A stretch of DNA of 64,000 nucleotides from Candidatus Krumholzibacteriia bacterium (GTDB lineage Bacteria; Krumholzibacteriota; Krumholzibacteriia; Krumholzibacteriales; Krumholzibacteriaceae), in contig CAWIIQ010000006.1 of assembly GCA_963836185.1 (NCBI GenBank), positions 1-64,000 on the forward strand, in the 5' to 3' direction. The notes under the pieces were generated by a model. It was given only the letters and a program-made list of their open reading frames with translations, made no database searches and was not told the origin of the DNA. Position numbers and translations under genes: made by a program. Numbering within the stretch: the first letter of the stretch is position 1; every line of letters starts with the position of its first letter. Of the stretch, positions 1 through 64,000 are shown in pieces.

Positions 1-1290
1 CTCCTGTCGCAGAAATACGGTGACCAGGCGATCTATCGAGGGGGGCTGACCGTATATACGACCCTCGATCCGCACCTCCAGAGAGTCGCCGAGGACAGCA
101 TGGAGACGTTTCTTGCCCGCCTCGAGACGGAGAAGGGATACGAGCTTACAAGGGCCGTATACCTCGATACACTGGAGGCGGGGTACGAGATATCCCCCGA
201 CTACATCCAGTCAGGAGCCGTTGCTATAGATCCGCACACGGGCCATATAAAGGTGATGGTCGGCGGACGCTCATTCATGGAAAAGAAGTTCAACAATGTC
301 CTGCAGGCAAGGCGCCAGCCCGGTTCGGCCTTCAAGACATTCATATATATAGCAGCGCTGGCAAACGGCTACAGTCCATCAGACGTGCTGCTCGACACCC
401 CTATCGTGATCGAGATGCCGAACGGTGAGGTCTACAAGCCACGGAATTTCAGCGAGAAGTTCCATGGCGCCGTATCGCTCAGGTACGCTCTCGACAAGTC
501 GATCAATATCCCGGCCGTAAAACTGCTTCAGAAACTAGGCGGGCCGGCCGTAATCGGAACTGCGCATGACCTTGGGATACGCAGCAGATTGATGCCTTAC
601 CTCTCTCTCGCTCTCGGTGCCCAGGAGGTCACACTCTTGGAGCTCACATCGGCCTTCGGCGTGATGGCCGCCGAGGGGATCAGGGCCGAGCCCATGGCGA
701 TCCTCAAGATCGTAGACAGGAACGGCAATGTCCTCGAGGAATTCAGGGAGGAGCGCGAGGAGGTCCTCACCCCACAGATCTCCTATATGGTCACCGACAT
801 GCTGAGGACCGTCATCGACGAAGGGACCGGCAGGACCGCGCGGTCCCTCGGCCTGAGGATCCCATGCGCCGGCAAGACGGGCACGAGCAACGATTTCGCG
901 GATGGGTGGTTCATCGGTTATTCCCCCGACCTGGCTGTCGGAGTCTGGACCGGGTTCAGCCATAAGGCAGTCCCCATGGGCAACGGCATGGTCGGCGCGA
1001 AGGTGGCTCTTCCTCTCTGGACGTGGATCATGAAGGCTGCCCACCCCGATAACAGGGGCCCTGATTTCGTAAGACCGGACGGGATAACCGAAGCGATGGT
1101 CTGCGTAGAATCGGGCCTCATGGCCACACCATACTGCAGGAGTGTCAGGCGGGAGATGTTCATCGAAGGGCTTGAGCCGAAGAGGCAGTGTGACCTGCAT
1201 AAGGTGTCGGCCTACGATCTGCTCGACAAGGACAAGGATTTCAGGGAGCTCGACAAGGAAGCTTCCGAGGAGAGGGAGATCCCAGACTGA
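1..1290 (+). CDS. mrcA: Penicillin-binding protein 1A family (transpeptidase half; 5' end outside the window)
   Basis: The frame is open from base 1 (YRGGLTVYTTLDPHLQ). It has RQPGSAFK (SxxK), SIN (SxN) and GKTGT motifs, plus a C-terminal Cys-containing PBP1A tail. Confidence 0.9.
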   Translation, partial: LLSQKYGDQAIYRGGLTVYTTLDPHLQRVAEDSMETFLARLETEKGYELTRAVYLDTLEAGYEISPDYIQSGAVAIDPHTGHIKVMVGGRSFMEKKFNNVLQARRQPGSAFKTFIYIAALANGYSPSDVLLDTPIVIEMPNGEVYKPRNFSEKFHGAVSLRYALDKSINIPAVKLLQKLGGPAVIGTAHDLGIRSRLMPYLSLALGAQEVTLLELTSAFGVMAAEGIRAEPMAILKIVDRNGNVLEEFREEREEVLTPQISYMVTDMLRTVIDEGTGRTARSLGLRIPCAGKTGTSNDFADGWFIGYSPDLAVGVWTGFSHKAVPMGNGMVGAKVALPLWTWIMKAAHPDNRGPDFVRPDGITEAMVCVESGLMATPYCRSVRREMFIEGLEPKRQCDLHKVSAYDLLDKDKDFRELDKEASEEREIPD

Positions 1291-1309
1291 CGGGCCCCTT
1301 CCGGTTCTG

Positions 1310-1963
1310 TCACGTCCCTTTGAGTTCCTCCATGATCTGAACGCCGGAACTGGTGCCTATCCTGTTCGCGCCAGCTTCGACGAGTTCCAGGGCGGCAGCG
1401 GCCGTCCTTATACCGGCTGATGCCTTCACACCGAAATCAGGCCCTACAGTCTCACGCATCAGCCTTATATCATGCGGATTCGCGCCGGGAGGCCCGAATC
1501 CTGTGGATGACTTGGCAAACTGCGCTCCCGACTCCATGACGGCCAGGCAGGCGGCCACTTTCTCCTCATCCGTGAGCAGGGCCGCTTCTATGATGACCTT
1601 CAGAAGAGCTTCGCCGCACCCCTTTTTAACCAGCGCGATATCGTGGCGCACAAGATCCCATTCACCAGCCTTGACTGCACCGACATTTATGACCATGTCG
1701 ATCTCGTCAGCTCCCCGCTCGACCGCGCGGCGTGCCTCAAAGGCCTTCACTTCCGAATCAACGGCTCCGAGGGGGAATCCCGCTATGGAGCAGACCTTTA
1801 CATCCGTGCCCGCGACCTCTTCCGCCACGAGAGGAACGAAGTGCGTATTAACGACTGCCGAGAAAAAATCATGCTCCCGGGCCTCCGCGCAGAGGCGCCT
1901 CACGTCATCATCGGTCGCATCAGGCTTGAGCACAGTGTGATCTATAAGTCGGTTCAGTTTCAT
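1310..1963 (-). CDS. deoC: Deoxyribose-phosphate aldolase
   Basis: Motifs IDHTVLKP, GFPLG, GADEIDMVIN, KSSTGF, GVKASAGIR and GANRIGTS. Confidence 0.95.
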   Translation of the reverse strand: MKLNRLIDHTVLKPDATDDDVRRLCAEAREHDFFSAVVNTHFVPLVAEEVAGTDVKVCSIAGFPLGAVDSEVKAFEARRAVERGADEIDMVINVGAVKAGEWDLVRHDIALVKKGCGEALLKVIIEAALLTDEEKVAACLAVMESGAQFAKSSTGFGPPGANPHDIRLMRETVGPDFGVKASAGIRTAAAALELVEAGANRIGTSSGVQIMEELKGT

Positions 1964-1977
1964 GGCGATTCTCCGGT

Positions 1978-3144
1978 TTACAGGCCTTCGTGGACTCCGA
2001 GAAGTGATTTGAGGCTCTCAACACGGCCGCTCTTCATGTAGATACGCACGACCCTCTTGCTGATCCTGCACAGGACTTCGTAGTTGAGGCTTCCGTCCCA
2101 GCCGGCAACATCGTCCACGCTGAGGTCCTCTGCCTCCTGGCTTCCGAATATGACTACCTCTTCCCCCGAGACCGGATCGTCGAATCCGGACAGGTCTATC
2201 ATCGTCATATCCATCGTCACCCTTCCGATGATCGGCACCCTCGCCCCCCTGAACAGGACCTTGCCTCTATTGGAAAGACGGTGGCTCATTCCATGCCCGT
2301 AGCCGGCCGCGATCACGCCGACTGTCATGTCGGAGGGCGCGATGTATGTCCTGCCGTAACTCACACTGGAGCCGGCGGGAGTCTCCCTCACGAGGAGGAT
2401 CCTCGACTTGAAACTCATGACCGGCCTCACATCGACCCTGTCCTGAAGAGTCAGAGACGGCGCATGGCCGTATACGAGCAGTCCGGGCCTGATCATGTTG
2501 AAGTGTGACGCCGGGAAATTTACTATGGCGGCGCTGTTAGCCGTGTGAACATATTCGAACGTTATGCCGGCATCCGACAGATCGTCTAGTATCCCTGTGA
2601 AAGAACCTATCTGCTCGCCGGTAAAATCGGAGTCGAGGTCAGACGCGGGGAAATGCGTGAATACACCCTCGAGATCGAGACCTTCCAGCGAGGACATCAT
2701 TATGATCTCCTCGACAGCCGAGGCAAGAGTAAGGCCCGCGCGTCCCATTCCTGTATCGATTTCGACATGCATCCTGCAGATCGTCCCTCGCCTGACTGCT
2801 TCAGCTGAAGCTGCCATGGCGAATTCGAATGAGGAGGCCGATACAGCGAGATCGTTCTCGAGGACCTCGTCGAGTTCCTCACGCAGTACGGGGCTCAGGA
2901 TAAGTATGGGCAGATCCAGGCCCGCGCTCCGCAGTTCCTTCCCCTCGTCGAGGGTCGCTACTCCGAGCATGTCGACCCCGCATTCAGCCGCCTGCTGCGA
3001 GATCCTTACCGCTCCGTGCCCGTACGCATCGGCCTTGACGACAAGGAGGATGCGAACACCTGCCGGCACGAGATCACGGACACGCCCGATATTCCATGAG
3101 AACGCGTCGAGATCGACTTCAACCCAGGAAGGGAACCTGTCCAT
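1978..3144 (-). CDS. alr: Alanine racemase
   Basis: PLP motif VVKADAYGHG, plus HVEIDTGMGR, VSYG and IGRVTMD. Start taken at ATG 3144. Confidence 0.95.
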   Translation of the reverse strand: MDRFPSWVEVDLDAFSWNIGRVRDLVPAGVRILLVVKADAYGHGAVRISQQAAECGVDMLGVATLDEGKELRSAGLDLPILILSPVLREELDEVLENDLAVSASSFEFAMAASAEAVRRGTICRMHVEIDTGMGRAGLTLASAVEEIIMMSSLEGLDLEGVFTHFPASDLDSDFTGEQIGSFTGILDDLSDAGITFEYVHTANSAAIVNFPASHFNMIRPGLLVYGHAPSLTLQDRVDVRPVMSFKSRILLVRETPAGSSVSYGRTYIAPSDMTVGVIAAGYGHGMSHRLSNRGKVLFRGARVPIIGRVTMDMTMIDLSGFDDPVSGEEVVIFGSQEAEDLSVDDVAGWDGSLNYEVLCRISKRVVRIYMKSGRVESLKSLLGVHEGL

Positions 3145-3148
3145 CCGG

Positions 3149-4108
3149 TCATCCCTCCCCTTCATTCGATCCGCTGTCTGGATATCCCTTGAAGATGAAC
3201 CTGTCGAGAAGCTTGACGTATTCGGTCCATCCGCCTTCTCCCCCGTTCTTCTCTATCATCGTCAGTGCACCGCGGACCTGGGCATCGAGATTGTCGAGGT
3301 AATGCAGCAGCATCGCTTCCACTGTCATCGGTACTACCGGCGAACCATGTTCGAGATTGCCGTGATGGCTGAGGATCATGTGCTTTAATCTCATCCCGAG
3401 CTCAGCAGGGAAGTCCGGGATCTCCCTGATAGCGCATTCGAGCATCTCCGAGCCGAGGGTTATGTGGCCGAGCAGCCTGCCCCTGTCGGAGTAATTGATG
3501 TGATTTGTGACCGCAAGCTCTTCCATCTTTCCGATGTCGTGAAGAAGAACGCCGGCGATAAGGATATCCCTGTCTATATCGGGATATACCTCTGCTGCCC
3601 GGTCCGCGAGCCGTGCCATGTCGAGGACATGCTCGGCCAGTCCGCCTACCCAGGCATGATGCCAGCCCTTGGCTGCAGGCGCCCGGAGGAAATCGTCACG
3701 GAATCCTTCCCCGCCGAAGATACTCTCGAGAAGCTCTCTGAGATCGGTGTTCCTGATGGAAGCGATGAGTTCCAATACCGACTCGAAGATCTCTGCGGCA
3801 TCCCTCGCGGTAGTCGGGAGAAAGATAGACGGATCGTATTCACCCTCTTCCAGTTTCTCCATCCAGGCGACCTTGAGCTGAAGTCCGCCCTGGTAATCCG
3901 TGATCTCTCCGCCTACCTTGACGACATCGTTTATTCCGATAGAAGTCTCGGCCTCTTTCGTGGGCTCCCACCAGACACCCTTCAGGACTCCGTCCCGGTC
4001 GCTGAATTGAAAAAGGAGGAACTTCCCGCCGGAGAAATCCCTCCTGATCTTCTTCGATATGACCATCACCCGCTCTACCCGGTCCCCCACCGTCATCTTG
4101 CCCGTCAT
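3149..4108 (-). CDS. OB-fold + HD-domain 3'-5' exoribonuclease (YhaM/Cbf1 family)
   Basis: N-terminal OB fold, then APAAKGWHHAWVGGLAEH, LLHDIGK, ILSHHG and LHYLDNLDA. Confidence 0.88.
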   Translation of the reverse strand: MTGKMTVGDRVERVMVISKKIRRDFSGGKFLLFQFSDRDGVLKGVWWEPTKEAETSIGINDVVKVGGEITDYQGGLQLKVAWMEKLEEGEYDPSIFLPTTARDAAEIFESVLELIASIRNTDLRELLESIFGGEGFRDDFLRAPAAKGWHHAWVGGLAEHVLDMARLADRAAEVYPDIDRDILIAGVLLHDIGKMEELAVTNHINYSDRGRLLGHITLGSEMLECAIREIPDFPAELGMRLKHMILSHHGNLEHGSPVVPMTVEAMLLHYLDNLDAQVRGALTMIEKNGGEGGWTEYVKLLDRFIFKGYPDSGSNEGEG

Positions 4109-4215
4109 CTGTCCTCCTGAAATTGATGCCCTGACCCTGCGGACATTCTAACCTAATCCACACGGGGCTGGAGGGTCAAGCGGAAAGGCCGACAGCCCCC
4201 TGCCGGCCCATGTTT

Positions 4216-4247
4216 AAAAAAAGCGGCCCCGGAATGACCGGGGCCGC
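4216..4247 (-). terminator. Intrinsic terminator after the lipoprotein gene
   Basis: 10-bp stem GCGGCCCCGG/CCGGGGCCGC (4223-4247) followed by T7 on the minus strand. Confidence 0.8.
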
Positions 4248-4274
4248 ATACATTCGTCATGCTGTAGATCGGTC

Positions 4275-5063
4275 TTACTGGGTAGTAACGACAGGGATGA
4301 CGCTTCCGCCGTAACGCACATACTCGAGATCGACCGGACCGGCGATCTTGCTGCTGGTACGGTAGTTTCTCGTGCTCGTAGCCGGCCTGTCGCCGTAGCT
4401 GACCCCACCGTCGAAGTAAAGGTTCTCGGCCATGAAGGCCTTGAGTACGAGCTCCAGCTCGGGAGCGACTTCATTGATGAAGAACCTGACATTGGGGAAG
4501 TTAAGAACGTACGCCATCTCGGGGGTTCCGCTCCAGGAGACCTCTTCGAAGGTGACGACAGCCTTTTCTACCTTGAACTTCGTGTTGAATATATCCTTCA
4601 GCTTGCTTGTCTGAGGGCTGAGAGTACTGATATCGATATTCTCGAACTCACCCTCGTCGAAACCCTTGATCATCGGCGGGAAGCTCACAGAATAAGGCTC
4701 GCCGACTTCGATCGTATCGCCGCCGACTACAAAGAAGTCTACGGTGAAATGAGTTATAGGAGAGAACATCTTCCTGGCGCCCACGACGAACTTCCTGCCC
4801 TCGACCTGCTTGAGCTTGTTCTCAATATCCATCCCGGTGAAGAACTCGATGAGATTGCCTTCTCTCACCAAGGCGAGATCGCCGTCCGCGGCGATGAAAT
4901 CCGGGGTGTCGAAGCCGAATTTGAATCCGACGCTGGTGATCTGCGCATGGCCGGCTTCCCTGACGGTGACCATCTGATAGGTCTCATCAAGTTTGCCGCC
5001 GCAGCCCGCTATAAGACCAGCAACCAGTACGGTCGCGAGAACAGTCGAGATGAGCTTCGACAT
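4275..5063 (-). CDS. Hypothetical lipoprotein
   Basis: Signal peptide with lipobox IAGC, AGGAG RBS, coding-like codon use and its own terminator. Family not recognised. Confidence 0.75.
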   Translation of the reverse strand: MSKLISTVLATVLVAGLIAGCGGKLDETYQMVTVREAGHAQITSVGFKFGFDTPDFIAADGDLALVREGNLIEFFTGMDIENKLKQVEGRKFVVGARKMFSPITHFTVDFFVVGGDTIEVGEPYSVSFPPMIKGFDEGEFENIDISTLSPQTSKLKDIFNTKFKVEKAVVTFEEVSWSGTPEMAYVLNFPNVRFFINEVAPELELVLKAFMAENLYFDGGVSYGDRPATSTRNYRTSSKIAGPVDLEYVRYGGSVIPVVTTQ

Positions 5064-5248
5064 GGATACGCTCCTTTGTAGGAAGTTAACTAATTCTACC
5101 CTCTTGCGTTAAGCAGGAAGTATCTCACCTTACTGTGGACAAATCGTAACGTTGAAAAATTAATACTCTGTCTACTGCATGTCAACCATATTTTGAATTA
5201 CAGATAAATCAGCGGGTTATGGCGATTCACTTCCCATTTCACTGCCAC

Positions 5249-6223
5249 TCAGTGTATACCCGCCTCCTTATCAGTGATAGGAATGTCGTAGGCCTTGAAA
5301 AGTTCACGTATATCGGGGTGAATCTCGATATCGTCGGGAAGCGGAATCAGCCTCATCCTGCCGTACTCCATTCTGCCGGCCGGCGAGAGTTCCATATCGA
5401 CGCGTCCGAGATACTGTCCCAGCCCTCCAGTACCGAGCAGGAGGGTCTTGCCGACCTTATCGGCATTCTTCATCATCGGCCTGCCGTGACCAGTCACGAC
5501 GATGTCGAAATCCTTCACTCTGCTCAGAAGGTCCTTCGTCCTTTCCACTCCCATGTGACTGAGCAGCACGAGAAAGTCAGCGTCCTTTTTCATAAGGGGG
5601 ATGATCTTCTTCAGAGTCCGTTCAGCGGACTTTATCTCGAATGTCGATCTGTCGATGTATGCGGGGAACTTTATCGTCTCGTCCAGGACTCCGGTCACCG
5701 CTATACGAAGACCGCTTTTCAGCGTGATAACGGTATACTGTTTCCCGAAAACGGGCGCACCGGCAGATGGTTCGACGATGTTCGCGGCGACCATCTCAAA
5801 CTCAGCGTTTTCAGCTACCGTCTGGAGAAATGGAAGGCCGAATATGAACTCCATCTCCCCTGGCGTAAATACATCGACACCTATAAGACTGAAGCTGTCC
5901 ATCGTCAACTCGGCTGCCTCCTTCGTGAATGACAGGTCGAGACTGAAGGCGTCCCCCGCATCAAGGACCAGGACTTCCCGGGGTCCTTCGCGGACGCTCT
6001 GCGTATATGTAGCGCGCCTGCCGAGACCGCCTGAATCTTCCACGGTGCATCCACAGGAACGTATCTTCCCCAGCATATCGCTGGAGAACAGAATGGTGAC
6101 AGAGGCTGATTCGACCGGGACGGAATCACTTTCTCCCCCTCCACATCCGTGCACCATGCCAGCAGCGGTGATAAACGCGGGCAATATCATCTTCAGTACC
6201 CCACGAGCTCCTGGTAGTCCCAT
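5249..6223 (-). CDS. UshA-like / 5'-nucleotidase-like metallophosphoesterase-fold lipoprotein (CxC variant)
   Basis: Motifs SCGCxxxxxGGLGRR, LDAGD, AANI, LSHMG and GHG. The nucleotidase C-terminal domain is absent. Confidence 0.7.
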   Translation of the reverse strand: MGLPGARGVLKMILPAFITAAGMVHGCGGGESDSVPVESASVTILFSSDMLGKIRSCGCTVEDSGGLGRRATYTQSVREGPREVLVLDAGDAFSLDLSFTKEAAELTMDSFSLIGVDVFTPGEMEFIFGLPFLQTVAENAEFEMVAANIVEPSAGAPVFGKQYTVITLKSGLRIAVTGVLDETIKFPAYIDRSTFEIKSAERTLKKIIPLMKKDADFLVLLSHMGVERTKDLLSRVKDFDIVVTGHGRPMMKNADKVGKTLLLGTGGLGQYLGRVDMELSPAGRMEYGRMRLIPLPDDIEIHPDIRELFKAYDIPITDKEAGIH

Positions 6224-6398
6224 ATAAGTATCCTCTCCCGTCCTGTAAAGCCTGTTCGACGAATCCGGTCAAAATGAATCGTATCACAGGACCGGTGTCG
6301 ATTTCCAGCGTTTGCGCTTTTCAATATTCGAACTATATGCTTATTTATATACTGATGGACCGGATTTCCGGGTCCATGCCCGGATTGAAAGGAGAAAG

Positions 6399-7490
6399 AT
6401 GTTCTTCGGTACGGCGAGAGACCCGCGGATCCCGGCAGCGCTCATTATGGCGGCTGCCTTTGTCATGATAGCCGGATGCGGAGGCGCTCCACCAGAAGAG
6501 CCTCCGGCAGCGGTCGAACCTGAGCCTTCGGAAACACCCCAGCCTGTACTTATGGATGCAGAGGTGGCGGCAAAGGCAGGCGATTATGACACTGCGATCT
6601 CGATCATCCGTGAGATACTCTCCGGGAATACCGACGACATCGAAGCTCTCAGGCTGCTTGCCCGCGTTCAGGCGGCAAACGGGGACAGGTCCGGCTCCGC
6701 CGAGACATGGGGGAAGGTAGCGTATCTCGATCCATACGATCCGGACGCCGCCTACGAGATCGGCACGATGATGGTAAAAAAGGAAGAGTGGGAAGAACTG
6801 AGAACACGGATGGTCTCTCTGGACGCTGCTGGAAAGGCAGACGCCCGTCATTACCTGCTGGCGGGACAAGCCGACCTTGAGCTGGGCTACAGGACCGAGG
6901 CGGAAAAATTCCTTCTCAGGGCCGGTGACCTCGAGCTCGCGCAATCGTTGCTGGGAGGACTCTACTATGACCGGGGCGACCTCGACAGCGCCGAAGCCGC
7001 ATTCCTGAAAGCGCTGGCCATGAACAGTTCGAACTACACAGCCAACCTCCACATGGGATATATAAAATACTATGGGAAGAAATACCGAGGTGCGATCAGT
7101 TACTACACGGCCGCGCACAAGGCCGCGCCGTCAGACCCGCTGGCCTGCCTCAGCCTGGCCGCGGCCTATGAAAAATCCGGCGATCGTGCATCGGCGATCG
7201 TATACTATCGAAAAGGACTGAGCCTCAAGGGAATCGATCCATCCGAGAGAAAGAAGGTCTATACGACGACTTCAAGGCTTCTCCTCGAGACGGGACAGCT
7301 CGACGAAGTCGGAAGGTTCGTATCCACCGGTATCGGAGAGTTCTCTACTGCCGGGGGGCTCTATTTCTACTGGGGAGAAGCGCTTCTCAAGCAGGGGCGC
7401 AAGACGGAAGCGAAAGAAAAATTCAAGAAAGCCGCGGAAGATCCCCAGTGGAAGGATTCCGCTCTTAAGAGATTTCACTCAATAAGATGA
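6399..7490 (+). CDS. Tetratricopeptide-repeat lipoprotein
   Basis: Lipobox IAGC, Pro/Glu linker, multiple TPR-like helices, AAGGAG RBS before ATG 6399. Confidence 0.8.
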   Translation: MFFGTARDPRIPAALIMAAAFVMIAGCGGAPPEEPPAAVEPEPSETPQPVLMDAEVAAKAGDYDTAISIIREILSGNTDDIEALRLLARVQAANGDRSGSAETWGKVAYLDPYDPDAAYEIGTMMVKKEEWEELRTRMVSLDAAGKADARHYLLAGQADLELGYRTEAEKFLLRAGDLELAQSLLGGLYYDRGDLDSAEAAFLKALAMNSSNYTANLHMGYIKYYGKKYRGAISYYTAAHKAAPSDPLACLSLAAAYEKSGDRASAIVYYRKGLSLKGIDPSERKKVYTTTSRLLLETGQLDEVGRFVSTGIGEFSTAGGLYFYWGEALLKQGRKTEAKEKFKKAAEDPQWKDSALKRFHSIR

Positions 7491-7498
7491 GGTGACCG

Positions 7499-8878
7499 AT
7501 GGAGTGGAAAAACAGCAGCCCCGCCCGATCGATACTGACCGAGCGATGGATGACCGCTGCCATTGTCGCCATAACGCTCCTTTTTCTGGCAATCAACTGG
7601 TACTACTATAACAAGACCCGGTCCGCCCTCGATGCGGAGTTCAGCATCAGGCTAAGGGCCATCGCTTCCCTTGCCGCCACAGTGGTAGATCCGGACATCG
7701 TGGATACTCTCACTCCTGAGCTTGCCGGTTTCAGTGCGGACGACTCGGCTGTAGAGGGCCTCGATGCCCTCGCTCTCGAATACGACCTGGCGAGTATCCA
7801 GGTACTGCGCGAGGACGGCATCGTACTTCTGACGACAAGACCCGACCTCTTCCCCCAGGGAGAGCTCTATCCTCTCTGGAACATGGATCACGAGGAGATC
7901 CTCAGGGCCCTTGGCGGAACTCCCTCCTCCACCGGGCTCTACCAGTCACCAGACGGTGGATATATCAAGGCCGGTTACGCTCCCGTCGCTTCTCCGCAGG
8001 AGATGACCTCGATCGTCGTGGCCACTGAGGCAGACGCCGACTTCCTCCAGGGAATGAGCGGACTCCGCGCCCTGCTGATAGTCGCAACGACCATTTCGCT
8101 GGCGGGGCTCGCTATCTTCCTGTGGCTGGTCTCCAAGGCGACAGGATCGCTTATCAGGACAAGAGAATCCCTTATGCATGCCGAGACACTCGCGTCTATG
8201 GGAAGGATGGCGGCCGGCATCGCTCACGAGGTACGCAATCCTCTCTTCATAATACGCAGCAGCGCCGAGAACCTGAAAAAGGATCATCCCGGTGACGCGG
8301 AGCAGATAGATGAATTCATAATCGACGAAGTGGACAGGTTGAACGGGATCCTGACTGACTATCTGCTCTTCGCCAAAAACGAAACGACAAGCATCATGGA
8401 GACCGACCTGGTACGGCTGCTCGACCGGAGCGTAAGGCTGATAAGCGATCCGGAGCACGCAGGAAAGATCGCCATCGAGACAAGGTTCAAGGTCGACAAG
8501 GCGCCCTTCGAGGGGGAAGAAAAGAAACTGCAGCAGGTATTTCTCAACCTCCTGCTCAACGCCATACAAGCGATGGAGGGAGCTGGAATCCTCGTAGTCT
8601 CGCTCATGAGATCCAGATCGAATTACCTGCTCGAGTTCGCCGACTCAGGCCCCGGTATTCCAACGAAAGACCTCGAGAAGATATTCGAACCGTTTTACAC
8701 GACCAGGCCGTCAGGCAGCGGCCTCGGCCTGGCCATCGCCAGGAAAGTCGTTGAGAGCCACGGCGGATCGATCACTATCACCTCGGACGAATTCAAGGGC
8801 ACGATCGTCACAGTCAGGCTGCCTGTCGGCAGTGCGGAATCAGGAGAAAACGATGAGCAGAGTTCTGATAATAGATGA
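7499..8878 (+). CDS. Membrane sensor histidine kinase
   Basis: Two TM helices, H-box IAHEVRNPL, N-box NLLLNA, G1 DSGPG, F-box FEPFYTT, G2 GSGLGL. Confidence 0.93.
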   Translation: MEWKNSSPARSILTERWMTAAIVAITLLFLAINWYYYNKTRSALDAEFSIRLRAIASLAATVVDPDIVDTLTPELAGFSADDSAVEGLDALALEYDLASIQVLREDGIVLLTTRPDLFPQGELYPLWNMDHEEILRALGGTPSSTGLYQSPDGGYIKAGYAPVASPQEMTSIVVATEADADFLQGMSGLRALLIVATTISLAGLAIFLWLVSKATGSLIRTRESLMHAETLASMGRMAAGIAHEVRNPLFIIRSSAENLKKDHPGDAEQIDEFIIDEVDRLNGILTDYLLFAKNETTSIMETDLVRLLDRSVRLISDPEHAGKIAIETRFKVDKAPFEGEEKKLQQVFLNLLLNAIQAMEGAGILVVSLMRSRSNYLLEFADSGPGIPTKDLEKIFEPFYTTRPSGSGLGLAIARKVVESHGGSITITSDEFKGTIVTVRLPVGSAESGENDEQSSDNR

Positions 8879-10199
8879 CGAACAGAAGATCACACGTATC
8901 CTGAAGAACGCCATCGCGTCTGAAGGATACGATGTCGAGACCTGCACGGGTGCCGAGGAAGCCCTCCCCCTTATCGAGAAGGGAAACATCGATATCATCC
9001 TCTGTGATCTTCGGCTGGGCGGGATGGACGGCCTCGAACTGCTTCGCAGGTCGGGGGAGATCTCACCAGGCACTGATTTCGTGATGATGACGGCATACGC
9101 AAGCGCTAGAACGGCGGTCGAAGCGATGCGCCTCGGGGCGTATGAGTACCTCATCAAACCGTTTCAGATCGACGAAGTGACCCTGCTGCTCAGAAGGATA
9201 TCTGAACGACGTGAACTGATGATCGAGAACCTCGCGTTGAAGGAGAAGATCTCTTCGAAAGGCGACGGCAGGATACTCGGGGATTCCGCGGGTATCAGAT
9301 CCGTCCTCGAGCTGATCGGCAAGGTGGCTCCTACCTCGACGCCTGTCCTGATCACTGGCGAGAGCGGGACCGGCAAGGAGCTCGTCGCCGCCGAGATCCA
9401 CTCGATGAGTGCGAGATCGCAAAAACCGTTCATCATCATCAACTGCGCGGCTGTTCCTGATAACCTTCTCGAAGCCGAACTTTTCGGTCACGAGAAGGGA
9501 GCCTTTACAGGAGCGGTCCAGAAGAAACCGGGGCAGTTCAGGCTGGCCGACAGCGGCTCACTCTTTCTCGATGAGATCGGTGAACTCCCCCTCGCTCTTC
9601 AGGCCAAACTCCTGAGGGCGATAGAGAACGGTGAGTTTATTCCACTGGGCGGCACCAGACCCGTCAAAGTCGATGTGAGAATAATCGCAGCGACCAATCG
9701 TGACCTCGAGGCTCTCGCGGGCACAGGTGGTTTCAGACAGGACCTTTTCTACAGGCTGAACGTATTCCCGATCCAGATATCTCCTCTTCGCAGCAGGAAG
9801 GAAGACATCCTGCCGATAGCGAGGGCCTTCCTCACCAGCAAGGCATCATCCAATGAGATCTCCAGTGAAATCATCGAAGCGCTTGAGGGATACTCCTGGC
9901 CGGGCAACGTCAGGGAGCTGCGCAACGTGCTCGAGCGAGCCGTGATACTCTCCGGAGGAACCTCTGTCGAGCGGGAGCATATTCTGATTCCCGGAGAAGG
10001 ACCGGAAAATGCGGGAGACGGGCTCGCGGCACTGATAGGAACAAAGACCCTGGGAGAGATCGAGCAATCACTTATCGAGATAGCACTGGAAAAAGCGGGC
10101 AGCAACAAGAGCAAGGCTGCCGGTCTGCTCGGGATAACGAGAAGGACACTTTACAGCAGGATGGAGAAATACGGGATCGGAAAGGGTGAAGAAGAATGA
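8853..10199 (+). CDS. Sigma54-dependent response regulator (NtrC/ZraR family)
   Basis: REC domain (IIDDE, CDLRL, KPF), Walker A GESGTGKE, GAFTGA, LFLDEIG and C-terminal Fis HTH. Confidence 0.95.
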   Translation: MSRVLIIDDEQKITRILKNAIASEGYDVETCTGAEEALPLIEKGNIDIILCDLRLGGMDGLELLRRSGEISPGTDFVMMTAYASARTAVEAMRLGAYEYLIKPFQIDEVTLLLRRISERRELMIENLALKEKISSKGDGRILGDSAGIRSVLELIGKVAPTSTPVLITGESGTGKELVAAEIHSMSARSQKPFIIINCAAVPDNLLEAELFGHEKGAFTGAVQKKPGQFRLADSGSLFLDEIGELPLALQAKLLRAIENGEFIPLGGTRPVKVDVRIIAATNRDLEALAGTGGFRQDLFYRLNVFPIQISPLRSRKEDILPIARAFLTSKASSNEISSEIIEALEGYSWPGNVRELRNVLERAVILSGGTSVEREHILIPGEGPENAGDGLAALIGTKTLGEIEQSLIEIALEKAGSNKSKAAGLLGITRRTLYSRMEKYGIGKGEEE

Positions 10200-10330
10200 G
10201 AACTGTGCCACCCGCCTGTACTCACAGGTTCACTGATATTGTCCCTGCAGGTACAGTCAGGAAGGTAACGACAGATGACGATAAGATATAATGCGTTGTA
10301 ATACATGACCTTATTGCATCGATTGGCTCG

Positions 10331-10346
10331 TGGCATGCATGTTGCG
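10331..10346 (+). promoter_or_regulatory. Sigma54 (-24/-12) promoter
   Basis: TGGCATGCATGTTGCG gives GG-N10-GC, 43 bp upstream of ATG 10389 and directly downstream of a bEBP gene. An AT-rich IHF-like tract lies at ~10281-10313. Confidence 0.8.
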
Positions 10347-10388
10347 TAAATATACTCCGGTATCAGGGATTGAAAGGAGTCCTGCCGG

Positions 10389-11678
10389 ATGAACAACAAG
10401 AAGATACATATGATGTTGGCCGCGCTTATGATCGCGGCACTGTTGCCCGTAAGCGTCTTTGCTCAGGGAAACAACCAGATCGACCCGGAGAAGGCGCGGT
10501 TAGCGATCGAAAGGACCGACGAGGTCATCGCTTCCGCCCGCGAGATCGTACAGGATACGAGGAGCCAGAAGGCACGTACCGCTCTCGAATATTCCATGCA
10601 GCTGCAGAACAAGGCTAAAAACAGCGCCGGAATGTCCAACAACGCCATGGCCTATCAGCTGACCATTCAATCAAGGAATGAAGCCTGGCACTCCATAAAT
10701 CTCGCCAGAACAGACGCGAGGCAGGAGGAGCGGACAAAACGTCTGGCCGAACACACAGCCGATAAGCTCATAATGCTCAGGTCGAGGATCGCTGAGACCG
10801 GTGTCAGGGACGAGCGGGTATTCAGGCTCATGACCGAATCCCAGAGCCTTCTCGAAAAATCCAAGATCAACCATCAGCAGCTTAGAGGCGAGATGGCCCT
10901 CAAGCTGGCAGAGAATTCGTTCAGACTCGCCGACCAGGCCGAAAAGCGGTTCAGGAGGTCCCTCAACCTGATGGAGATGTGCCAGAGAAGGCTGACGCTT
11001 CTCGAGAGACTCTCCGAGAGGGCATATGCCCATATCGAAGGATCGGGTGATGAACGGGCAGCGACGCAGCTCAACAAAACCGATGAGCAGCTCGCCAGGG
11101 CTCGTGAGTCTTTAGCTGCCGGCAGGTACGATGCGTGCAGGATCAGCATCGAGAAGACCGAGAGGATGCTGCGCAGCATGATGAGAAATACATCGAGGAA
11201 TCTCACCGGTGACCCCGAGAATATGATGGCTGAGGCAAGAATGCTCCAGCAGAGAGCCGAAGAGATGATCGGCGCCCATAAGGGAGCCCCCGATAACGCA
11301 TACATGCTGCTCGAGCAGTCCAGGCGGATGCTCGACCGCGCCGAAACAGAACTCGCCGAAGGCAACTCCGAAGAGGCCCTGAGGCTGATGGAACAGGCGC
11401 GAAGGATGCTGCGCACGGCTGTTGAGGAAGCCCAGTCCAGCGTTCCGCCCGAGCAGGCTGCCGACGAGATCGACAGGGCCGCCGAACTGGGGCAGATGGT
11501 CAGGGCCACACTGGAACAGTGTGAGGCCGAAGGTGCACGCAACCTCTACGAACGAGCCAACGAGCACATGGTCCGCGCAAAGGAAAACCTCGACAAGGGC
11601 CAGAGGGATCGAGCTGTCGCCGAGGCGAGAATAGCCCGTAACCTGTTCAACAGAATAAGAGAGATATGCGCTCAGTGA
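10389..11678 (+). CDS. Exported all-alpha helical-repeat protein, unknown function
   Basis: Sec signal (..SVFA|Q), GAAAGGAG RBS, repeated helical hairpins rich in A/E/R/L. Confidence 0.75.
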   Translation: MNNKKIHMMLAALMIAALLPVSVFAQGNNQIDPEKARLAIERTDEVIASAREIVQDTRSQKARTALEYSMQLQNKAKNSAGMSNNAMAYQLTIQSRNEAWHSINLARTDARQEERTKRLAEHTADKLIMLRSRIAETGVRDERVFRLMTESQSLLEKSKINHQQLRGEMALKLAENSFRLADQAEKRFRRSLNLMEMCQRRLTLLERLSERAYAHIEGSGDERAATQLNKTDEQLARARESLAAGRYDACRISIEKTERMLRSMMRNTSRNLTGDPENMMAEARMLQQRAEEMIGAHKGAPDNAYMLLEQSRRMLDRAETELAEGNSEEALRLMEQARRMLRTAVEEAQSSVPPEQAADEIDRAAELGQMVRATLEQCEAEGARNLYERANEHMVRAKENLDKGQRDRAVAEARIARNLFNRIREICAQ

Positions 11679-12127
11679 GCGCCAGATATCTGCGCTCAAC
11701 GGCGCGCGCTGCCATTCCGCTCGCAGCAACGATCCTGGCCGCGTGCGCCGTGAATTCCCCGCTTCCACCCTCCGGAAGCGGGGAATCATCTATCTACTCG
11801 GACGAAAAGACCGGCACAGCCGGGACCAGTTCACAATCCCCTGACAGCACTGATTCCACGCTTGTTGACTCCCTGCCTGACAGTATGTATTTCCAGGTGG
11901 ATCATGCCGATACATCAGCCTCTGATTACGACATGATATTCCTCGAGATCCACACAGATCTTACAGGTGAGCTGATGAAAATCGAAAAAGCCGGCAAGGG
12001 TGGAATGAGAATTGCCGAAATACAGTCTATTGTGAAAACTGCCGAGGAGTTTTATCTTGAAGGGAAACCCCTGGTAGCCGTCAAACTATTGACTGAAGCT
12101 GAATTACTTTTAAGGCAATTGCCCTGA
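11666..12127 (+). CDS. Hypothetical lipoprotein
   Basis: Lipobox LAAC, Ser/Thr-rich linker and C-terminal helical hairpin. Overlaps the upstream stop. Confidence 0.65.
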   Translation: MRSVSARYLRSTARAAIPLAATILAACAVNSPLPPSGSGESSIYSDEKTGTAGTSSQSPDSTDSTLVDSLPDSMYFQVDHADTSASDYDMIFLEIHTDLTGELMKIEKAGKGGMRIAEIQSIVKTAEEFYLEGKPLVAVKLLTEAELLLRQLP

Positions 12128-12129
12128 CT

Positions 12130-13386
12130 ATGAAAAATCCAAGGCTGCTGAGGGTGCCGGTACTGACACTGGTGCTGGCGCTGTTATTTATCTCCCTCCT
12201 TATCGCCCCGCCTGCAGACGCGGCGGAGCTCAGGAACCGTCTGCTCGCAGGATACGATTCATTCGTGGACAGGTTCACTCTCATCGAAGACGATACCACT
12301 GAAGTCGTACATGAATATTACGCCGGCCTCGACAACTTTTTCCTCACCGGAAAAGGCAGGACCAAATTCACACTGAGAAACCTGTTCAAGTACGGCAACC
12401 AGACGATAGACAACGATCTCAACGGCGTCCTTAACGCGGGTTCAAGGGCGAGCTGGCTGATGCAGCTGCGCGCCAACCTGCGCCTGAAGTACTTCCGGGA
12501 AGGAAGCGACTATGAGTTCGGCAACGACTACCTCCAGTCGAACATCCATCTCAAACTGGGAAAGCAGATCAGCGAGAAGTGGTACATCCTCTCCAAATCA
12601 CGAGCCGAAATGATCGATTACCAGGACAGGACCCAGTTCGATTACGATTACCATTATTTTGATACGGGACTCGGTGTGGAATCGGGCAGTTATTTTAGCA
12701 GGTATGCGCGTGCCTTCGTTTCGCTCGGCCGCAGGGAGTCACCCGATACGACCGACCTCAGCTTCAACAGAGTCCTTGCTGAAGCCGAAGTGAGACTCTC
12801 CTCAGGTTCGCTGACATTCGACATAGCGGCGCTCTGCGACAGGCGCGAGTATGAAGGGATGACCAGAAGCGACTACTGGTTCATCTACTCCAATGGAAAC
12901 CTTACATGGACAGGCACGAGCGGCAGGACAGTGACGCTGCGGGTCGAATCGGAGATCCTGAACTATGACACGCAGACGAGGACCTGGTTCAACAACCATT
13001 TCCTGCGGGGAAGCCTTCGCGGCAGATTGCCCGTGACGGGTATATCATACTTCTATGTCGAACCACGATTAGCGACGATGAGGTGTGAATCGTTCATCGA
13101 GGAGAGATATAACGAGGCTTCTGTCGTGCTCGGATTCGATGTCATGGGCAGTGAGAGGTACTGGCTGACCTTCTCCTGGGAACCCGGATACCGCAGTTAC
13201 ACATTGGAAGATAATCCGATATATTCCGATTTTCAGTTCAACAGGTTGACCCTTATGGCGAGCGGGACCTTCGGAAACAGGTATGGAGCGAATCTCTTCA
13301 TATCGCATGATCCGGAAAAGCACACTCGAAGGACGGACGACTTCAGCATCACAATGATCTCCGCTTCCGTCTCGCTTCAGTTCTGA
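12130..13386 (+). CDS. Putative outer-membrane beta-barrel protein
   Basis: Signal peptide, alternating aromatic beta-strands rich in Y/F/D, C-terminal SVSLQF beta-signal. Confidence 0.7.
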   Translation: MKNPRLLRVPVLTLVLALLFISLLIAPPADAAELRNRLLAGYDSFVDRFTLIEDDTTEVVHEYYAGLDNFFLTGKGRTKFTLRNLFKYGNQTIDNDLNGVLNAGSRASWLMQLRANLRLKYFREGSDYEFGNDYLQSNIHLKLGKQISEKWYILSKSRAEMIDYQDRTQFDYDYHYFDTGLGVESGSYFSRYARAFVSLGRRESPDTTDLSFNRVLAEAEVRLSSGSLTFDIAALCDRREYEGMTRSDYWFIYSNGNLTWTGTSGRTVTLRVESEILNYDTQTRTWFNNHFLRGSLRGRLPVTGISYFYVEPRLATMRCESFIEERYNEASVVLGFDVMGSERYWLTFSWEPGYRSYTLEDNPIYSDFQFNRLTLMASGTFGNRYGANLFISHDPEKHTRRTDDFSITMISASVSLQF

Positions 13387-15353
13387 TCTGAGAATATCTC
13401 TGCTATATCCCTGACCTTGACTTCTCCCTCTTTTTCGCGTGCCTTCAACCCGTCCTCGAACATTGTCACGCAGAACGGGCAGGCGGTGAAGATCGTGTCG
13501 ACTCCCAGCTCAAGAGCCTCATCAACGCGTTCCTCGTTGATTCTTTTACCGATCGTCTCTTCCATCCACATACGGCCACCGCCGGCTCCACAGCAGAAGC
13601 TCCTCTTCCCGTGGCGGCCGAATTCAGCAATTGTTCCCACCCCGGCCTTCTTCAACAGCTCACGAGGCTCATCGATAATGTGATTATACCTGCCGAGATA
13701 GCAGGAATCGTGGTAAACACCTTTCAACCCGTCACTTTTACCTGCGAGCTTTCCGGCACCAGCCAGCTCGAGCAGGAACTGTGAGTGGTGCACGACCTCC
13801 TTCTCGTAGCCGAACTGCGGGTATTCCACTCTGAAAGTATTAAAGCCGTGCGGGCAGGTCGTCAGTATCCTGTTGAACTTGTATTTGTTCAGGTTCTCGA
13901 TATTCCCCTCGATCAATGTCTGCGCGAGGTATTCGTTGCCCATTCTCCTCGCTGTCTCGCCGCAGCACATCTCCTCGACTCCCAGAATCGCGAAGTCCAC
14001 GCCGGACTTATTCAGTATCTCGACCATCGATCTGGCGATAGCCTGTCCCCTGGCGTCAAACGATCCCGCGCAGCCTACCCAGAATAGAACATCGAATTCC
14101 TGTTTCTCTGAAGCGAGCGGGACATCAAGCCCCTCGGCCCAGTCGGCTCTTGTCGAGAATCCCATGGACCAGGGGTTGTAATTGACTTCCATGTTCCTGA
14201 ATACGGCCTGCATCTCGTGCGGAAAACTGCTTTCCGTCATCACCAGGTAACGCCTCATATCGACGATCTTCTGCACATGTTCTATGAAAGGAGGGCATTC
14301 CTGCACGCACGCTCCACAGGTGGTACAGGCCCAGATCTCATCTCCGGTGACCGTTTCGCCGATGATCGGAGTCGCCTCAGCCTCATCGCCTCCATCCAGC
14401 AGTTTCTTCCTGTCATCAACGAAATGCCCCCTCATCATGTGTATCATCCTGAAGGGACTGAGTGGTTTTTCCGTGAGATAAGCAGGACAGGCCGCCTGGC
14501 ACCTCCCGCACTCTGTACACGCGTAGAGGTCGAGAAGCTGTTTCCAGGTAAAATCGGTCACATCAGAATTACCGAACTTTTCCGCCGACTCATCCTCAAA
14601 GTCCATCCTGCTCAGCGTCCCGGTCGGCCCGAGGTTGCGGAAGAATATATTCGGGATGGCTCCAAGAATATGAATGTGCTTTGAAAATGGGATGAAAATA
14701 AGGAAGAAAAAGATTATCAGGTGATGTATCCAGGCAAAAATACTCTCGAGGAGGTGCGGGTCGCCCTTGCCGTCAAGCAGTCCCGCCACTATCGCTGACA
14801 CGGGAGCGTATGCCCGGTCTACCTTTGGCGGATCCATCAGCATGCTCGTGCCCTTTACTCCGAACATCAGGAGTATCAGGACGAAGATCAGGCAGAGGAT
14901 GAATACAGCCTCTCTTTTTGCCTTGGGATCATCGATCTGAAGCCGAACCGGCTTAAGTACAAACCGCCGGAAGAGCGATACTATAATCGCACCGAGAACG
15001 AGCAGACCCAGCACATCCTGGAACCACGAGATGATACCGGCGATCTTCACACCAAAGATCGACGCATAGCTGAATCCGGGAAAGATCATCCCGCCGATAT
15101 GCTCGAACGTGCCGAGCGTGATGAAGATGAATCCGTAGAAAATGATGAAGTGTCCGAGGCCCGAGATCTGTGCCAGGACCCTCGCCTGCGCGCCGACGAA
15201 GACTATGACCGACCAGACCCTCTCGCCCCACCGGTCGAACCGGTCCTCCGGTTTTCCCAGTTTAAGCGATCTGATGAGCATTCTAAGAACGACCGCAAAG
15301 ACCGACAGGACACCTAGAAATATCACCAGCAGGGCAATGCCTTGAACGGTCAT
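13377..15353 (-). CDS. Membrane-bound Fe-S oxidoreductase, FadF/HdrD-like (probable ETF:quinone oxidoreductase)
   Basis: N-terminal TM helices, two CxxCxxCxxxCP motifs and two CCG domains. Lies in an operon with etfAB and an acyl-CoA dehydrogenase. Confidence 0.88.
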   Translation of the reverse strand: MTVQGIALLVIFLGVLSVFAVVLRMLIRSLKLGKPEDRFDRWGERVWSVIVFVGAQARVLAQISGLGHFIIFYGFIFITLGTFEHIGGMIFPGFSYASIFGVKIAGIISWFQDVLGLLVLGAIIVSLFRRFVLKPVRLQIDDPKAKREAVFILCLIFVLILLMFGVKGTSMLMDPPKVDRAYAPVSAIVAGLLDGKGDPHLLESIFAWIHHLIIFFFLIFIPFSKHIHILGAIPNIFFRNLGPTGTLSRMDFEDESAEKFGNSDVTDFTWKQLLDLYACTECGRCQAACPAYLTEKPLSPFRMIHMMRGHFVDDRKKLLDGGDEAEATPIIGETVTGDEIWACTTCGACVQECPPFIEHVQKIVDMRRYLVMTESSFPHEMQAVFRNMEVNYNPWSMGFSTRADWAEGLDVPLASEKQEFDVLFWVGCAGSFDARGQAIARSMVEILNKSGVDFAILGVEEMCCGETARRMGNEYLAQTLIEGNIENLNKYKFNRILTTCPHGFNTFRVEYPQFGYEKEVVHHSQFLLELAGAGKLAGKSDGLKGVYHDSCYLGRYNHIIDEPRELLKKAGVGTIAEFGRHGKRSFCCGAGGGRMWMEETIGKRINEERVDEALELGVDTIFTACPFCVTMFEDGLKAREKEGEVKVRDIAEIFSDQN

Positions 15354-15447
15354 GACGCCTCCTCATCAATCCGATTTCCTGAAGGCCCGCTCTTCAGCAG
15401 AGATACATTCCTTCAGCAGGACTCATTTTCTCAGAAAGATCCTTTTA

Positions 15448-16428
15448 CTACAGGATCTTCTTTATCTCCTCGGTCAGGACCGGCAAGACCTCGAAGAGAT
15501 CGCCGACGATCCCATAATGCGCCTTTTCAAAAATAGGCGCGTTGGGATCCTTGTTGATCGCCACAATCACCTTTGACGTCCTCATTCCGGCAAGATGCTG
15601 AATGGCACCCGAGATACCACATGCTATGTAGAGCTTGGGATTGACGACCTTTCCTGTCTGTCCGACCTGGATCGGCTGCTCAGCAAATCCGGCGTCGACT
15701 GCCGCCCTTGAAGCTCCCACGGCACCACCGAAAAGGTCGGCCAGATCTTCGAGAAGTTTGAAGTTAGCAGCTTCCTTCATCGCCCGGCCGCCCGATATGA
15801 TAACGTCAGCCTCGGTGACATCAGGACGCCCTCCCGCCAGAGGAACGATCTCGGTTGCAATAGCCCTGATTGCGGCAAGATCTATACCTGAGGGGCGCGC
15901 AGCCACCTCACCGCCATCACCTTTTTCCGCAGCTGGAGGCAGATTGTTCGGTCTGACGGTCACAAAGACGGGGCGCTCCCCGGCAGGAGCGATCTCCAGG
16001 TAAAGCTTGCCCGAATAAACGGGTCGCCTGACCATGACAGCCCCATCCTCAAATCCAAGCTCGACGCAATCGCTGAACATAACTCCGTCGACCTTGGCTA
16101 CGGCTCTGGCACCGAGGTCACGTCCCATTGACGTTGCTCCAAGAAGGACATACTCGTAATCGTTTTCCTTGACCAGATCGGCCAGTACGGTCGCGTAACC
16201 TTCGGGGGAATATCTGGCGGTCGCATCGTCGTCGACAACGGCGATCTTCCTGACTCCCAGGCCGGCGAGCTTTGCAGCCTCACTCTCAGCTCCCGTCCCT
16301 ACGATAAGCGCGTCGACGGAGCCGCCAGTACCGGCAGCGATCGTCATGGCGCCATGCACGAGTTCTTTAGCGACCTTCTTGAGTTCTCCGTTCCTTATTT
16401 CTCCAAATACAAGAATATCTCCAGTCAT
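15448..16428 (-). CDS. etfA: Electron transfer flavoprotein alpha subunit
   Basis: Motifs GASRAAVDAG, QVGQTGK, GISGAIQHLAGM and AINKD. Confidence 0.95.
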   Translation of the reverse strand: MTGDILVFGEIRNGELKKVAKELVHGAMTIAAGTGGSVDALIVGTGAESEAAKLAGLGVRKIAVVDDDATARYSPEGYATVLADLVKENDYEYVLLGATSMGRDLGARAVAKVDGVMFSDCVELGFEDGAVMVRRPVYSGKLYLEIAPAGERPVFVTVRPNNLPPAAEKGDGGEVAARPSGIDLAAIRAIATEIVPLAGGRPDVTEADVIISGGRAMKEAANFKLLEDLADLFGGAVGASRAAVDAGFAEQPIQVGQTGKVVNPKLYIACGISGAIQHLAGMRTSKVIVAINKDPNAPIFEKAHYGIVGDLFEVLPVLTEEIKKIL

Positions 16429-16446
16429 CACAGAATCCTCCACCGG

Positions 16447-17238
16447 TTATATGACCTTTGCCTCTTCGCGCAGCAGCCTGACGAGCTCCCTGACGGCGTC
16501 GGAAGTCTCCTCGGCCTCTATCATCCTGCACTCTCCTCCCTTGGGAAGAGGCAGCCATTTCAGGATCCTGCTCCTGCCCCCGCCGGGCACCTCGGAGAAA
16601 CCGAGGTCGGCAAGGCTCTTGTTCCTGATTTCCTTCTTTTTCGCTTTCATGATTCCCGGCAGAGATGCGTATCGGGGATCATTCAGTCCCTTGTCGCACG
16701 AAACGATCGCGGGCAGTGATGTCTCTATCTTCTCGTCGCCGCCCTCTATTCTTCTGCCGACCGTCGCCTTCGATGCGTCATCTGACAGCTCGAAGGTAGT
16801 GGCAACGCTGACCTGAGGGACATCGAGCATCTCGGCCAGTATGCAATGGACCTGGGCCATATCATCATCGATCGCCTGCTTCCCGCAGAAAACGATATCG
16901 AATCCCTCTTCGCTGATCGCCTTGGCCAATATCGTAGCGGTTGTGAACGGTCCCGGATATTTGATTGCTTCATCGACGATATGCACGGCATCGTCAGCGC
17001 CCATCGCCAGTGCGGTGCGGATCACCTCGGTGGCTTCACCAGGCCCCATGCAGACGACCGTCACTTTACTGTCGCCGCCGACCTTCTCCTTCATCAGCAA
17101 TCCTTCCTCGATGGCATATTCATCGTAGGGGTTGATGACGAACTTGACTCCATCCTCCCTGATACCCGAACCTTCCTGGTTGATCAGTATCTTCGCTTCC
17201 GTATCCGGAACGCGTTTGAGCAGCACCATTATCTTCAA
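16447..17238 (-). CDS. etfB: Electron transfer flavoprotein beta subunit
   Basis: Motifs KRVPD, NPYDEYAIE, ALAMGAD, GKQAIDDD and PRYASLPGIMKA. TTG start. Confidence 0.95.
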   Translation of the reverse strand: MKIMVLLKRVPDTEAKILINQEGSGIREDGVKFVINPYDEYAIEEGLLMKEKVGGDSKVTVVCMGPGEATEVIRTALAMGADDAVHIVDEAIKYPGPFTTATILAKAISEEGFDIVFCGKQAIDDDMAQVHCILAEMLDVPQVSVATTFELSDDASKATVGRRIEGGDEKIETSLPAIVSCDKGLNDPRYASLPGIMKAKKKEIRNKSLADLGFSEVPGGGRSRILKWLPLPKGGECRMIEAEETSDAVRELVRLLREEAKVI

Positions 17239-17273
17239 GTCGTTCCTCCTTTCGCCGATCCTGTCGCGATGCG

Positions 17274-18437
17274 TCAGGCCGGGTACATCTGCTCGTATTC
17301 TTCCAGTATCTTCTTCGCGATCACTATTCTCTGTATCTCACTCGTTCCCTCGTAGATCTCCAGAACCCTCGCGTCCCTGAAGAATCTCTCTATCTTGAAT
17401 TCCTCGGTGTATCCGACACCGCCATGGATCTGCATGGCATCGTATACCGCTTCATTCGCAATCCGGCTGGCGAACAGTTTTGCCATCGACGCTTCCTTAG
17501 AACACGGTCTGCCGGCATCGCGGAGCCTGGCCGCACGGTAGACAAGAAGCCGTGCCGCTTCGAGGTTCGTACCCATGTCTGCTATCTTCCAGCGTGTCGC
17601 CTGAAAATCGGCGATCCTCTTGCCGAACTGCACCCGCTCCCTGGCGAATAACACAGCCTCATCCAGCGCGGTCTGGGCGATTCCCAGAGACTGGGCGGCT
17701 ATCCCGATTCTGCCGCCATCGAGCGATCCGAGGGCTATCTGAATACCCTGTCCTTCTTCGCCGATGACGTTGGAAGCCGGCACCCTGCAGTCCTCGAAGA
17801 CGAGCTCGACTGTCGTGGATGCCTTCATCCCCATTTTGTGTTCGACCTTGCCGATCGAGAATCCCGGGAAATCCGGTTCGACGACAAAGGCTGAGAGCCC
17901 GCGGGATCTACCTGTAGGATTGGTCCTGGCGATGACAATGATCACACCAGCCTTATCACCTGTAGATATGAAAATCTTCGCTCCGTTGAGAATATAGTCG
18001 TCGCCGTCTTTTATTGCCGACATGCTTATTGCGGCAACATCACTTCCGGCGTTTGGTTCGGTCAGAGCGTAGGCACCGATGGCTTCACCCGAAGTCATCC
18101 TCGGGAGATACTTCTCCTTCAGGAGATCACTTCCCCAACCGTATATGATGTAATTTGCGAGTGAGTTATGTACGGATAAAGCTATCGCTGTCGATGGGCA
18201 GACCCTGCTGATCTCCTCGAGGGTCAATGCGAGGCTCAAGTTGCTGAACCCGACTCCGCCGTATTCCTCAGGCATCGTCATGCCCATGAATCCAAGCTCG
18301 GCCAGTTTCCGGTAGATCTCCTCGTGAAACACACCATTCTTGTTGGCTTCATCGACTATCGCGGCAATGTCCTTTCGGGCAAAATCGCGGGCGGTCTTTT
18401 GAATCATCCGTTCTTCTTCAGTGAGCTGAATACACAT
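17274..18437 (-). CDS. Acyl-CoA dehydrogenase (short-chain/butyryl-CoA type)
   Basis: Motifs ALTEPNAGSD, LNGAKIFI, GRIGIAAQ, QIHGGVGY and EIYEGTSEIQR. Confidence 0.93.
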   Translation of the reverse strand: MCIQLTEEERMIQKTARDFARKDIAAIVDEANKNGVFHEEIYRKLAELGFMGMTMPEEYGGVGFSNLSLALTLEEISRVCPSTAIALSVHNSLANYIIYGWGSDLLKEKYLPRMTSGEAIGAYALTEPNAGSDVAAISMSAIKDGDDYILNGAKIFISTGDKAGVIIVIARTNPTGRSRGLSAFVVEPDFPGFSIGKVEHKMGMKASTTVELVFEDCRVPASNVIGEEGQGIQIALGSLDGGRIGIAAQSLGIAQTALDEAVLFARERVQFGKRIADFQATRWKIADMGTNLEAARLLVYRAARLRDAGRPCSKEASMAKLFASRIANEAVYDAMQIHGGVGYTEEFKIERFFRDARVLEIYEGTSEIQRIVIAKKILEEYEQMYPA

Positions 18438-18685
18438 CGCAATTCCCTATATCAGGATATCACACACGACCGCGGGCGAAATTCGCCCGCGTATCAGGAT
18501 TAAAGAAGATACTATAGCCCGTACCCCTGTGTCAATCATTGATGAAACCGCTTCCAGCAATAAAGATACCCCGGATAACCCTGTTCTGTGCATGTGTGCC
18601 CGCGGAGCATTTTACGGGTTGCCATCAGAAGCCCGATAGCATATAAATATCTCTCCTGAATCTTACAACAGAAGGGGGCATACCT

Positions 18686-19108
18686 GTGTGGGGTCGTGAC
18701 AAGAAAAAAAAGAAGAAAAAGGCGACAGAGCCGGCAAAAGCGGAACACGCTGAAATGAGCCCCGATAATCAGTGTGACGACTGCATCCCCGCGAAGTGCT
18801 GCATGTACTTCTCCGTCGAAATCGATGAACCTGAAGATATGGACGACTGGAACGACATGCTCTGGATCCTCGCCCACAGAGACGCCGAGATCTATATGGA
18901 CGATGACCGCTGGTACGTCCTGGTTCAGAATCCATGCAGATTCTATGATCCAGTCAAGAAATGCCTGATTTATACACGGCGCCCGAGGATATGCCACGGA
19001 CATACCTGGGAAGACTGTGAGTTCAGGGACGAATACAACTTCGATCTCCATTTCCACAGCTACGAGGAAATGGAACGCTATATCAGGAACAATCTGGAGG
19101 AAGTCTGA
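18686..19108 (+). CDS. YkgJ-family cysteine-cluster (Zn/Fe-chelating) protein; start uncertain (18686 or 18755)
   Basis: CxxCxxxxCC..PC......CxIYxxRPxIC pattern. Confidence 0.8.
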   Translation: MWGRDKKKKKKKATEPAKAEHAEMSPDNQCDDCIPAKCCMYFSVEIDEPEDMDDWNDMLWILAHRDAEIYMDDDRWYVLVQNPCRFYDPVKKCLIYTRRPRICHGHTWEDCEFRDEYNFDLHFHSYEEMERYIRNNLEEV

Positions 19109-19134
19109 CGCTCCAGCGGATTTTCACATACTGA

Positions 19135-19178
19135 AAACCCGGCCGTAGAGTCTTAAAACTCTACAGCCGGGTTTATTT
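19135..19178. terminator. Bidirectional terminator between convergent genes
   Basis: Long hairpin AAACCCGGCCGTAGAGT..ACTCTACAGCCGGGTTT with A/T tracts on both sides. Confidence 0.75.
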
Positions 19179-19220
19179 CAACATAATCAGCTCGATCTGC
19201 CCGCTGGAATGCAACCTGAA

Positions 19221-22200
19221 TTATCGCAGCAGGATCATTTTCCTAACGGACTTGTATCCACCTGAAGCGAATTTCGTGAAGTAGACGCCGCTTGCGACCT
19301 GCTCACCACGGTTGTTTATCCCGTTCCAGTTCAACTCGTGTCTTCCACCAGCTACAGGACCGTTTACCAGCGTTTTTACCAGCGCCCCGCGGAGGTCATA
19401 GATGTTGAGTGCTACGTTTTGCTTCGACCCCGAATCACCAGGCACCGTGAATGCTATCGTCGTGCTCGGATTGAACGGGTTGGGATGGTTCTGGTAGAGC
19501 TTGGCGCTGGCTACCGGCACCTCGATCGCTTCGGTCTCGACCGATGCTCCTCCTCCGGCCACTTCCAGCCTGTACGTGTATACCAGACCCTCCTCGACCA
19601 TCCTGTCAGTGAACGAGACGACGCCGGACTCTTCAATCCTCAGGGATGCAGCGATCATTTCAAAATCACCATCACCGGTCTGCCTGTAGAGGTCCCAATC
19701 CTCTGCTCCGCCCGATACATCCCAGGTCAGCCTGAGGAAGCCCGGACCTATCTCATACATCCAGGCTGCTATTGAAGCATCCGTCGCTACATTGATTTCC
19801 TTCCAGCCACTGTTGAACTGGTCCGCATGGAATCCGTTCCACTGAGCGAAACCACTATAGGCCTTCGCTTCGAGGTCCCATACATAGACATTCTGGTCCC
19901 AGCAGGTAGCTATCAGTTCTACGTCACCGTCAAAGTCAAGGTCCCTTACTAACGGTGTCGCCCGTATAAAACCATTGAGTTTGATCGGGAATCCAGGGAT
20001 ATCGTTACCATCAATATCCCATGCGTTCAGTCTTCCTTCCTCGCCGCCGATGATTATATCAAGGCTGCCGTCACCATTTATGTCGGCGATGATCGGCGAT
20101 GATTCGGTCCCCGAACTTGACGAGTACGCCTTGGGCCACCCCGGCAGATGAGCACCATTATACCTGATAATGTAACAGAGGCTGTTCATCCCGGGAATCA
20201 CCACCTCGAGCTTTCCATCGCCGGTCAGATCGGCAAGCGCCGGCGAACCAGCGAAGAAACTGCTGCCATTGACCCACTGCGGCCAGCCGGACATCATCGT
20301 ACCATCGTGGTTCAGTCCAAGTACTCTTGAGTACGAGTTCCCTAATATAACCTCAGGATAGGAATCTCCATCGATATCCCCGACAACAGGGCTTCTCCCG
20401 ACACCGGCGCCTTCGTCCCCGATGTGGACGGGCCAGCCGGCGACAGATGAGCCATCGGAGTTAAGGACATAAATGTAATCGGACGGCGCCGCCACTATGA
20501 TTTCGATGATACCGTCATCATCCATATCGGCAATAGCAGGCGTTGAGATATGCCACCCGTCTGAAGCCAGGCCGGCAGCGAAGAACGGTCCATTGGTCGA
20601 GGGATTGCTGTCCCCGTCCATAAGTTCAGTGCCGTCGTGATGCCATACATAAACTGTTCCGTCGACATCGTAAGCGATGATCTCACGGTCGCCGTCTCCA
20701 TCGAAATCCCCGATTACCGGGCTCGCCCAGCAGAGATCAATCGTCGTCTGCGGCCAGCCGGGCAGGATGCTTCCATCATGTGTGAATACGAATATCTCTT
20801 TCGTATTCCACGAAGCGCCGACTATCTCCGCGCCTAGAACACCATCGAGATCCCCAAGAGCCACGGTAGCGGTATAGTTATCGCCTTCCGTGCTGAAGAT
20901 ACCCCAGGTCAGAGGCTGGTTGTCGCCGTCACGCAGTTCGATACCGTTTCCATCCCAGGCGTATACAAACTCGGCTCCGACAACGACATCAGCATGAGTA
21001 TCGCCGTCTACATCGGCTATCTTCGGACTCGATGCTGATTCCTTGCCGAGACTGTTAGGCCACCCTGTAAGCTGGGGAGGATTCGTCGTGATAGTGACCT
21101 CACCACTCGGATCACCCTCGTTTCCACACGAATCGACCATTGTTATTACAAAGAAATAGCGTGTACTCGGGAGAAGACCCCGGTCGCGATAAAGTGTGTG
21201 GAGAACCGGGTCTATGCTCGCCATATCGTACGGACCTCCCTGATCCATCGAATGGTAGACCATATACCTGTAGGCCTCGAGTGTGTCAGAACGCTGCCAC
21301 GTCACATGAATCTGGTCCGGAGCTATACTCGCATCGAGGGTTATCGTATGCGGAGAATCCGGTTTTCTCAGTTCCATCCTTTTCGTGAACGTTCGCCCGT
21401 AAAAATCGACCAGTTCAAATGTAAAATAATTATCTATGCCGACATCAGCCTCGGATAGAATGAATCCTTCTCCATATCCTGTGTCCAGCATACCGAGATC
21501 ACCATAATCCGAGATGCTGTCAGCCACTGTGATGCCGGAATCCTCCGCTCTGATCTTGCCTTCGAGCTCTACAGCCGCTCCTGAGCCATAGTTCTTGACT
21601 CCGACCCTGAGCAGGAAATTCTCACCGCTGGCGATCACACCATCTCCATTACCGATCGGAACACTGTCGGTGACCGTGTTAACATACAGTTCGATATCAG
21701 GGGCATGAGCCTCCATCGCGAATGTTTCTGCCCAGTATCCACCGCTCGAATCATGGATCTCGACAAGGAATTCGAGGGACGTCTCGTCCGGTACTGCAGC
21801 ATCCACTATAAATTCGAAGGCACTGAGATTATAGGCCGCATCACCGACGGGGATATCAGGATACTCAGAGACACCACCGGTAATGAGGACATCAGGATGC
21901 ATCGCTGTGACCTCACCCCAGAGCTTCTCTCCATCCGCATTTCCTGTGCTGAAGAGCTCGATCCACAGGCTGACGTTCTCTCCCGAGTCGAGAATCGCAT
22001 CCCCGTTTCCACCGGCATCATCGTTTATAACTGCCCTGTTAACTCTCAGATAGGGATCTGCTTGATAGTCGATCCCTATCGAGGTTCTGGCCCTGCAGTG
22101 ATCGACGCCTGTAACAGTGACAGTCACATTACCCGAATCCCTCACCAGGAAATCAGGGAACGTCACCTGGCCGGCCGCGTCGGTATACCCATATACATAG

Positions 22201-24194
22201 TCGTCGTTGTACTTGTAGAGACATACATAAGCGGAATCCGCCGGAACTCCGCCGCTTGTCACTTCGATCGTCACCTCGTTATGGCCGAACTGAAGGGACG
22301 AAGGAGCTGTTATCACGTAGGTGCCGGCCTGTCCCCGGAACATGTTGCATTCCGGATCGCCGAGATAATTGTAGATAAAATGTGTCCACCTGTCTGCCGT
22401 CTCTCCGTAAGCTCCGCTTGTAAACGGTTCCCGGGATTTTGTGTGTGTCTTTCCGAGTTGAACGACACCACTGTTGAACAGCAGGTGGTAGTACTCGTCC
22501 ATGTAAGGCCTGGAAGCGCTCGGGAAGGCCGAACGGCTCGATCCTGTTACAGCAAAGGCCCCTCCCCTGGAATTAAGCATGAAATATTCAGCGAGACAGT
22601 CCGTATCGAAAGCTACGTTCGTACAGTTCATCAGGTACATCGAGAATGTCTCGTCACCGTTAGTCAGATTGTTTGCGTCGTAGTTGATGATGCTTCCGTT
22701 TCCGACTGACATGTTGTACTTGTAGCCGTGGCCGGAATGCATCACATGGTTCGTACCCGCATCCATCGCCGACAGTCCCTCTGATATGGTCAAAACGGTG
22801 GACCCTGCATAATCGGCGTAGTTCTCATAGAGACGGGTAGTGTTTATTCCCGGATTGCTCTCGAAATATCCAGAGTAAATAGCCTGCAGGATCTCCGCGC
22901 CATCGAGGATGATATTGTCGCCGGGGACGAAATCCGACGGGAATATGACCTCTCCCAGAAGAAGGAAGTCCTCCTTGTACAGGGTATCAGCCGGTTCCGA
23001 GTAGGCTATAGTCTTGTCGATCAGGATGGTGGCATCGGTTACGGTAGAGGCTGGAAACCTTCCTATATAGACTTCTGCCCAGAGATCAGCTTCATCGCCC
23101 GGGTCGCTCAACGAATGAAACGCCTCACCCCACAGCGAATCGCCGTCAGCGTTCCACGTACCGTCGAGGCATCCGTAATACATATCAGTTGGAATAAAAT
23201 CACCGGTGTAGAACGTAGTGTATGCCAGGCGCCCGGGGATCACGTCGGTGTCTCCTCCCAGAAGGACGTATTCGACACCCCACTTTTCATACGCTTCCCT
23301 GATAAAGTTTCTGATCGACTCTCCCTGGTCGGCTCCGTTCCAATAGTTCTGTTCGATCCATTCGATCGTTTTCACTACGGCGGGGATGCCCTTGAGTGTC
23401 TTCCAGTCAGCCAGGCGCTGGAACTCGGTTTCCATGGCCTCATTTGTTACGATGAGATATTTGACCGCGCTGCCTTCGAGGCCGGGCTGGTAGGCGGGCT
23501 TGAATCCTCTGTCGCCTTCATCCACTACGATATCGTCAAACATATAGGCGCCTGAAGCGAACGGATTCTCCACGACTTTGCGAACCTCGATCTCGGCTCT
23601 TTCGCGGAAACCGTCGATGTGGCGCTGCCGCGTCGCAGTCACCTCGATGTCATCGACAGGCTCTGTCTCCACGACAAGAGTCAAGTCCTCGTCCACTGTA
23701 AGTCTGCCTGAATCAAGGTCATACCTGACAGGGTAGACATCGAAGGCAGCTATCCTGTATCCCTTCCACTGAGAGGTCCCAGTGTGCCTGACCCGCCAGG
23801 CGGGAAAGACTGCCCCCCCTTCTGTTGCGTCGTCCATCGCGAGACTGACACCTTTTACAGTCCCGTCATCGAGCATCATGCCTTCGAACCTGGCGAGCTC
23901 GACCGAGCCGTATAACTCGACCATACTGCCGCCCTCCAGGCGGAAGGAGACTATATCCTCACCCTGGGGGATAAGCACACTCAATGACCTGTAGGGTAGA
24001 GAGGGGAATTCGAAATAGTTGGTACCGTTCATACCATCGGCTGATACGATCGATCCGCCCTTGCCGTCACTTATTACCCGGACGGCGGACGCATCGACGT
24101 CTATCCTGACGTTAACTTCAGCTGCAGAAATGCCGCCGGTAAGCAACGATGCTGTGACGACGATGGCAATAATCGCGGATACTATCCGACCCAT
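19221..24194 (-). CDS. Secreted C25 (gingipain-family) cysteine peptidase with propeptide, Ig/FN3 domains, FG-GAP propeller and FlgD/T9SS-type C-terminal domain
   Basis: Signal peptide, YVLLGGD, TDMYY, YIGRFP, HSGHG (His), MNC (Cys), YLGDP and repeated ADxDGDG. C-terminus LYQNHPNPFNP..YDLRG..ASGVYF..KMILLR. GGAGG RBS at 24202-24206. Confidence 0.88.
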   Translation of the reverse strand: MGRIVSAIIAIVVTASLLTGGISAAEVNVRIDVDASAVRVISDGKGGSIVSADGMNGTNYFEFPSLPYRSLSVLIPQGEDIVSFRLEGGSMVELYGSVELARFEGMMLDDGTVKGVSLAMDDATEGGAVFPAWRVRHTGTSQWKGYRIAAFDVYPVRYDLDSGRLTVDEDLTLVVETEPVDDIEVTATRQRHIDGFRERAEIEVRKVVENPFASGAYMFDDIVVDEGDRGFKPAYQPGLEGSAVKYLIVTNEAMETEFQRLADWKTLKGIPAVVKTIEWIEQNYWNGADQGESIRNFIREAYEKWGVEYVLLGGDTDVIPGRLAYTTFYTGDFIPTDMYYGCLDGTWNADGDSLWGEAFHSLSDPGDEADLWAEVYIGRFPASTVTDATILIDKTIAYSEPADTLYKEDFLLLGEVIFPSDFVPGDNIILDGAEILQAIYSGYFESNPGINTTRLYENYADYAGSTVLTISEGLSAMDAGTNHVMHSGHGYKYNMSVGNGSIINYDANNLTNGDETFSMYLMNCTNVAFDTDCLAEYFMLNSRGGAFAVTGSSRSAFPSASRPYMDEYYHLLFNSGVVQLGKTHTKSREPFTSGAYGETADRWTHFIYNYLGDPECNMFRGQAGTYVITAPSSLQFGHNEVTIEVTSGGVPADSAYVCLYKYNDDYVYGYTDAAGQVTFPDFLVRDSGNVTVTVTGVDHCRARTSIGIDYQADPYLRVNRAVINDDAGGNGDAILDSGENVSLWIELFSTGNADGEKLWGEVTAMHPDVLITGGVSEYPDIPVGDAAYNLSAFEFIVDAAVPDETSLEFLVEIHDSSGGYWAETFAMEAHAPDIELYVNTVTDSVPIGNGDGVIASGENFLLRVGVKNYGSGAAVELEGKIRAEDSGITVADSISDYGDLGMLDTGYGEGFILSEADVGIDNYFTFELVDFYGRTFTKRMELRKPDSPHTITLDASIAPDQIHVTWQRSDTLEAYRYMVYHSMDQGGPYDMASIDPVLHTLYRDRGLLPSTRYFFVITMVDSCGNEGDPSGEVTITTNPPQLTGWPNSLGKESASSPKIADVDGDTHADVVVGAEFVYAWDGNGIELRDGDNQPLTWGIFSTEGDNYTATVALGDLDGVLGAEIVGASWNTKEIFVFTHDGSILPGWPQTTIDLCWASPVIGDFDGDGDREIIAYDVDGTVYVWHHDGTELMDGDSNPSTNGPFFAAGLASDGWHISTPAIADMDDDGIIEIIVAAPSDYIYVLNSDGSSVAGWPVHIGDEGAGVGRSPVVGDIDGDSYPEVILGNSYSRVLGLNHDGTMMSGWPQWVNGSSFFAGSPALADLTGDGKLEVVIPGMNSLCYIIRYNGAHLPGWPKAYSSSSGTESSPIIADINGDGSLDIIIGGEEGRLNAWDIDGNDIPGFPIKLNGFIRATPLVRDLDFDGDVELIATCWDQNVYVWDLEAKAYSGFAQWNGFHADQFNSGWKEINVATDASIAAWMYEIGPGFLRLTWDVSGGAEDWDLYRQTGDGDFEMIAASLRIEESGVVSFTDRMVEEGLVYTYRLEVAGGGASVETEAIEVPVASAKLYQNHPNPFNPSTTIAFTVPGDSGSKQNVALNIYDLRGALVKTLVNGPVAGGRHELNWNGINNRGEQVASGVYFTKFASGGYKSVRKMILLR

Positions 24195-24351
24195 CAAAGA
24201 ACCTCCTGGAGGCATAGGGATTACTAATATCTAATACTTGGACCTAACAACGGTAGCGGTAAGTCTTTTCGCTGCGACTCCTTGAAGATGTCATCCTTCG
24301 AAAACGATAGTCAGAGGAGAAAGATGAGCAGTCCTGATAAAATGTAATTGT

Positions 24352-24380
24352 ATTGTACATTATTCGTAAGTCTTTGTCAA
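24352..24380 (-). promoter_or_regulatory. Sigma70 promoter of the C25 gene
   Basis: TTGACA-17 bp-TACAAT on the minus strand. Confidence 0.7.
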
Positions 24381-24438
24381 GTATGAGATTTATGAGATAT
24401 ATCTAATGCACAGGGCATCGCGTATAACCCTGTCTGGG

Positions 24439-24468
24439 AAAAGGGGCTGCCGCGCCACGGCAGCCCCT
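24439..24468 (-). terminator. clpB terminator
   Basis: Stem GGGGCTGCCG/CGGCAGCCCC followed by TTTT, 17 bp after the clpB stop. Confidence 0.75.
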
Positions 24469-24484
24469 CGATCTTTACCGCAGG

Positions 24485-27076
24485 TCATTTCAGTTCGAAA
24501 ACCACCTGATCTTCCTTCCAGTCCGCTCCGATCACGCTCCCGGCAGGCACATCTCCCTCAAGAAGCCTTGTCGCCAGGGGATTCAGAAGCATTGTCTGAA
24601 TCAATCTCTTCAACGGCCTGGCTCCGAACTCGGGCTGATATCCCCTGTCAGCGAGGACCTCGAGCAGCCGCTCTGTCGGTTTGAGCTCGATGTCATTCTC
24701 ACTGAGACGCTCGTTGACCTTCCCGAGCTGGAGTACGACGATACTCGCCAGGTCATCTCTGGAGAGGAACCCGAATACGACCGTCTCGTCGATCCTGTTG
24801 AGGAACTCGGGCCGGAAAAACTCCCTCAGGGATTCCTTCATCCTCGAAGCTATCTCTTCGTCGCCAAGCGTTTCGCTCTCGGACAGAAAGCGGCTCCCCA
24901 GATTCGAAGTCATGATCACGATTGTGTTCCTGAAGTCAACAGTATGCCCCTGGGAATCAGTCAGCCTTCCATCGTCGAGAAGCTGCAGGAGCACGTTGAA
25001 TACATCGGGGTGCGCTTTCTCGATCTCATCGAAGAGTATCACCGAGTAGGGATTGCGGCGAACAGCCTCGGTCAGATAGCCTCCCTCCTCATACCCGACA
25101 TATCCCGGCGGTGCGCCGAGCAGGCGCGAGACGGCGTGCTTCTCCATGAATTCCGACATGTCTATCCTGACCATGGCGTTCTCATCATCGAAAAGCTGCT
25201 CTGCCAGCGCCTTTGCCAGCTCGGTCTTTCCTACACCCGTCGGACCGAGGAATATGAACGAACCCAGCGGTTGCCGCGGGTCCTGAAGGCCGGCTCGCGA
25301 CCTGCGGACCGCGTTGCTGACCACTTCTATCGCCTCGTCCTGGCCCACTACTCTGTCCGCCAGCCTTTCCTCGAGATGGAGGATCTTCTGCTTTTCCTCC
25401 TCGATCATCCGGCTTACGGGGATGCCTGTCCACTTGCTGACTATGCCAGCGATATCGTTCTCCGTGACCTCCTCGCGCATAAGACTGTCCCCGGAATCCT
25501 GCAGCTCCCGCATCCGGTCACGGGCCTTTCCGAGATCCTTCTCAAGCTCCACGATAACCCCGTACCTCAGTTCGGCGACACGCTCGAGCTTGCCGTCCCT
25601 CTGGGCGAGTTGTTCCTCCGTACGCGCGGTGTCCAGCTCTTCCTGAAGTTTCCTGATCGTGTCGACGACCTCTTTCTCCCCGTCCCATCTGATCCTGATC
25701 ACGGAAGCCTTCTCATCGAGGTCGGCCAGGCTTTCCTTCACTTCGTCGAGACGTTTTTTTACCGCCTCCTTCTTCTTTTCTTTCTCAAGCGCTTTCTTTT
25801 CTATCTCGAGCTGGGTGATCCTGTCCTGTATCTCCGCCAGCTCTATCGGCACAGAATCCATTTCCATGCGCAGACGTGACGCCGCCTCATCGACAAGATC
25901 AATCGCCTTGTCAGGCAGGAACCTGCTCGAGATATAGCGTTGTGAGAGCTTCGCCGCCGCTATCAACGCGGAATCTTCAATCCTTACGCCATGATGCACC
26001 TCGTACTTCTCCTTCAACCCCCTGAGGATCGAAACGGTCTCCCCCACATCAGGCTCGCGGACCAGCACGGTCTGAAAACGCCTTTCAAGAGCCGCGTCCT
26101 TCTCGATATATTTCCTGTACTCATCGAGTGTCGTTGCTCCGACGCACCGAAGCTCACCGCGGGCAAGAGCCGGCTTGATCATGTTGGAAGCATCGACTGA
26201 CCCCTCGGCCGCGCCAGCCCCTACAAGTGTATGAAGCTCATCGATAAATAGGATGATCCCTCCGTCTGACGATGAGACCTCCTTGAGAACTGCCTTGAAG
26301 CGCTCCTCGAATTCACCCCGGAATTTCGCCCCGGCGATAAGCGCACCCATGTCGAGGCCCAGCAGCCTTTTGTCCCTGATGTTCTCGGGAACATCGCCAG
26401 CTGCGATACGCTGCGCAAGCCCCTCGACGATAGCGGTCTTTCCTACTCCCGGCTCGCCTATCAGCACGGGATTGTTCTTCCTTCTGCGCGAAAGGACCTG
26501 ACTCACGCGCCTTATCTCTTCATCACGTCCGATAACAGGATCGAGCTTTCCCATTCTCGCGAGTTTCACAAAATCAGTAGTATACTTCTCGAGGGCCATG
26601 TACTTGCTCTCGGCATTCTGGTCGGTGACCCTCTGCGATCCGCGCAGCCCGGCAAGAGCCTGCAGAATCGCATCCCTGCCCGCACCTGCCGCCACGAGCA
26701 TCTTCCCGGCCTCTCCACTGTCCTCGGCCAGAGCCAGGAAGAGATGCTCGGTGCTCACATACTCGTCGCGCAGTGAGTCGGCCTCCTCCATCGCCTTCCT
26801 GATCGTCTCCTGGAACTGCAATGACGGCCTCGTGTCAGGCAACCCCTTGTCGATCTTCGGGCATCGCGAAAGGCCCTCTTCGAGCCCGTTCTCTATCCTT
26901 GCCATATCGACGCCCAGTTTCCTGAGCAGCGGAGCGACGATCCCCTCATCCTGCCGCACCAGTACGGCAAGGAGGTGGATGGGAAGCACCTCTGTGTTAT
27001 TCGCCCTGAAAGCGGCCTCCTGTGCCGCCGACAGCGCCTCCTGCGCCTTTACTGTAAATCTGTCTGCATTCAGCAT
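24485..27076 (-). CDS. clpB: Chaperone ClpB
   Basis: Clp N-domain, GEPGVGKT, coiled-coil M domain, [32 protein letters not shown] before MLNADRFT. Confidence 0.96.
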
Positions 27077-27140
27077 AATCATCACCTCGTGTTTTAATTC
27101 ATCAATCAGTCTCCAGCCGTTTACTATACAGGATATAGTC

Positions 27141-27155
27141 GCACTTCGCGTGCCA
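27141..27155 (-). promoter_or_regulatory. Sigma54 promoter of clpB
   Basis: Minus-strand TGGCACGCGAAGTGC (GG-N10-GC), 65 bp upstream of the start codon. Confidence 0.7.
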
Positions 27156-27194
27156 TACGGCACAATCGATGACCGCACCATGGATATGATTATA

Positions 27195-27207
27195 TATCAA
27201 ATAGTTA
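27195..27207. promoter_or_regulatory. IHF-type binding site
   Basis: TATCAAATAGTTA matches WATCAA-N4-TTR exactly, 40 bp upstream of the clpB -24 box. Confidence 0.6.
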
Positions 27208-27230
27208 TAGCTGATTATACCGGGACAGGC

Positions 27231-27270
27231 AAAAAAGAACGCCTGGAGGATCTCAACTCTCCAGACGTTC
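27231..27270 (-). terminator. Terminator after the metallopeptidase pair
   Basis: Stem GAACG(C/T)CTGGAG..CTCCAGACGTTC followed by T6 on the minus strand. Confidence 0.65.
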
Positions 27271-27311
27271 TGTCATAGAAAACAATGTTCGCGCTGCCAG
27301 ATTGGCAGTGC

Positions 27312-29162
27312 TTATTCATTTACATACCAGTTCGCGTCAATCACCGCCGGCAGACCGTAAAGGGACCTGATCAGGTTTATCTCGTCTTCTGACGGGAGGT
27401 TCGAGATCGGCGAAGTCCCGCCGACCATCAGGTGCCCGAGGTCATAGCTGTGCCCGAGCTGGAGAATATGTCCGAGTTCGTGCGCGAATATCTTCCTGCC
27501 GACGATCTGTATCGGCGCGACCTGGTGGGTCGGATATATCCATATCAGCATCCTCGCCGGAGTCCCGTCCTCGTTGGTACTGACCAGCTCGATATGATGC
27601 TTGTCCTCGTCCTCAGTGTCGTAGATTATCTCGACATCGGCAGTTCCGGGATCATCTACTGTCACAAACAACTCGTACCCCGTCAGGTCGTTCCACGAGT
27701 CTATCGCAAGCCTCGCCAGCTCCTGGATGTCGACCCCCTCCCATGAGAACGGGGGACTGTATATCGTCACAGGGAAATGATCCCAGTTCCTGAAGATCGT
27801 AGGCTTGCCCGGCACAACCTTCGTGCCGGTCATATGCCTGAAGAAGGCATAGAAGTCTTCATAGTACATATCGGACATCGTGCTCACCAGCTCGAAAAAT
27901 GGCATCATCGAGAGATCTATGCTTAAATGCCAGTCCAGGCCCGACAGAGGTATCGACATATCGTAGTAGTCACCCTGGTCGCCGACAATATGCTCATCCC
28001 TCAACTTCATGAAATCCGTGTACAGAGGAAGGTTGGCAAGCTTGTAATACCCGTCCGCGCCGGTTGTATCGGTGATCCCTTCCGCCGAGACGACGATCCC
28101 CTCGAGTGGAGCGCCGGTGGCCGAATCGCTTACGTAACCATCCGCGTCTATTCCGCGCACCAGCAGCCTGACGCAGTTGCCAAGCTGCGACATGTTCCCG
28201 AAATCATCGACACCCCTGGCCGTCACATACAGCCACGTCCCCGGATTGAGGTTCTCAGCGATCATTTCCTCTACCGTCCCGGCCATTCCCGGTACCGGTA
28301 CTCCATTCTTCTGGGAAGCCTCATCCCAATCTTCTTCATTCAATATGGGGATCGTATGCGTCCGTACGCGATAGTGACTCACTCTCCCCTCCATATCATC
28401 GTCGCCGGGCGCTGTCCACTGGAGCCGGATCGTTCCGGGTTCGAACCCTGTCCAGCCGATAAGATCCGTGATCCGCGCCGGTGCGATAGTGTCAGGATCG
28501 CCAACGACCCTGATCACCCAGGACAGCGTGTCACCGAATTCACCGTCCCAGACCATGCCGGTGACATCGAAGAAACCGTTCTCCATGAACCTGTACTCCG
28601 CAGGCGCGGTCTCATCCATGATCTCTATCGGCACACTTCCGACATAATACGAATAGCGCAGGTCCTCGTAGTGGTCGTCGTCAACACCCATCCTGAACTC
28701 GACCGTCGAACCTATAAGTGTCGTTATGCTGTCCTGATCGGGATACCACCAGTTGATGACCGGAGGGTCGTTATGCAGCTCTATGGCAGTGAAGTACCAG
28801 TCCTTGAACACGTAATCGGAGTGATCCTCAGCCCTTCCCTGCACGTGGTAAAATCTGCCGACTGTCGGCTTGTAGACAAAGTCGGGCCCTTCATGCAGGA
28901 CCTCTTCTGCACCACCATCTTTGTCATCTATGAGAACATACTTGTATCTCAACTCGTCGCGATCGGGATCATCAGCGACCATGCTGAATACAATCGAGTC
29001 GACAGGCACTTCAATAGCAGGCAGAACTGGGCCCTCCGGAGAGGACTCCTTTATTATCGGAGGGGAATTCGGCCTTACAGGATCGGTCTGGAAGATGCAC
29101 GACTGAAACGCCATTCCCCACGCGAGACCCAATATTATCAACCCATTGGCTTTTCGCATCAT
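27312..29162 (-). CDS. Multidomain lipoprotein: Ig-like repeats, FN3, carboxypeptidase-regulatory-like domain and C-terminal metzincin Zn-peptidase (copy A)
   Basis: Lipobox-like FQSC, FN3 WTAPGDD..Y, HELGHILQLGH and Met-turn HLMVG. Confidence 0.75.
   Translation of the reverse strand: MMRKANGLIILGLAWGMAFQSCIFQTDPVRPNSPPIIKESSPEGPVLPAIEVPVDSIVFSMVADDPDRDELRYKYVLIDDKDGGAEEVLHEGPDFVYKPTVGRFYHVQGRAEDHSDYVFKDWYFTAIELHNDPPVINWWYPDQDSITTLIGSTVEFRMGVDDDHYEDLRYSYYVGSVPIEIMDETAPAEYRFMENGFFDVTGMVWDGEFGDTLSWVIRVVGDPDTIAPARITDLIGWTGFEPGTIRLQWTAPGDDDMEGRVSHYRVRTHTIPILNEEDWDEASQKNGVPVPGMAGTVEEMIAENLNPGTWLYVTARGVDDFGNMSQLGNCVRLLVRGIDADGYVSDSATGAPLEGIVVSAEGITDTTGADGYYKLANLPLYTDFMKLRDEHIVGDQGDYYDMSIPLSGLDWHLSIDLSMMPFFELVSTMSDMYYEDFYAFFRHMTGTKVVPGKPTIFRNWDHFPVTIYSPPFSWEGVDIQELARLAIDSWNDLTGYELFVTVDDPGTADVEIIYDTEDEDKHHIELVSTNEDGTPARMLIWIYPTHQVAPIQIVGRKIFAHELGHILQLGHSYDLGHLMVGGTSPISNLPSEDEINLIRSLYGLPAVIDANWYVNE
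27348..27982. repeat. ~635-bp direct repeat, copy 1 (peptidase domain)
   Basis: Aligns without gaps to 29320-29954 (offset 1972), about 90% identical by eye. Confidence 0.9.
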
Positions 29163-29283
29163 ATCCACCTCATTCTTATCGGTGGGGCCGATATCTTGAT
29201 TAAAAGATAATAAATCAGCCCAGGTTGCGAAAGCCGAATATGTTTAATGAGTAACAGCCCTTATGGGATGGTCCTGCCCGATA

Positions 29284-31128
29284 TCATTCATCGAGGTGCC
29301 AGGAAGCATCGAATATCGTCGGCAGACCGTAAAGGGACCTGATCAGGTTTATCTCGTCTTCTGTCGGAACATTCGTGATCGGTGATGTCCCACCGACCAT
29401 CAGGTGGCCGAGGTCATAGCTGTGCCCGAGCTGGAGAATATGTCCGAGTTCGTGCGCGAATATCTTCCTGCCGACGATCTGTATCGGCGCGACCTGGTGG
29501 TTCGGATATATCCATATCAGCATCTTCGCCGGAGTACCGTCCTCGTTGGTACTGACCAGCTCGATATGATGCTTGTCCTCGTCCCCGGCGTCGTAGATTA
29601 TCTCGACATCGGCGGTTCCGGGCTCGTCTACTGTCACAAACAACTCGTGCCCCGTCAGGTTGTTCCACGAGTCTATCGCAAGCCTCGCCAGCTCCTGGAT
29701 GTCGACCCCCTCCCATGAGAACGGGGGACTGTATACCGTCACCGGAAAATGATCCCAGTTCCTGAAGATCGTAGGCTTACCGTACAGCCCCTTCGTGTCG
29801 GTCATGTGCCTGAAGAAGGTATAGAAGTTTTCATCGTAGGTGCCTGACATCACGTTCACCATGTCGAAATACGGCATCATCGAGAGATCTTCGCTGAAAT
29901 GCCAGTCCAGGCCCGACAGAGGTATCGATATATCGTAGTAGTCACCCTGGTCGCTTACATCTTCCTCGTCCCTGAACATTAAAAAATCGCCGGACAGGTC
30001 ATTCCCCGCGAACATGTAGTACCCATCAGCCGTTGATATCCAGATATCCTCGCCCGAGGAGACGATAATTCCTTCGAGGGCTGCTCCCGTACACGCATCG
30101 GTGATATAACCATCTACCACGCCGTCCCCCCGCACAAGCACCCTGATGCAGTTGCCGATAAATGACATGTTACCGAACTCATCGACCGCTCTTGCCGTCA
30201 CATAGATCCAACTGCCCGGATCAAGATCCCCGACGATCATTTTCTCGGTCGTCCCGGGCAGATCGGGCGACGGCTCCCCCTCCACCCACGATGCCTCTCC
30301 CCAATCATACTCATTGGATATTTTCAAGGCATGTGTCCTGATCAGGTAACATGTCGCCCTTCCTTCCAGAGCGTCGTCGCCCGTCGCAGTCCACTGGAGA
30401 CTGATCGTCCCCGGTGCATCCCCGACCCAGCCGGCCAGGTCGGTGATCCGGGCAGGCGCGACACTGTCAGACTCTTCCCCGACCATCACTACCCACGAAA
30501 TAGTGTCCCCGTATTCACCGTCCCAGACCAGGCCGGTTACATCGAAGAGACCGTACTCCATGAACTCTATCTGAACCGAAGGATCCTCGCTCATGAACTC
30601 TTTCGGTTCTCCATCCTTATAATACGAGAAGCGCAGAAATTCGGGATGGTCATCCTCGACCTCTATCATGAATCCAAGCGATGAGCCCGCGTGCACAGCG
30701 ATGTAGTCCTGGTCCGGCGCGTACCGGACGATCAAAGGCGGTCCGTTCTGTCGCGCGCCTGCGATGACATACCAGTCCCTGACGACAAAATCGGATCTGT
30801 CCTTCACTCTCCCCTGCAGACAGTAGAACCCTGATTCTCCGGGCTTGAACAGATATTCCCGTCCATGACTCAACACCTCCTCGAAAATGCCGTCATCGTC
30901 GACAAGAGCATAGCTGTAGAAAAGTTCATCCCCATCCGGGTCGCCTGCGGACAAACTGAACATGATCGAATCGACAGGCGGAGTGATCTCTATGAAGAGC
31001 TCCTGAGGAGAGTAGTGTGTGATATACGGAGGGGAATTCGAGCTCTGAGGATCAGCCTCGAAGATGCAGGACTGAAATGCCGTCATCGACAACAGCCATG
31101 AAACGACTGCCACGGAGGATCTTGTCAA
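29284..31128 (-). CDS. Paralogous multidomain metzincin lipoprotein (copy B)
   Basis: Same architecture, with FQSC and HELGHILQLGH. TTG start at 31128 with GAGGTG RBS. Confidence 0.75.
   Translation of the reverse strand: MTRSSVAVVSWLLSMTAFQSCIFEADPQSSNSPPYITHYSPQELFIEITPPVDSIMFSLSAGDPDGDELFYSYALVDDDGIFEEVLSHGREYLFKPGESGFYCLQGRVKDRSDFVVRDWYVIAGARQNGPPLIVRYAPDQDYIAVHAGSSLGFMIEVEDDHPEFLRFSYYKDGEPKEFMSEDPSVQIEFMEYGLFDVTGLVWDGEYGDTISWVVMVGEESDSVAPARITDLAGWVGDAPGTISLQWTATGDDALEGRATCYLIRTHALKISNEYDWGEASWVEGEPSPDLPGTTEKMIVGDLDPGSWIYVTARAVDEFGNMSFIGNCIRVLVRGDGVVDGYITDACTGAALEGIIVSSGEDIWISTADGYYMFAGNDLSGDFLMFRDEEDVSDQGDYYDISIPLSGLDWHFSEDLSMMPYFDMVNVMSGTYDENFYTFFRHMTDTKGLYGKPTIFRNWDHFPVTVYSPPFSWEGVDIQELARLAIDSWNNLTGHELFVTVDEPGTADVEIIYDAGDEDKHHIELVSTNEDGTPAKMLIWIYPNHQVAPIQIVGRKIFAHELGHILQLGHSYDLGHLMVGGTSPITNVPTEDEINLIRSLYGLPTIFDASWHLDE
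29320..29954. repeat. ~635-bp direct repeat, copy 2
   Basis: Gapless match to 27348-27982. Confidence 0.9.
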
Positions 31129-31184
31129 TATGCCCACCTCTTCCACAGGTGGCAGAGGGGTCGCCTTACCTGTCGTAAATATAG

Positions 31185-31517
31185 TCAATCGGAGAGGGTT
31201 GCGGTAGTCGATATGAGGAAGCATTCCAGGACTATGTCGAGAGCTCTTACAAGTCCATCCTCATCCGAGACCCTGATCTCTACCGGAGAATCGCAGCCGG
31301 CCGAAACGAGGAACAGTTCACGGTAGGGAGAGACCTTGACGTACATACCCGCAGAGGTGGCAAACCGGGTCTCGAATGGGGCGACATCGACGGTCACGGC
31401 AGGTGAAAACCCGATGATCTCGTCACAGAGAATGGAATAGAGGCGCCTGACACGACTGTCAGATATCCGCAGTCCGTTGCGGCCCGCCGCCTCACACCGA
31501 TCATCAGACCCTGTCAC
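31185..31517 (-). CDS. Small hypothetical protein, third gene of the ParA-CBM48 operon
   Basis: Start overlaps the upstream stop, AGGAG RBS, globular alpha/beta-like composition. Confidence 0.55.
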   Translation of the reverse strand: MTGSDDRCEAAGRNGLRISDSRVRRLYSILCDEIIGFSPAVTVDVAPFETRFATSAGMYVKVSPYRELFLVSAGCDSPVEIRVSDEDGLVRALDIVLECFLISTTATLSD

Positions 31518-32256
31518 AGGCGGCTCCTCTCTTTCTCGAACCGAGCCTCTGAAGTATTTCCCCCGCGAGCCCTGTCAGAAAGGACGAGACGGGGGGTTTT
31601 CTTCTGCTCAAGTCTTTGAGCAGTTCCGCCGGGAAGGGACATGGTTCGATACCCCCTGCCGGCGTTTCCTCTCCTCCGGGAAAGAGAGCCATCGCAGGCC
31701 CGCCGGGAAAAATATCGTCGAATGCGCGCGATATCCCATCGACACTCCCGGGATAAGAGTCAGTGACCGTAAGAAGAAATGCGGGAAGGTCCGCGGGAAC
31801 GGCATCACAGATAGAGCGCAGCTCATCGGAGGCGGCTGTTCCATTCCATTCCAGAGCTATCAGGATCACCCGCAGCCCGGCTGAGGCCGCGTTGTCCTGG
31901 TACCTCAGCAGAGCCGGATCCCTCGCACATCGGATTCTCACTCCTCCTCCGGCATCTGTCTCTACGACCGCCCCTTCGTCAAGTACAGGGCGCAGATAGC
32001 GCTCTGGCCCGAGGGCGAAGTAGTACCCCGCATTGGGAAGGCTTCTGCCTACATCAAGCAGGGTGACAGAAGCGTTCTGTGATCCGAATGCGGCCGCCAG
32101 TCCGGCGGACAGCCAGGCCCTGAGAGGACTTCTCTCCAGAGAGGCAATAAGGATAAGAGCCGTCGAGCCGGAAGATCCCTCTTCCTGCTCCCGTGATGTG
32201 GAGAGATAGAGATGACTTATGTCACTGAGATTTCTGGGCCTCTGTCCCTGGTGCAT
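31504..32256 (-). CDS. Degenerate MinD/ParA-like protein lacking Walker A
   Basis: LSAGLAAAFGSQNASVTLLDVGRSLPN resembles ParA/FlhG NLAxALxxxGxxVLLxDxD, but the P-loop is replaced by SLERSPLR. N-terminus RPRNLSDISHLYLS. Confidence 0.55.
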   Translation of the reverse strand: MHQGQRPRNLSDISHLYLSTSREQEEGSSGSTALILIASLERSPLRAWLSAGLAAAFGSQNASVTLLDVGRSLPNAGYYFALGPERYLRPVLDEGAVVETDAGGGVRIRCARDPALLRYQDNAASAGLRVILIALEWNGTAASDELRSICDAVPADLPAFLLTVTDSYPGSVDGISRAFDDIFPGGPAMALFPGGEETPAGGIEPCPFPAELLKDLSRRKPPVSSFLTGLAGEILQRLGSRKRGAACDRV

Positions 32257-32280
32257 GGCAGTGAGGTCCGGCCAAGGGGT

Positions 32281-33354
32281 TCAGACGATCAGCAGTGAGT
32301 TTTCCTGCCCGAATTCATTGAGGACCGAATCGACGTTCCTGGGATCCTTGATCCAGACACCATCGACTATATACCTGTATTCGTATTCTCCGGGATCGAG
32401 ATCCACGGCGACCTTCCACAGGCCGTCGTCACCATCCCTTTCCATCCTGACCCCTTCACGCGACCAGTTGGTAAATTCCCCTGTCAGGTAAACGCTGCCT
32501 GCAGCGGGCGCATCGATGGCAAAGACAACGCTTCCCGAGACGACACGGGGACCGTGAAGCTTTTCCATCCACTCACCAATGTCGGCAGTATCGATCAGCG
32601 AGCTCCTGTCCTCGAGCTCTCTCGCGAGTGTGAGAAATTCCCATTTGAGCCTGTCGGAGCGCGGGAGCCCGAAGATAGAGACGCCCCTCAGGGACGCTTC
32701 CTTGTATTTGACGGAATGGCTGATCGTCACATCCATCAGTTCCGCTCCGTGATGCTTCTCCAGTTCCAGAACGATATCCCTCGAGAAATTGGTCCTCTTC
32801 TCGATATTGTTGACGAGGATCGACACCGTGACACGGTGCTTGGTCTCGTTTTCCAGCAGTTCGACAGTTTCGCGGAGCTTGCCCACACCCTGCAGCGAGT
32901 AGATACTCGGATCGACGGGGATGACTACCTCGTTTGCCGCCATGAGAGCATTGAACGTGAGAAGGCCGACATTCGGCGGAGAGTCGATAATAGTATAATC
33001 GTAGATGTCATCAACACGGATAAGCTTCGAAGACAGCCTCGTCTCCCTCGCATCACGGCCAGCAAGTTCCTGTTCCACCGCTCCGAGCACAGGCGATGAG
33101 GGTATGACATCGAGATGGTCATCGTAACGGCAGGTCGCGTCTTCGACCATCACGCGCGGATCCCTCAGCAGGTCGTACGTCGTATGATCGACCTCTCGAC
33201 AGGATATATCGAGGCTGAGCGAGGCGTGGGATTGAGGATCCATGTCGACGAGCAGCACTTTCTTCTCGAGCTCCCCGAGCGCAGCAGCGAGATTTACGGC
33301 GACCGTCGTCTTGCCGCAGCCGCCCTTCTGGTTGATCACCGCTATGGTCCGCAT
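32281..33354 (-). CDS. ParA/Soj-family ATPase fused to a C-terminal AMPK-beta-type glycogen-binding domain (CBM48)
   Basis: ParA motifs NQKGGCGKTT, VDMDPQ, IIDSPP and KRTN. C-terminal VYLTGEFTNW..W..LDPGEYEYRYIVDGVW..DP.N..N.FG.ENS. GAGGAGG RBS. Confidence 0.9.
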   Translation of the reverse strand: MRTIAVINQKGGCGKTTVAVNLAAALGELEKKVLLVDMDPQSHASLSLDISCREVDHTTYDLLRDPRVMVEDATCRYDDHLDVIPSSPVLGAVEQELAGRDARETRLSSKLIRVDDIYDYTIIDSPPNVGLLTFNALMAANEVVIPVDPSIYSLQGVGKLRETVELLENETKHRVTVSILVNNIEKRTNFSRDIVLELEKHHGAELMDVTISHSVKYKEASLRGVSIFGLPRSDRLKWEFLTLARELEDRSSLIDTADIGEWMEKLHGPRVVSGSVVFAIDAPAAGSVYLTGEFTNWSREGVRMERDGDDGLWKVAVDLDPGEYEYRYIVDGVWIKDPRNVDSVLNEFGQENSLLIV

Positions 33355-33402
33355 GCTGATCAGCACCTCCTCATCATTTGTCCGTGCTATTGCGTCCTCT
33401 TT

Positions 33403-33436
33403 AAAAAAAAGGTCGAACCGCCCCCGGCGATCCGAC
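33403..33436 (-). terminator. Terminator-like hairpin inside the ParA-CBM48 leader
   Basis: 11-bp stem GTCGGATCGCC/GGCGGTTCGAC (with G-U pairs) followed by T8, ~50 nt before the ATG. Confidence 0.6.
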
Positions 33437-33585
33437 TTCGCTGATCGATCTGAATAAAAATAACGCATGCCCGGATCGGAATCCGATGCTCTCTGCGTGG
33501 TCAGCCCCGTTCCGATCTCATCACCCTTTCTGTCAGTTCCCGGCCGATAACGTACCGGCATGGTTTTATCCGAGTTACAGAAAAC

Positions 33586-33614
33586 ATTCTGTGCTTCGCG
33601 GAATAAGGTGTCAA
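33586..33614 (-). promoter_or_regulatory. Putative sigma70 promoter of the ParA-CBM48 leader
   Basis: TTGACA-17 bp-CAGAAT on the minus strand. Confidence 0.5.
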
Positions 33615-33637
33615 GGGTTTTTAAAGGTGCCGAACGG

Positions 33638-34060
33638 TCAGAACATCAACCAGGCGACGAGCAGTCCGAGCGCGAAACCGCCCGAGACCTCTGCCCATGT
33701 GTGGCCGATCAGTTCGTGCAGTTCCTCGGCGTTGAAATGGTGAGTCTCCCTGACCTTGTCGACGATCTCGTTGAGCACCCTCGCCTGGTTTCCGACCTCC
33801 TGCCGCAGCCCCGTCGCCTCGAATATGAAGTAGAGGCTGATCACGAGGGATATGCCGAAAAGAGGCGAGGAGACACCTTCATACGCCGCGACTCCGGCGG
33901 TCAGAGTCGTCACAACGGAGGTGTGGGAACTCGGCATGCCGCCCGTGTCGAGCATACGGAAGAAATTGAATCCCTTACCCTGGATAAGATCCACGAAGGG
34001 CTTCAGCACCTGTGCGGCCACCGCGCTTACGAGGGCTCCGATCCCTACCTCATGGAGCAT
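33638..34060 (-). CDS. Divergent PAP2 family protein (DUF212)
   Basis: Motifs AQVLK, GGMPSSHTS, GLRQEVGNQARVLN and LHELIGHTWAEV. Confidence 0.9.
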   Translation of the reverse strand: MLHEVGIGALVSAVAAQVLKPFVDLIQGKGFNFFRMLDTGGMPSSHTSVVTTLTAGVAAYEGVSSPLFGISLVISLYFIFEATGLRQEVGNQARVLNEIVDKVRETHHFNAEELHELIGHTWAEVSGGFALGLLVAWLMF

Positions 34061-35667
34061 CGTCGCCTTCTTTCTCCTTCCCGGGTCCTACCCGCCACTC
34101 GTGGAGGTTGTGGTACATGCTTATCGCATCGGGCCTGGCCCCGGTGAATCTCTCATGTAGCGCAAGCAGGGCGTGAGGATTATACAGGAATGTGAACGGC
34201 TGCTCCTCGTAGATTATTTCCTGGGCCTTGAAAAAGAGCGGACGCGCTTCATCGAAATCGAGGATGCCGCATGCGGTGGAATTAAGCCTGTCCACCTCGG
34301 CATTGCAGTAGTCAACCCTGTTGTAGCCGCCTTCCTTCCTCGATTCACATCCCCAGATCGGTTTGAGATCGACCTTTGTCCCGACTCTCCACGCGCTGAC
34401 TATCGCCTCAAAATCAGAGGCCTTGTGCCGCTCGAGCATCACGGTCCACTCGAGGATCAACGGTTCGACTTTCACGCCGATCTGAGCCAGCTGTTCCTGG
34501 ACCATGACCTGGATATCGTTGCGAATCTGGTTTCCCTGGTTGGTCATGACCTCGAACGCGAACCTCTCCCCATCCCGGTCGAGCCAGCCATCACCGTCGG
34601 AGTCGGTGAATCCCTCCTCCTCGAGAATGAGCCTCGCTCCTTCGGGATCGTACGGAAGAGCTTCGATCCCGTCGTTATACGCCCAGAGCTGGGGAATGAA
34701 AGGGCTCGTGCATGCTTCCGCGAGCCCGTAATACAGGTTATCTATGATCATCTGCCGGTCGATCGCCATAGTCATCGCCTTGCGCACCCTGGCGTTCCTG
34801 AACAATGGATGGGCTCCGTTCCAGCCGATATAGATATAGGCTCTCGCGGGAAAATTGAAGACGCGGATACCATAATCTCCCTTGCGAAGCTTGTCGACCT
34901 CCATCGGCGGAAGGCTCTCCATACAGTCGACTTCACCGCTCTTGAGCTGGGTGATCAGGTTGACCTGGTCGGGTATTATCTTGAATACAACGCGGTCGAG
35001 ATAAGGTTTTCCTTCATCGTAGTAATCCTCGTATGGAACCAGCGTGAGAGATCTGTCCCCTGACCCACTCTCCGACGCGAAACGGGCCGTTCGTGGGAAA
35101 ATCCTCGACCTTGAGTCCTCTTATCTCCTGCGGAGTCATGCTCTCGAGCAGATGCTCCGGCAGTATCGGGCCGTCATTGGCGTCCATCACCTGGTAGGGA
35201 TATACATGACTGAAGTGGAACACGACGGTATAGTCATCGACGAAACGCACCTCTTCGATATGCTCCTTGAGGTGCCTGCCGCTCCACACCATCGCGGTGT
35301 CTTTCTGGGCCGTGAAGGTGGCAACCACATCACGCGCCGTAAATCCGACTCCATCGCTCCATACGACATCGTCACGCAGATGGAATGTCAGTTCCCTGCG
35401 GTCGGTCGAGAATTCCCAGGAGGTGGCGAGCCTCGGCGTGAAGGTCAGAAAATCATCGTTCTCGTCGAGAAGAGAGAGGAACATGAGATTATAGATATCC
35501 CTCGCGTGAGCGTCGGTCGTGCTCATCGGGTTGAGCGATTCGTAGGCGCTTATCTCCCCGACGACAAGCGTACCTCCTCTAAGGGATGGTTCCCTGTCTC
35601 CGGCGCATGAAACGAGCAGGACGGCGGCGAGTATCGTAAACATAAAATAGACGGTCTTTCTGGACAT
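34050..35667 (-). CDS. Peptide ABC transporter substrate-binding lipoprotein (OppA/AppA family); apparent +1 frameshift at ~35052
   Basis: Lipobox LVSC, LATSWE..FHLRDDVVWSDG, RVRKAMTMAIDR. Removing one base joins RGQ-SLTLVPYEDYY. Confidence 0.85.
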
Positions 35668-35768
35668 GCTTCCCACCTTCCTTCCGGGTATGATTTTCTC
35701 CTGTACGGGAAATATATCAGCCTTTACGATGGCTGGAAACATAATAGTTCCGATACGGAAGGAGATCC

Positions 35769-36932
35769 GTGCTCACAGGATGCGACATATTGAGCGGTGG
35801 CGGGTACGGGCTGCCGAAGGGAGCGAGGATCGGGCTGCTCGCAAACCAGGCTTCCGTTTCCTCTTCCCTGGACCATACGGCCGGGATGATACTTAGAAGC
35901 GAAGCGGAACTCGCATGCCTCTTCGGGCCGCAGCACGGCCCGTCAGGCGTTACGCAGGCGAACATGATCGAGTGGGAAGGCTATACCGACCCGCAGCTCG
36001 GCATCCCCGTATACTCGCTCTACGGCGAGACGAGATCTCCCCTGCCGGAGATGCTTTCGGGGCTCGATATCGTGGTCGTCGATCTCCAGGACGTCGGGGC
36101 GAGGCCGTATACATATATATGGACCGCCCTCCTCATGATGAGGGCATGCGCGGCAGCCGGTATCGAGATGATAGTCCTCGACAGGCCCAACCCGATCGGA
36201 GGGACCGAAGTCGAAGGCCCGGTCCTGGAAAAGGGATACGAATCATTCGTCGGCCTCTGGCCCCTGCCGCTGCGGCACGGGATGACGATCGGCGAGATCC
36301 TGTTGGCGATAAACGAGTCCGATCCCGATCCATGCTCTCTGGAAGTCGTCAGGATGAGGGGCTGGAAACGAGAGATGCTCTTCCCCGGCACCGGCCTTCC
36401 ATGGGTCATGCCCTCTCCGAATATCCCGACTCCTGATACGGCGCTCGTCTACCCCGGGATGGTCATGCTCGAGGGAACGAACATCTCCGAGGGACGAGGC
36501 ACTACGAGGCCGTTCGAGCTGACCGGGGCACCATGGATAGATCCGATGGAACTGACCTTTGCCCTCGAGTCGGCGGGAGTCCCGGGCGCTGCCTTCCGGC
36601 CGGCCGTATTCAGGCCGACATTTGACAAGTACTCCGGAGATGACTGCGGAGGCGTCCAGATCCACATCACTGACAAGATCTCTTTCAAGCCGATTCTGTG
36701 CGCAGTAGGCGTCATAAAAGCGGTATCGGATCTCTATCCGGACAGCTTCGCCTGGCTCGATCCCCCATATGAATACGAGACTGAGAAACCTCCGATAGAT
36801 ATCCTCTACGGCGGGCCCGGACTTAAGGAATCTATTGCCGGGGGAACGGCCGTCGCCGATATCGTCCTGGAATGGAAGGAACGACTCACGCGGTTCCTCG
36901 AGTCCAGAGCCGGCTGGCTCCTCTACGACTGA
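35769..36932 (+). CDS. namZ: DUF1343 exo-beta-N-acetylmuramidase (NamZ family)
   Basis: Motifs LFGPQHG, YSLYG, DLQDVGAR.YTY, VLDRPNP, RHGMTIGE, SPNIP and SEGRGTTRPFE. Confidence 0.88.
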   Translation: MLTGCDILSGGGYGLPKGARIGLLANQASVSSSLDHTAGMILRSEAELACLFGPQHGPSGVTQANMIEWEGYTDPQLGIPVYSLYGETRSPLPEMLSGLDIVVVDLQDVGARPYTYIWTALLMMRACAAAGIEMIVLDRPNPIGGTEVEGPVLEKGYESFVGLWPLPLRHGMTIGEILLAINESDPDPCSLEVVRMRGWKREMLFPGTGLPWVMPSPNIPTPDTALVYPGMVMLEGTNISEGRGTTRPFELTGAPWIDPMELTFALESAGVPGAAFRPAVFRPTFDKYSGDDCGGVQIHITDKISFKPILCAVGVIKAVSDLYPDSFAWLDPPYEYETEKPPIDILYGGPGLKESIAGGTAVADIVLEWKERLTRFLESRAGWLLYD

Positions 36933-36948
36933 AGAAAAGGATACTTCC

Positions 36949-37935
36949 ATGACCGGCGGAAAAATCGAAGGGATCATTCTGGCGGCTGGAAAAGGCACGA
37001 GGATGCTTCCGCTTACCGGCAAGCTCCCGAAGCCGCTCCTGCCGGTGACCGGGGTGCCGCTGCTGGAGATCCTTGCAGATAAGCTGCTCCGCTCCGGCGT
37101 TTCGAGGCTACATATAAACCTCTTCCATCTCGGAGATATGATAAGGGAATACGCCGGCGGGAAGGACTGGCCCGTCCTGTTCCACGAAGAAAAGGAACTT
37201 CTCGACACGGGCGGCGGTATCGGCAACATGGCCCCCGATCTCAGGGATGCCGATCATGTCCTCCTCCATAACGGCGACATCCTTTCCTCGTTCAGCTTCG
37301 ATGAAGCGCTCGAATATCACATCGGGCGAAAAGCGATGGTGACGATGATACTGATGGAGCCGGAGATGGGCGGGCGCACCCCCCCTGCCGCTGTGACGAT
37401 GAACGCCGGAGGAGATGTCCTCGACATAGGGCCTTCCCCGCCTGCCGCTTCGACAGAGGGGGCTTCCACTGCAATGGGATACACGGGAATGGCCGTCCTC
37501 TCGGGAGACGCGCTCGAATATTTCCCCCGGGAAAAGAAGGGCCTCGTCCCCGTGCTTCTCGAGATGATCTCGCACAGCCCCGGTTCTGTCGCAGGATTTA
37601 ACGCCTCTGCGATCTCATCGTCAGATGAAACGGCCTGGGGGGAGATCGGATCTCCACAGTCATATCTCGACATACACCGCAGGATTATGCTAGAAATGGT
37701 CCGGTTCGATAGGGCCGTTCTTCCTTCGACGGTTCCGCTCAGGACCGGCGAAGGAGCATCGATAGATCCCGGTGCCCGATGGGCTGGATTCCTCGATGTG
37801 GGAAAAGGCGCCCTTATCGAGGGAAACACATTCCTCGAGAACTGCGTAGTGATGGATGGCGCCGTAGTACGAGACGGCACGAGATTGAGTTCAGTGATCG
37901 TATACGATGACCAGGTGCTGGAGGTGGAGAAGTGA
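36949..37935 (+). CDS. Sugar-phosphate nucleotidyltransferase, MurU-like
   Basis: ILAAGKGTRMLPLT..PKPL, LLDTGGGI and HNGD. Adjacent to an AmgK-like kinase. Confidence 0.8.
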   Translation: MTGGKIEGIILAAGKGTRMLPLTGKLPKPLLPVTGVPLLEILADKLLRSGVSRLHINLFHLGDMIREYAGGKDWPVLFHEEKELLDTGGGIGNMAPDLRDADHVLLHNGDILSSFSFDEALEYHIGRKAMVTMILMEPEMGGRTPPAAVTMNAGGDVLDIGPSPPAASTEGASTAMGYTGMAVLSGDALEYFPREKKGLVPVLLEMISHSPGSVAGFNASAISSSDETAWGEIGSPQSYLDIHRRIMLEMVRFDRAVLPSTVPLRTGEGASIDPGARWAGFLDVGKGALIEGNTFLENCVVMDGAVVRDGTRLSSVIVYDDQVLEVEK

Positions 37936-38964
37936 CAGATCCGAGAAGTCCTCGCTCTGGCCCTCAGGGCGCTCGAAGGGAAATGGGAGCGTATGCCCGG
38001 CGGAGGGTTCTCGGACAGAGCCACTGTGAGCGTTATAACGAAGGGCGGATCGGACAGGAATTTCCTCAGGGTCGAGGAAGAAGGACTGTCAGCGGTTGTC
38101 CTTGTCCAGCCGGGAGGCGGACCTGAATTCGACCGCTACATAAAGGTCGGGGATTTTCTCCGCGATAACGGCATTCCTGTCCCGAAATTCTATTCGATCT
38201 GTGAGGACGGCGCGGTGGTGATGGAGGACCTCGGCGACATGCATCTCGTCGACGCTCTCGTGGAAGCGGACCAGCAGGCGGAACTGGCATTTTACCGTGA
38301 CTGCATCGATATACTCTTCCGCCTGCAGACAACGGTGACAGTCGCCGCGGATGGAACAGGTATCCCGGAAGACATGCTTTTCAACGAAGATATAATGCTT
38401 GGCGAGACTGAATATTTTGCGAGGGAGTTTGTCGAAAATTTCGCCGGGATGGAGATCCCGCCGGGATGGGACGAAGAACGCGGGGATCTCGCGGCGGAAC
38501 TTGCCTCGCACCCGCAAGTCTTCATGCACAGGGATTTCCAGAGCCGCAATATAATGGTCAAGGACGGGACGCTCCGTATCGTCGATTTCCAGACCGCCCA
38601 TAAGGGGCCGGGGATGTACGACGTCGCCTCCCTCCTTAAGGACCCCTACCATCCGGTCGAGTCTGGAACGAGAAAGACCCTCCTGATGGAGCTTTATTAC
38701 AGGTTCACCGGGGACGACCCCGAGCCCACAGGGGGCTTCGAAGCATTCAACGAGCGCTTCGTCCTTGCCGGAATACAGAGAAACATGCAGGCCCTTGCGG
38801 CCTTCTCATTCCTCGGCCTCAAGAAGGGCAAGAAGGAATTCCTGGACTACATCAGGCCGGGACTCGGCCTGCTCGAGGAGGGCCTGACCGAATCGGGCCG
38901 TTTCCCGGTAACGAGCGAGCTTGTCGCGCAGCTGAAAGAAAAGATAATAGAAAGGACCGGCTGA
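37932..38964 (+). CDS. Aminoglycoside-phosphotransferase-family kinase, AmgK-like (start uncertain: GTG 37932 with +1 indel, or ATG 37993)
   Basis: Motifs GGSDRNFLR, MEDLGD, HRDFQSRNIM, DFQTA, YDVASLL and QRNMQAL. Confidence 0.82.
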
Positions 38965-38965
38965 C

Positions 38966-39232
38966 ATGTGGAAGATCTTCTTTACTTCGTTCGGCATCAT
39001 GTTCCTCGCCGAGCTGGGTGACAAGACCCAGCTGACGATCCTCAGCCTGGCGGGCAGATACCGCTCCCCATGGGTCGTTTTCGCGGGCGCGGCGCTTGCG
39101 ATGGTCCTGGCAACCGGCCTCGGTGTCCTCGTTGGAAACTTCCTCCCCTCAGTTATAGGCGAAAAAGCGGTCAGGTACGTCTCCGGAGGCCTCTTTATAT
39201 CTTTCGGGATCCTCGTGCTCGCCGGCAAATAA
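38966..39232 (+). CDS. Half-size GDT1/TMEM165 (UPF0016) Mn/Ca transporter
   Basis: AELGDKTQL motif, 3 TM helices, 88 aa. Confidence 0.88.
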   Translation: MWKIFFTSFGIMFLAELGDKTQLTILSLAGRYRSPWVVFAGAALAMVLATGLGVLVGNFLPSVIGEKAVRYVSGGLFISFGILVLAGK

Positions 39233-39240
39233 CTTACATC

Positions 39241-39269
39241 TTGACTCACTAATTATGCCTCCATATATT
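39241..39269 (+). promoter_or_regulatory. Putative sigma70 promoter of the FadL-like gene
   Basis: TTGACT-17 bp-TATATT. Confidence 0.55.
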
Positions 39270-39325
39270 CCGTGCAATATCCGGTTAATCAGTAATTTTT
39301 CTCAATTAGCTGGGAGGCTTCAATT

Positions 39326-40811
39326 ATGAGAAAACTGTTTACAGTCCTGATGGTGCTCGCGCTGTCGGCCGGGATCCCGGCGACCGTGACGGCGACCAAC
39401 GGGATGAACCTCGAGGGGTACGGCCCGGTATCGGCAGGTATGGGCGGCACCTCGTACGGATTCCAGGTCGGAACCGCGGGTATGATGAACAACCCGGCCA
39501 CCCTCGGCTTCTTCGCCGACGGGTACCACCTCGACGTCGCGCTCGGATATCTCGGGCCGCGTATCACCGCCACCGTCACGACCCCGATGGGCGACATGTC
39601 GGCCGATTCGGAGAGCACATCGTTCTGGATGCCCGCGCTCGGCTTCTTCGTCAAGAAGAGCGCGTGGGGTTACGGATTCGGCGTATTCGGCCAGGGCGGC
39701 ATGGGCACCGAGTACAACTCGAGCTCATGGATGTCCGATCCGAGCATGGGCCAGAACACGGCCCTCGAGCAGGGACTCGTCAACCGCTCCGAGGTCAGCG
39801 TCGGCCGCGCGATCGTTCCCGTCACCTACGACGTCAACGAGAAGTTCACGGTCGGCGTGACATTCGACTTCGTCTGGGCCGGAATGGACCTTCAGATGGC
39901 GATGAGCGAGGGTCAGTTCCAGGATATGGCCAACCCTGCCGCACAGAACATCGGCACGGTCAGCGGTTCGATGGTAGAGGCCCTTGGTATGTTCTACGAG
40001 CCGTTCGGCGGCACCGGGATCAGCCAGCTCTACCACGCCTACTTCGATTTCTCCAACGAGAGCTCGTTCTTCGGGGAAGCGAAGGGATACGGCGCCGCCG
40101 GGAAGCTCGGCCTGACATACGAGGTCACTCCCGCTGTCACCGTCGGCGCGACATATCATTCGCAGACCTGGCTCCAGGACCTCGAGACAAGTAACGCCAA
40201 GCTCAGCATGGGCATGAACGCCGATCCCGGCGCCTTCCAGGGCGCCCCGACAGGCACTTACATGGATATGGACATGACCGTCACCGGTACCGTCACGATC
40301 AAGGATTTCGAGTGGCCGTGGGTCATCGGCGGAGGCGTCGCCTTCGATGCCAGCGAGAAGCTCATGCTCGCCCTCGACCTGAAGTACATCGGCTGGGAAA
40401 GCGCCATGAAGGACTTCAAGATGAGCTTCAAGGCCGACGAGACTGCCGAGAACGGCGGCTTCGCGCGGCCTCGAGATGGACGCCGACCTCTACCAGAACT
40501 GGGAGAACCAGCTCGTCATAGCCCTCGGCGGCGCCTTTGAAGCTACCGAGGCCCTGACACTGAGAGGCGGCTACAACTACGGCAAGAATCCCGTTCCCGA
40601 CCAGTACGTCAACGCCCTCTTCCCCGCCATCGTCGAGCATCACATCACGCTCGGCGCCGGGTACGAGTGGGACGCCAACGGGATCAACGGCTCGTTCCAG
40701 ACCGCTCTGGAGAACAGCCAGACCAATCCGGGAAACGGATCGACCATCCCCCCGGTCGAGTCGACTCACAAGCAGTACAACTTTCAGCTGATGTACAGCA
40801 GGGCATTCTAG
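39326..40811 (+). CDS. OmpP1/FadL/TodX-family outer-membrane transporter; apparent +1 frameshift at ~40464
   Basis: ATNGMNLEGYG..SAGMGG..NNPA hatch motif. The C-terminal half LRGGYNYGKNPVP..YSRAF is in the next frame. Confidence 0.85.
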
Positions 40812-40838
40812 CTCTTTGTCGCTGAAACGATAAAAGAT

Positions 40839-40875
40839 AAGGGCCGCGGCAACGCCGCGGCCCTTTTTCTTTTTC
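40839..40875. terminator. Bidirectional terminator
   Basis: AAGGGCCGCGGC-AAC-GCCGCGGCCCTT followed by a T tract. Confidence 0.85.
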
Positions 40876-40891
40876 ACCATGTCCCGGATAT

Positions 40892-41912
40892 CTATTTCGG
40901 CGATCCGAGGATGATCCCTATCCACTTAGTGTCCTCTCTCGACTCGAGGACTATCTTCGTCATCATCGTCAAGGGAACGGACAGTATCATCCCGACCGGC
41001 CCGAATACCCATCCCCAGAACAGAAGGGAAAGGAATACGACAAGCGTCGAAAGCCCCAGCCCCTTCCCCATCACTCTCGGCTCCACGAAATTTCCGATCA
41101 CAAGATTCAGCACGACATACCCTATCGCCACAATGATCGCCCTGGTAAAACCGTACTGGACGAAAGCAAGCAGGATGGGTGGAATCGCCGCTATGAAGGA
41201 TCCGATCGTAGGGATGTAGTTGAGCAGGAATGTGAGCGATCCCCACAGGTATGCGTTATCTACTCCCGCGGCCAGGAGAAGCAGCGTCGCGATGATACCT
41301 GTCGCAAGGCATATCCAGGTCTTGAAGGCGAGATAGCGCTTTATCTCGTTCGTTATCATCTCGAACTGGGGCAGGGACCTGTCGGGAGAGTCGAGGATCT
41401 CCCTGAGTTTCTTCGGGAAGCTCGAGGCCTCGAGAAGCATGAATACGGCCGTCACTATAATGAGAAATCCGTTGGCCAGGACGTCCTTCAGGCTGTTAAG
41501 CACTGTCGCCGTATATCCCATCACCATACCCGGCGTCGACCTTTCCCAGGATATCGATGTTATCCGTTTCGATCCCGCGGCCCTCGAGCCACTGGTATAT
41601 GCCGGAGAAGCGTTGCTCCAGTGCCGTCGCGTATTGAGGGGATGCTTTGACGAAATCGGTGACCGACGCCCCGAGGAATCCGGTAACAAACGAACTGACA
41701 GTGAGGATGACGAGAAGCACGACCAGTATCGCCAGCCACGCGGATATACCCTTCCCGACCAGCCATGAGACCGGAGAGGAACATATGATAGCGAGAAAAA
41801 GTGCGAACAGAACGGGGACGACGATCGATCCGGCGGCCTTCATCCCCGCGACGATAACGACAAATGCCGCGAATGTGACAAGTATGCGCGATGTCGATCC
41901 GGTTCCTTCCAT
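40892..41912 (-). CDS. AI-2E family transporter; apparent +1 frameshift at ~41534
   Basis: LNYIPTIG, GNFVEPRVMG.GLGLS and WGWVFGPVGMILSVPLT. Halves join at VD-PGMVMGY. Confidence 0.88.
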
Positions 41913-41996
41913 CTGTCGCTCCTTCTGATTTATGTTACCTGTTCTTCCCGCAGAGGATTATCGGTCGGGCGGGAAGAAATTGACAGGAAAATCTAT

Positions 41997-42024
41997 AAAA
42001 AACGGGCCGCTGTGAAGCGGCCCG
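41997..42024 (-). terminator. Intrinsic terminator
   Basis: Stem CGGGCCGC/GCGGCCCG followed by T6 on the minus strand. Confidence 0.7.
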
Positions 42025-42071
42025 CCATGTTCTATCTTTCAGATCCGACCTTTATCAGATCCTGATACGGT

Positions 42072-42669
42072 CTAGTTCGTCCAGGCGAATCCTACGCTCA
42101 GGGTCCACCACTGGTATTCGGGCGAATCTCCGCTTTCAAAGGCGTAGTTGTATCTCGCCCCGACAAGCAGGTTCGTGTAGTACCCGACCGGGATCATGAC
42201 TCCTGCCTCGGGAGAGAGCCCGAAATGCCAGGCGGTGTCCTCGAATGCAACGATCCCGATCTCGAGACGCTCCTTCGTGTAGATCGTCCCCACACCGAGG
42301 CCGAGATACGGCATGTAACTCGGATTGTCCAATGGTGACTTGGGATACCAGAAGGCGGTGGCCATTATAGGCGAACCGTACATGATCCTGTACTGGTTGC
42401 CTGAGACATTGCCGTTTTCAATCTCGATCAACTCATCGGTCGTCTCGTAGAAAGTGTTCCAGTGCCACGCAAGCCCGAGCGAAATATTGGGTTTCACAAG
42501 CCATCTTCCCTCGAGCCCGAATCCGCGCCAGCTCTTCCTTGTCGACATAATTCTTCATGTCCCCCAGGGGGAACGAGACGTCGTATGTAATAACGCCTAT
42601 TGCGTCATCGGCCTTAACTGCTCCAGCGCAACAAGCCAGGACCAGAAAAACCGCAAGAATCGTTCTCAT
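42072..42669 (-). CDS. Small outer-membrane beta-barrel (OmpW/OMP_b-brl-like); apparent +1 frameshift at ~42537
   Basis: Signal peptide, PYLGLGVG, FGLSPEAG and C-terminal LSVGFAW. Confidence 0.75.
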
Positions 42670-42706
42670 AATATTCTCCTTTCCCGATATGCAGCTGTTT
42701 CTGCTC

Positions 42707-43369
42707 CTAAGGCGTTGAATTCTGTTTCAGATAAGGTGACTGCTCGAAAGCCTGATCGATGCTGTTCTGGACCCTCTCCGTGTTGTACGAACTTGAGCTG
42801 CTGAGAATACCGTTGATTCCGCAGGTCCAGATTATATCGATATCATCTGTGCCCTCATCAAGAGTGGCATAGTCGTACATGTCTATCAGGATCGTGCCCG
42901 TGTCGTACGAAACGGTGTACCCCGGTGTATACCACGGATAATACGGGTACCACCCACCACCGTACCACGGATACCCTGGATAAACGGGATATCCCGGCAC
43001 ATAAGCGGTCCATTTCGTCTGCGTTATGCTGGCTAACATCACCAGGTCAGGATCGTTCGATTCGGGATCGGTTTCAAGGACGTAACCCATCCGGATCATC
43101 TGCGTCTCGACCTCTGAGATTATCAGGTCCTTGAGCCCACTGGGCACCTCGGAGTCATCATCTTCCGGCTTGCCCGGTTCCAGGATCGTATCAGCGACAG
43201 CGAATGTCGTGTACTTCTGGTAATCCGCGTCCGGATCGTAGCGCGTCACGACAACATCGTAGTCGGCTATGTTGTCGAATCCCGATTCGGGCGCGCATCC
43301 GCCCAGGGCGATCAGCCCCATACCCAGAGCGGCCGCCAGGACTACTCCGCGTCTGAACTTCATTTTCAT
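42707..43369 (-). CDS. DUF4136-like lipoprotein
   Basis: Lipobox LGGC, DYQKYTTF, RMGY...PDLV, Y/P/G-rich loop, GTILIDMYD and IWTC. Confidence 0.75.
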   Translation of the reverse strand: MKMKFRRGVVLAAALGMGLIALGGCAPESGFDNIADYDVVVTRYDPDADYQKYTTFAVADTILEPGKPEDDDSEVPSGLKDLIISEVETQMIRMGYVLETDPESNDPDLVMLASITQTKWTAYVPGYPVYPGYPWYGGGWYPYYPWYTPGYTVSYDTGTILIDMYDYATLDEGTDDIDIIWTCGINGILSSSSSYNTERVQNSIDQAFEQSPYLKQNSTP

Positions 43370-43423
43370 CTTCCGGTCCTCCCTTCCTGTTTTCCTCCCG
43401 GAATACTTCTACTATCAAGTCAT

Positions 43424-43885
43424 CTACTCGAAGAACGGCAGCCCCGATGAGATCTGGATGTCGATCATCATGGTGAGCTCACGGTTGATCTGGTAGAACT
43501 TCGCCGCAGTGATCGGGTCGAGGGCTTTCGAGAACTTCTTGTAATACTTCTTCTCGAGAGAGAGCCTCTTGTCGCGAAGTTTGATCGCCTTGCCGATGAT
43601 ATCTTTCGCGATCTTGTCGGTCATCGAATCGTAATTATCAGCGTATTCCTTGATCAGGGCGATCCGCTGATCGGTCAGCTTGTCGGCTTCGTGCTCCATA
43701 TCCCTGTAGATCGGCCAGAATACCTCGGCCTGCTCGTCAGTGAACATCATCATCTCGGTGATCATCGCCACTCTTTCGGCTTTGACGTCAGAGCGAAGCA
43801 CCTCGAGAATAGCCTCCTGCGCGAACGCAGCGGCCGGAACGGTCATGAGAACCGCGAGCACGATAGCAAGACAGGTCTTCCTCAT
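43424..43885 (-). CDS. Exported small helical protein (Spy/CpxP-like pattern)
   Basis: Signal peptide AAFA|Q, FTDEQAEVFWPIY and helical hairpin. Confidence 0.65.
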   Translation of the reverse strand: MRKTCLAIVLAVLMTVPAAAFAQEAILEVLRSDVKAERVAMITEMMMFTDEQAEVFWPIYRDMEHEADKLTDQRIALIKEYADNYDSMTDKIAKDIIGKAIKLRDKRLSLEKKYYKKFSKALDPITAAKFYQINRELTMMIDIQISSGLPFFE

Positions 43886-43988
43886 GGGATTTACCTCCAG
43901 TTAAAAGGAACGGTTATAAACTGACTGACTCAGTGTATATAACCCGAATTCACCGTCAAAGTCAATCCGGAACGGGCAGTCGACATGC

Positions 43989-46223
43989 CTATCTTCTTCT
44001 GCCCCCACCCCCCGAAGTACGCCTGCTGCCCGTCGACCTCGTATTGCGCTGGCCGCTGCTAGTGGGCTGCGTGCTCTTCTGACCGGTGTTCGCTGGGCCT
44101 CGTGCTCTTCTGACCCGTATTCTTCTGACTGGTCGTCGGCTGGGTAGTCGAACGCTGGCTGGCTGGCTGCCCCTTGTCCCTCGCCGCCTTCTGATTGTTC
44201 AGGTCGTTTTTAGATGCATTGCTGGGCTGCTGGGCTGCCTTGTCCCTGGAGCCTCCCTGCTTGTCCCAGCTGCCATTGTTATTCTTGTAGACGTTCCCGT
44301 TCTTGTCGGCGTAGGTGTTGCTCGCTCTCCCGCCTGCCGGCATCGTCGAGGGTGTCCCGGGGCGGACGTCCCCCGTCCTGTTCACACCGTTGGCCCTGTT
44401 CTTGTACATATTGTTCGATGCGGTATTGTGCTGCCCCGCCCTGTAGCCGGCCTTGAAACCCTGCTTCGCGCCATGATGATAGCCGGCATGATAACCATGC
44501 CTGTACCCGCGCCTGTAGGCGCTGCGGTAAGCTGCCGGTCCCCAGTAACTGTGATAAGGATGACCCCAGCCTATCCTCATCCACCCGTACGGGCCGCCGA
44601 ACCCGATGCCGACCGAGAAACCCCAGCCGGTATACGGGTTATAGCTGACACCGAATCCCCATGTGACGGGACGCGGGTAGTAATAAGGCCCGTACCACGG
44701 ATAGTAGTAGTAACCCGTCCCGTAGACCACTGTTCCGCCGTACACGTACGAACATGAATAACCCGGTGTATACCCTACATAGACGACAGTAGGCGAGTAG
44801 TCGTAGACGTAGACATAGATCACGTTGTATACGGGGCAGCTCGGAGGGATCGTATAGATAACATCCGGCACCTCTACGCAGACGGCCCATGGACCGGTCG
44901 GCGATTTGGCCTCGAACCATACCGCGTCATCGCAGCAGTAATAGGCGCTCCCGACCTTGATCACGGAGCTCGAGGTGTTGACCGCGTAGGTCATATCGGT
45001 GTCCTCGACCTTCTCGAACTTCGGTTCGCCGTCGTATTCCACGCTGACGGTCGCTTCCTTCCTGTCTACTTCGGCAGTCTGCGGCACATACATGTCGAGA
45101 ACGGCATTTTTTGCCTGTTCGGTGCCTGCGACGCTCGCAAGCACGTGGCCGTTCTGTGAATCAGGGGGTATCTTCGCGAAATCCGCGGGAAGGCCGTCCG
45201 AAGGGACATACTTCCACTCACCCTTCATTGAAGGAGCGGTATACCAGCGTCCCGATATCAGGGTGAAGTACTGCTGGCCCTTCAGGTCCATGAAAACGTC
45301 GGAATCGGTATTGGTCATGTAGAGCAGCTCGGTGCCCTCGATAGGGAGCAAACGCAGGGCTCGCCCTCAGTCACGATCAGCTCGGCGGGCTCGGTCGAGA
45401 TGATGACCTCGGGCGGTGACTTGCCCTCAAGCTCAGCGGCTTGATCGGGCGGCGGGTCCTCACCCGCTTCGGCGGCCGCTTTGGCTTCAGCAGCCGCGTC
45501 TTCCGCCGCTGCCTTCTCTGCCTCCTCGGCCAGTTTCGCCACTTCGTCCGGCACCTTGTCGACAGGCGCGTAGCCCGAATCAACCTTCTTCGAGGAGTAC
45601 CACCAGGGGCCGCCCCTCATATAATATGCCTTGCTCTTCTTGTCGTAGACGATGAAAAAGGACGTGTTGACCACGTATTTCAGATCGGTATTCTCGAGAT
45701 CCTGTTCCTTCGGCTCGCCATCAATGAGTATGAGAACTGCAGGCGAACTCTTGACAATGATCTTCGGCGGATCGTTCTTTATCCCTTCCGCGGCGATATT
45801 CTGCTTGTCGACATATTCGAGCATCGCGTTCAGTTCATCAAGAGTGATGAGGAACTCCCACTCCTCGATCTCATCGGTAACAAGTTTCCCGTATGCCTCC
45901 AGGTTCTGTCCCTCCATCGACGGGAACCTTGCTCCCATGACCTTTACATCGGAGAGGACCACCGTTCTCGAGTCCCGGTCGGTCAGGGCATATGCCTCGA
46001 ACCAGACAGCGCCGAATACAGGTGTCTCCGCTGCCGGAACCGAGATCGAGATCGCGGACCTGCTCGTGATGATGTCGCCCTTGAGCGACTCGACCTGCGG
46101 CAGATAGATCGTGATGACCGTATCCCCCGACTCGATCTTGAACGGCCAGTCGAGAGCGGATGCTGAAGACGAAACGAGAAGCGCGGCCAGGATGACGGCC
46201 GCGGCGATAATCCTTGATCTCAT
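43989..46223 (-). CDS. Large exported protein with Y/G/W-rich and Q/S/T/R/G low-complexity tail (often labelled 'carbohydrate-binding family V/XII'); apparent frameshifts at ~45345-45357 and ~44091
   Basis: Signal peptide and three internal repeats (G(E)P..(I/V)..T.L.Y..NT). The corrected frame ends ..TSGGGGRRR* at 43989. Confidence 0.7.
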
Positions 46224-46303
46224 ACTGATACCTCCATGTTGCCGTCATTCTCGGGGGAAAACCGCCTACTGTCCAGCATATTCCATGATCAGGGCCCTGG
46301 AGA

Positions 46304-47188
46304 CTATTCCTCTTTATGCTCTATCTTCCCTGCCGGAGAGAGGTAGATGACGAACTCGTCCTTTCCGTCGACACCGACGAACTCGTCGATCGAGGTCTGG
46401 TCATAGCCGAGGATCGCGCAGGCCCCTCCGCCGATCGCCTCGGCGGCGAGGTAGAGGTTCTGGCAGATGTGCCCCGCCTCCATCGCGATATCCTTGTGAG
46501 CCACCTTGCTGTACCGCCACTCGGTCCTGTACGGGACCGCGGCCCATATGAATACGACGGCGCTGTTGCCGACGAATTTCTGGTTGTAGCAGATCTCGTT
46601 TATCTCATCTACGAGCCCTTCCGCCGTGCGCAGAAAGAGGAGCTTGTGTTTGACAGGAATATATCTGTAGATACCCGGCTCTGATCCCTTCGACCCTGTT
46701 GATAAGCAGATATGTCTCGAACGGATGTCTCGCTCCGCCTGATGGGACGGTCCTGAGGTGGTACCTGACGCGGCCGTCATCCCGCATCACGATCTTCTGT
46801 ATCCCCTGCGTGCTCCAGAGAAGGAAACTCAGCTCCTCGTTCGAGAGATACTCGTCGGTGTATTTCCTGCGGCTCCTTCTCTGCCCGATCATCTTCCGAA
46901 GGGAAGCGTCCCCGACAGTGATCTTGTCGGCGGGAACGAGATCGATCAGCTCAGCCCCGGCGGGGTATTCCTTCTGTATCGGCGGTGGCGGAAAGTTCCT
47001 TCTCCTGGTCGGAGACGAGATCGTCCCAGTCTCCAGTGAATCCCTTGAGGAATACGTGTATCTGCTCGAGGGACATTTTGTCGAGTGTCAGCAGCGTATC
47101 CGTGTCACCGCCGCCAGCCGCGGCAGCGCCCGGAACAGCGGCGAGGATCACCGCTAGAACTAATGCAGCCAGAAATCTCGTTATTCAT
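46304..47188 (-). CDS. SagB/ThcOx-like nitroreductase-family flavoprotein; three apparent +1 frameshifts (~47185, ~46992, ~46681)
   Basis: RRSRRKY, RTVPSGGARHPFETY, MEAGHICQNLYLAA and SDQ..PPPIQK, spread across frames. Confidence 0.8.
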
Positions 47189-47283
47189 CGATCTCCTCCC
47201 GTCTTGGGTATATCTATTTATATACATGGTGATCCGGTATCGTTCCGGTGATTCTAACCAGACACCGACAGTCTCTTCCAGAT

Positions 47284-47331
47284 AAAGAAAGGAGCCGCCT
47301 TCCCTGTCGATGTGACATGGAAAACGGCTCC
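47284..47331 (-). terminator. Possible terminator after rubrerythrin
   Basis: GGAGCCG..CGGCTCC closing stem, followed by TTTCTTT. Confidence 0.5.
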
Positions 47332-47357
47332 ATCTTGCTCGATACGACCAGATCCTG

Positions 47358-47858
47358 CTACTTCACCTCGAAGAACTTCGCCTTCGGGACGTTGCAGACG
47401 GGGCACTTGTCGGGGGTCTCCCCCTCGAAGGTGTTGCCGCAGACCGGGCATACATGGATCGGCGTTCCGGGCAGGTCGCCCCCGCCCTTGACCGCCTCGA
47501 GAGCCTTCTCGTACAGGCCGTGATGGACCTCTTCCACGGCAAGCGCGAAACGGAACGACCTCAATGCCGCGTCGTTGCCCTCTGCCTCTGCTTCCTCTAC
47601 GAATTTCGGATACATCTCCTTGAACTCGTACCCTTCGCCCTCTACCGCGGCGACGAGATTATCGGCCGTATCGCCGACTCCGCCGAGTACCTTGAAATGG
47701 GCATGGGCATGGATCGTCTCTGCCTCGGCGGCGGCGCGGAAGAGTTTCGCGACCTGCGGGTAACCGTCGGCGTCCGCTTTCTTCGCGAACGCGAGGTACT
47801 TGCGGTTAGCCTGGCTCTCGCCAGCGAACGCGGCTTCGAGATTCTCTTTCGATGACAT
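47358..47858 (-). CDS. rbr: Rubrerythrin
   Basis: AFAGESQANRKY, EAETIHA and EEVH, plus C-terminal CPVCG..CPVC rubredoxin-like domain. Confidence 0.93.
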   Translation of the reverse strand: MSSKENLEAAFAGESQANRKYLAFAKKADADGYPQVAKLFRAAAEAETIHAHAHFKVLGGVGDTADNLVAAVEGEGYEFKEMYPKFVEEAEAEGNDAALRSFRFALAVEEVHHGLYEKALEAVKGGGDLPGTPIHVCPVCGNTFEGETPDKCPVCNVPKAKFFEVK

Positions 47859-47951
47859 ATCAGTTCTCCTTTCACTGAATCTGAATCAGTTCAACGACCA
47901 TCTGATGATCTATTAAATCGGCGGAGTATGAAAGCGCCGCCGTGATTTCCT

Positions 47952-49053
47952 CTACTCGAATGCCCCGATAGAATACAGGGCGTTCCCCGAGAAGTCGAAG
48001 AGAGTCATATTCTCCCATGGAGATGGAGCATCGGGGGCGGAGATCCAGTCCGGGGCCCAGTAGAAGACCCCGATCCCTCTGCCTTCCCGCGTTCCCTCCA
48101 CTATATCGATGACCTTCTCTATAAACAGGCGCTGCCCATCTACGCTGGCGTCAAATCCGGGCATGCAGCTGTCCCTCCAGGCCGACCAGGTTATGCTCGC
48201 TGTCGAACCATCCGAGGGTCCAGGGATAGGCCGTCTCGACGACGATGATATCCTTCTCGTACCTCGCTGCCAGATCTTCAAGATTCGCCGCTAAGCTCTT
48301 CGAGCGTCCCGTGCCACCAGGGATAGAAGGAGAGCCCGATGATATCGAATCCGACTCCTTCCGCGGCCAGCCTGTCGAAGAACCACCTGCACTTGTCGTT
48401 ATCGCCGCCGTCGTCGAAATGGATCATGATCTCCGGCATCTCACCGGATCCGGCTCCGTCCATCACGCCGGCGATCCCGGCATCTATCAACCTCGCGAGG
48501 TTCTTCCACCGCGTATCCGCCTCGAGTGTCCCGCAGACCTTTCCATCGTTCCATAGCATGCCGCACGATATCTCGTTCCCTATCTGCACCATATCCGGCA
48601 GGGCGCCGGCTGCATCGAGCCGCCCGACGACATCCGCTGTGTAAGTCCGGACACTGTCCGCCAGGACTTCAAACGGAAGTCCCTCCCATGCCGCGGGCCT
48701 GTACTGCTTGTTGGGATCGGCCCAGTTATCGGAGTAATGGATGTCGAGCAGAAGCCCCATCCCCGCTTCCCGGCCCCGTGAAGCAAGCCTGAGGACCGAG
48801 TCGAGCGAGCCGGTCTCTCCCGAAGGAGAGTGCCAGAGCCTCAACCTTATATAGTTCACACCATGGTCGTGGAAGATCTCTATCGCGTCCCCGGCAGTGC
48901 CTCTGTCACTGAAGATGCCGCCGCCTGCTTCGACCTGCTTCGAGCGCCGAGATATCGACCCCGCGGATGAATGGTCCAGCCGCGGCAGGCCCACAGACTG
49001 AAAGATACCCCGGCAAGGACGATGAACAGCACTGACATCGAACGATCAAGCAT
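47952..49053 (-). CDS. GH53 arabinogalactan endo-beta-1,4-galactanase; four apparent +1 frameshifts
   Basis: FIRGVDIS, NYIRLRLW, DIHYSDNWADP.KQ..P.AW, VQIGNEI, GLSFYPWWHG, VVETAYPW and GVFYW. Confidence 0.85.
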
Positions 49054-49085
49054 CTTGATTTCCCTGGACTGACGACCGGTGGATG

Positions 49086-49682
49086 CTACTCCGCCCGCGA
49101 GGGAAGGCTGTCGAGCAGCTGGGCGACGATCTCCTGGACCCTCTTCTGCCACAGACCGTCCACCTTCTGGGTCGCGGTCTGGGTCTGGGCCGTGCCGTAC
49201 CAGATGACCTGACCCTTGGAAGCGTCGTAGATAAAGAGCATCAGCGTGCCCTCATCCCAGCTTGACTTGCTGCTTCCACCGTCGGGAAGATCGGCGAAAT
49301 AATCGGGATGGTAGGTGCCCTTGAAATTCTCTTCGATATACTTCTTGTCTATCTTCTGAACGCTGACAAAGGCATTTACCACGAGGTCGGGACTCGTTTC
49401 CGTCTTCGCGTAACCCCTCGCGTACATCTCTTTCTGAATCGCCGTGCCGATGACATCACGGAATTCGGGGTCATCGAGGGCTTCCGTTCCAGTGGCGGAA
49501 GCTACAGAAGGTACCCATGTCCACGTCTTGTAATTGCTGAAATCGACGCCTTCCTCATGATGTGCGTCGACGGCGATCGGCGTCTCGTAGATCTTTTCCG
49601 TTGACGACATCTTTGTGGCGGAGCAGCCGCCGAGAAGGACTGCCGCAATGACTAAAAGTGAAACGAGTTTGCCCGTCCTCAT
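49086..49682 (-). CDS. DUF4136-like lipoprotein (second copy)
   Basis: Lipobox LGGC, VDFSNYKTW, ARGY...PDLVV and EGTLMLFIYD....VIWYG. Confidence 0.78.
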   Translation of the reverse strand: MRTGKLVSLLVIAAVLLGGCSATKMSSTEKIYETPIAVDAHHEEGVDFSNYKTWTWVPSVASATGTEALDDPEFRDVIGTAIQKEMYARGYAKTETSPDLVVNAFVSVQKIDKKYIEENFKGTYHPDYFADLPDGGSSKSSWDEGTLMLFIYDASKGQVIWYGTAQTQTATQKVDGLWQKRVQEIVAQLLDSLPSRAE

Positions 49683-49810
49683 CCAGATACCTCCGAAGTC
49701 ACATAGCATGATAAAAAGCCGGCAGTTAGAGCACCCACATGGACACGCCGCACCGGTAACGGTTACCCGCTCAATTTAAATGATTATCGATTCCGCGTCA
49801 ACGGCGCGAT

Positions 49811-50020
49811 TTATCCCTCGAACTTGAAGGAAACCTTCACTTTTGACCTGTACGCCTTGACCTTGCCGTCTTCGAGCTGCATGTCGAGGGTGATGATCTC
49901 AGCTATGCGGAGGTCGCGGAGCGATTTCCCGGCCCTGTTCACCGCGTTGGCGGCAGCCTTTTCCCATGACTCCGAACTCGTACCGACGAGTTCGATGACC
50001 TTGTAGACACTCTCTGACAT
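49811..50020 (-). CDS. Dodecin-family flavin-binding protein
   Basis: VYKVIELVGTSSESWEKAA..KSLR..YRSKVKVSFK. Confidence 0.9.
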   Translation of the reverse strand: MSESVYKVIELVGTSSESWEKAAANAVNRAGKSLRDLRIAEIITLDMQLEDGKVKAYRSKVKVSFKFEG

Positions 50021-50104
50021 AACGGTCCCCTTTCGTTTTTGTGGATTTGATGCCGGGACCATCATACTCCCGGCAGACCGCAGGGTCAATGAATATCCGG
50101 AGGA

Positions 50105-50858
50105 TCAGATTCGGCTGACGATGATGTCGATGTCTTTCGAGATCTCGAGGATCACGTCCCAGTTGAGGCTGAGATCGTGGGAGTGGGCGAGGTTGTTCCT
50201 GAGAGACTCAAATTCCTTCACCGCTTTCTGCGCCGACCTCTTCGATTCGAAACGCAGCTTCGAGAAAAGTTCAGGGTCCTTCAGGACGATATTCGCCTTG
50301 TCCGAGAGCTGGAGGCAGTCGATGAGGCGGACACCCTCGCCCCTCCTGCTTCTCTCGTGCTGGAGATGCTCGGCTCTCCTCAGCCTGTTTTTGGTCAAAA
50401 CATCCCGCCAGATGTCGTCAGGGTAGGCTTCTGTGATGATCCTCGAAAGGAACATCTCGATGATCGTGACCATCCCGAAGAGCCACATCCGCACAGGCGC
50501 CTTCTGGATATCCATCCTTCCGACGATGGCCCGGACCTCGCCGCCGACACGGACGAAGCAGTAAGGTGACTCGGCCAGGGCCTCGAACGCCGCGGGGAGT
50601 GAAGCCGTCTCCTCGAGGACCGGCATGTCGTCGAAAGGCCTCGCGGCCGATCCGCATTCTCCCCCGGAGATATCCTCCAGCCTCAGGTAACCCGAGATCC
50701 TGCCGTCCTCGATCACCCCGAGAAGGGGCAGCCTGGTCTTCTCGACTAACGTCAGGGCATCAGCACCCGGCTTGCACGATTCGATAACAGGCAGCGCTTC
50801 GACGATATCCATCACGGAGAAAGCCCTCCGTAAAGAGCTTCTTCATCCTCTGCTGCAT
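50105..50858 (-). CDS. CBS-like pair + Swt1/HEPN-like domain protein; apparent +1 frameshift at ~50821
   Basis: N-terminal CBS-like strands (GVIEDGRISGYL; VRAIVGRMDI) and C-terminal LRNNLAHS (RxxxxH). A corrected start would read MQQRMKKLFTEGFSVMDI. Confidence 0.6.
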
Positions 50859-50878
50859 CGAATGGTAGTTTTCCGGCA

Positions 50879-52352
50879 TCAGTGTTTCCTGCGCGGATTC
50901 GCGAAGTCAATCCTGGCCCACGGCATCAGCCACCGCTGGATCTCTTCTTTTTCCTTTGTCGGGAAGGCGAATCCGAGTATCAGCTTGATCTTGTTGTATT
51001 CCATCCTGGAGTCGAGCCCTTCAGGATTGATCACACCCTCCGACCCGTCATTCCCGGCATAATCCATCTGTAAGACTGAAATCCTCGCTTCCCCAGCTGT
51101 AACCGAGCCCGATCGTCCAGTCGATATCGATCGCCCTGAACGCGCTCCCCAGGGTGATGTGGTAGAGGTCCCAGCTGGTGATCATGGTGTTCACATCCTC
51201 CATCCATCCGGTCCTGTCTGTAGTGAATCCTCCGTACAGCGAGAAGCTGTCACGGAATTTGTAATCGAGCCCCAGGCCGAAATTGAGGACCTCCTTTATA
51301 CCCCCGATAACCACTGGCGACAGCGTATCGCCCGATGTCTGGGCACGGAAATCTTCAACCGGCATAATCTCGTAGGGATCCATCTTTCCGAAGTATTCGG
51401 CGCTGAAATGTATCGTCATCGTCTTGTAACCGTAAGAGGTCCCGACAGAGATGGAGAAAGGTGACTTGTACGTGGTTGAGAGGTCCTCCTGAAAATTGCT
51501 CGCGAGATAGGAATCGGGGGTACCGTTATCATCCAGATCGAAATTCACGACTGAATCGTTGTAATAATTCGACCCGCTGCCGAACAGGCTGATGCTCGGC
51601 AGGGTGAGGGCCACTCCGAATGCCAGCGGCCTGTAGTCGAATGAAGCGCCTGTTTTAAGGAGCGCTCTCGCGTTCCAGTATCTGTATTCCCTGACGAACG
51701 ATGCCGATCCACCGGGGCCATCCAGCTGCGCTCCATCCAGGTAGGTCTGAAATCTCATCCTCTGGCTTCGGTAGGCGCCGTACAAAGTGGCTCCGAGCGC
51801 CATCCTGCCGGTGAGCACCTTCGCCCAGCTCACTCCGACCCAGGTGTCATTGAGATTTTCATAGAACCGGAACTCGCTTGAGAAACTCGCTTCCCCTCCC
51901 ACCCATCCCGGATCCCACCATGAATTAACGTGATTATCCGACAATTCGAGCTCGAATTGAGCCCGCGTCAGGTAAGACAGGGCGATCTGGTTCGCTCCCG
52001 GTACATCGAACGGGAACCTCATCGCGAACATGCCGGGGGCCTTGACCGCCCTTGTGTCAGAAAGATAACTTTCATCGCTGTTCTCGACCTTCAGGGTCAT
52101 GTTCGATACTTCGAATGCGTCCATCGTGAGCAGCAGGCCCTGGTCCAGCGAAAAGGCAACCGCTCCCGGATTGTAAAAGGTCGAGCTGAGGTCCTTTATA
52201 CTTCCCACGACCATGCCGCCGAGGAGCTCCGCCCTGGTCCCGTACTGATACGTCCAGTAGTTCGCGTCCTGGGCGTACAGGTGTGGGGATAGAAGAAGCA
52301 GTGAAAATACCAGCAGCAGCTTATAGAAGAACCTTGAATCGCAGCATTTCAT
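50879..52352 (-). CDS. FadL-like outer-membrane beta-barrel; apparent +1 frameshift at ~51070
   Basis: Signal peptide, LLGG..STFYNPGA hatch-like motif and amphipathic strands. Last strand KLILGFAF is in the next frame. Confidence 0.65.
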
Positions 52353-52503
52353 ATCTCATCTCCAGTTGCTGAGTCAATATCGCTCTTGTACCATACTGGC
52401 ACCTGGAGTTCTATAAAAATCAGGTTTTCCTGTTGGTCAGCAGGGATCCCATGGATGGCTCTGCAGGTCAATTGGCAGGATTTTTGATATTATCCTGAAA
52501 GAC

Positions 52504-52971
52504 TCAATGCCCTTCGCCGCTGATCATGCCTTCGGCATGTATAAGCAGAGGCGCGAGCAGCCTGGCGCAGAAAGAGGCTCCGCGCACCGAACCGGGGATG
52601 TTCACTACAAGCGTACTTCCCTTCATCCCGGCATATCCCCTCGACAGGGCGGCATTGCGGGTCTCCTTGAGTGATTCGGCCCTGAGCATCTCGGATATTC
52701 CAGGGACACAGCGGTCGCAGAAACGCTCGGTCACTTCGGGAGTGATATCCCTCGGTCCGAGGCCGGTCCCCCCGGTCGTGATAATGGCTGCGCCGCCGAG
52801 GCCCGATTCGAGGGCACCGGCGATACTGTCTTCTTCGTCAGGGACGACGACCACCTCGACATCAGCGCCTTCGATCGAAGCTTCAAGTATCTCTTTCACT
52901 GCCGGTCCGGAGAGATCCTCGTACTCTCCCCGGGAGGCCCTGTCAGATATCGTAACTACCAGTATCTTCAT
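52504..52971 (-). CDS. mogA: Molybdopterin adenylyltransferase MogA/MoaB
   Basis: TISDRASRGEYEDLSGP, TTGGTGLGPRDITPE, LSRG and NIPGS. Confidence 0.88.
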   Translation of the reverse strand: MKILVVTISDRASRGEYEDLSGPAVKEILEASIEGADVEVVVVPDEEDSIAGALESGLGGAAIITTGGTGLGPRDITPEVTERFCDRCVPGISEMLRAESLKETRNAALSRGYAGMKGSTLVVNIPGSVRGASFCARLLAPLLIHAEGMISGEGH

Positions 52972-53383
52972 CGGTGACCTCACCACCCCTGACGACCACG
53001 GCGAAGACGCCCCTGCGCGGCATCACGCAGTCGCCGGTCTTCTCCCTTATGGCGCACCCGCTGTGGCATTCCTTCCCTATCTGGGATATCTCGAGAACCA
53101 CCTCGCCTATCGCAAGCCTTGTCCCGAGCGGCAGAGAGGCGAGGTCTATCCCTCTTGTAGTGATGTTCTCGGCGAAGTCCCCGGGAACGATCGTATCAAG
53201 CTTTTCCCGCATCGTCTCTATATCCTCGTCGGCCAGAAGCGATACCTGCCTCTTTCCCGGGCCCGCGTGCGCGTCTCCCTCGATCCCCCGGCCTGTGACG
53301 AATACAAGACGGGGCACGGGGCTCTTGGCCATCCCCTTTTCCTTCGAAATATTGAGTGAGAGTATCTCGAAGCTCCCGATCAT
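52943..53383 (-). CDS. MOSC-domain protein
   Basis: NISKEKG, GIEGDAHAG, RQVSLL, GDFAENI and QIGKECH.GC.I....GDCVMP. Confidence 0.9.
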   Translation of the reverse strand: MIGSFEILSLNISKEKGMAKSPVPRLVFVTGRGIEGDAHAGPGKRQVSLLADEDIETMREKLDTIVPGDFAENITTRGIDLASLPLGTRLAIGEVVLEISQIGKECHSGCAIREKTGDCVMPRRGVFAVVVRGGEVTDEDTGSYDI

Positions 53384-53832
53384 ACTTCTTCCTTCATCTT
53401 CGACTTAAGCGTTATCTTTTCTATTGTCATACCCTTGTCGACTGCCTTGCACATGTCGTATAGGGCCAGCGCGGTGACCGACACAGCTGTCAGAGCCTCC
53501 ATTTCGACGCCGGTCCGCGCAGTGCTCGTAACTGTCGCCACTATCTCGACTGAGTCTTCATTCAATTCGAGTTCTACCGAGATGTCGTCGATCGGCAACG
53601 GGTGACAGAGAGGGATCAGGTCACTCGTCCTCTTCGCCCCCATTATACCCGCGATCTTCGCCGTCGCCAGGGCGTCGCCCTTCTTGAGGAGCCCGCCGCG
53701 CAGTTTCGCTACGGTATCCGCGGCCATTCTGACAGCACCTGAAGCAACAGCCGTGCGTTTCGAGACAGGTTTGCCCGAGACATCCACCATCTTCACCTTC
53801 CCCTTGCCGTCTATATGCGAGAAATCGTTCAC
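53380..53832 (-). CDS. moaC: Cyclic pyranopterin monophosphate synthase
   Basis: MVDVS.K, LIPLCHP, TGVEMEAL and YDMCKAVD. GTG start with GGAGG RBS. Confidence 0.95.
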   Translation of the reverse strand: MNDFSHIDGKGKVKMVDVSGKPVSKRTAVASGAVRMAADTVAKLRGGLLKKGDALATAKIAGIMGAKRTSDLIPLCHPLPIDDISVELELNEDSVEIVATVTSTARTGVEMEALTAVSVTALALYDMCKAVDKGMTIEKITLKSKMKEEV

Positions 53833-53877
53833 CCTGATAACCTCCGGTCTGCAGCTGGATAATCGCCTGAGGAACTG

Positions 53878-53970
53878 AATATACTCCTTTTTAATGATCT
53901 CTACAAGTACCCCGGTGTGCTTGCCCGGCAACCCGACACCCTTGTATGTAATATGAATTTCCTTTACAAT
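53878..53970. promoter_or_regulatory. Divergent sigma70-like promoter pair
   Basis: Minus strand: TTGTAG(53906)-17-TATATT(53878), toward moaC. Plus strand: TTGTAT(53942)-17-TACAAT(53970), toward the carbamoyltransferase. Confidence 0.5.
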
Positions 53971-53976
53971 TAACAG

Positions 53977-55843
53977 ATGAAAAAGATTCTCGGTATTTCT
54001 GCGTTCTATCACGATTCGGCGGCGGCGATCCTGGTCGACGGCGAAATAATAGCCGCCGCACAGGAAGAGAGATTCACAAGGAAAAAACATACGCCCGATT
54101 TCCCGGTAAATGCCGTCAGGTATTGCCTCGAATATTCCGGATACAGCATCGATGAACTCGACGCTATTGTCTTTTACGACAAGCCCCTCCTGAAATTCGA
54201 AAGGCTCCTGGAAACGTATTACGCTTTCGCGCCGAGAGGACTTCGGCAGTTTCTCACCGCGATGCCCGTCTGGCTCAAGGAGAAGATGTTCTCCAAGAAG
54301 CTGATCTATGACGGCCTCGCGCAGGCTCAGGAATACAAGAAAAAGAGACTGAATCTTCTTTTCCCCGAGCATCACCTGTCGCACGCAGCCAGCGCCTTTT
54401 ATCCGTCACCTTTTGAGGAGTCGGCGATCCTGACTATCGACGGCGTCGGGGAATGGGCGACAGCTTCCATCTGTCATGGCAGGGGCAGCGATATCTCCAT
54501 GATCAAGGAGATGAAATTCCCCCATTCAGTCGGGCTTCTCTACTCCGCTTTCACATACTATCTCGGATTCAGGGTCAATTCCGGTGAATATAAACTGATG
54601 GGACTGGCCCCCTATGGGAATCCCGAATCGGAGCAGACCAGGGATTTTATCCGCCTGATCAGGGAAAATCTCGTTTCGATAAAGGATGACGGATCGATCT
54701 GGCTGAACCAGGATTACTTCGCCTATGCTACCGGGCTCAGGATGATCAAAGAGAAGAAATGGGAAAAGCTGTTTGGATTCCCCGCCCTCAAGCCCGAGGA
54801 CACGATCGAACAGAAGTACTGCAACCTCGCCTACGCGATCCAGCACATCACGGAAGAGATAGTATTCAAGATGGCCGAAGAGGCCAGAAGGCTGACCGGT
54901 TCGGACTATCTGTGCATGGCGGGCGGTGTAGCGCTTAACTGTGTCGCCAACGGCAAACTGGTCAGGGAAAATATATTTAAGGATATTTTCATACAGCCGG
55001 CGGCCGGGGATGCCGGTGGTGCGCTGGGCGCGGCCCAGTCGGTCCATTACATGTACTACGGGAATGAACGTAAAGTCACCAGCGGCAGCGATACCATGAA
55101 GGGCTCGCTGCTGGGCCCGGATTTTTCAGACAAGGAAGCGGTACTCGCATTTAAAAAACATAAGGCCGCGTACACGAGGGTCGATGATTTCGGCGAACTG
55201 TGCGAGGAAGTGGCCAGCCTTATCGACAAGGGAGATGTTGTCGGATGGTTCCAGGGCAGGATGGAATACGGCCCGAGGGCGCTGGGAAACCGCAGCATCC
55301 TGGGTGACGCGAGAAACGTCGACATGCAGAGAAAACTCAACCTGAAGATTAAAGTACAGGGAAAGCTTCCGTCCCTTCGCCCCCTCGGTACTCATCGAGA
55401 GTTCAGGGGATTTTTTCGATCTCCCTGTAGCTTCGCCGTATATGCTGCTCATAGGTTACGTCAATGAAGAGAGAAGAAAGCCGGTTCCCGGCAATTACCA
55501 TGAACTGGATCTGTGGGAAAGGCTCTATTTCGAAAGAAGCGACGTGCAGTCGATAACACACCTCGATTTCTCGGCGCGTGTGCAGACCGTTCACAGAGAG
55601 ACAAACCCGAGATACTGGCAGTTGATCGACACCTTCAGAAAAAAAACGGGGTACGGTGTCATCGTAAATACCAGTTTCAACGTAAGAGGCGAACCGATCG
55701 TCTGCACCCCGGAAGATGCGTACAAATGCTTCATGCGCACCGAAATGGACTATCTGGTAATAAACGATTTCCTTCTCAGGAAGACCGATCAGCCGGACTG
55801 GGAAAACAGGGAAAAGTGGATGGAAAGATTCGAGCTGGATTAA
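53977..55843 (+). CDS. O-carbamoyltransferase, NodU/CmcH/SxtI family; apparent +1 frameshift at ~55354
   Basis: GISAFYHDSAA, EERFTRKKH, HHLSHAASAF, DGVGE, EYKLMGLAPYG, GGVALN, GPRALGNRS, (Y)RESFRPFAP and NTSFNVRGEP. Confidence 0.93.
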
Positions 55844-55860
55844 AGCGGAGCGATCATCAG

Positions 55861-56947
55861 ATGAAAACCCTGAAGAATATATTCCTGATCTCGCTGCCCG
55901 CGGTATTTATCCTGCTTCTGCTGCTCGAACTTTTCTTTCGTGTCGTGATCCCCGCGACAGATCCGCCTATGGGATTTTTCAACGAAGAAGAACGGATGTA
56001 TTATTTCAGCAACCAGAGAGAAGAAGGGCAGATAACCATAGGCAGATTCGCCCAGATAAAGGCTAGATGGCATATAAATAACGAGCATTGGAATTATCCG
56101 ATAGACTTCGCTCAAGTCATTGATCGGCCCCTGATAGCTGTCATCGGAGATTCATACATCGAGGCGTTCCAGGTAGATGCGGACGAGAAATACCCGTTTC
56201 TGCTGAGAAACAGACTCGAGCCGGATTACGAAGTATATGCATTCGGGAAATCAGGAGCACCGTTATCGCACTATCTGCATGTGAGCAGATATGTGGACAG
56301 GCATTTCGACCCTGACATCCTCATCTTCAACATGGTTCACAACGATTTCGAGGAAAGTATCTACGAACTCTATCCCGCCAAGACATGCTTCATGCAGATA
56401 TCGACAGGTGAGGACGGGTCATTTACCGAGACGGTGCCGCGCCCCAATCATGCATTACCCTCAATACACAGCCTGGAAAAGGATCGTCTACAGGAGCGCG
56501 CTGTTTCGCTATCTGGATTTCAACCTCAATCTGCGTGCCATCAGGCGTAACGTCGCTGGAATCGACGACAGGACTTTTGAAGCTAATGTTGCCGCCGACA
56601 ATGTGATGAAAAACAGGGACCGGATAATCGAAGTCACGGACTATCTGGTCGGAGCCATCCGCGAGGAAAACATGGACCGAAGGATCCTCTTTGTCTTCGA
56701 TGCTCCGAAAGGGGAAGTCTACAAAGGCACCGTGGATGAAAGCAGGGTGCTGTGGCTCAATGAGATGATGAAAGAGATCTGCCGCGCGCACGATGTCGAA
56801 TTCCTCGACCTGACCCCCCTTATGGTGGAGGACTACAGAGCCAACGGGAGGAAGTTCAGTTCCGATCTGGACGGGCACTGGGACGAGTACGGTCATGGAT
56901 TCGTCGCGAACGCGGTATATGAATATCTGAACAGCAGCTATCAGTGA
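55861..56947 (+). CDS. Membrane-anchored SGNH/GDSL-fold protein; apparent +1 frameshift at ~56459
   Basis: N-terminal TM ..LLELFFR, IGDSYIE, HNDF and DGHWDEYGH. Confidence 0.75.
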
Positions 56948-56963
56948 ACCAGCGGGAGGTAAC

Positions 56964-57113
56964 ATGGAAATATTGAAAGACCTCTGGCTCTTCATCAAAG
57001 AACGCAAGAAGTTCTGGCTGGCGCCCATCATATTGATACTGTTATTGCTGGGCCTGCTGATAGTCTTCGGAGCTGGAAGCGCTGTTGCGCCCTTTATCTA
57101 CACACTGTTCTAG
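56964..57113 (+). CDS. DUF5989/SxtK-like 49-aa membrane protein (absent from the ORF track)
   Basis: Translates as MEILKDLWLFIKERKKFWLAPIILILLLLGLLIVFGAGSAVAPFIYTLF. GGAGGT RBS. Confidence 0.88.
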   Translation: MEILKDLWLFIKERKKFWLAPIILILLLLGLLIVFGAGSAVAPFIYTLF

Positions 57114-57130
57114 AGAGACGGGATCACGGG

Positions 57131-57490
57131 ATGAAAAAAGACACTTCGAAATCAACGATGCTGATAATCTCGATGGGCTTCCTGGCCATTTACCTGATCA
57201 AAGACTGGCGCTGGGCCGTTATCGTCTCGCTCTCGGCCGGGATCATCGGAATAGTATCACCGTTTCTCAGCAGGAAGATCGAGTGGGCATGGATGAAGCT
57301 GGGAAAACTGCTAGGCTATATCGTCCCCAACATCCTGATGAGCCTGGTCTTCTACCTGGTCCTCTTCCCCGTGTCACTGCTTTCGAAGATCTTCAGGAAG
57401 GATCCTCTGATGCTCTCGAAGGATCATGAGACATACTTCGTTGATGTGGAGAAAAAGACTGACAGAGCAGATTTCGAAAAGATCTGGTAG
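57131..57490 (+). CDS. SxtJ-family membrane protein
   Basis: WMKLGKLLG...ILMSLVFYLVLFPVSLL....KDPL, in its typical carbamoyltransferase context. Confidence 0.8.
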   Translation: MKKDTSKSTMLIISMGFLAIYLIKDWRWAVIVSLSAGIIGIVSPFLSRKIEWAWMKLGKLLGYIVPNILMSLVFYLVLFPVSLLSKIFRKDPLMLSKDHETYFVDVEKKTDRADFEKIW

Positions 57491-57495
57491 CCGCG

Positions 57496-58311
57496 TCAGC
57501 CTCCGATCTGCCTCATCGTCCGGCCGGTGCATGACGTGCCTTCTACCGGCTTGGCCTCGACCGCTTTCCTTATACTTCCCTCGATATCCTCGAAATCGAC
57601 CTTTATCTCGACATTGGAAAAGAGGCAGGGCTTAAGGAATCCGTCGGATGTCAGTCTCAGCCGGTTGCACTTTTCGCACGGAAGGGGCCTGTCCATATCG
57701 TGCGGCGATTCGGTATCGCAAGTCCGCTTCGAAAGAGAGAACCTGTTTATCGTCTGAAGGACCAGGCCCTCTCGCGCGCAGAACGACCGCATCATATCGA
57801 TGTCCTCGCTCGCGCCTGGCGGTGAAACCACCATATTCACCTTAGTCCCGGTAAATCCCGCAGCCTGCGAGGCGGATATTCCCCGGAGGACATCATCGAC
57901 ATCGCCGCCGCGGGTAAGCTCCCGGTACCTGACAGGATCAAGTGTGTCGAGCGATATATTCAGCCTGTCGAGCCCCGCCTCCTTCAATCCGGCGGCAACG
58001 CTTTCTGTCAGCAATATCCCGTTCGTTGTCATCGAGATCTCTTCGAGACCGTCGATCTCCCTTAGTATCCGCACAAGTCCGGCTGCTCCCTTTCTCACGA
58101 GAGGCTCTCCTCCCGTCAGCCTTACCTTGCCGATTCCCAGCCGTACGGCGCCGCTCACGATCTCCGCTATCTCCTCGTAGGAAAGCATTTCCCCATGGCT
58201 CTTGAGCTCCACGCCCTCGGGAGGCATGCAGTACTCGCACCTGAGATTGCACCTGTCGGTCACCGATACCCTCAGGTAGTTGATCTTTCTTCCAGATTTA
58301 TCCTGCAGCAT
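57496..58311 (-). CDS. moaA: GTP 3',8-cyclase (short form, 271 aa)
   Basis: YLRVSVTDRCNLRCEYC, RLTGGEP, CEKCNRLRLT..G..KPCL and C-terminal MRQIGG. Confidence 0.92.
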   Translation of the reverse strand: MLQDKSGRKINYLRVSVTDRCNLRCEYCMPPEGVELKSHGEMLSYEEIAEIVSGAVRLGIGKVRLTGGEPLVRKGAAGLVRILREIDGLEEISMTTNGILLTESVAAGLKEAGLDRLNISLDTLDPVRYRELTRGGDVDDVLRGISASQAAGFTGTKVNMVVSPPGASEDIDMMRSFCAREGLVLQTINRFSLSKRTCDTESPHDMDRPLPCEKCNRLRLTSDGFLKPCLFSNVEIKVDFEDIEGSIRKAVEAKPVEGTSCTGRTMRQIGG

Positions 58312-58313
58312 CT

Positions 58314-59556
58314 CTACTTTCCCTGCGAGAGTCGCGGCGGGCCGGGGACGATCACCCTGACATCCTCTCCCTCCACGATCGATTCTGTTCCAGCCGGTAT
58401 TTGGAGAATTCCATCCGCCTTCGTGCAGGCGTGTATGTGAGCCGAGCCGTGATAGTCGAGGAGCCGGGCCCGACCGTCAGGAGTGATCCGTACCGGCACA
58501 TGAGCCGTCCGCTCCGCGCTCTTTCTCGTAAATTCTTCTTCGAGACGCGCCGTGATCTCGAAAGGTCTGTAGTCATGTCCCATCAAACTGAAGCAGAACG
58601 GCTTGACGATGATCTCGAAGAGCACAAATACGGAGACCGGATTTCCGGGCAGGCCGAAGACCCACGAACCTTCGCGCCTGCCGAAGAGCAGGGGCCGGCC
58701 CGGCTTGATCGCAGCTCCATGGACCAGCAGTTCGAACCCGGACTCCTCGAGCCCGCCGGGGACGAAATCGTAGTCACCCATCGACACGCCGCCGCTGAAT
58801 ATGAATACATCGATCCGATCAGAAGCCTGTTCTATCAATCCGGGGACCGCGCCGGGCTGATCCGGCACTATACCGAGATACTCGGCGGGCAGGCCCGCCT
58901 CCGATGCCTGCGCGATAAGCTGCGGGCCGTTCGAGTTACGAATCATGCCTGGGCCGACAGGCTCTCCCGGCTCGGCCAGTTCGTCGCCTGTGACAGCGAT
59001 CCCGAGGACCGGCCTGACGGACGACCGGAACGGCCGCTCCGCCTGCAGCGGCAAGCACGGCTATCTCCGGCGGCCGGATCAGGGATCCCTTCGTGAGGAT
59101 CCTGTCACCTGCGCGGACATCCTCACCGAGGAGGCATATGTTGCTCCTGCCGCTTCGGCGCGTGACCCTGACGATGCCGCCCTCCTCCACCGTATCCTCG
59201 ACCATGACGACAGTATCGGCGCCGTGAGGCACCGCGGCGCCTGTCATGATCCTCGCGCACTCACCCTCGCCTATCTCTTTTTGAGGCATGCTGCCGGCGG
59301 CAATCGTTTCGACGATCTTCAGGGGATGTCCGAGATCGACGCTCCTGCACGCGAATCCGTCCATAGCCGATTTGTCGAATGGGGGCATATCGATATCGGA
59401 CACGATATCGGCGGCAAGCACCCTGCCGGACGCGTCCGCCAGCCCGACTTCTTCGCTGCCGAGTGGACGTGCCGAGCCGAGGATAACATCCATCACATCG
59501 CCGAAAGGCATCAGTTCCCTTCGGCCGAAATCTTTCTTTCTATTGTCCATCTTCAT
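58314..59556 (-). CDS. moeA: Molybdopterin molybdo/tungstotransferase; apparent +1 frameshift at ~59023
   Basis: PPFDKSAMDGFA, IMTGA, TGDEL, SGGVSMGDYD, IKPGRP and GLPGNPVS. Confidence 0.92.
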
Positions 59557-59996
59557 CGTCCATTCACGTTTTCGCCGGCCTCACAGGCCAGCCTTGCGAT
59601 CTTCCCTGCAGTTGCGTTATCGATCCCCAGCCTGTCCGCGACCAGTCTCACCGTGTCATCCCCGCATTCACATCCTCGAATCAGATCCGCCCTCTTTTCG
59701 GCCAGCGCGGCGGAAGGCTTCGGACCTTCGGCCGGCAGATAGATAGCGAGATCGGGATCTATCTCCTCGAGGATACGGTTGCTCTCGATGATCAGAAAAT
59801 CCGCTCGCGGATTTTCCTCTTTGATCCGGTCATATGAAGTCCCCGCATGATAGAAAACGTTATCTACGCCCTCTTTTTTCTCTCCGTGTCCCAGCTTGAC
59901 GCGGACGCTTCCGGGGAGCAGTCCGCTCACCTTCTCCGCGAGAGTGGTCTTGCCGACATTCGACTTCGCGCCTGATATTACGATCGTCTTCACCAA
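59553..59996 (-). CDS. Small P-loop protein, MobB-like
   Basis: VISGAKSNVGKTT, VKLGH and IIESN, within a Moco operon. Confidence 0.65.
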   Translation of the reverse strand: MVKTIVISGAKSNVGKTTLAEKVSGLLPGSVRVKLGHGEKKEGVDNVFYHAGTSYDRIKEENPRADFLIIESNRILEEIDPDLAIYLPAEGPKPSAALAEKRADLIRGCECGDDTVRLVADRLGIDNATAGKIARLACEAGENVNGR

Positions 59997-60006
59997 TGAC
60001 CTGGCC

Positions 60007-60195
60007 TCAATCGAAGCAGCCGAGCTGGCAACCGCTGATCTTGATCCCGTTGCCGGTGCAGTACTCGCCTATATCCTTAAGGGAAATGCCGAATTTCTCC
60101 GACAGCTCGAAGGCCTTCGCGCAATACATCACCTTCCTGCCGTCCTTATCGATCGATGCTTCTACAATTATCTTTCCATATTCATCAGCGTTCAT
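60007..60195 (-). CDS. 62-aa conserved Cys protein (CxxA..IGxxC..KIxxCQLGCF)
   Basis: AAAGGAG RBS, overlap with the modE stop and the distinctive CQLGCF C-terminus. Confidence 0.75.
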   Translation of the reverse strand: MNADEYGKIIVEASIDKDGRKVMYCAKAFELSEKFGISLKDIGEYCTGNGIKISGCQLGCFD

Positions 60196-60568
60196 CTCCG
60201 CTCCTTTCGAGAAGGCCGGCAAGGTGCCTGTCGAACGCGTCGTCCATACCTTTCAGGACGGCCTCCCTGTACATCTGCCACCCGGCAAGCAGTTCCCTGC
60301 CGAAATCAGTCAGTTCCGTCGTGCCTCCGGCCGGTCCTCCCCTCGTCTTCCTCACCAGTCTCCGGCCAAGTACATTTTCGGTCCTCTTTATATCGCCCCA
60401 GGCTTTCCTGTAGCCCCTTCCGAGTTTTTCGGCTGCCTTCCTGATCGATCCCTCTTCATCGATCGACATCAGCAGGCGCCATTTCCCGTCTCCGAACATC
60501 CCTTCACTCCGGCCGTCGGAAAGGTAGAGCTTCAGCCCCGGTTTCACATCACCTGTTTCTTTCTTCAT
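60185..60568 (-). CDS. modE: ModE-type winged-helix regulator lacking TOBE/molybdate-binding domains
   Basis: FGDGKWRLL..I.EEGSIRKAA..LG.GYRKAW and RGGPAGGTTELT. Confidence 0.8.
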   Translation of the reverse strand: MKKETGDVKPGLKLYLSDGRSEGMFGDGKWRLLMSIDEEGSIRKAAEKLGRGYRKAWGDIKRTENVLGRRLVRKTRGGPAGGTTELTDFGRELLAGWQMYREAVLKGMDDAFDRHLAGLLERSGDER

Positions 60569-60572
60569 CGAG

Positions 60573-61668
60573 TCATCCTTCTATGATCTTCACTGCGCTT
60601 GCCTTGATAGAAGCGAATACCCTGCTTCCCGGTTCAAGGCCGAGCGATCCGGCCGACTGTTCCGTTACCATCGAGATTATCGTCTCACCCGCGTCGACCG
60701 CTACTTCGGCCCCTCTTCTGGCGGGTATGATCTCACTTACCGTCCCTTCGAAGAGATTCCTGGCGCTGGTATCGGGCCTGTACGCGGAGAGTGTGACATC
60801 CTCACTTCTCACCAGGGCCGTCGCCTCGCCCTCATCCGCCTCACTGAGCGTCTCGAGCCTGAATGCCGTCATTCGCTGCCGACTCGAAGACGGTGATCCC
60901 GCCGGTCTCCCTGACCAGCCTGCCCCTGTAGACATTCCTGATCCCGACAAACCTCGCGACGAATTCTGAGCCGGGATGTGACAGGATGCGTTGAGGCGTA
61001 TCGACCTGGACGACGGTCCCGTTCTCCATGATCCCTATCTTCGTGGCAAGAGCAGCGGCTTCCTCGTAGTCATGCGTTACGTGCAGCATCGTCATCCCGC
61101 CGCGGTTAAGCTTCCTGAGCAGGGAACGCATCTCTATCCTCGCCCCCGAGTCGAGCGAGGAAAGGGGTTCGTCGAGAAGCAGGCAGTCCGGCCCGGCCGC
61201 GAGGGCGCGGGCCAGAGCGGCACGCTGCGCCTCGCCGCCCGACAATGTCGAGGGACTGCGGTCGAGCAGATGGCCGACTCCCGTCTCACCCGCGAGCAGC
61301 CTCGTGAGTATCTTTATGTCTGAACGCTTCATCCCCGAGGATACGGGCCCGTAGGCGATGTTCCTTTCGACCGACATGTGAGGGAAAAGGGCCTGGTCCT
61401 GGAATACGATACCAAGTTTTCTGTGCTGCATCTTCTCGTGCGTGATCTCGCGTCCGGCCAGGGTCACCTTCCCCGAATCGGCCGGTATCACTCCTGTCAG
61501 CGTCTCGAGCAGGACAGTCTTGCCCGTCCCGGAGGCGCCAAGAAGGACGAAGTACTCCCCCTCATACACAGTGAAGGAAACATCGGATATGGTGAACTCT
61601 CCCAGTCTCTTCGCGAGCCCCTCGACCTCGAGGATCGCGCGGGCGGGTATGCTCTTATCTCGCGTCAT
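60573..61668 (-). CDS. wtpC: Tungstate/molybdate ABC transporter ATPase with TOBE domain; apparent +1 frameshift at ~60867
   Basis: GASGTGKT, LSGGEAQR, LLLDEP and HVTHD. TOBE segment SARNLFEG..IKASAV is in the next frame. Confidence 0.85.
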
Positions 61669-62449
61669 CGGCCCGCCTCCCCGCGATCATCCTGAGCGCT
61701 ATGAAGAAGACGAGGCAGACGGAGACGAAGAGGACCGTCACCGGCCTCGCGTACTTCAGCCCGAAAGCGCCGAAACGCTCGTAAATAAGGACCGGCGTTA
61801 TCATCGGGTGATAGGCTATTATCAGGACGGCGCCGAACTCGCTCATACCCCTCGCCCACATCAGCACAAGCCCCGAAACGATCGACCGCCAGGCCATCGG
61901 CACCGAGATCGTGAAGAATACCCTCAGCGGCGACGCGCCGAGATTCAATGCAGCCTGCTCGAGCCTTACCGGAACGGCGGCGAAGCCGTCCCTGGCCGCG
62001 TTGACGAGAAATGGGACCGAGACGAATGCCATCGCGGCCATGATCCCCGCGATACCTCCGACGAAGCTCACCCCGAATTTCTCACCGAGCGAGCCGACAG
62101 GAGTCCCCGGAGCGAGGACCCCGAGCAGGGCGATACCGGCCGCCGAATGAGGTATTACTATCGGAAGGTCGACGATCCCGTTGACCAGTCTCTTCAGGGG
62201 GAACTCTCTCCTGGCGAGTATCCAGGCGAACGGTATCGCGCCGAGGGCGGCCGCTATCGTTGCCAGCATCGATGCGCCGAGTGTCAGCCAGATGCTGGCA
62301 GTGACCTCGGGATCGTTGGCCGCTTCGGAGAGATCTGTCTTCCCGACGCTGAGAAACATCCCGGCCAGGGGCGCCAGGATAAAGAGGAGCACCGCTCCTC
62401 CGAGCGCCGCGAATACAAGATGCATCGGCTCTATCCGGGATCTGCTCAC
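61655..62449 (-). CDS. wtpB: Tungstate/molybdate ABC permease
   Basis: DLPIVIPHSAAGIALL, LEQAALNLGAS and WARGMSEFGA. Confidence 0.88.
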   Translation of the reverse strand: MSRSRIEPMHLVFAALGGAVLLFILAPLAGMFLSVGKTDLSEAANDPEVTASIWLTLGASMLATIAAALGAIPFAWILARREFPLKRLVNGIVDLPIVIPHSAAGIALLGVLAPGTPVGSLGEKFGVSFVGGIAGIMAAMAFVSVPFLVNAARDGFAAVPVRLEQAALNLGASPLRVFFTISVPMAWRSIVSGLVLMWARGMSEFGAVLIIAYHPMITPVLIYERFGAFGLKYARPVTVLFVSVCLVFFIALRMIAGRRADDAR

Positions 62450-62456
62450 TGTATCG

Positions 62457-63443
62457 TCACTCCGCTGGTTTCGCGTATTTCTTCAACAGGGCGGGTATCG
62501 CTTCGTATGTCTCCGTCTGTGACGGGACCATCGAAGGCTGACCCGCCTCCTCCATGATCTTCATCCCCCTGTTCGCGTCGAGGATAAAATCCAGGAAACT
62601 CCGCGCCAGATCAGGGTTCGGGGAATTCGACGGGATCGTTATCCCGTATACCATCGGTGCGCCTCGTTTGACGATCTTCTCCCCCGGCTTCCTGCCGGAG
62701 ATCTCGACACTGACAGCGGCGTAACTGTCGGCGTATCCCGGATCCTTGAGGTTTATCCCGTCGGGCAGGGTAATAAACCGGAGCCCGTGCTGCTGAGCCA
62801 CACTTCTGTAGAGGAATATATAGTCGATCGTCCCCGTCTCGAGAAGGGCCAGCAGGTCGGTCTCCTTCGGCCTGATGAAACGCCTGTCCTTCTCGAGGAG
62901 GCGTCCGGCAAGGCCGTCGATCCTGAAGTATTTCTCCGCGAGCTTCATCGTCAGCACCGCCCTGTATCCGCAGGGATCGGCGTCGGGATCGGAACGCCCG
63001 AATGCTACATCGGGATCGAGGAGTATTCCGGTCCAGTTCACATCATCGATCTCATCGTGCCTCTTCGAGTGTTCGGTGAATACTATCGCCATCTCGTTGC
63101 TCGCGAACCTGATGTTCCACGAGGCATGATCGGGGATCAGAAGGTTGTCGATCACCGTGTAATCGGCAGAGGCCATCACGTCGCACTCCCTGCCGAGGTC
63201 GGATATCTTCCTCGCGCACGACCTGCTCCCCGCCGCTTCGAGCTGAACGGTGACCCCCGGATTCTTCTCCATGAAATCGATCGATATCTTCCTGAGCGGC
63301 ACCGAGAGGCTGCCCGCGTGAAATACGATCAGGGTCCGACTGTCGCTTTCAGTCTTATTATTTCCGCCATCGCAGGAAGGAAAGAATATCGAGCCCAGAA
63401 TGACCGTAAATACCAGTGATACTCCCGTGAAACGGGCCCTCAT
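62457..63443 (-). CDS. wtpA: Tungstate-binding lipoprotein, WtpA type
   Basis: FHAGSL, EAAGS, DVMASADY, SDPDADPCGYR, PKETDL, YRSVAQQH and YGITIP. Confidence 0.9.
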   Translation of the reverse strand: MRARFTGVSLVFTVILGSIFFPSCDGGNNKTESDSRTLIVFHAGSLSVPLRKISIDFMEKNPGVTVQLEAAGSRSCARKISDLGRECDVMASADYTVIDNLLIPDHASWNIRFASNEMAIVFTEHSKRHDEIDDVNWTGILLDPDVAFGRSDPDADPCGYRAVLTMKLAEKYFRIDGLAGRLLEKDRRFIRPKETDLLALLETGTIDYIFLYRSVAQQHGLRFITLPDGINLKDPGYADSYAAVSVEISGRKPGEKIVKRGAPMVYGITIPSNSPNPDLARSFLDFILDANRGMKIMEEAGQPSMVPSQTETYEAIPALLKKYAKPAE

Positions 63444-63485
63444 CGCAATATCCCTTCATGTGATGAAAATCCTGTCTGTCACTGC

Positions 63486-63513
63486 AAGATATCAAATGAC
63501 AACAGGTTGTCAA
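63486..63513 (-). promoter_or_regulatory. Sigma70 promoter of the wtpA operon, overlapping a 16-bp palindrome
   Basis: TTGACA-16 bp-TATCTT, with palindrome TGACAAC-AG-GTTGTCA at 63497-63512. Confidence 0.55.
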
Positions 63514-63540
63514 CGGATATGTATGGCCGTGCATATCGGT
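63513..63540. promoter_or_regulatory. ModE-like operator
   Basis: ACGGATATGTA-N6-TGCATATCGGT has the same 11-6-11 geometry as the ModE consensus ATCGnTATATA-N6-TATATAnCGAT. Confidence 0.6.
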
Positions 63541-63650
63541 CGCCGTAATATACTCCAATAAAATAATTTATGCTTCATATCTGAATCGAAACGGTGTATA
63601 TTCTTATTCCTTGAATCCGCTATTCACAACACTGAAGGAGGCCTCACGGA

Positions 63651-64000
63651 ATGTCTTCCAACGACCGTATCGCAAAGATGAAGGAGGCGCGCGAAGTCAT
63701 CAGCAGTTTTGACTTCAAAGTCGTGCCCCTGGACAAGGGTTACGCGAACCGCTGGCTCCGTGTCGATGTCGGATCGGGTGAGATCACGATCAACCCGGTC
63801 GACGATGAGATGAAAAGGCTCTGGACCGGCGGCAAGGGCTTCGACCTCTGGATGACCTTCCAGGAGATCGACAAGGACACGAAGTGGGACAGCCCGAACA
63901 ACCCGATCTGCTTCTCGTCCGGCCCTCTCGGCGGATCGACCTCCTTCCCCGGTTCGGGCAAGACGATCGTGACAGCGATATCCCCCCTGACGCATTCGAT
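63651..64000 (+). CDS. aor: Tungsten-dependent aldehyde:ferredoxin oxidoreductase family (N-terminus; runs off the window and is absent from the ORF track)
   Basis: My translation: MSSNDR..GYANRWLRVDV..WTGGKGF..SPNNPICFSSGPLGG..PGSGKT...ISPLT. AAGGAGG RBS. Confidence 0.88.
   Translation, partial: MSSNDRIAKMKEAREVISSFDFKVVPLDKGYANRWLRVDVGSGEITINPVDDEMKRLWTGGKGFDLWMTFQEIDKDTKWDSPNNPICFSSGPLGGSTSFPGSGKTIVTAISPLTHS

Follow-up and report, generated by a model that had tools for sequence, protein, structure and literature searches.

Why would a ParA-type ATPase carry, in a single polypeptide, a CBM48 domain of the AMPK-beta type, and what do the two genes coupled to it contribute? The question is posed by a locus in a 64,000-nucleotide stretch of DNA from a Candidatus Krumholzibacteriia bacterium, the whole of which is called the window here (Table 1). 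In E. coli, condensates of glycogen push nucleoids out of place and make division uneven (PMC12706056; this paper, PMC12462528, PMC11407121, PMC3556143 and the preprint discussed below are cited for selected passages). If the family positions glycogen, then glycogen would be a new class of cargo, and an ATPase that itself binds the cargo would be a new design. Two opposed readings of this one widespread gene family now exist, an immune sensor in the preprint and a housekeeping organiser in the present analysis, and three small soluble proteins together with glycogen-positive and glycogen-negative E. coli K-12 strains make testing cheap.

Table 1. Features of the ParA-CBM48 operon and its leader, in positions of the window.
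Feature	Position	Strand	Basis
ParA-CBM48 fusion gene, 357 aa	32281..33354	-	ATG 33354, stop 32281; ORF reading, Pfam, AF2 model
Soj-like ParA domain, aa 1-250	32605..33354	-	K10, K15, D37, D39, D124 invariant; H43; basic R187, K216, K218; PMC12462528 (selected passages)
AMPK-beta-type CBM48, aa 268-357	32284..32553	-	W297, R327, W334, N352; PMC6274970
Gene 2, 250 aa: P-loop-dead FlhG/FleN/MinD-like partner	31504..32256	-	profile searches, hhalign, Walker A lost
Gene-2 N-terminal peptide, aa 8-19: ParB-like, predicted ParA-activating motif	32200..32235	-	comparison with loci and with the genome's own ParB N-terminus
Gene 3, 110 aa: frataxin/YdhG/YjbR-like fold	31185..31517	-	homology to C-terminal domain of dead REase partner in Eisenbacteria; dN/dS 0.09
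Conserved sigma-70-type promoter-like site of the operon	33586..33614	-	TTGAC in upstream regions
Intrinsic-terminator-like hairpin and T-run between promoter and start codon	33402..33436	-	families f1, f2, f3, f7, f9

The fusion protein

All motifs that the first-pass annotation had listed for the 357-aa frame are present: KGGCGKTT, DMDPQ, DSPP, KRTN and SVKY, and GEFTNW, YEYRY, DGVW and ENS. Pfam places AAA_31 at residues 1-175 (E 5e-50), AMPK1_CBM at 286-355 (E 1e-11) and CBM_48 at 274-333, and upstream of the P-loop there is no N-terminal signal sequence. An AF2 model (pLDDT 78) fits the Soj/ParA structures 8ray and 2bek at rmsd 1.7-1.9, with a poor CBM half whose pLDDT is below 50 from aa 322.

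By sequence, the fusion has an intact Soj-type ATPase site and has retained the DNA-binding basic residues. The five residues of the deviant Walker A, Motif 2 Asp and Walker B (K10, K15, D37, D39, D124) are found in 64/64 phylum-set and 76/76 wide-set proteins, and the Motif-2 Asn is replaced by a family-specific His (H43) in 64/64 and 75/76. As first proposed from the sequence, basic residues are kept at the Soj DNA-binding positions, R187 in 62/64 proteins and K/R at 216 in 63/64. K216 aligns with R238 of Myxococcus xanthus ParA, where the R238E change abolished non-specific DNA binding (PMC12462528). Most of the ParB pocket is also retained, L150, L152, L155, L187, Y81 and E117 of M. xanthus ParA corresponding to V129, L131, F134, L166, Y60 and E96, while V116, L192 and D110 are replaced by Q95, T171 and V89. 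Because of these three replacements and the Motif-2 His, control of hydrolysis may differ from that of Soj.

The AMPK-beta sugar-binding pattern claimed for the CBM48 was likewise found, with two Trp, a Lys/Arg and an Asn in place. Every protein of the phylum set and of the 76-protein wide set has W297 and W334, and position 327 is K/R in 62/64 and 76/76, respectively. W297, R327 and W334 align with the AMPK-beta Trp/Lys/Trp sugar site, which we take to be W100, K126 and W133, the numbering having been matched by motif. Residue for residue, then, the site is of AMPK-beta type, and the domain is predicted to bind glycogen. In AMPK-beta, the CBM turns its kinase into a glycogen sensor (PMC6274970). 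The CBM is as conserved as ParA, and rapid CBM divergence is not seen here: identity is 0.57 for CBM versus 0.52 for ParA in the phylum set and 0.43 versus 0.47 in the wide set, and dN/dS across six genomes of one genus is 0.077 and 0.076, respectively. The same-genus comparison gives 0.21 for gene 2 and 0.09 for gene 3.

Partner genes and leader

The tight coupling of two downstream genes is borne out, with gene 2 starting 24 nt past the fusion stop and gene 3 overlapping gene 2 by 14 nt. None of the nine neighbours scanned is a parB, plasmid or glycogen gene, again as first noted; they encode DUF212, a split OppA-like protein (two ORFs), NamZ, a nucleotidyltransferase, an APH kinase, GDT1 and two M10 peptidases. 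The fusion is indeed an orphan ParA, the same genome having a separate parA-parB pair (G000:C3:115828-117509). There is no ParB CTPase beside the fusion, and the only TIGR00180 match in the genome (G000:C3:116077-116604) adjoins that other parA.

The gene-2 profile (A2) matches FleN (E 5e-22) and FlhG (E 1e-13) and aligns with profile A1 at 94.5% in hhalign. In 61/75 loci, its N-terminal peptide exceeds the 95th percentile of the controls; this percentile was used instead of the maximum since one control window held a true motif, and the leave-one-out scheme keeps close relatives. In several phyla the peptide reads LGRGLE..., resembling the N-terminus of the genome's own ParB, and it sits on unrelated bodies: dead FlhG, dead REase, HTH+RodZ_C, PAS and ExeA-type AAA. 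These bodies are not glucan-related, which we counted against the tether proposed below. A complex prediction with two fusion chains, ATP, Mg and gene-2 residues 1-34 gave a median of 0.23 against a mark of 0.32 and counts neither way.

Gene 3 starts with GTG behind an AGGAG ribosome site. It has no REase domain of its own and matches the C-terminal domain of an REase-like protein in six Eisenbacteria-group loci (E 2.5e-6 to 1.6e-3); a NucS-like REase fold, by a weak match (E 0.19), occurs in relatives. Pfam, NCBIfam and PADLOC returned no match for gene 3 and Foldseek nothing at E<=0.001, and the best ESM Atlas value (0.81) was uninformative. An hhalign comparison of profiles A4 and A3 was discounted, being circular because three rows are common to both. 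Searches of 42 non-carrier genomes, run without a positive control, found no gene 3, and for gene 2 just weak generic MinD-like matches in 5/42. By homology, the partners of the fusion are a dead FlhG/MinD fold and an apparent frataxin-like remnant, with no obvious cargo adaptor among them.

The conserved promoter and the leader terminator hairpin are new in the present analysis. TTGAC occurs in 62/64 upstream regions versus 95/640 shuffles. The terminator-like hairpin is found in 40/45 regions of families f1, f2, f3, f7 and f9, in 1/19 of the other families and in 92/640 shuffles, and the stretch that separates it from the promoter shows no sequence conservation. Its base-pair counts lean towards structure because rows were picked for folding (36/41; 5 dropped). 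Rfam gave no credible match at 30000-35000, and the leader is therefore no known riboswitch. We infer an attenuator or the end of a small RNA.

Inheritance and the link to glycogen

The first-pass annotation had left room for a one-off fusion or an assembly artefact, and both are ruled out. A single ORF holds both domains in 75/80 related genome loci, a sample in which the peptide patterns used in the search favour two-domain loci, and among the 150 best 50%-identity representatives 128 have both domains, the family being spread over many phyla. At one locus (L076) the partner is present and the ParA lacks a CBM. The synteny of all three genes holds up in relatives, and no output gene beyond genes 2 and 3 is linked consistently to the fusion in related loci. 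The fusion is present in 39/40 genomes of the order and in 109/151 genomes sampled from the phylum, where entire genera have lost it. In a quick IQ-TREE tree of 64 proteins, 8 changes account for the 9 families, which is the minimum. The three-gene operon is vertically inherited and near-fixed in the order.

The expected co-occurrence with glycogen genes stands as a statistical link, 100/109 carriers versus 21/42 non-carriers in counts whose kin are not independent, and falls as a strict rule, 9 carriers being without a detected synthesis route and 21 glycogen-positive genomes without the fusion. One of the refuting outcomes named in the first-pass annotation, carriers that lack glycogen synthesis, is thereby borne out in part. 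In four f7/f9 genomes the positive score comes from a GH57 branching-enzyme-plus-phosphorylase cluster and not from glgA/glgC. The source genome has glgA, three glgC-like genes, glgP and GH57 enzymes. In families f4 and f6, all 7 genomes without glgA/glgC also lack the fusion, and in genus g26 the sole carrier among 13 genomes (G095) is the sole one with the GH57 branching-enzyme-plus-phosphorylase cluster. An apparent phosphorylase-fusion link in f6 was a threshold artefact, gone with TIGR02094. Outside the phylum, 39/50 carriers have a glycogen synthase (26 GlgA, 13 GT3) and 5 more another pathway gene. Planctomycetota carriers without glgA, glgC or GlgE were considered as a refutation, which the GT3 synthase in 13/18 of them largely explains. 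GT3 occurs in 0/151 genomes of the phylum sample, so the f7/f9 carriers without a glycogen route stay unexplained by it.

Physical linkage is rarer. Glycogen enzymes are found at only 4/118 loci, close to a baseline of 2.5% for glycogen genes of any kind; branching enzymes occur at 4 of these loci versus about 1 expected, in 3 independent cases. The fusion of G029 stands first in a cluster with a small CBM48, two GT4, a GH57 branching enzyme, a phosphorylase, a GH57 and MalQ; in L023, L028 and L031, glgB or a GH57 branching enzyme lies at most 3 genes away. The nine carriers in which no glgA, glgC, GlgE, GT3 synthase or phosphorylase was found are G022, G028, G035, G060, G079, G112, G116, G130 and G139. 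Their CBM sugar residues are intact, save a Q for R327 in one of two G079 copies. G079 is also the only excused case: its second fusion copy is followed by a GT4 remnant that contains an N-gap. Five of the nine (91-96% complete) have no GH57, GH13 or MalQ.

A putative nucleoid-glycogen tether and its alternatives

We give somewhat less than an even chance to the account that we prefer, in which the ParA-CBM48 is an ATP-switched tether between nucleoid and cytoplasmic glycogen (alpha-glucan), released by the gene-2 peptide. ATP-bound fusion dimers would bind DNA non-specifically and present two CBMs gripping glycogen. The peptide would dock in the ParB pocket and stimulate hydrolysis, upon which the tether would let go and then re-form. 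Glycogen granules would be carried on the nucleoid or distributed along it and be shared between daughter cells, the partner would be a trigger and not a cargo adaptor as in McdAB, and the leader hairpin would tune operon expression. A broader proposal, held a shade more tentatively, is that this may be the first active ParA-type glycogen machine, whose ATPase would hold both nucleoid and glycogen directly and be cycled by a peptide that mimics ParB and belongs to the dead FlhG-fold partner; the machine would keep granules spread and evenly inherited as core housekeeping in many uncultured phyla and would not be an immune sensor.

Glycogen could also be a landmark or sink and not cargo. The CBM would park ParA on (polar) glycogen, carbon-storage state or polarity would set free ParA, and something else would be positioned or regulated by way of the partner, be it an FlhG/FleN-like scaffold, HTH, PAS or dead REase. 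Studied ParA/MinD partners bind cargo by their body and the ATPase by their N-terminal region (PMC11407121), and here bodies vary widely under a constant peptide. E. coli glycogen gathers at the old pole (PMC12706056), chromosome systems sequester ParA monomers at poles (PMC12462528), and the AMPK-beta CBM offers the precedent of a glycogen-sensing kinase. We nevertheless find this rather unlikely: genes 2 and 3 apart, the fusion has no conserved output gene linked to it, and the DNA-binding basic patch is kept. The housekeeping and co-occurrence data fit it as well as they fit the tether, and carriers without glycogen genes are equally hard to explain. Those carriers, with intact and conserved CBMs, favour a ligand other than stored glycogen, such as short malto-oligosaccharides, another sugar or a protein surface; another structure would then be positioned or controlled, and the co-occurrence would reflect shared ancestry. 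The five carriers tested keep 2-4 other AMPK1_CBM matches in genomes without GH13, GH57 or MalQ, and there are few independent loss events because the fusion is lost clade-wise. Such a ligand is unlikely given a sugar site of AMPK-beta type throughout, linkage to branching-enzyme clusters that arose in at least 3 lineages, and the GT3 synthase of the 13/18 Planctomycetota carriers without glgA.

The claim that no characterised system resembles this one survives insofar as the literature searches turned up no experimental study, but the architecture is already in a preprint by Li, Burroughs and Aravind (bioRxiv 10.64898/2026.10.19.760177), as a 'CBM-containing system' with ParA-CBM (clade ConB5) that is predicted to be immune; its supplements may list the lineage or the peptide. 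There, a lectin-like CBM would detect infection-linked carbohydrates or polysaccharide depletion and cause ParA multimerisation. Variant 2 of ConB5 matches the operon in its ParA with C-terminal AMPK1_CBM and in the adjoining, catalytically dead second ParA-family gene, whose body evolves faster (here dN/dS 0.21 versus 0.08). It adds an inactive REase, whereas the third gene here keeps the C-terminal frataxin-like domain alone and relatives have the dead REase with its weakly NucS-like fold; a sensor of glycogen depletion would need glycogen too. An immune role is nonetheless improbable for this lineage. The two grounds given in the selected passages of the preprint fail here, the CBM being conserved and not fast-evolving, and the distribution near-universal and tree-congruent and not sporadic. 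PADLOC has no match for the three genes, there is no toxic effector, and the REase domain is lost here. The 110 proteins scanned gave generic kinase, ABC, sigma, primase, AAA+ regulator, GlgB or methyltransferase domains, with a restriction-modification-like gene only in L068, about 4 kb away. Housekeeping fits better than immunity because of the presence in 39/40 genomes of the order, a tree that matches the families, a conserved CBM with invariant Trp, and housekeeping neighbours. The partner N-terminal peptide, the glycogen-gene co-occurrence and the leader terminator do not appear in the preprint's selected passages.

Among studied systems, chromosomal ParABS gives the best sequence and fold matches (M. 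xanthus ParA 8RAY, Thermus thermophilus Soj 2BEK; PMC12462528). It has in common with the operon Walker A/B, the DNA-binding basic residue, most of the ParB pocket and an R-x-L-x-x-hydrophobic motif at the partner N-terminus. Unlike ParABS, the operon has no ParB/Srx domain in the neighbours scanned and coexists with a separate parAB, and it has an extra CBM48, the Motif-2 His and a partner with a dead FlhG fold. As in McdA-McdB and other orphan ParA/MinD systems (PMC11407121), an orphan nucleoid-type ATPase has next to it a partner whose N-terminal region is the part expected to act. In contrast to McdAB, the operon has its cargo-binding domain in the ATPase itself, and the searches run showed no relationship between its partner and McdB. 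PhaM, to our knowledge, is not a ParA ATPase. It is a precedent for the nucleoid attachment of a carbon-storage granule, PHB (PMC3556143), a polymer different from the one considered here. The word glycogen is absent from the 2024 review of ParA/MinD cargos (PMC11407121).

Operon architecture and breadth of the fusion family

All motifs that the first-pass annotation listed for the 357-aa ParA-CBM48 fusion are present in the ORF translation. Pfam assigns aa 1-175 to AAA_31 (E 5e-50) and aa 286-355 to AMPK1_CBM (E 1e-11); among solved structures, the N-terminal part comes closest to M. xanthus ParA (8RAY) and Soj, and the C-terminal part to the glycogen-binding domain of AMPK-beta. Two genes follow on the same strand, as tightly coupled as first described. 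The operon is flanked by DUF212, an OppA-like protein, NamZ and M10 peptidases (Pfam), and named close relatives (89% identity) belong to Candidatus Krumholzibacteriota.

Coordinates of the operon and of other loci (window positions unless a genome or locus handle is given; G000, own genome; C1 and C3, its contigs)
Feature	Location	Strand	Remark
Sigma-70-like site	33614-33586	-	upstream of operon
Terminator-like hairpin + T-run	33436-33402	-	between sigma-70-like site and start codon
Fusion (gene 1)	ATG 33354 to stop 32281	-	357 aa
Gene 2	begins 24 nt downstream of fusion	-	250 aa
Gene 3	14-nt overlap with gene 2	-	110 aa
Two tandem M10 peptidases	27312-31224	-	paralogous, lipoprotein-like; after operon
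OppA-like gene	34050-35742		split
Canonical parA next to parB	G000:C3:116681-117509	-	split into 203-aa and 128-aa ORFs
Orphan ParA-family gene	G000:C1:281967-282965
Orphan ParA-family gene	G000:C1:1302727-1303542
CBM48 proteins	G000:C1:1976784-1979402		seemingly secreted; one 726 aa, one small lipoprotein-like
Glycogen cluster (genome G029)	L117:10033-19874		without glgA or glgC
CBM-less locus (Nitrospirota)	L076:8001-8840		family ParA (Walker A Cys, Motif 2 His), peptide partner, REase-like gene

Among the 120 protein-search matches listed, all but two fragments are full-length two-domain proteins. After clustering at 50% identity, 128 of the top 150 representatives have both domains, and these lie within one ORF in 75/80 loci among the matches listed of a genome scan that returned at least 80 loci and whose peptide patterns favor two-domain loci; a one-off fusion or assembly artefact is thereby contradicted. 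The five exceptions are a frameshifted locus, three loci cut off at contig ends and a protein lacking the CBM. The scanned loci span Krumholzibacteriota, Eisenbacteria, Planctomycetota, Desulfobacterota, Nitrospirota, Gemmatimonadota, Rokubacteria, Margulisbacteria and others. The architecture is already described in print: the available text of a preprint by Li, Burroughs and Aravind (bioRxiv 10.64898/2026.10.19.760177) names a ‘CBM-containing system’ of ParA fused to AMPK1_CBM, one variant of which (variant 2) adds two inactive proteins, a second ParA and an REase. Such fusions occur in many phyla, and our literature searches found no experimental study of the family.

The same preprint text favors an immune role because the system is sporadic and its CBM rapidly diverging. 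In the phylum sample (151 genomes at least 80% complete; fusion called at best E <1e-85), the fusion is present in 109 genomes, including 39/40 of the window's order, and losses affect whole genera. For 64 proteins, drawn from 63 of these carriers, a quick tree requires 8 changes for 9 families, the minimum. The CBM does not evolve fast: its mean identity is 0.57 versus 0.52 for ParA in the phylum set and 0.43 versus 0.47 in the wide set, its dN/dS is 0.077 versus 0.076 (six genomes of one genus), and the sugar-site residues W297 and W334 are both invariant in 64/64 proteins of the phylum set and 76/76 of the wide set. PADLOC gave no match to the three operon genes and, across 110 proteins, only generic-domain matches and a single restriction-modification-like gene, which lies 4 kb away from locus L068; named neighbors are uvrA, purL, groEL, cysS, rpoD, lysS and similar genes. 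Neither of the preprint's grounds thus holds in this lineage, and we consider immunity improbable here, although the fusion may act as a glycogen-depletion sensor.

A degenerate ATPase partner with a ParB-like peptide

Built from 25 homologues, a gene-2 profile hits FleN (E 5e-22), FlhG and MinD as well as the fusion's own P-loop region (hhalign 94.5%), but Walker A is lost. Its N-terminal peptide, R-x-L-x-D-I/V-S-H-L-F/Y-L-S, exceeds the 95th control percentile in 61/75 scorable loci (leave-one-out PSSM) and is better conserved than the gene-2 body (dN/dS 0.12 versus 0.21; six genomes of one genus). It is carried by diverse bodies: dead MinD, REase-like, HTH+RodZ_C, PAS and ExeA-type AAA. In several phyla the partner peptide starts LGRGLE, the first six residues being shared with the N-terminus of the own-genome ParB. 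The available text on M. xanthus (PMC12462528) gives a ParB motif of L11, R13, L15, L18 and I19, and the ParB pocket described there on ParA corresponds to V129, L131, F134, L166, Y60 and E96 of the fusion, with Q95, T171 and V89 altered relative to M. xanthus ParA. We infer that the gene-2 peptide activates the fusion ATPase.

Gene 3 is kept across the phylum under purifying selection (dN/dS 0.09). Its confident model (pLDDT 92.6) resembles YdhG/frataxin/YjbR (Z 8.5, rmsd 3.8, 100 aligned), followed by several related folds. An HMM built without Eisenbacteria sequences matches, at E 2.5e-6 to 1.6e-3, the C-terminal domain of the REase-like protein that the third gene encodes in Eisenbacteria; the window operon therefore probably corresponds to the preprint's variant 2, its REase domain lost.

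Association with glycogen and possible function

Glycogen-synthesis genes (glgA/glgC, or a cluster of GH57 branching enzyme plus phosphorylase) occur in 100/109 carriers versus 21/42 non-carriers, for which the Fisher p of 6e-8 is too strong because kin are not independent. In families f4 and f6, all 7 genomes lacking glgA/glgC also lack the fusion. Outside the phylum, a synthase is present in 39 of 50 carriers tested (26 GlgA, 13 GT3), and 5 more have a different gene of the pathway; the six without either are assemblies of 1.8-2.9 Mb whose completeness is not stated. Among Planctomycetota (G173-G199, Phycisphaerae and relatives), 13/18 carriers have a GT3 (PF05693) synthase instead of glgA/glgC. 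The own genome encodes glgA, three glgC-like genes, glgP and GH57 enzymes away from the operon.

The expected co-occurrence with glgA/B/C fails in nine f7/f9 carriers, in which glgA, glgC, GlgE, GT3 synthase and phosphorylase were all not found; five of these (91-96% complete) also gave no GH57, GH13 or MalQ. Their CBMs are still intact. That the CBM binds another ligand is nonetheless unlikely in our view. The same five genomes (G079, G022, G028, G060, G035), with no detected alpha-glucan enzyme, keep several AMPK1_CBM matches besides the fusion. Other f7/f9 loci (L117, L172-L174) hold a glycogen cluster that lacks glgA and glgC and consists of small CBM48, GT4 glycosyltransferases partially matching GT5, GH57 branching enzyme, DUF3417 phosphorylase, GH57 and MalQ, whose GT4s may be an alternative synthase. 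In G029 the full cluster is headed by the fusion; G079 carries a sister copy, then the same small CBM48 and GT4 start, ending at an N-gap.

A glycogen enzyme is present at only 4/118 loci; for 13-kb windows of the own genome the baseline is 2.5%, or 0.85% for branching enzymes. Branching enzymes adjoin the fusion in L023, L028 and L031. L028 (CP070739.1) is labelled a Methanomassiliicoccales archaeon, and its glgB is 91% identical to that of Desulfobacterota L023; by this identity it is probably mislabelled or recently transferred. The fusion is absent from 21 glycogen-positive genomes.

The reading we tentatively rank as most likely is that ATP-bound fusion dimers would bridge nucleoid DNA and glycogen, the partner peptide would set off release, and this cycle would spread glycogen granules. 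In E. coli, condensed glycogen reportedly skews both division and the position of the nucleoid (PMC12706056), and PhaM is reported to tie PHB granules to the nucleoid (PMC3556143), which makes a glycogen tether plausible; glycogen is not mentioned in the available text of a 2024 review of ParA/MinD cargos (PMC11407121). A rival in which glycogen acts as a landmark, or as a sensor, for a different output would fit the same gene association; we hold it somewhat doubtful, less so than a different CBM ligand.

Candidate promoter, leader hairpin and genomic surroundings

The promoter-like site and leader hairpin are new in this analysis. TTGAC lies within 300 nt upstream in 62/64 homologues versus 95/640 shuffles. 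The hairpin is found in 40/45 sequences of f1, f2, f3, f7 and f9 and 1/19 elsewhere (92/640 shuffles), with two-sided changes at 9/9 stem pairs in rows preselected for folding. The sequence between promoter and hairpin is not conserved, and the leader had no Rfam match. The hairpin would point to an attenuator or to a small RNA encoded before the operon. A deletion has removed the leader in G069 and G072, where 85-94 nt separate promoter and start codon.

Most close relatives share synteny for one M10 peptidase copy, after which comes a C25 (gingipain-family) peptidase or clpB. A separate parA-parB pair lies elsewhere in the own genome; its split parA and the split OppA-like gene are probably sequencing indels, since relatives yield intact Soj-like matches. 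One of the two further orphan ParA genes adjoins an anti-sigma/PP2C-like signalling cluster.
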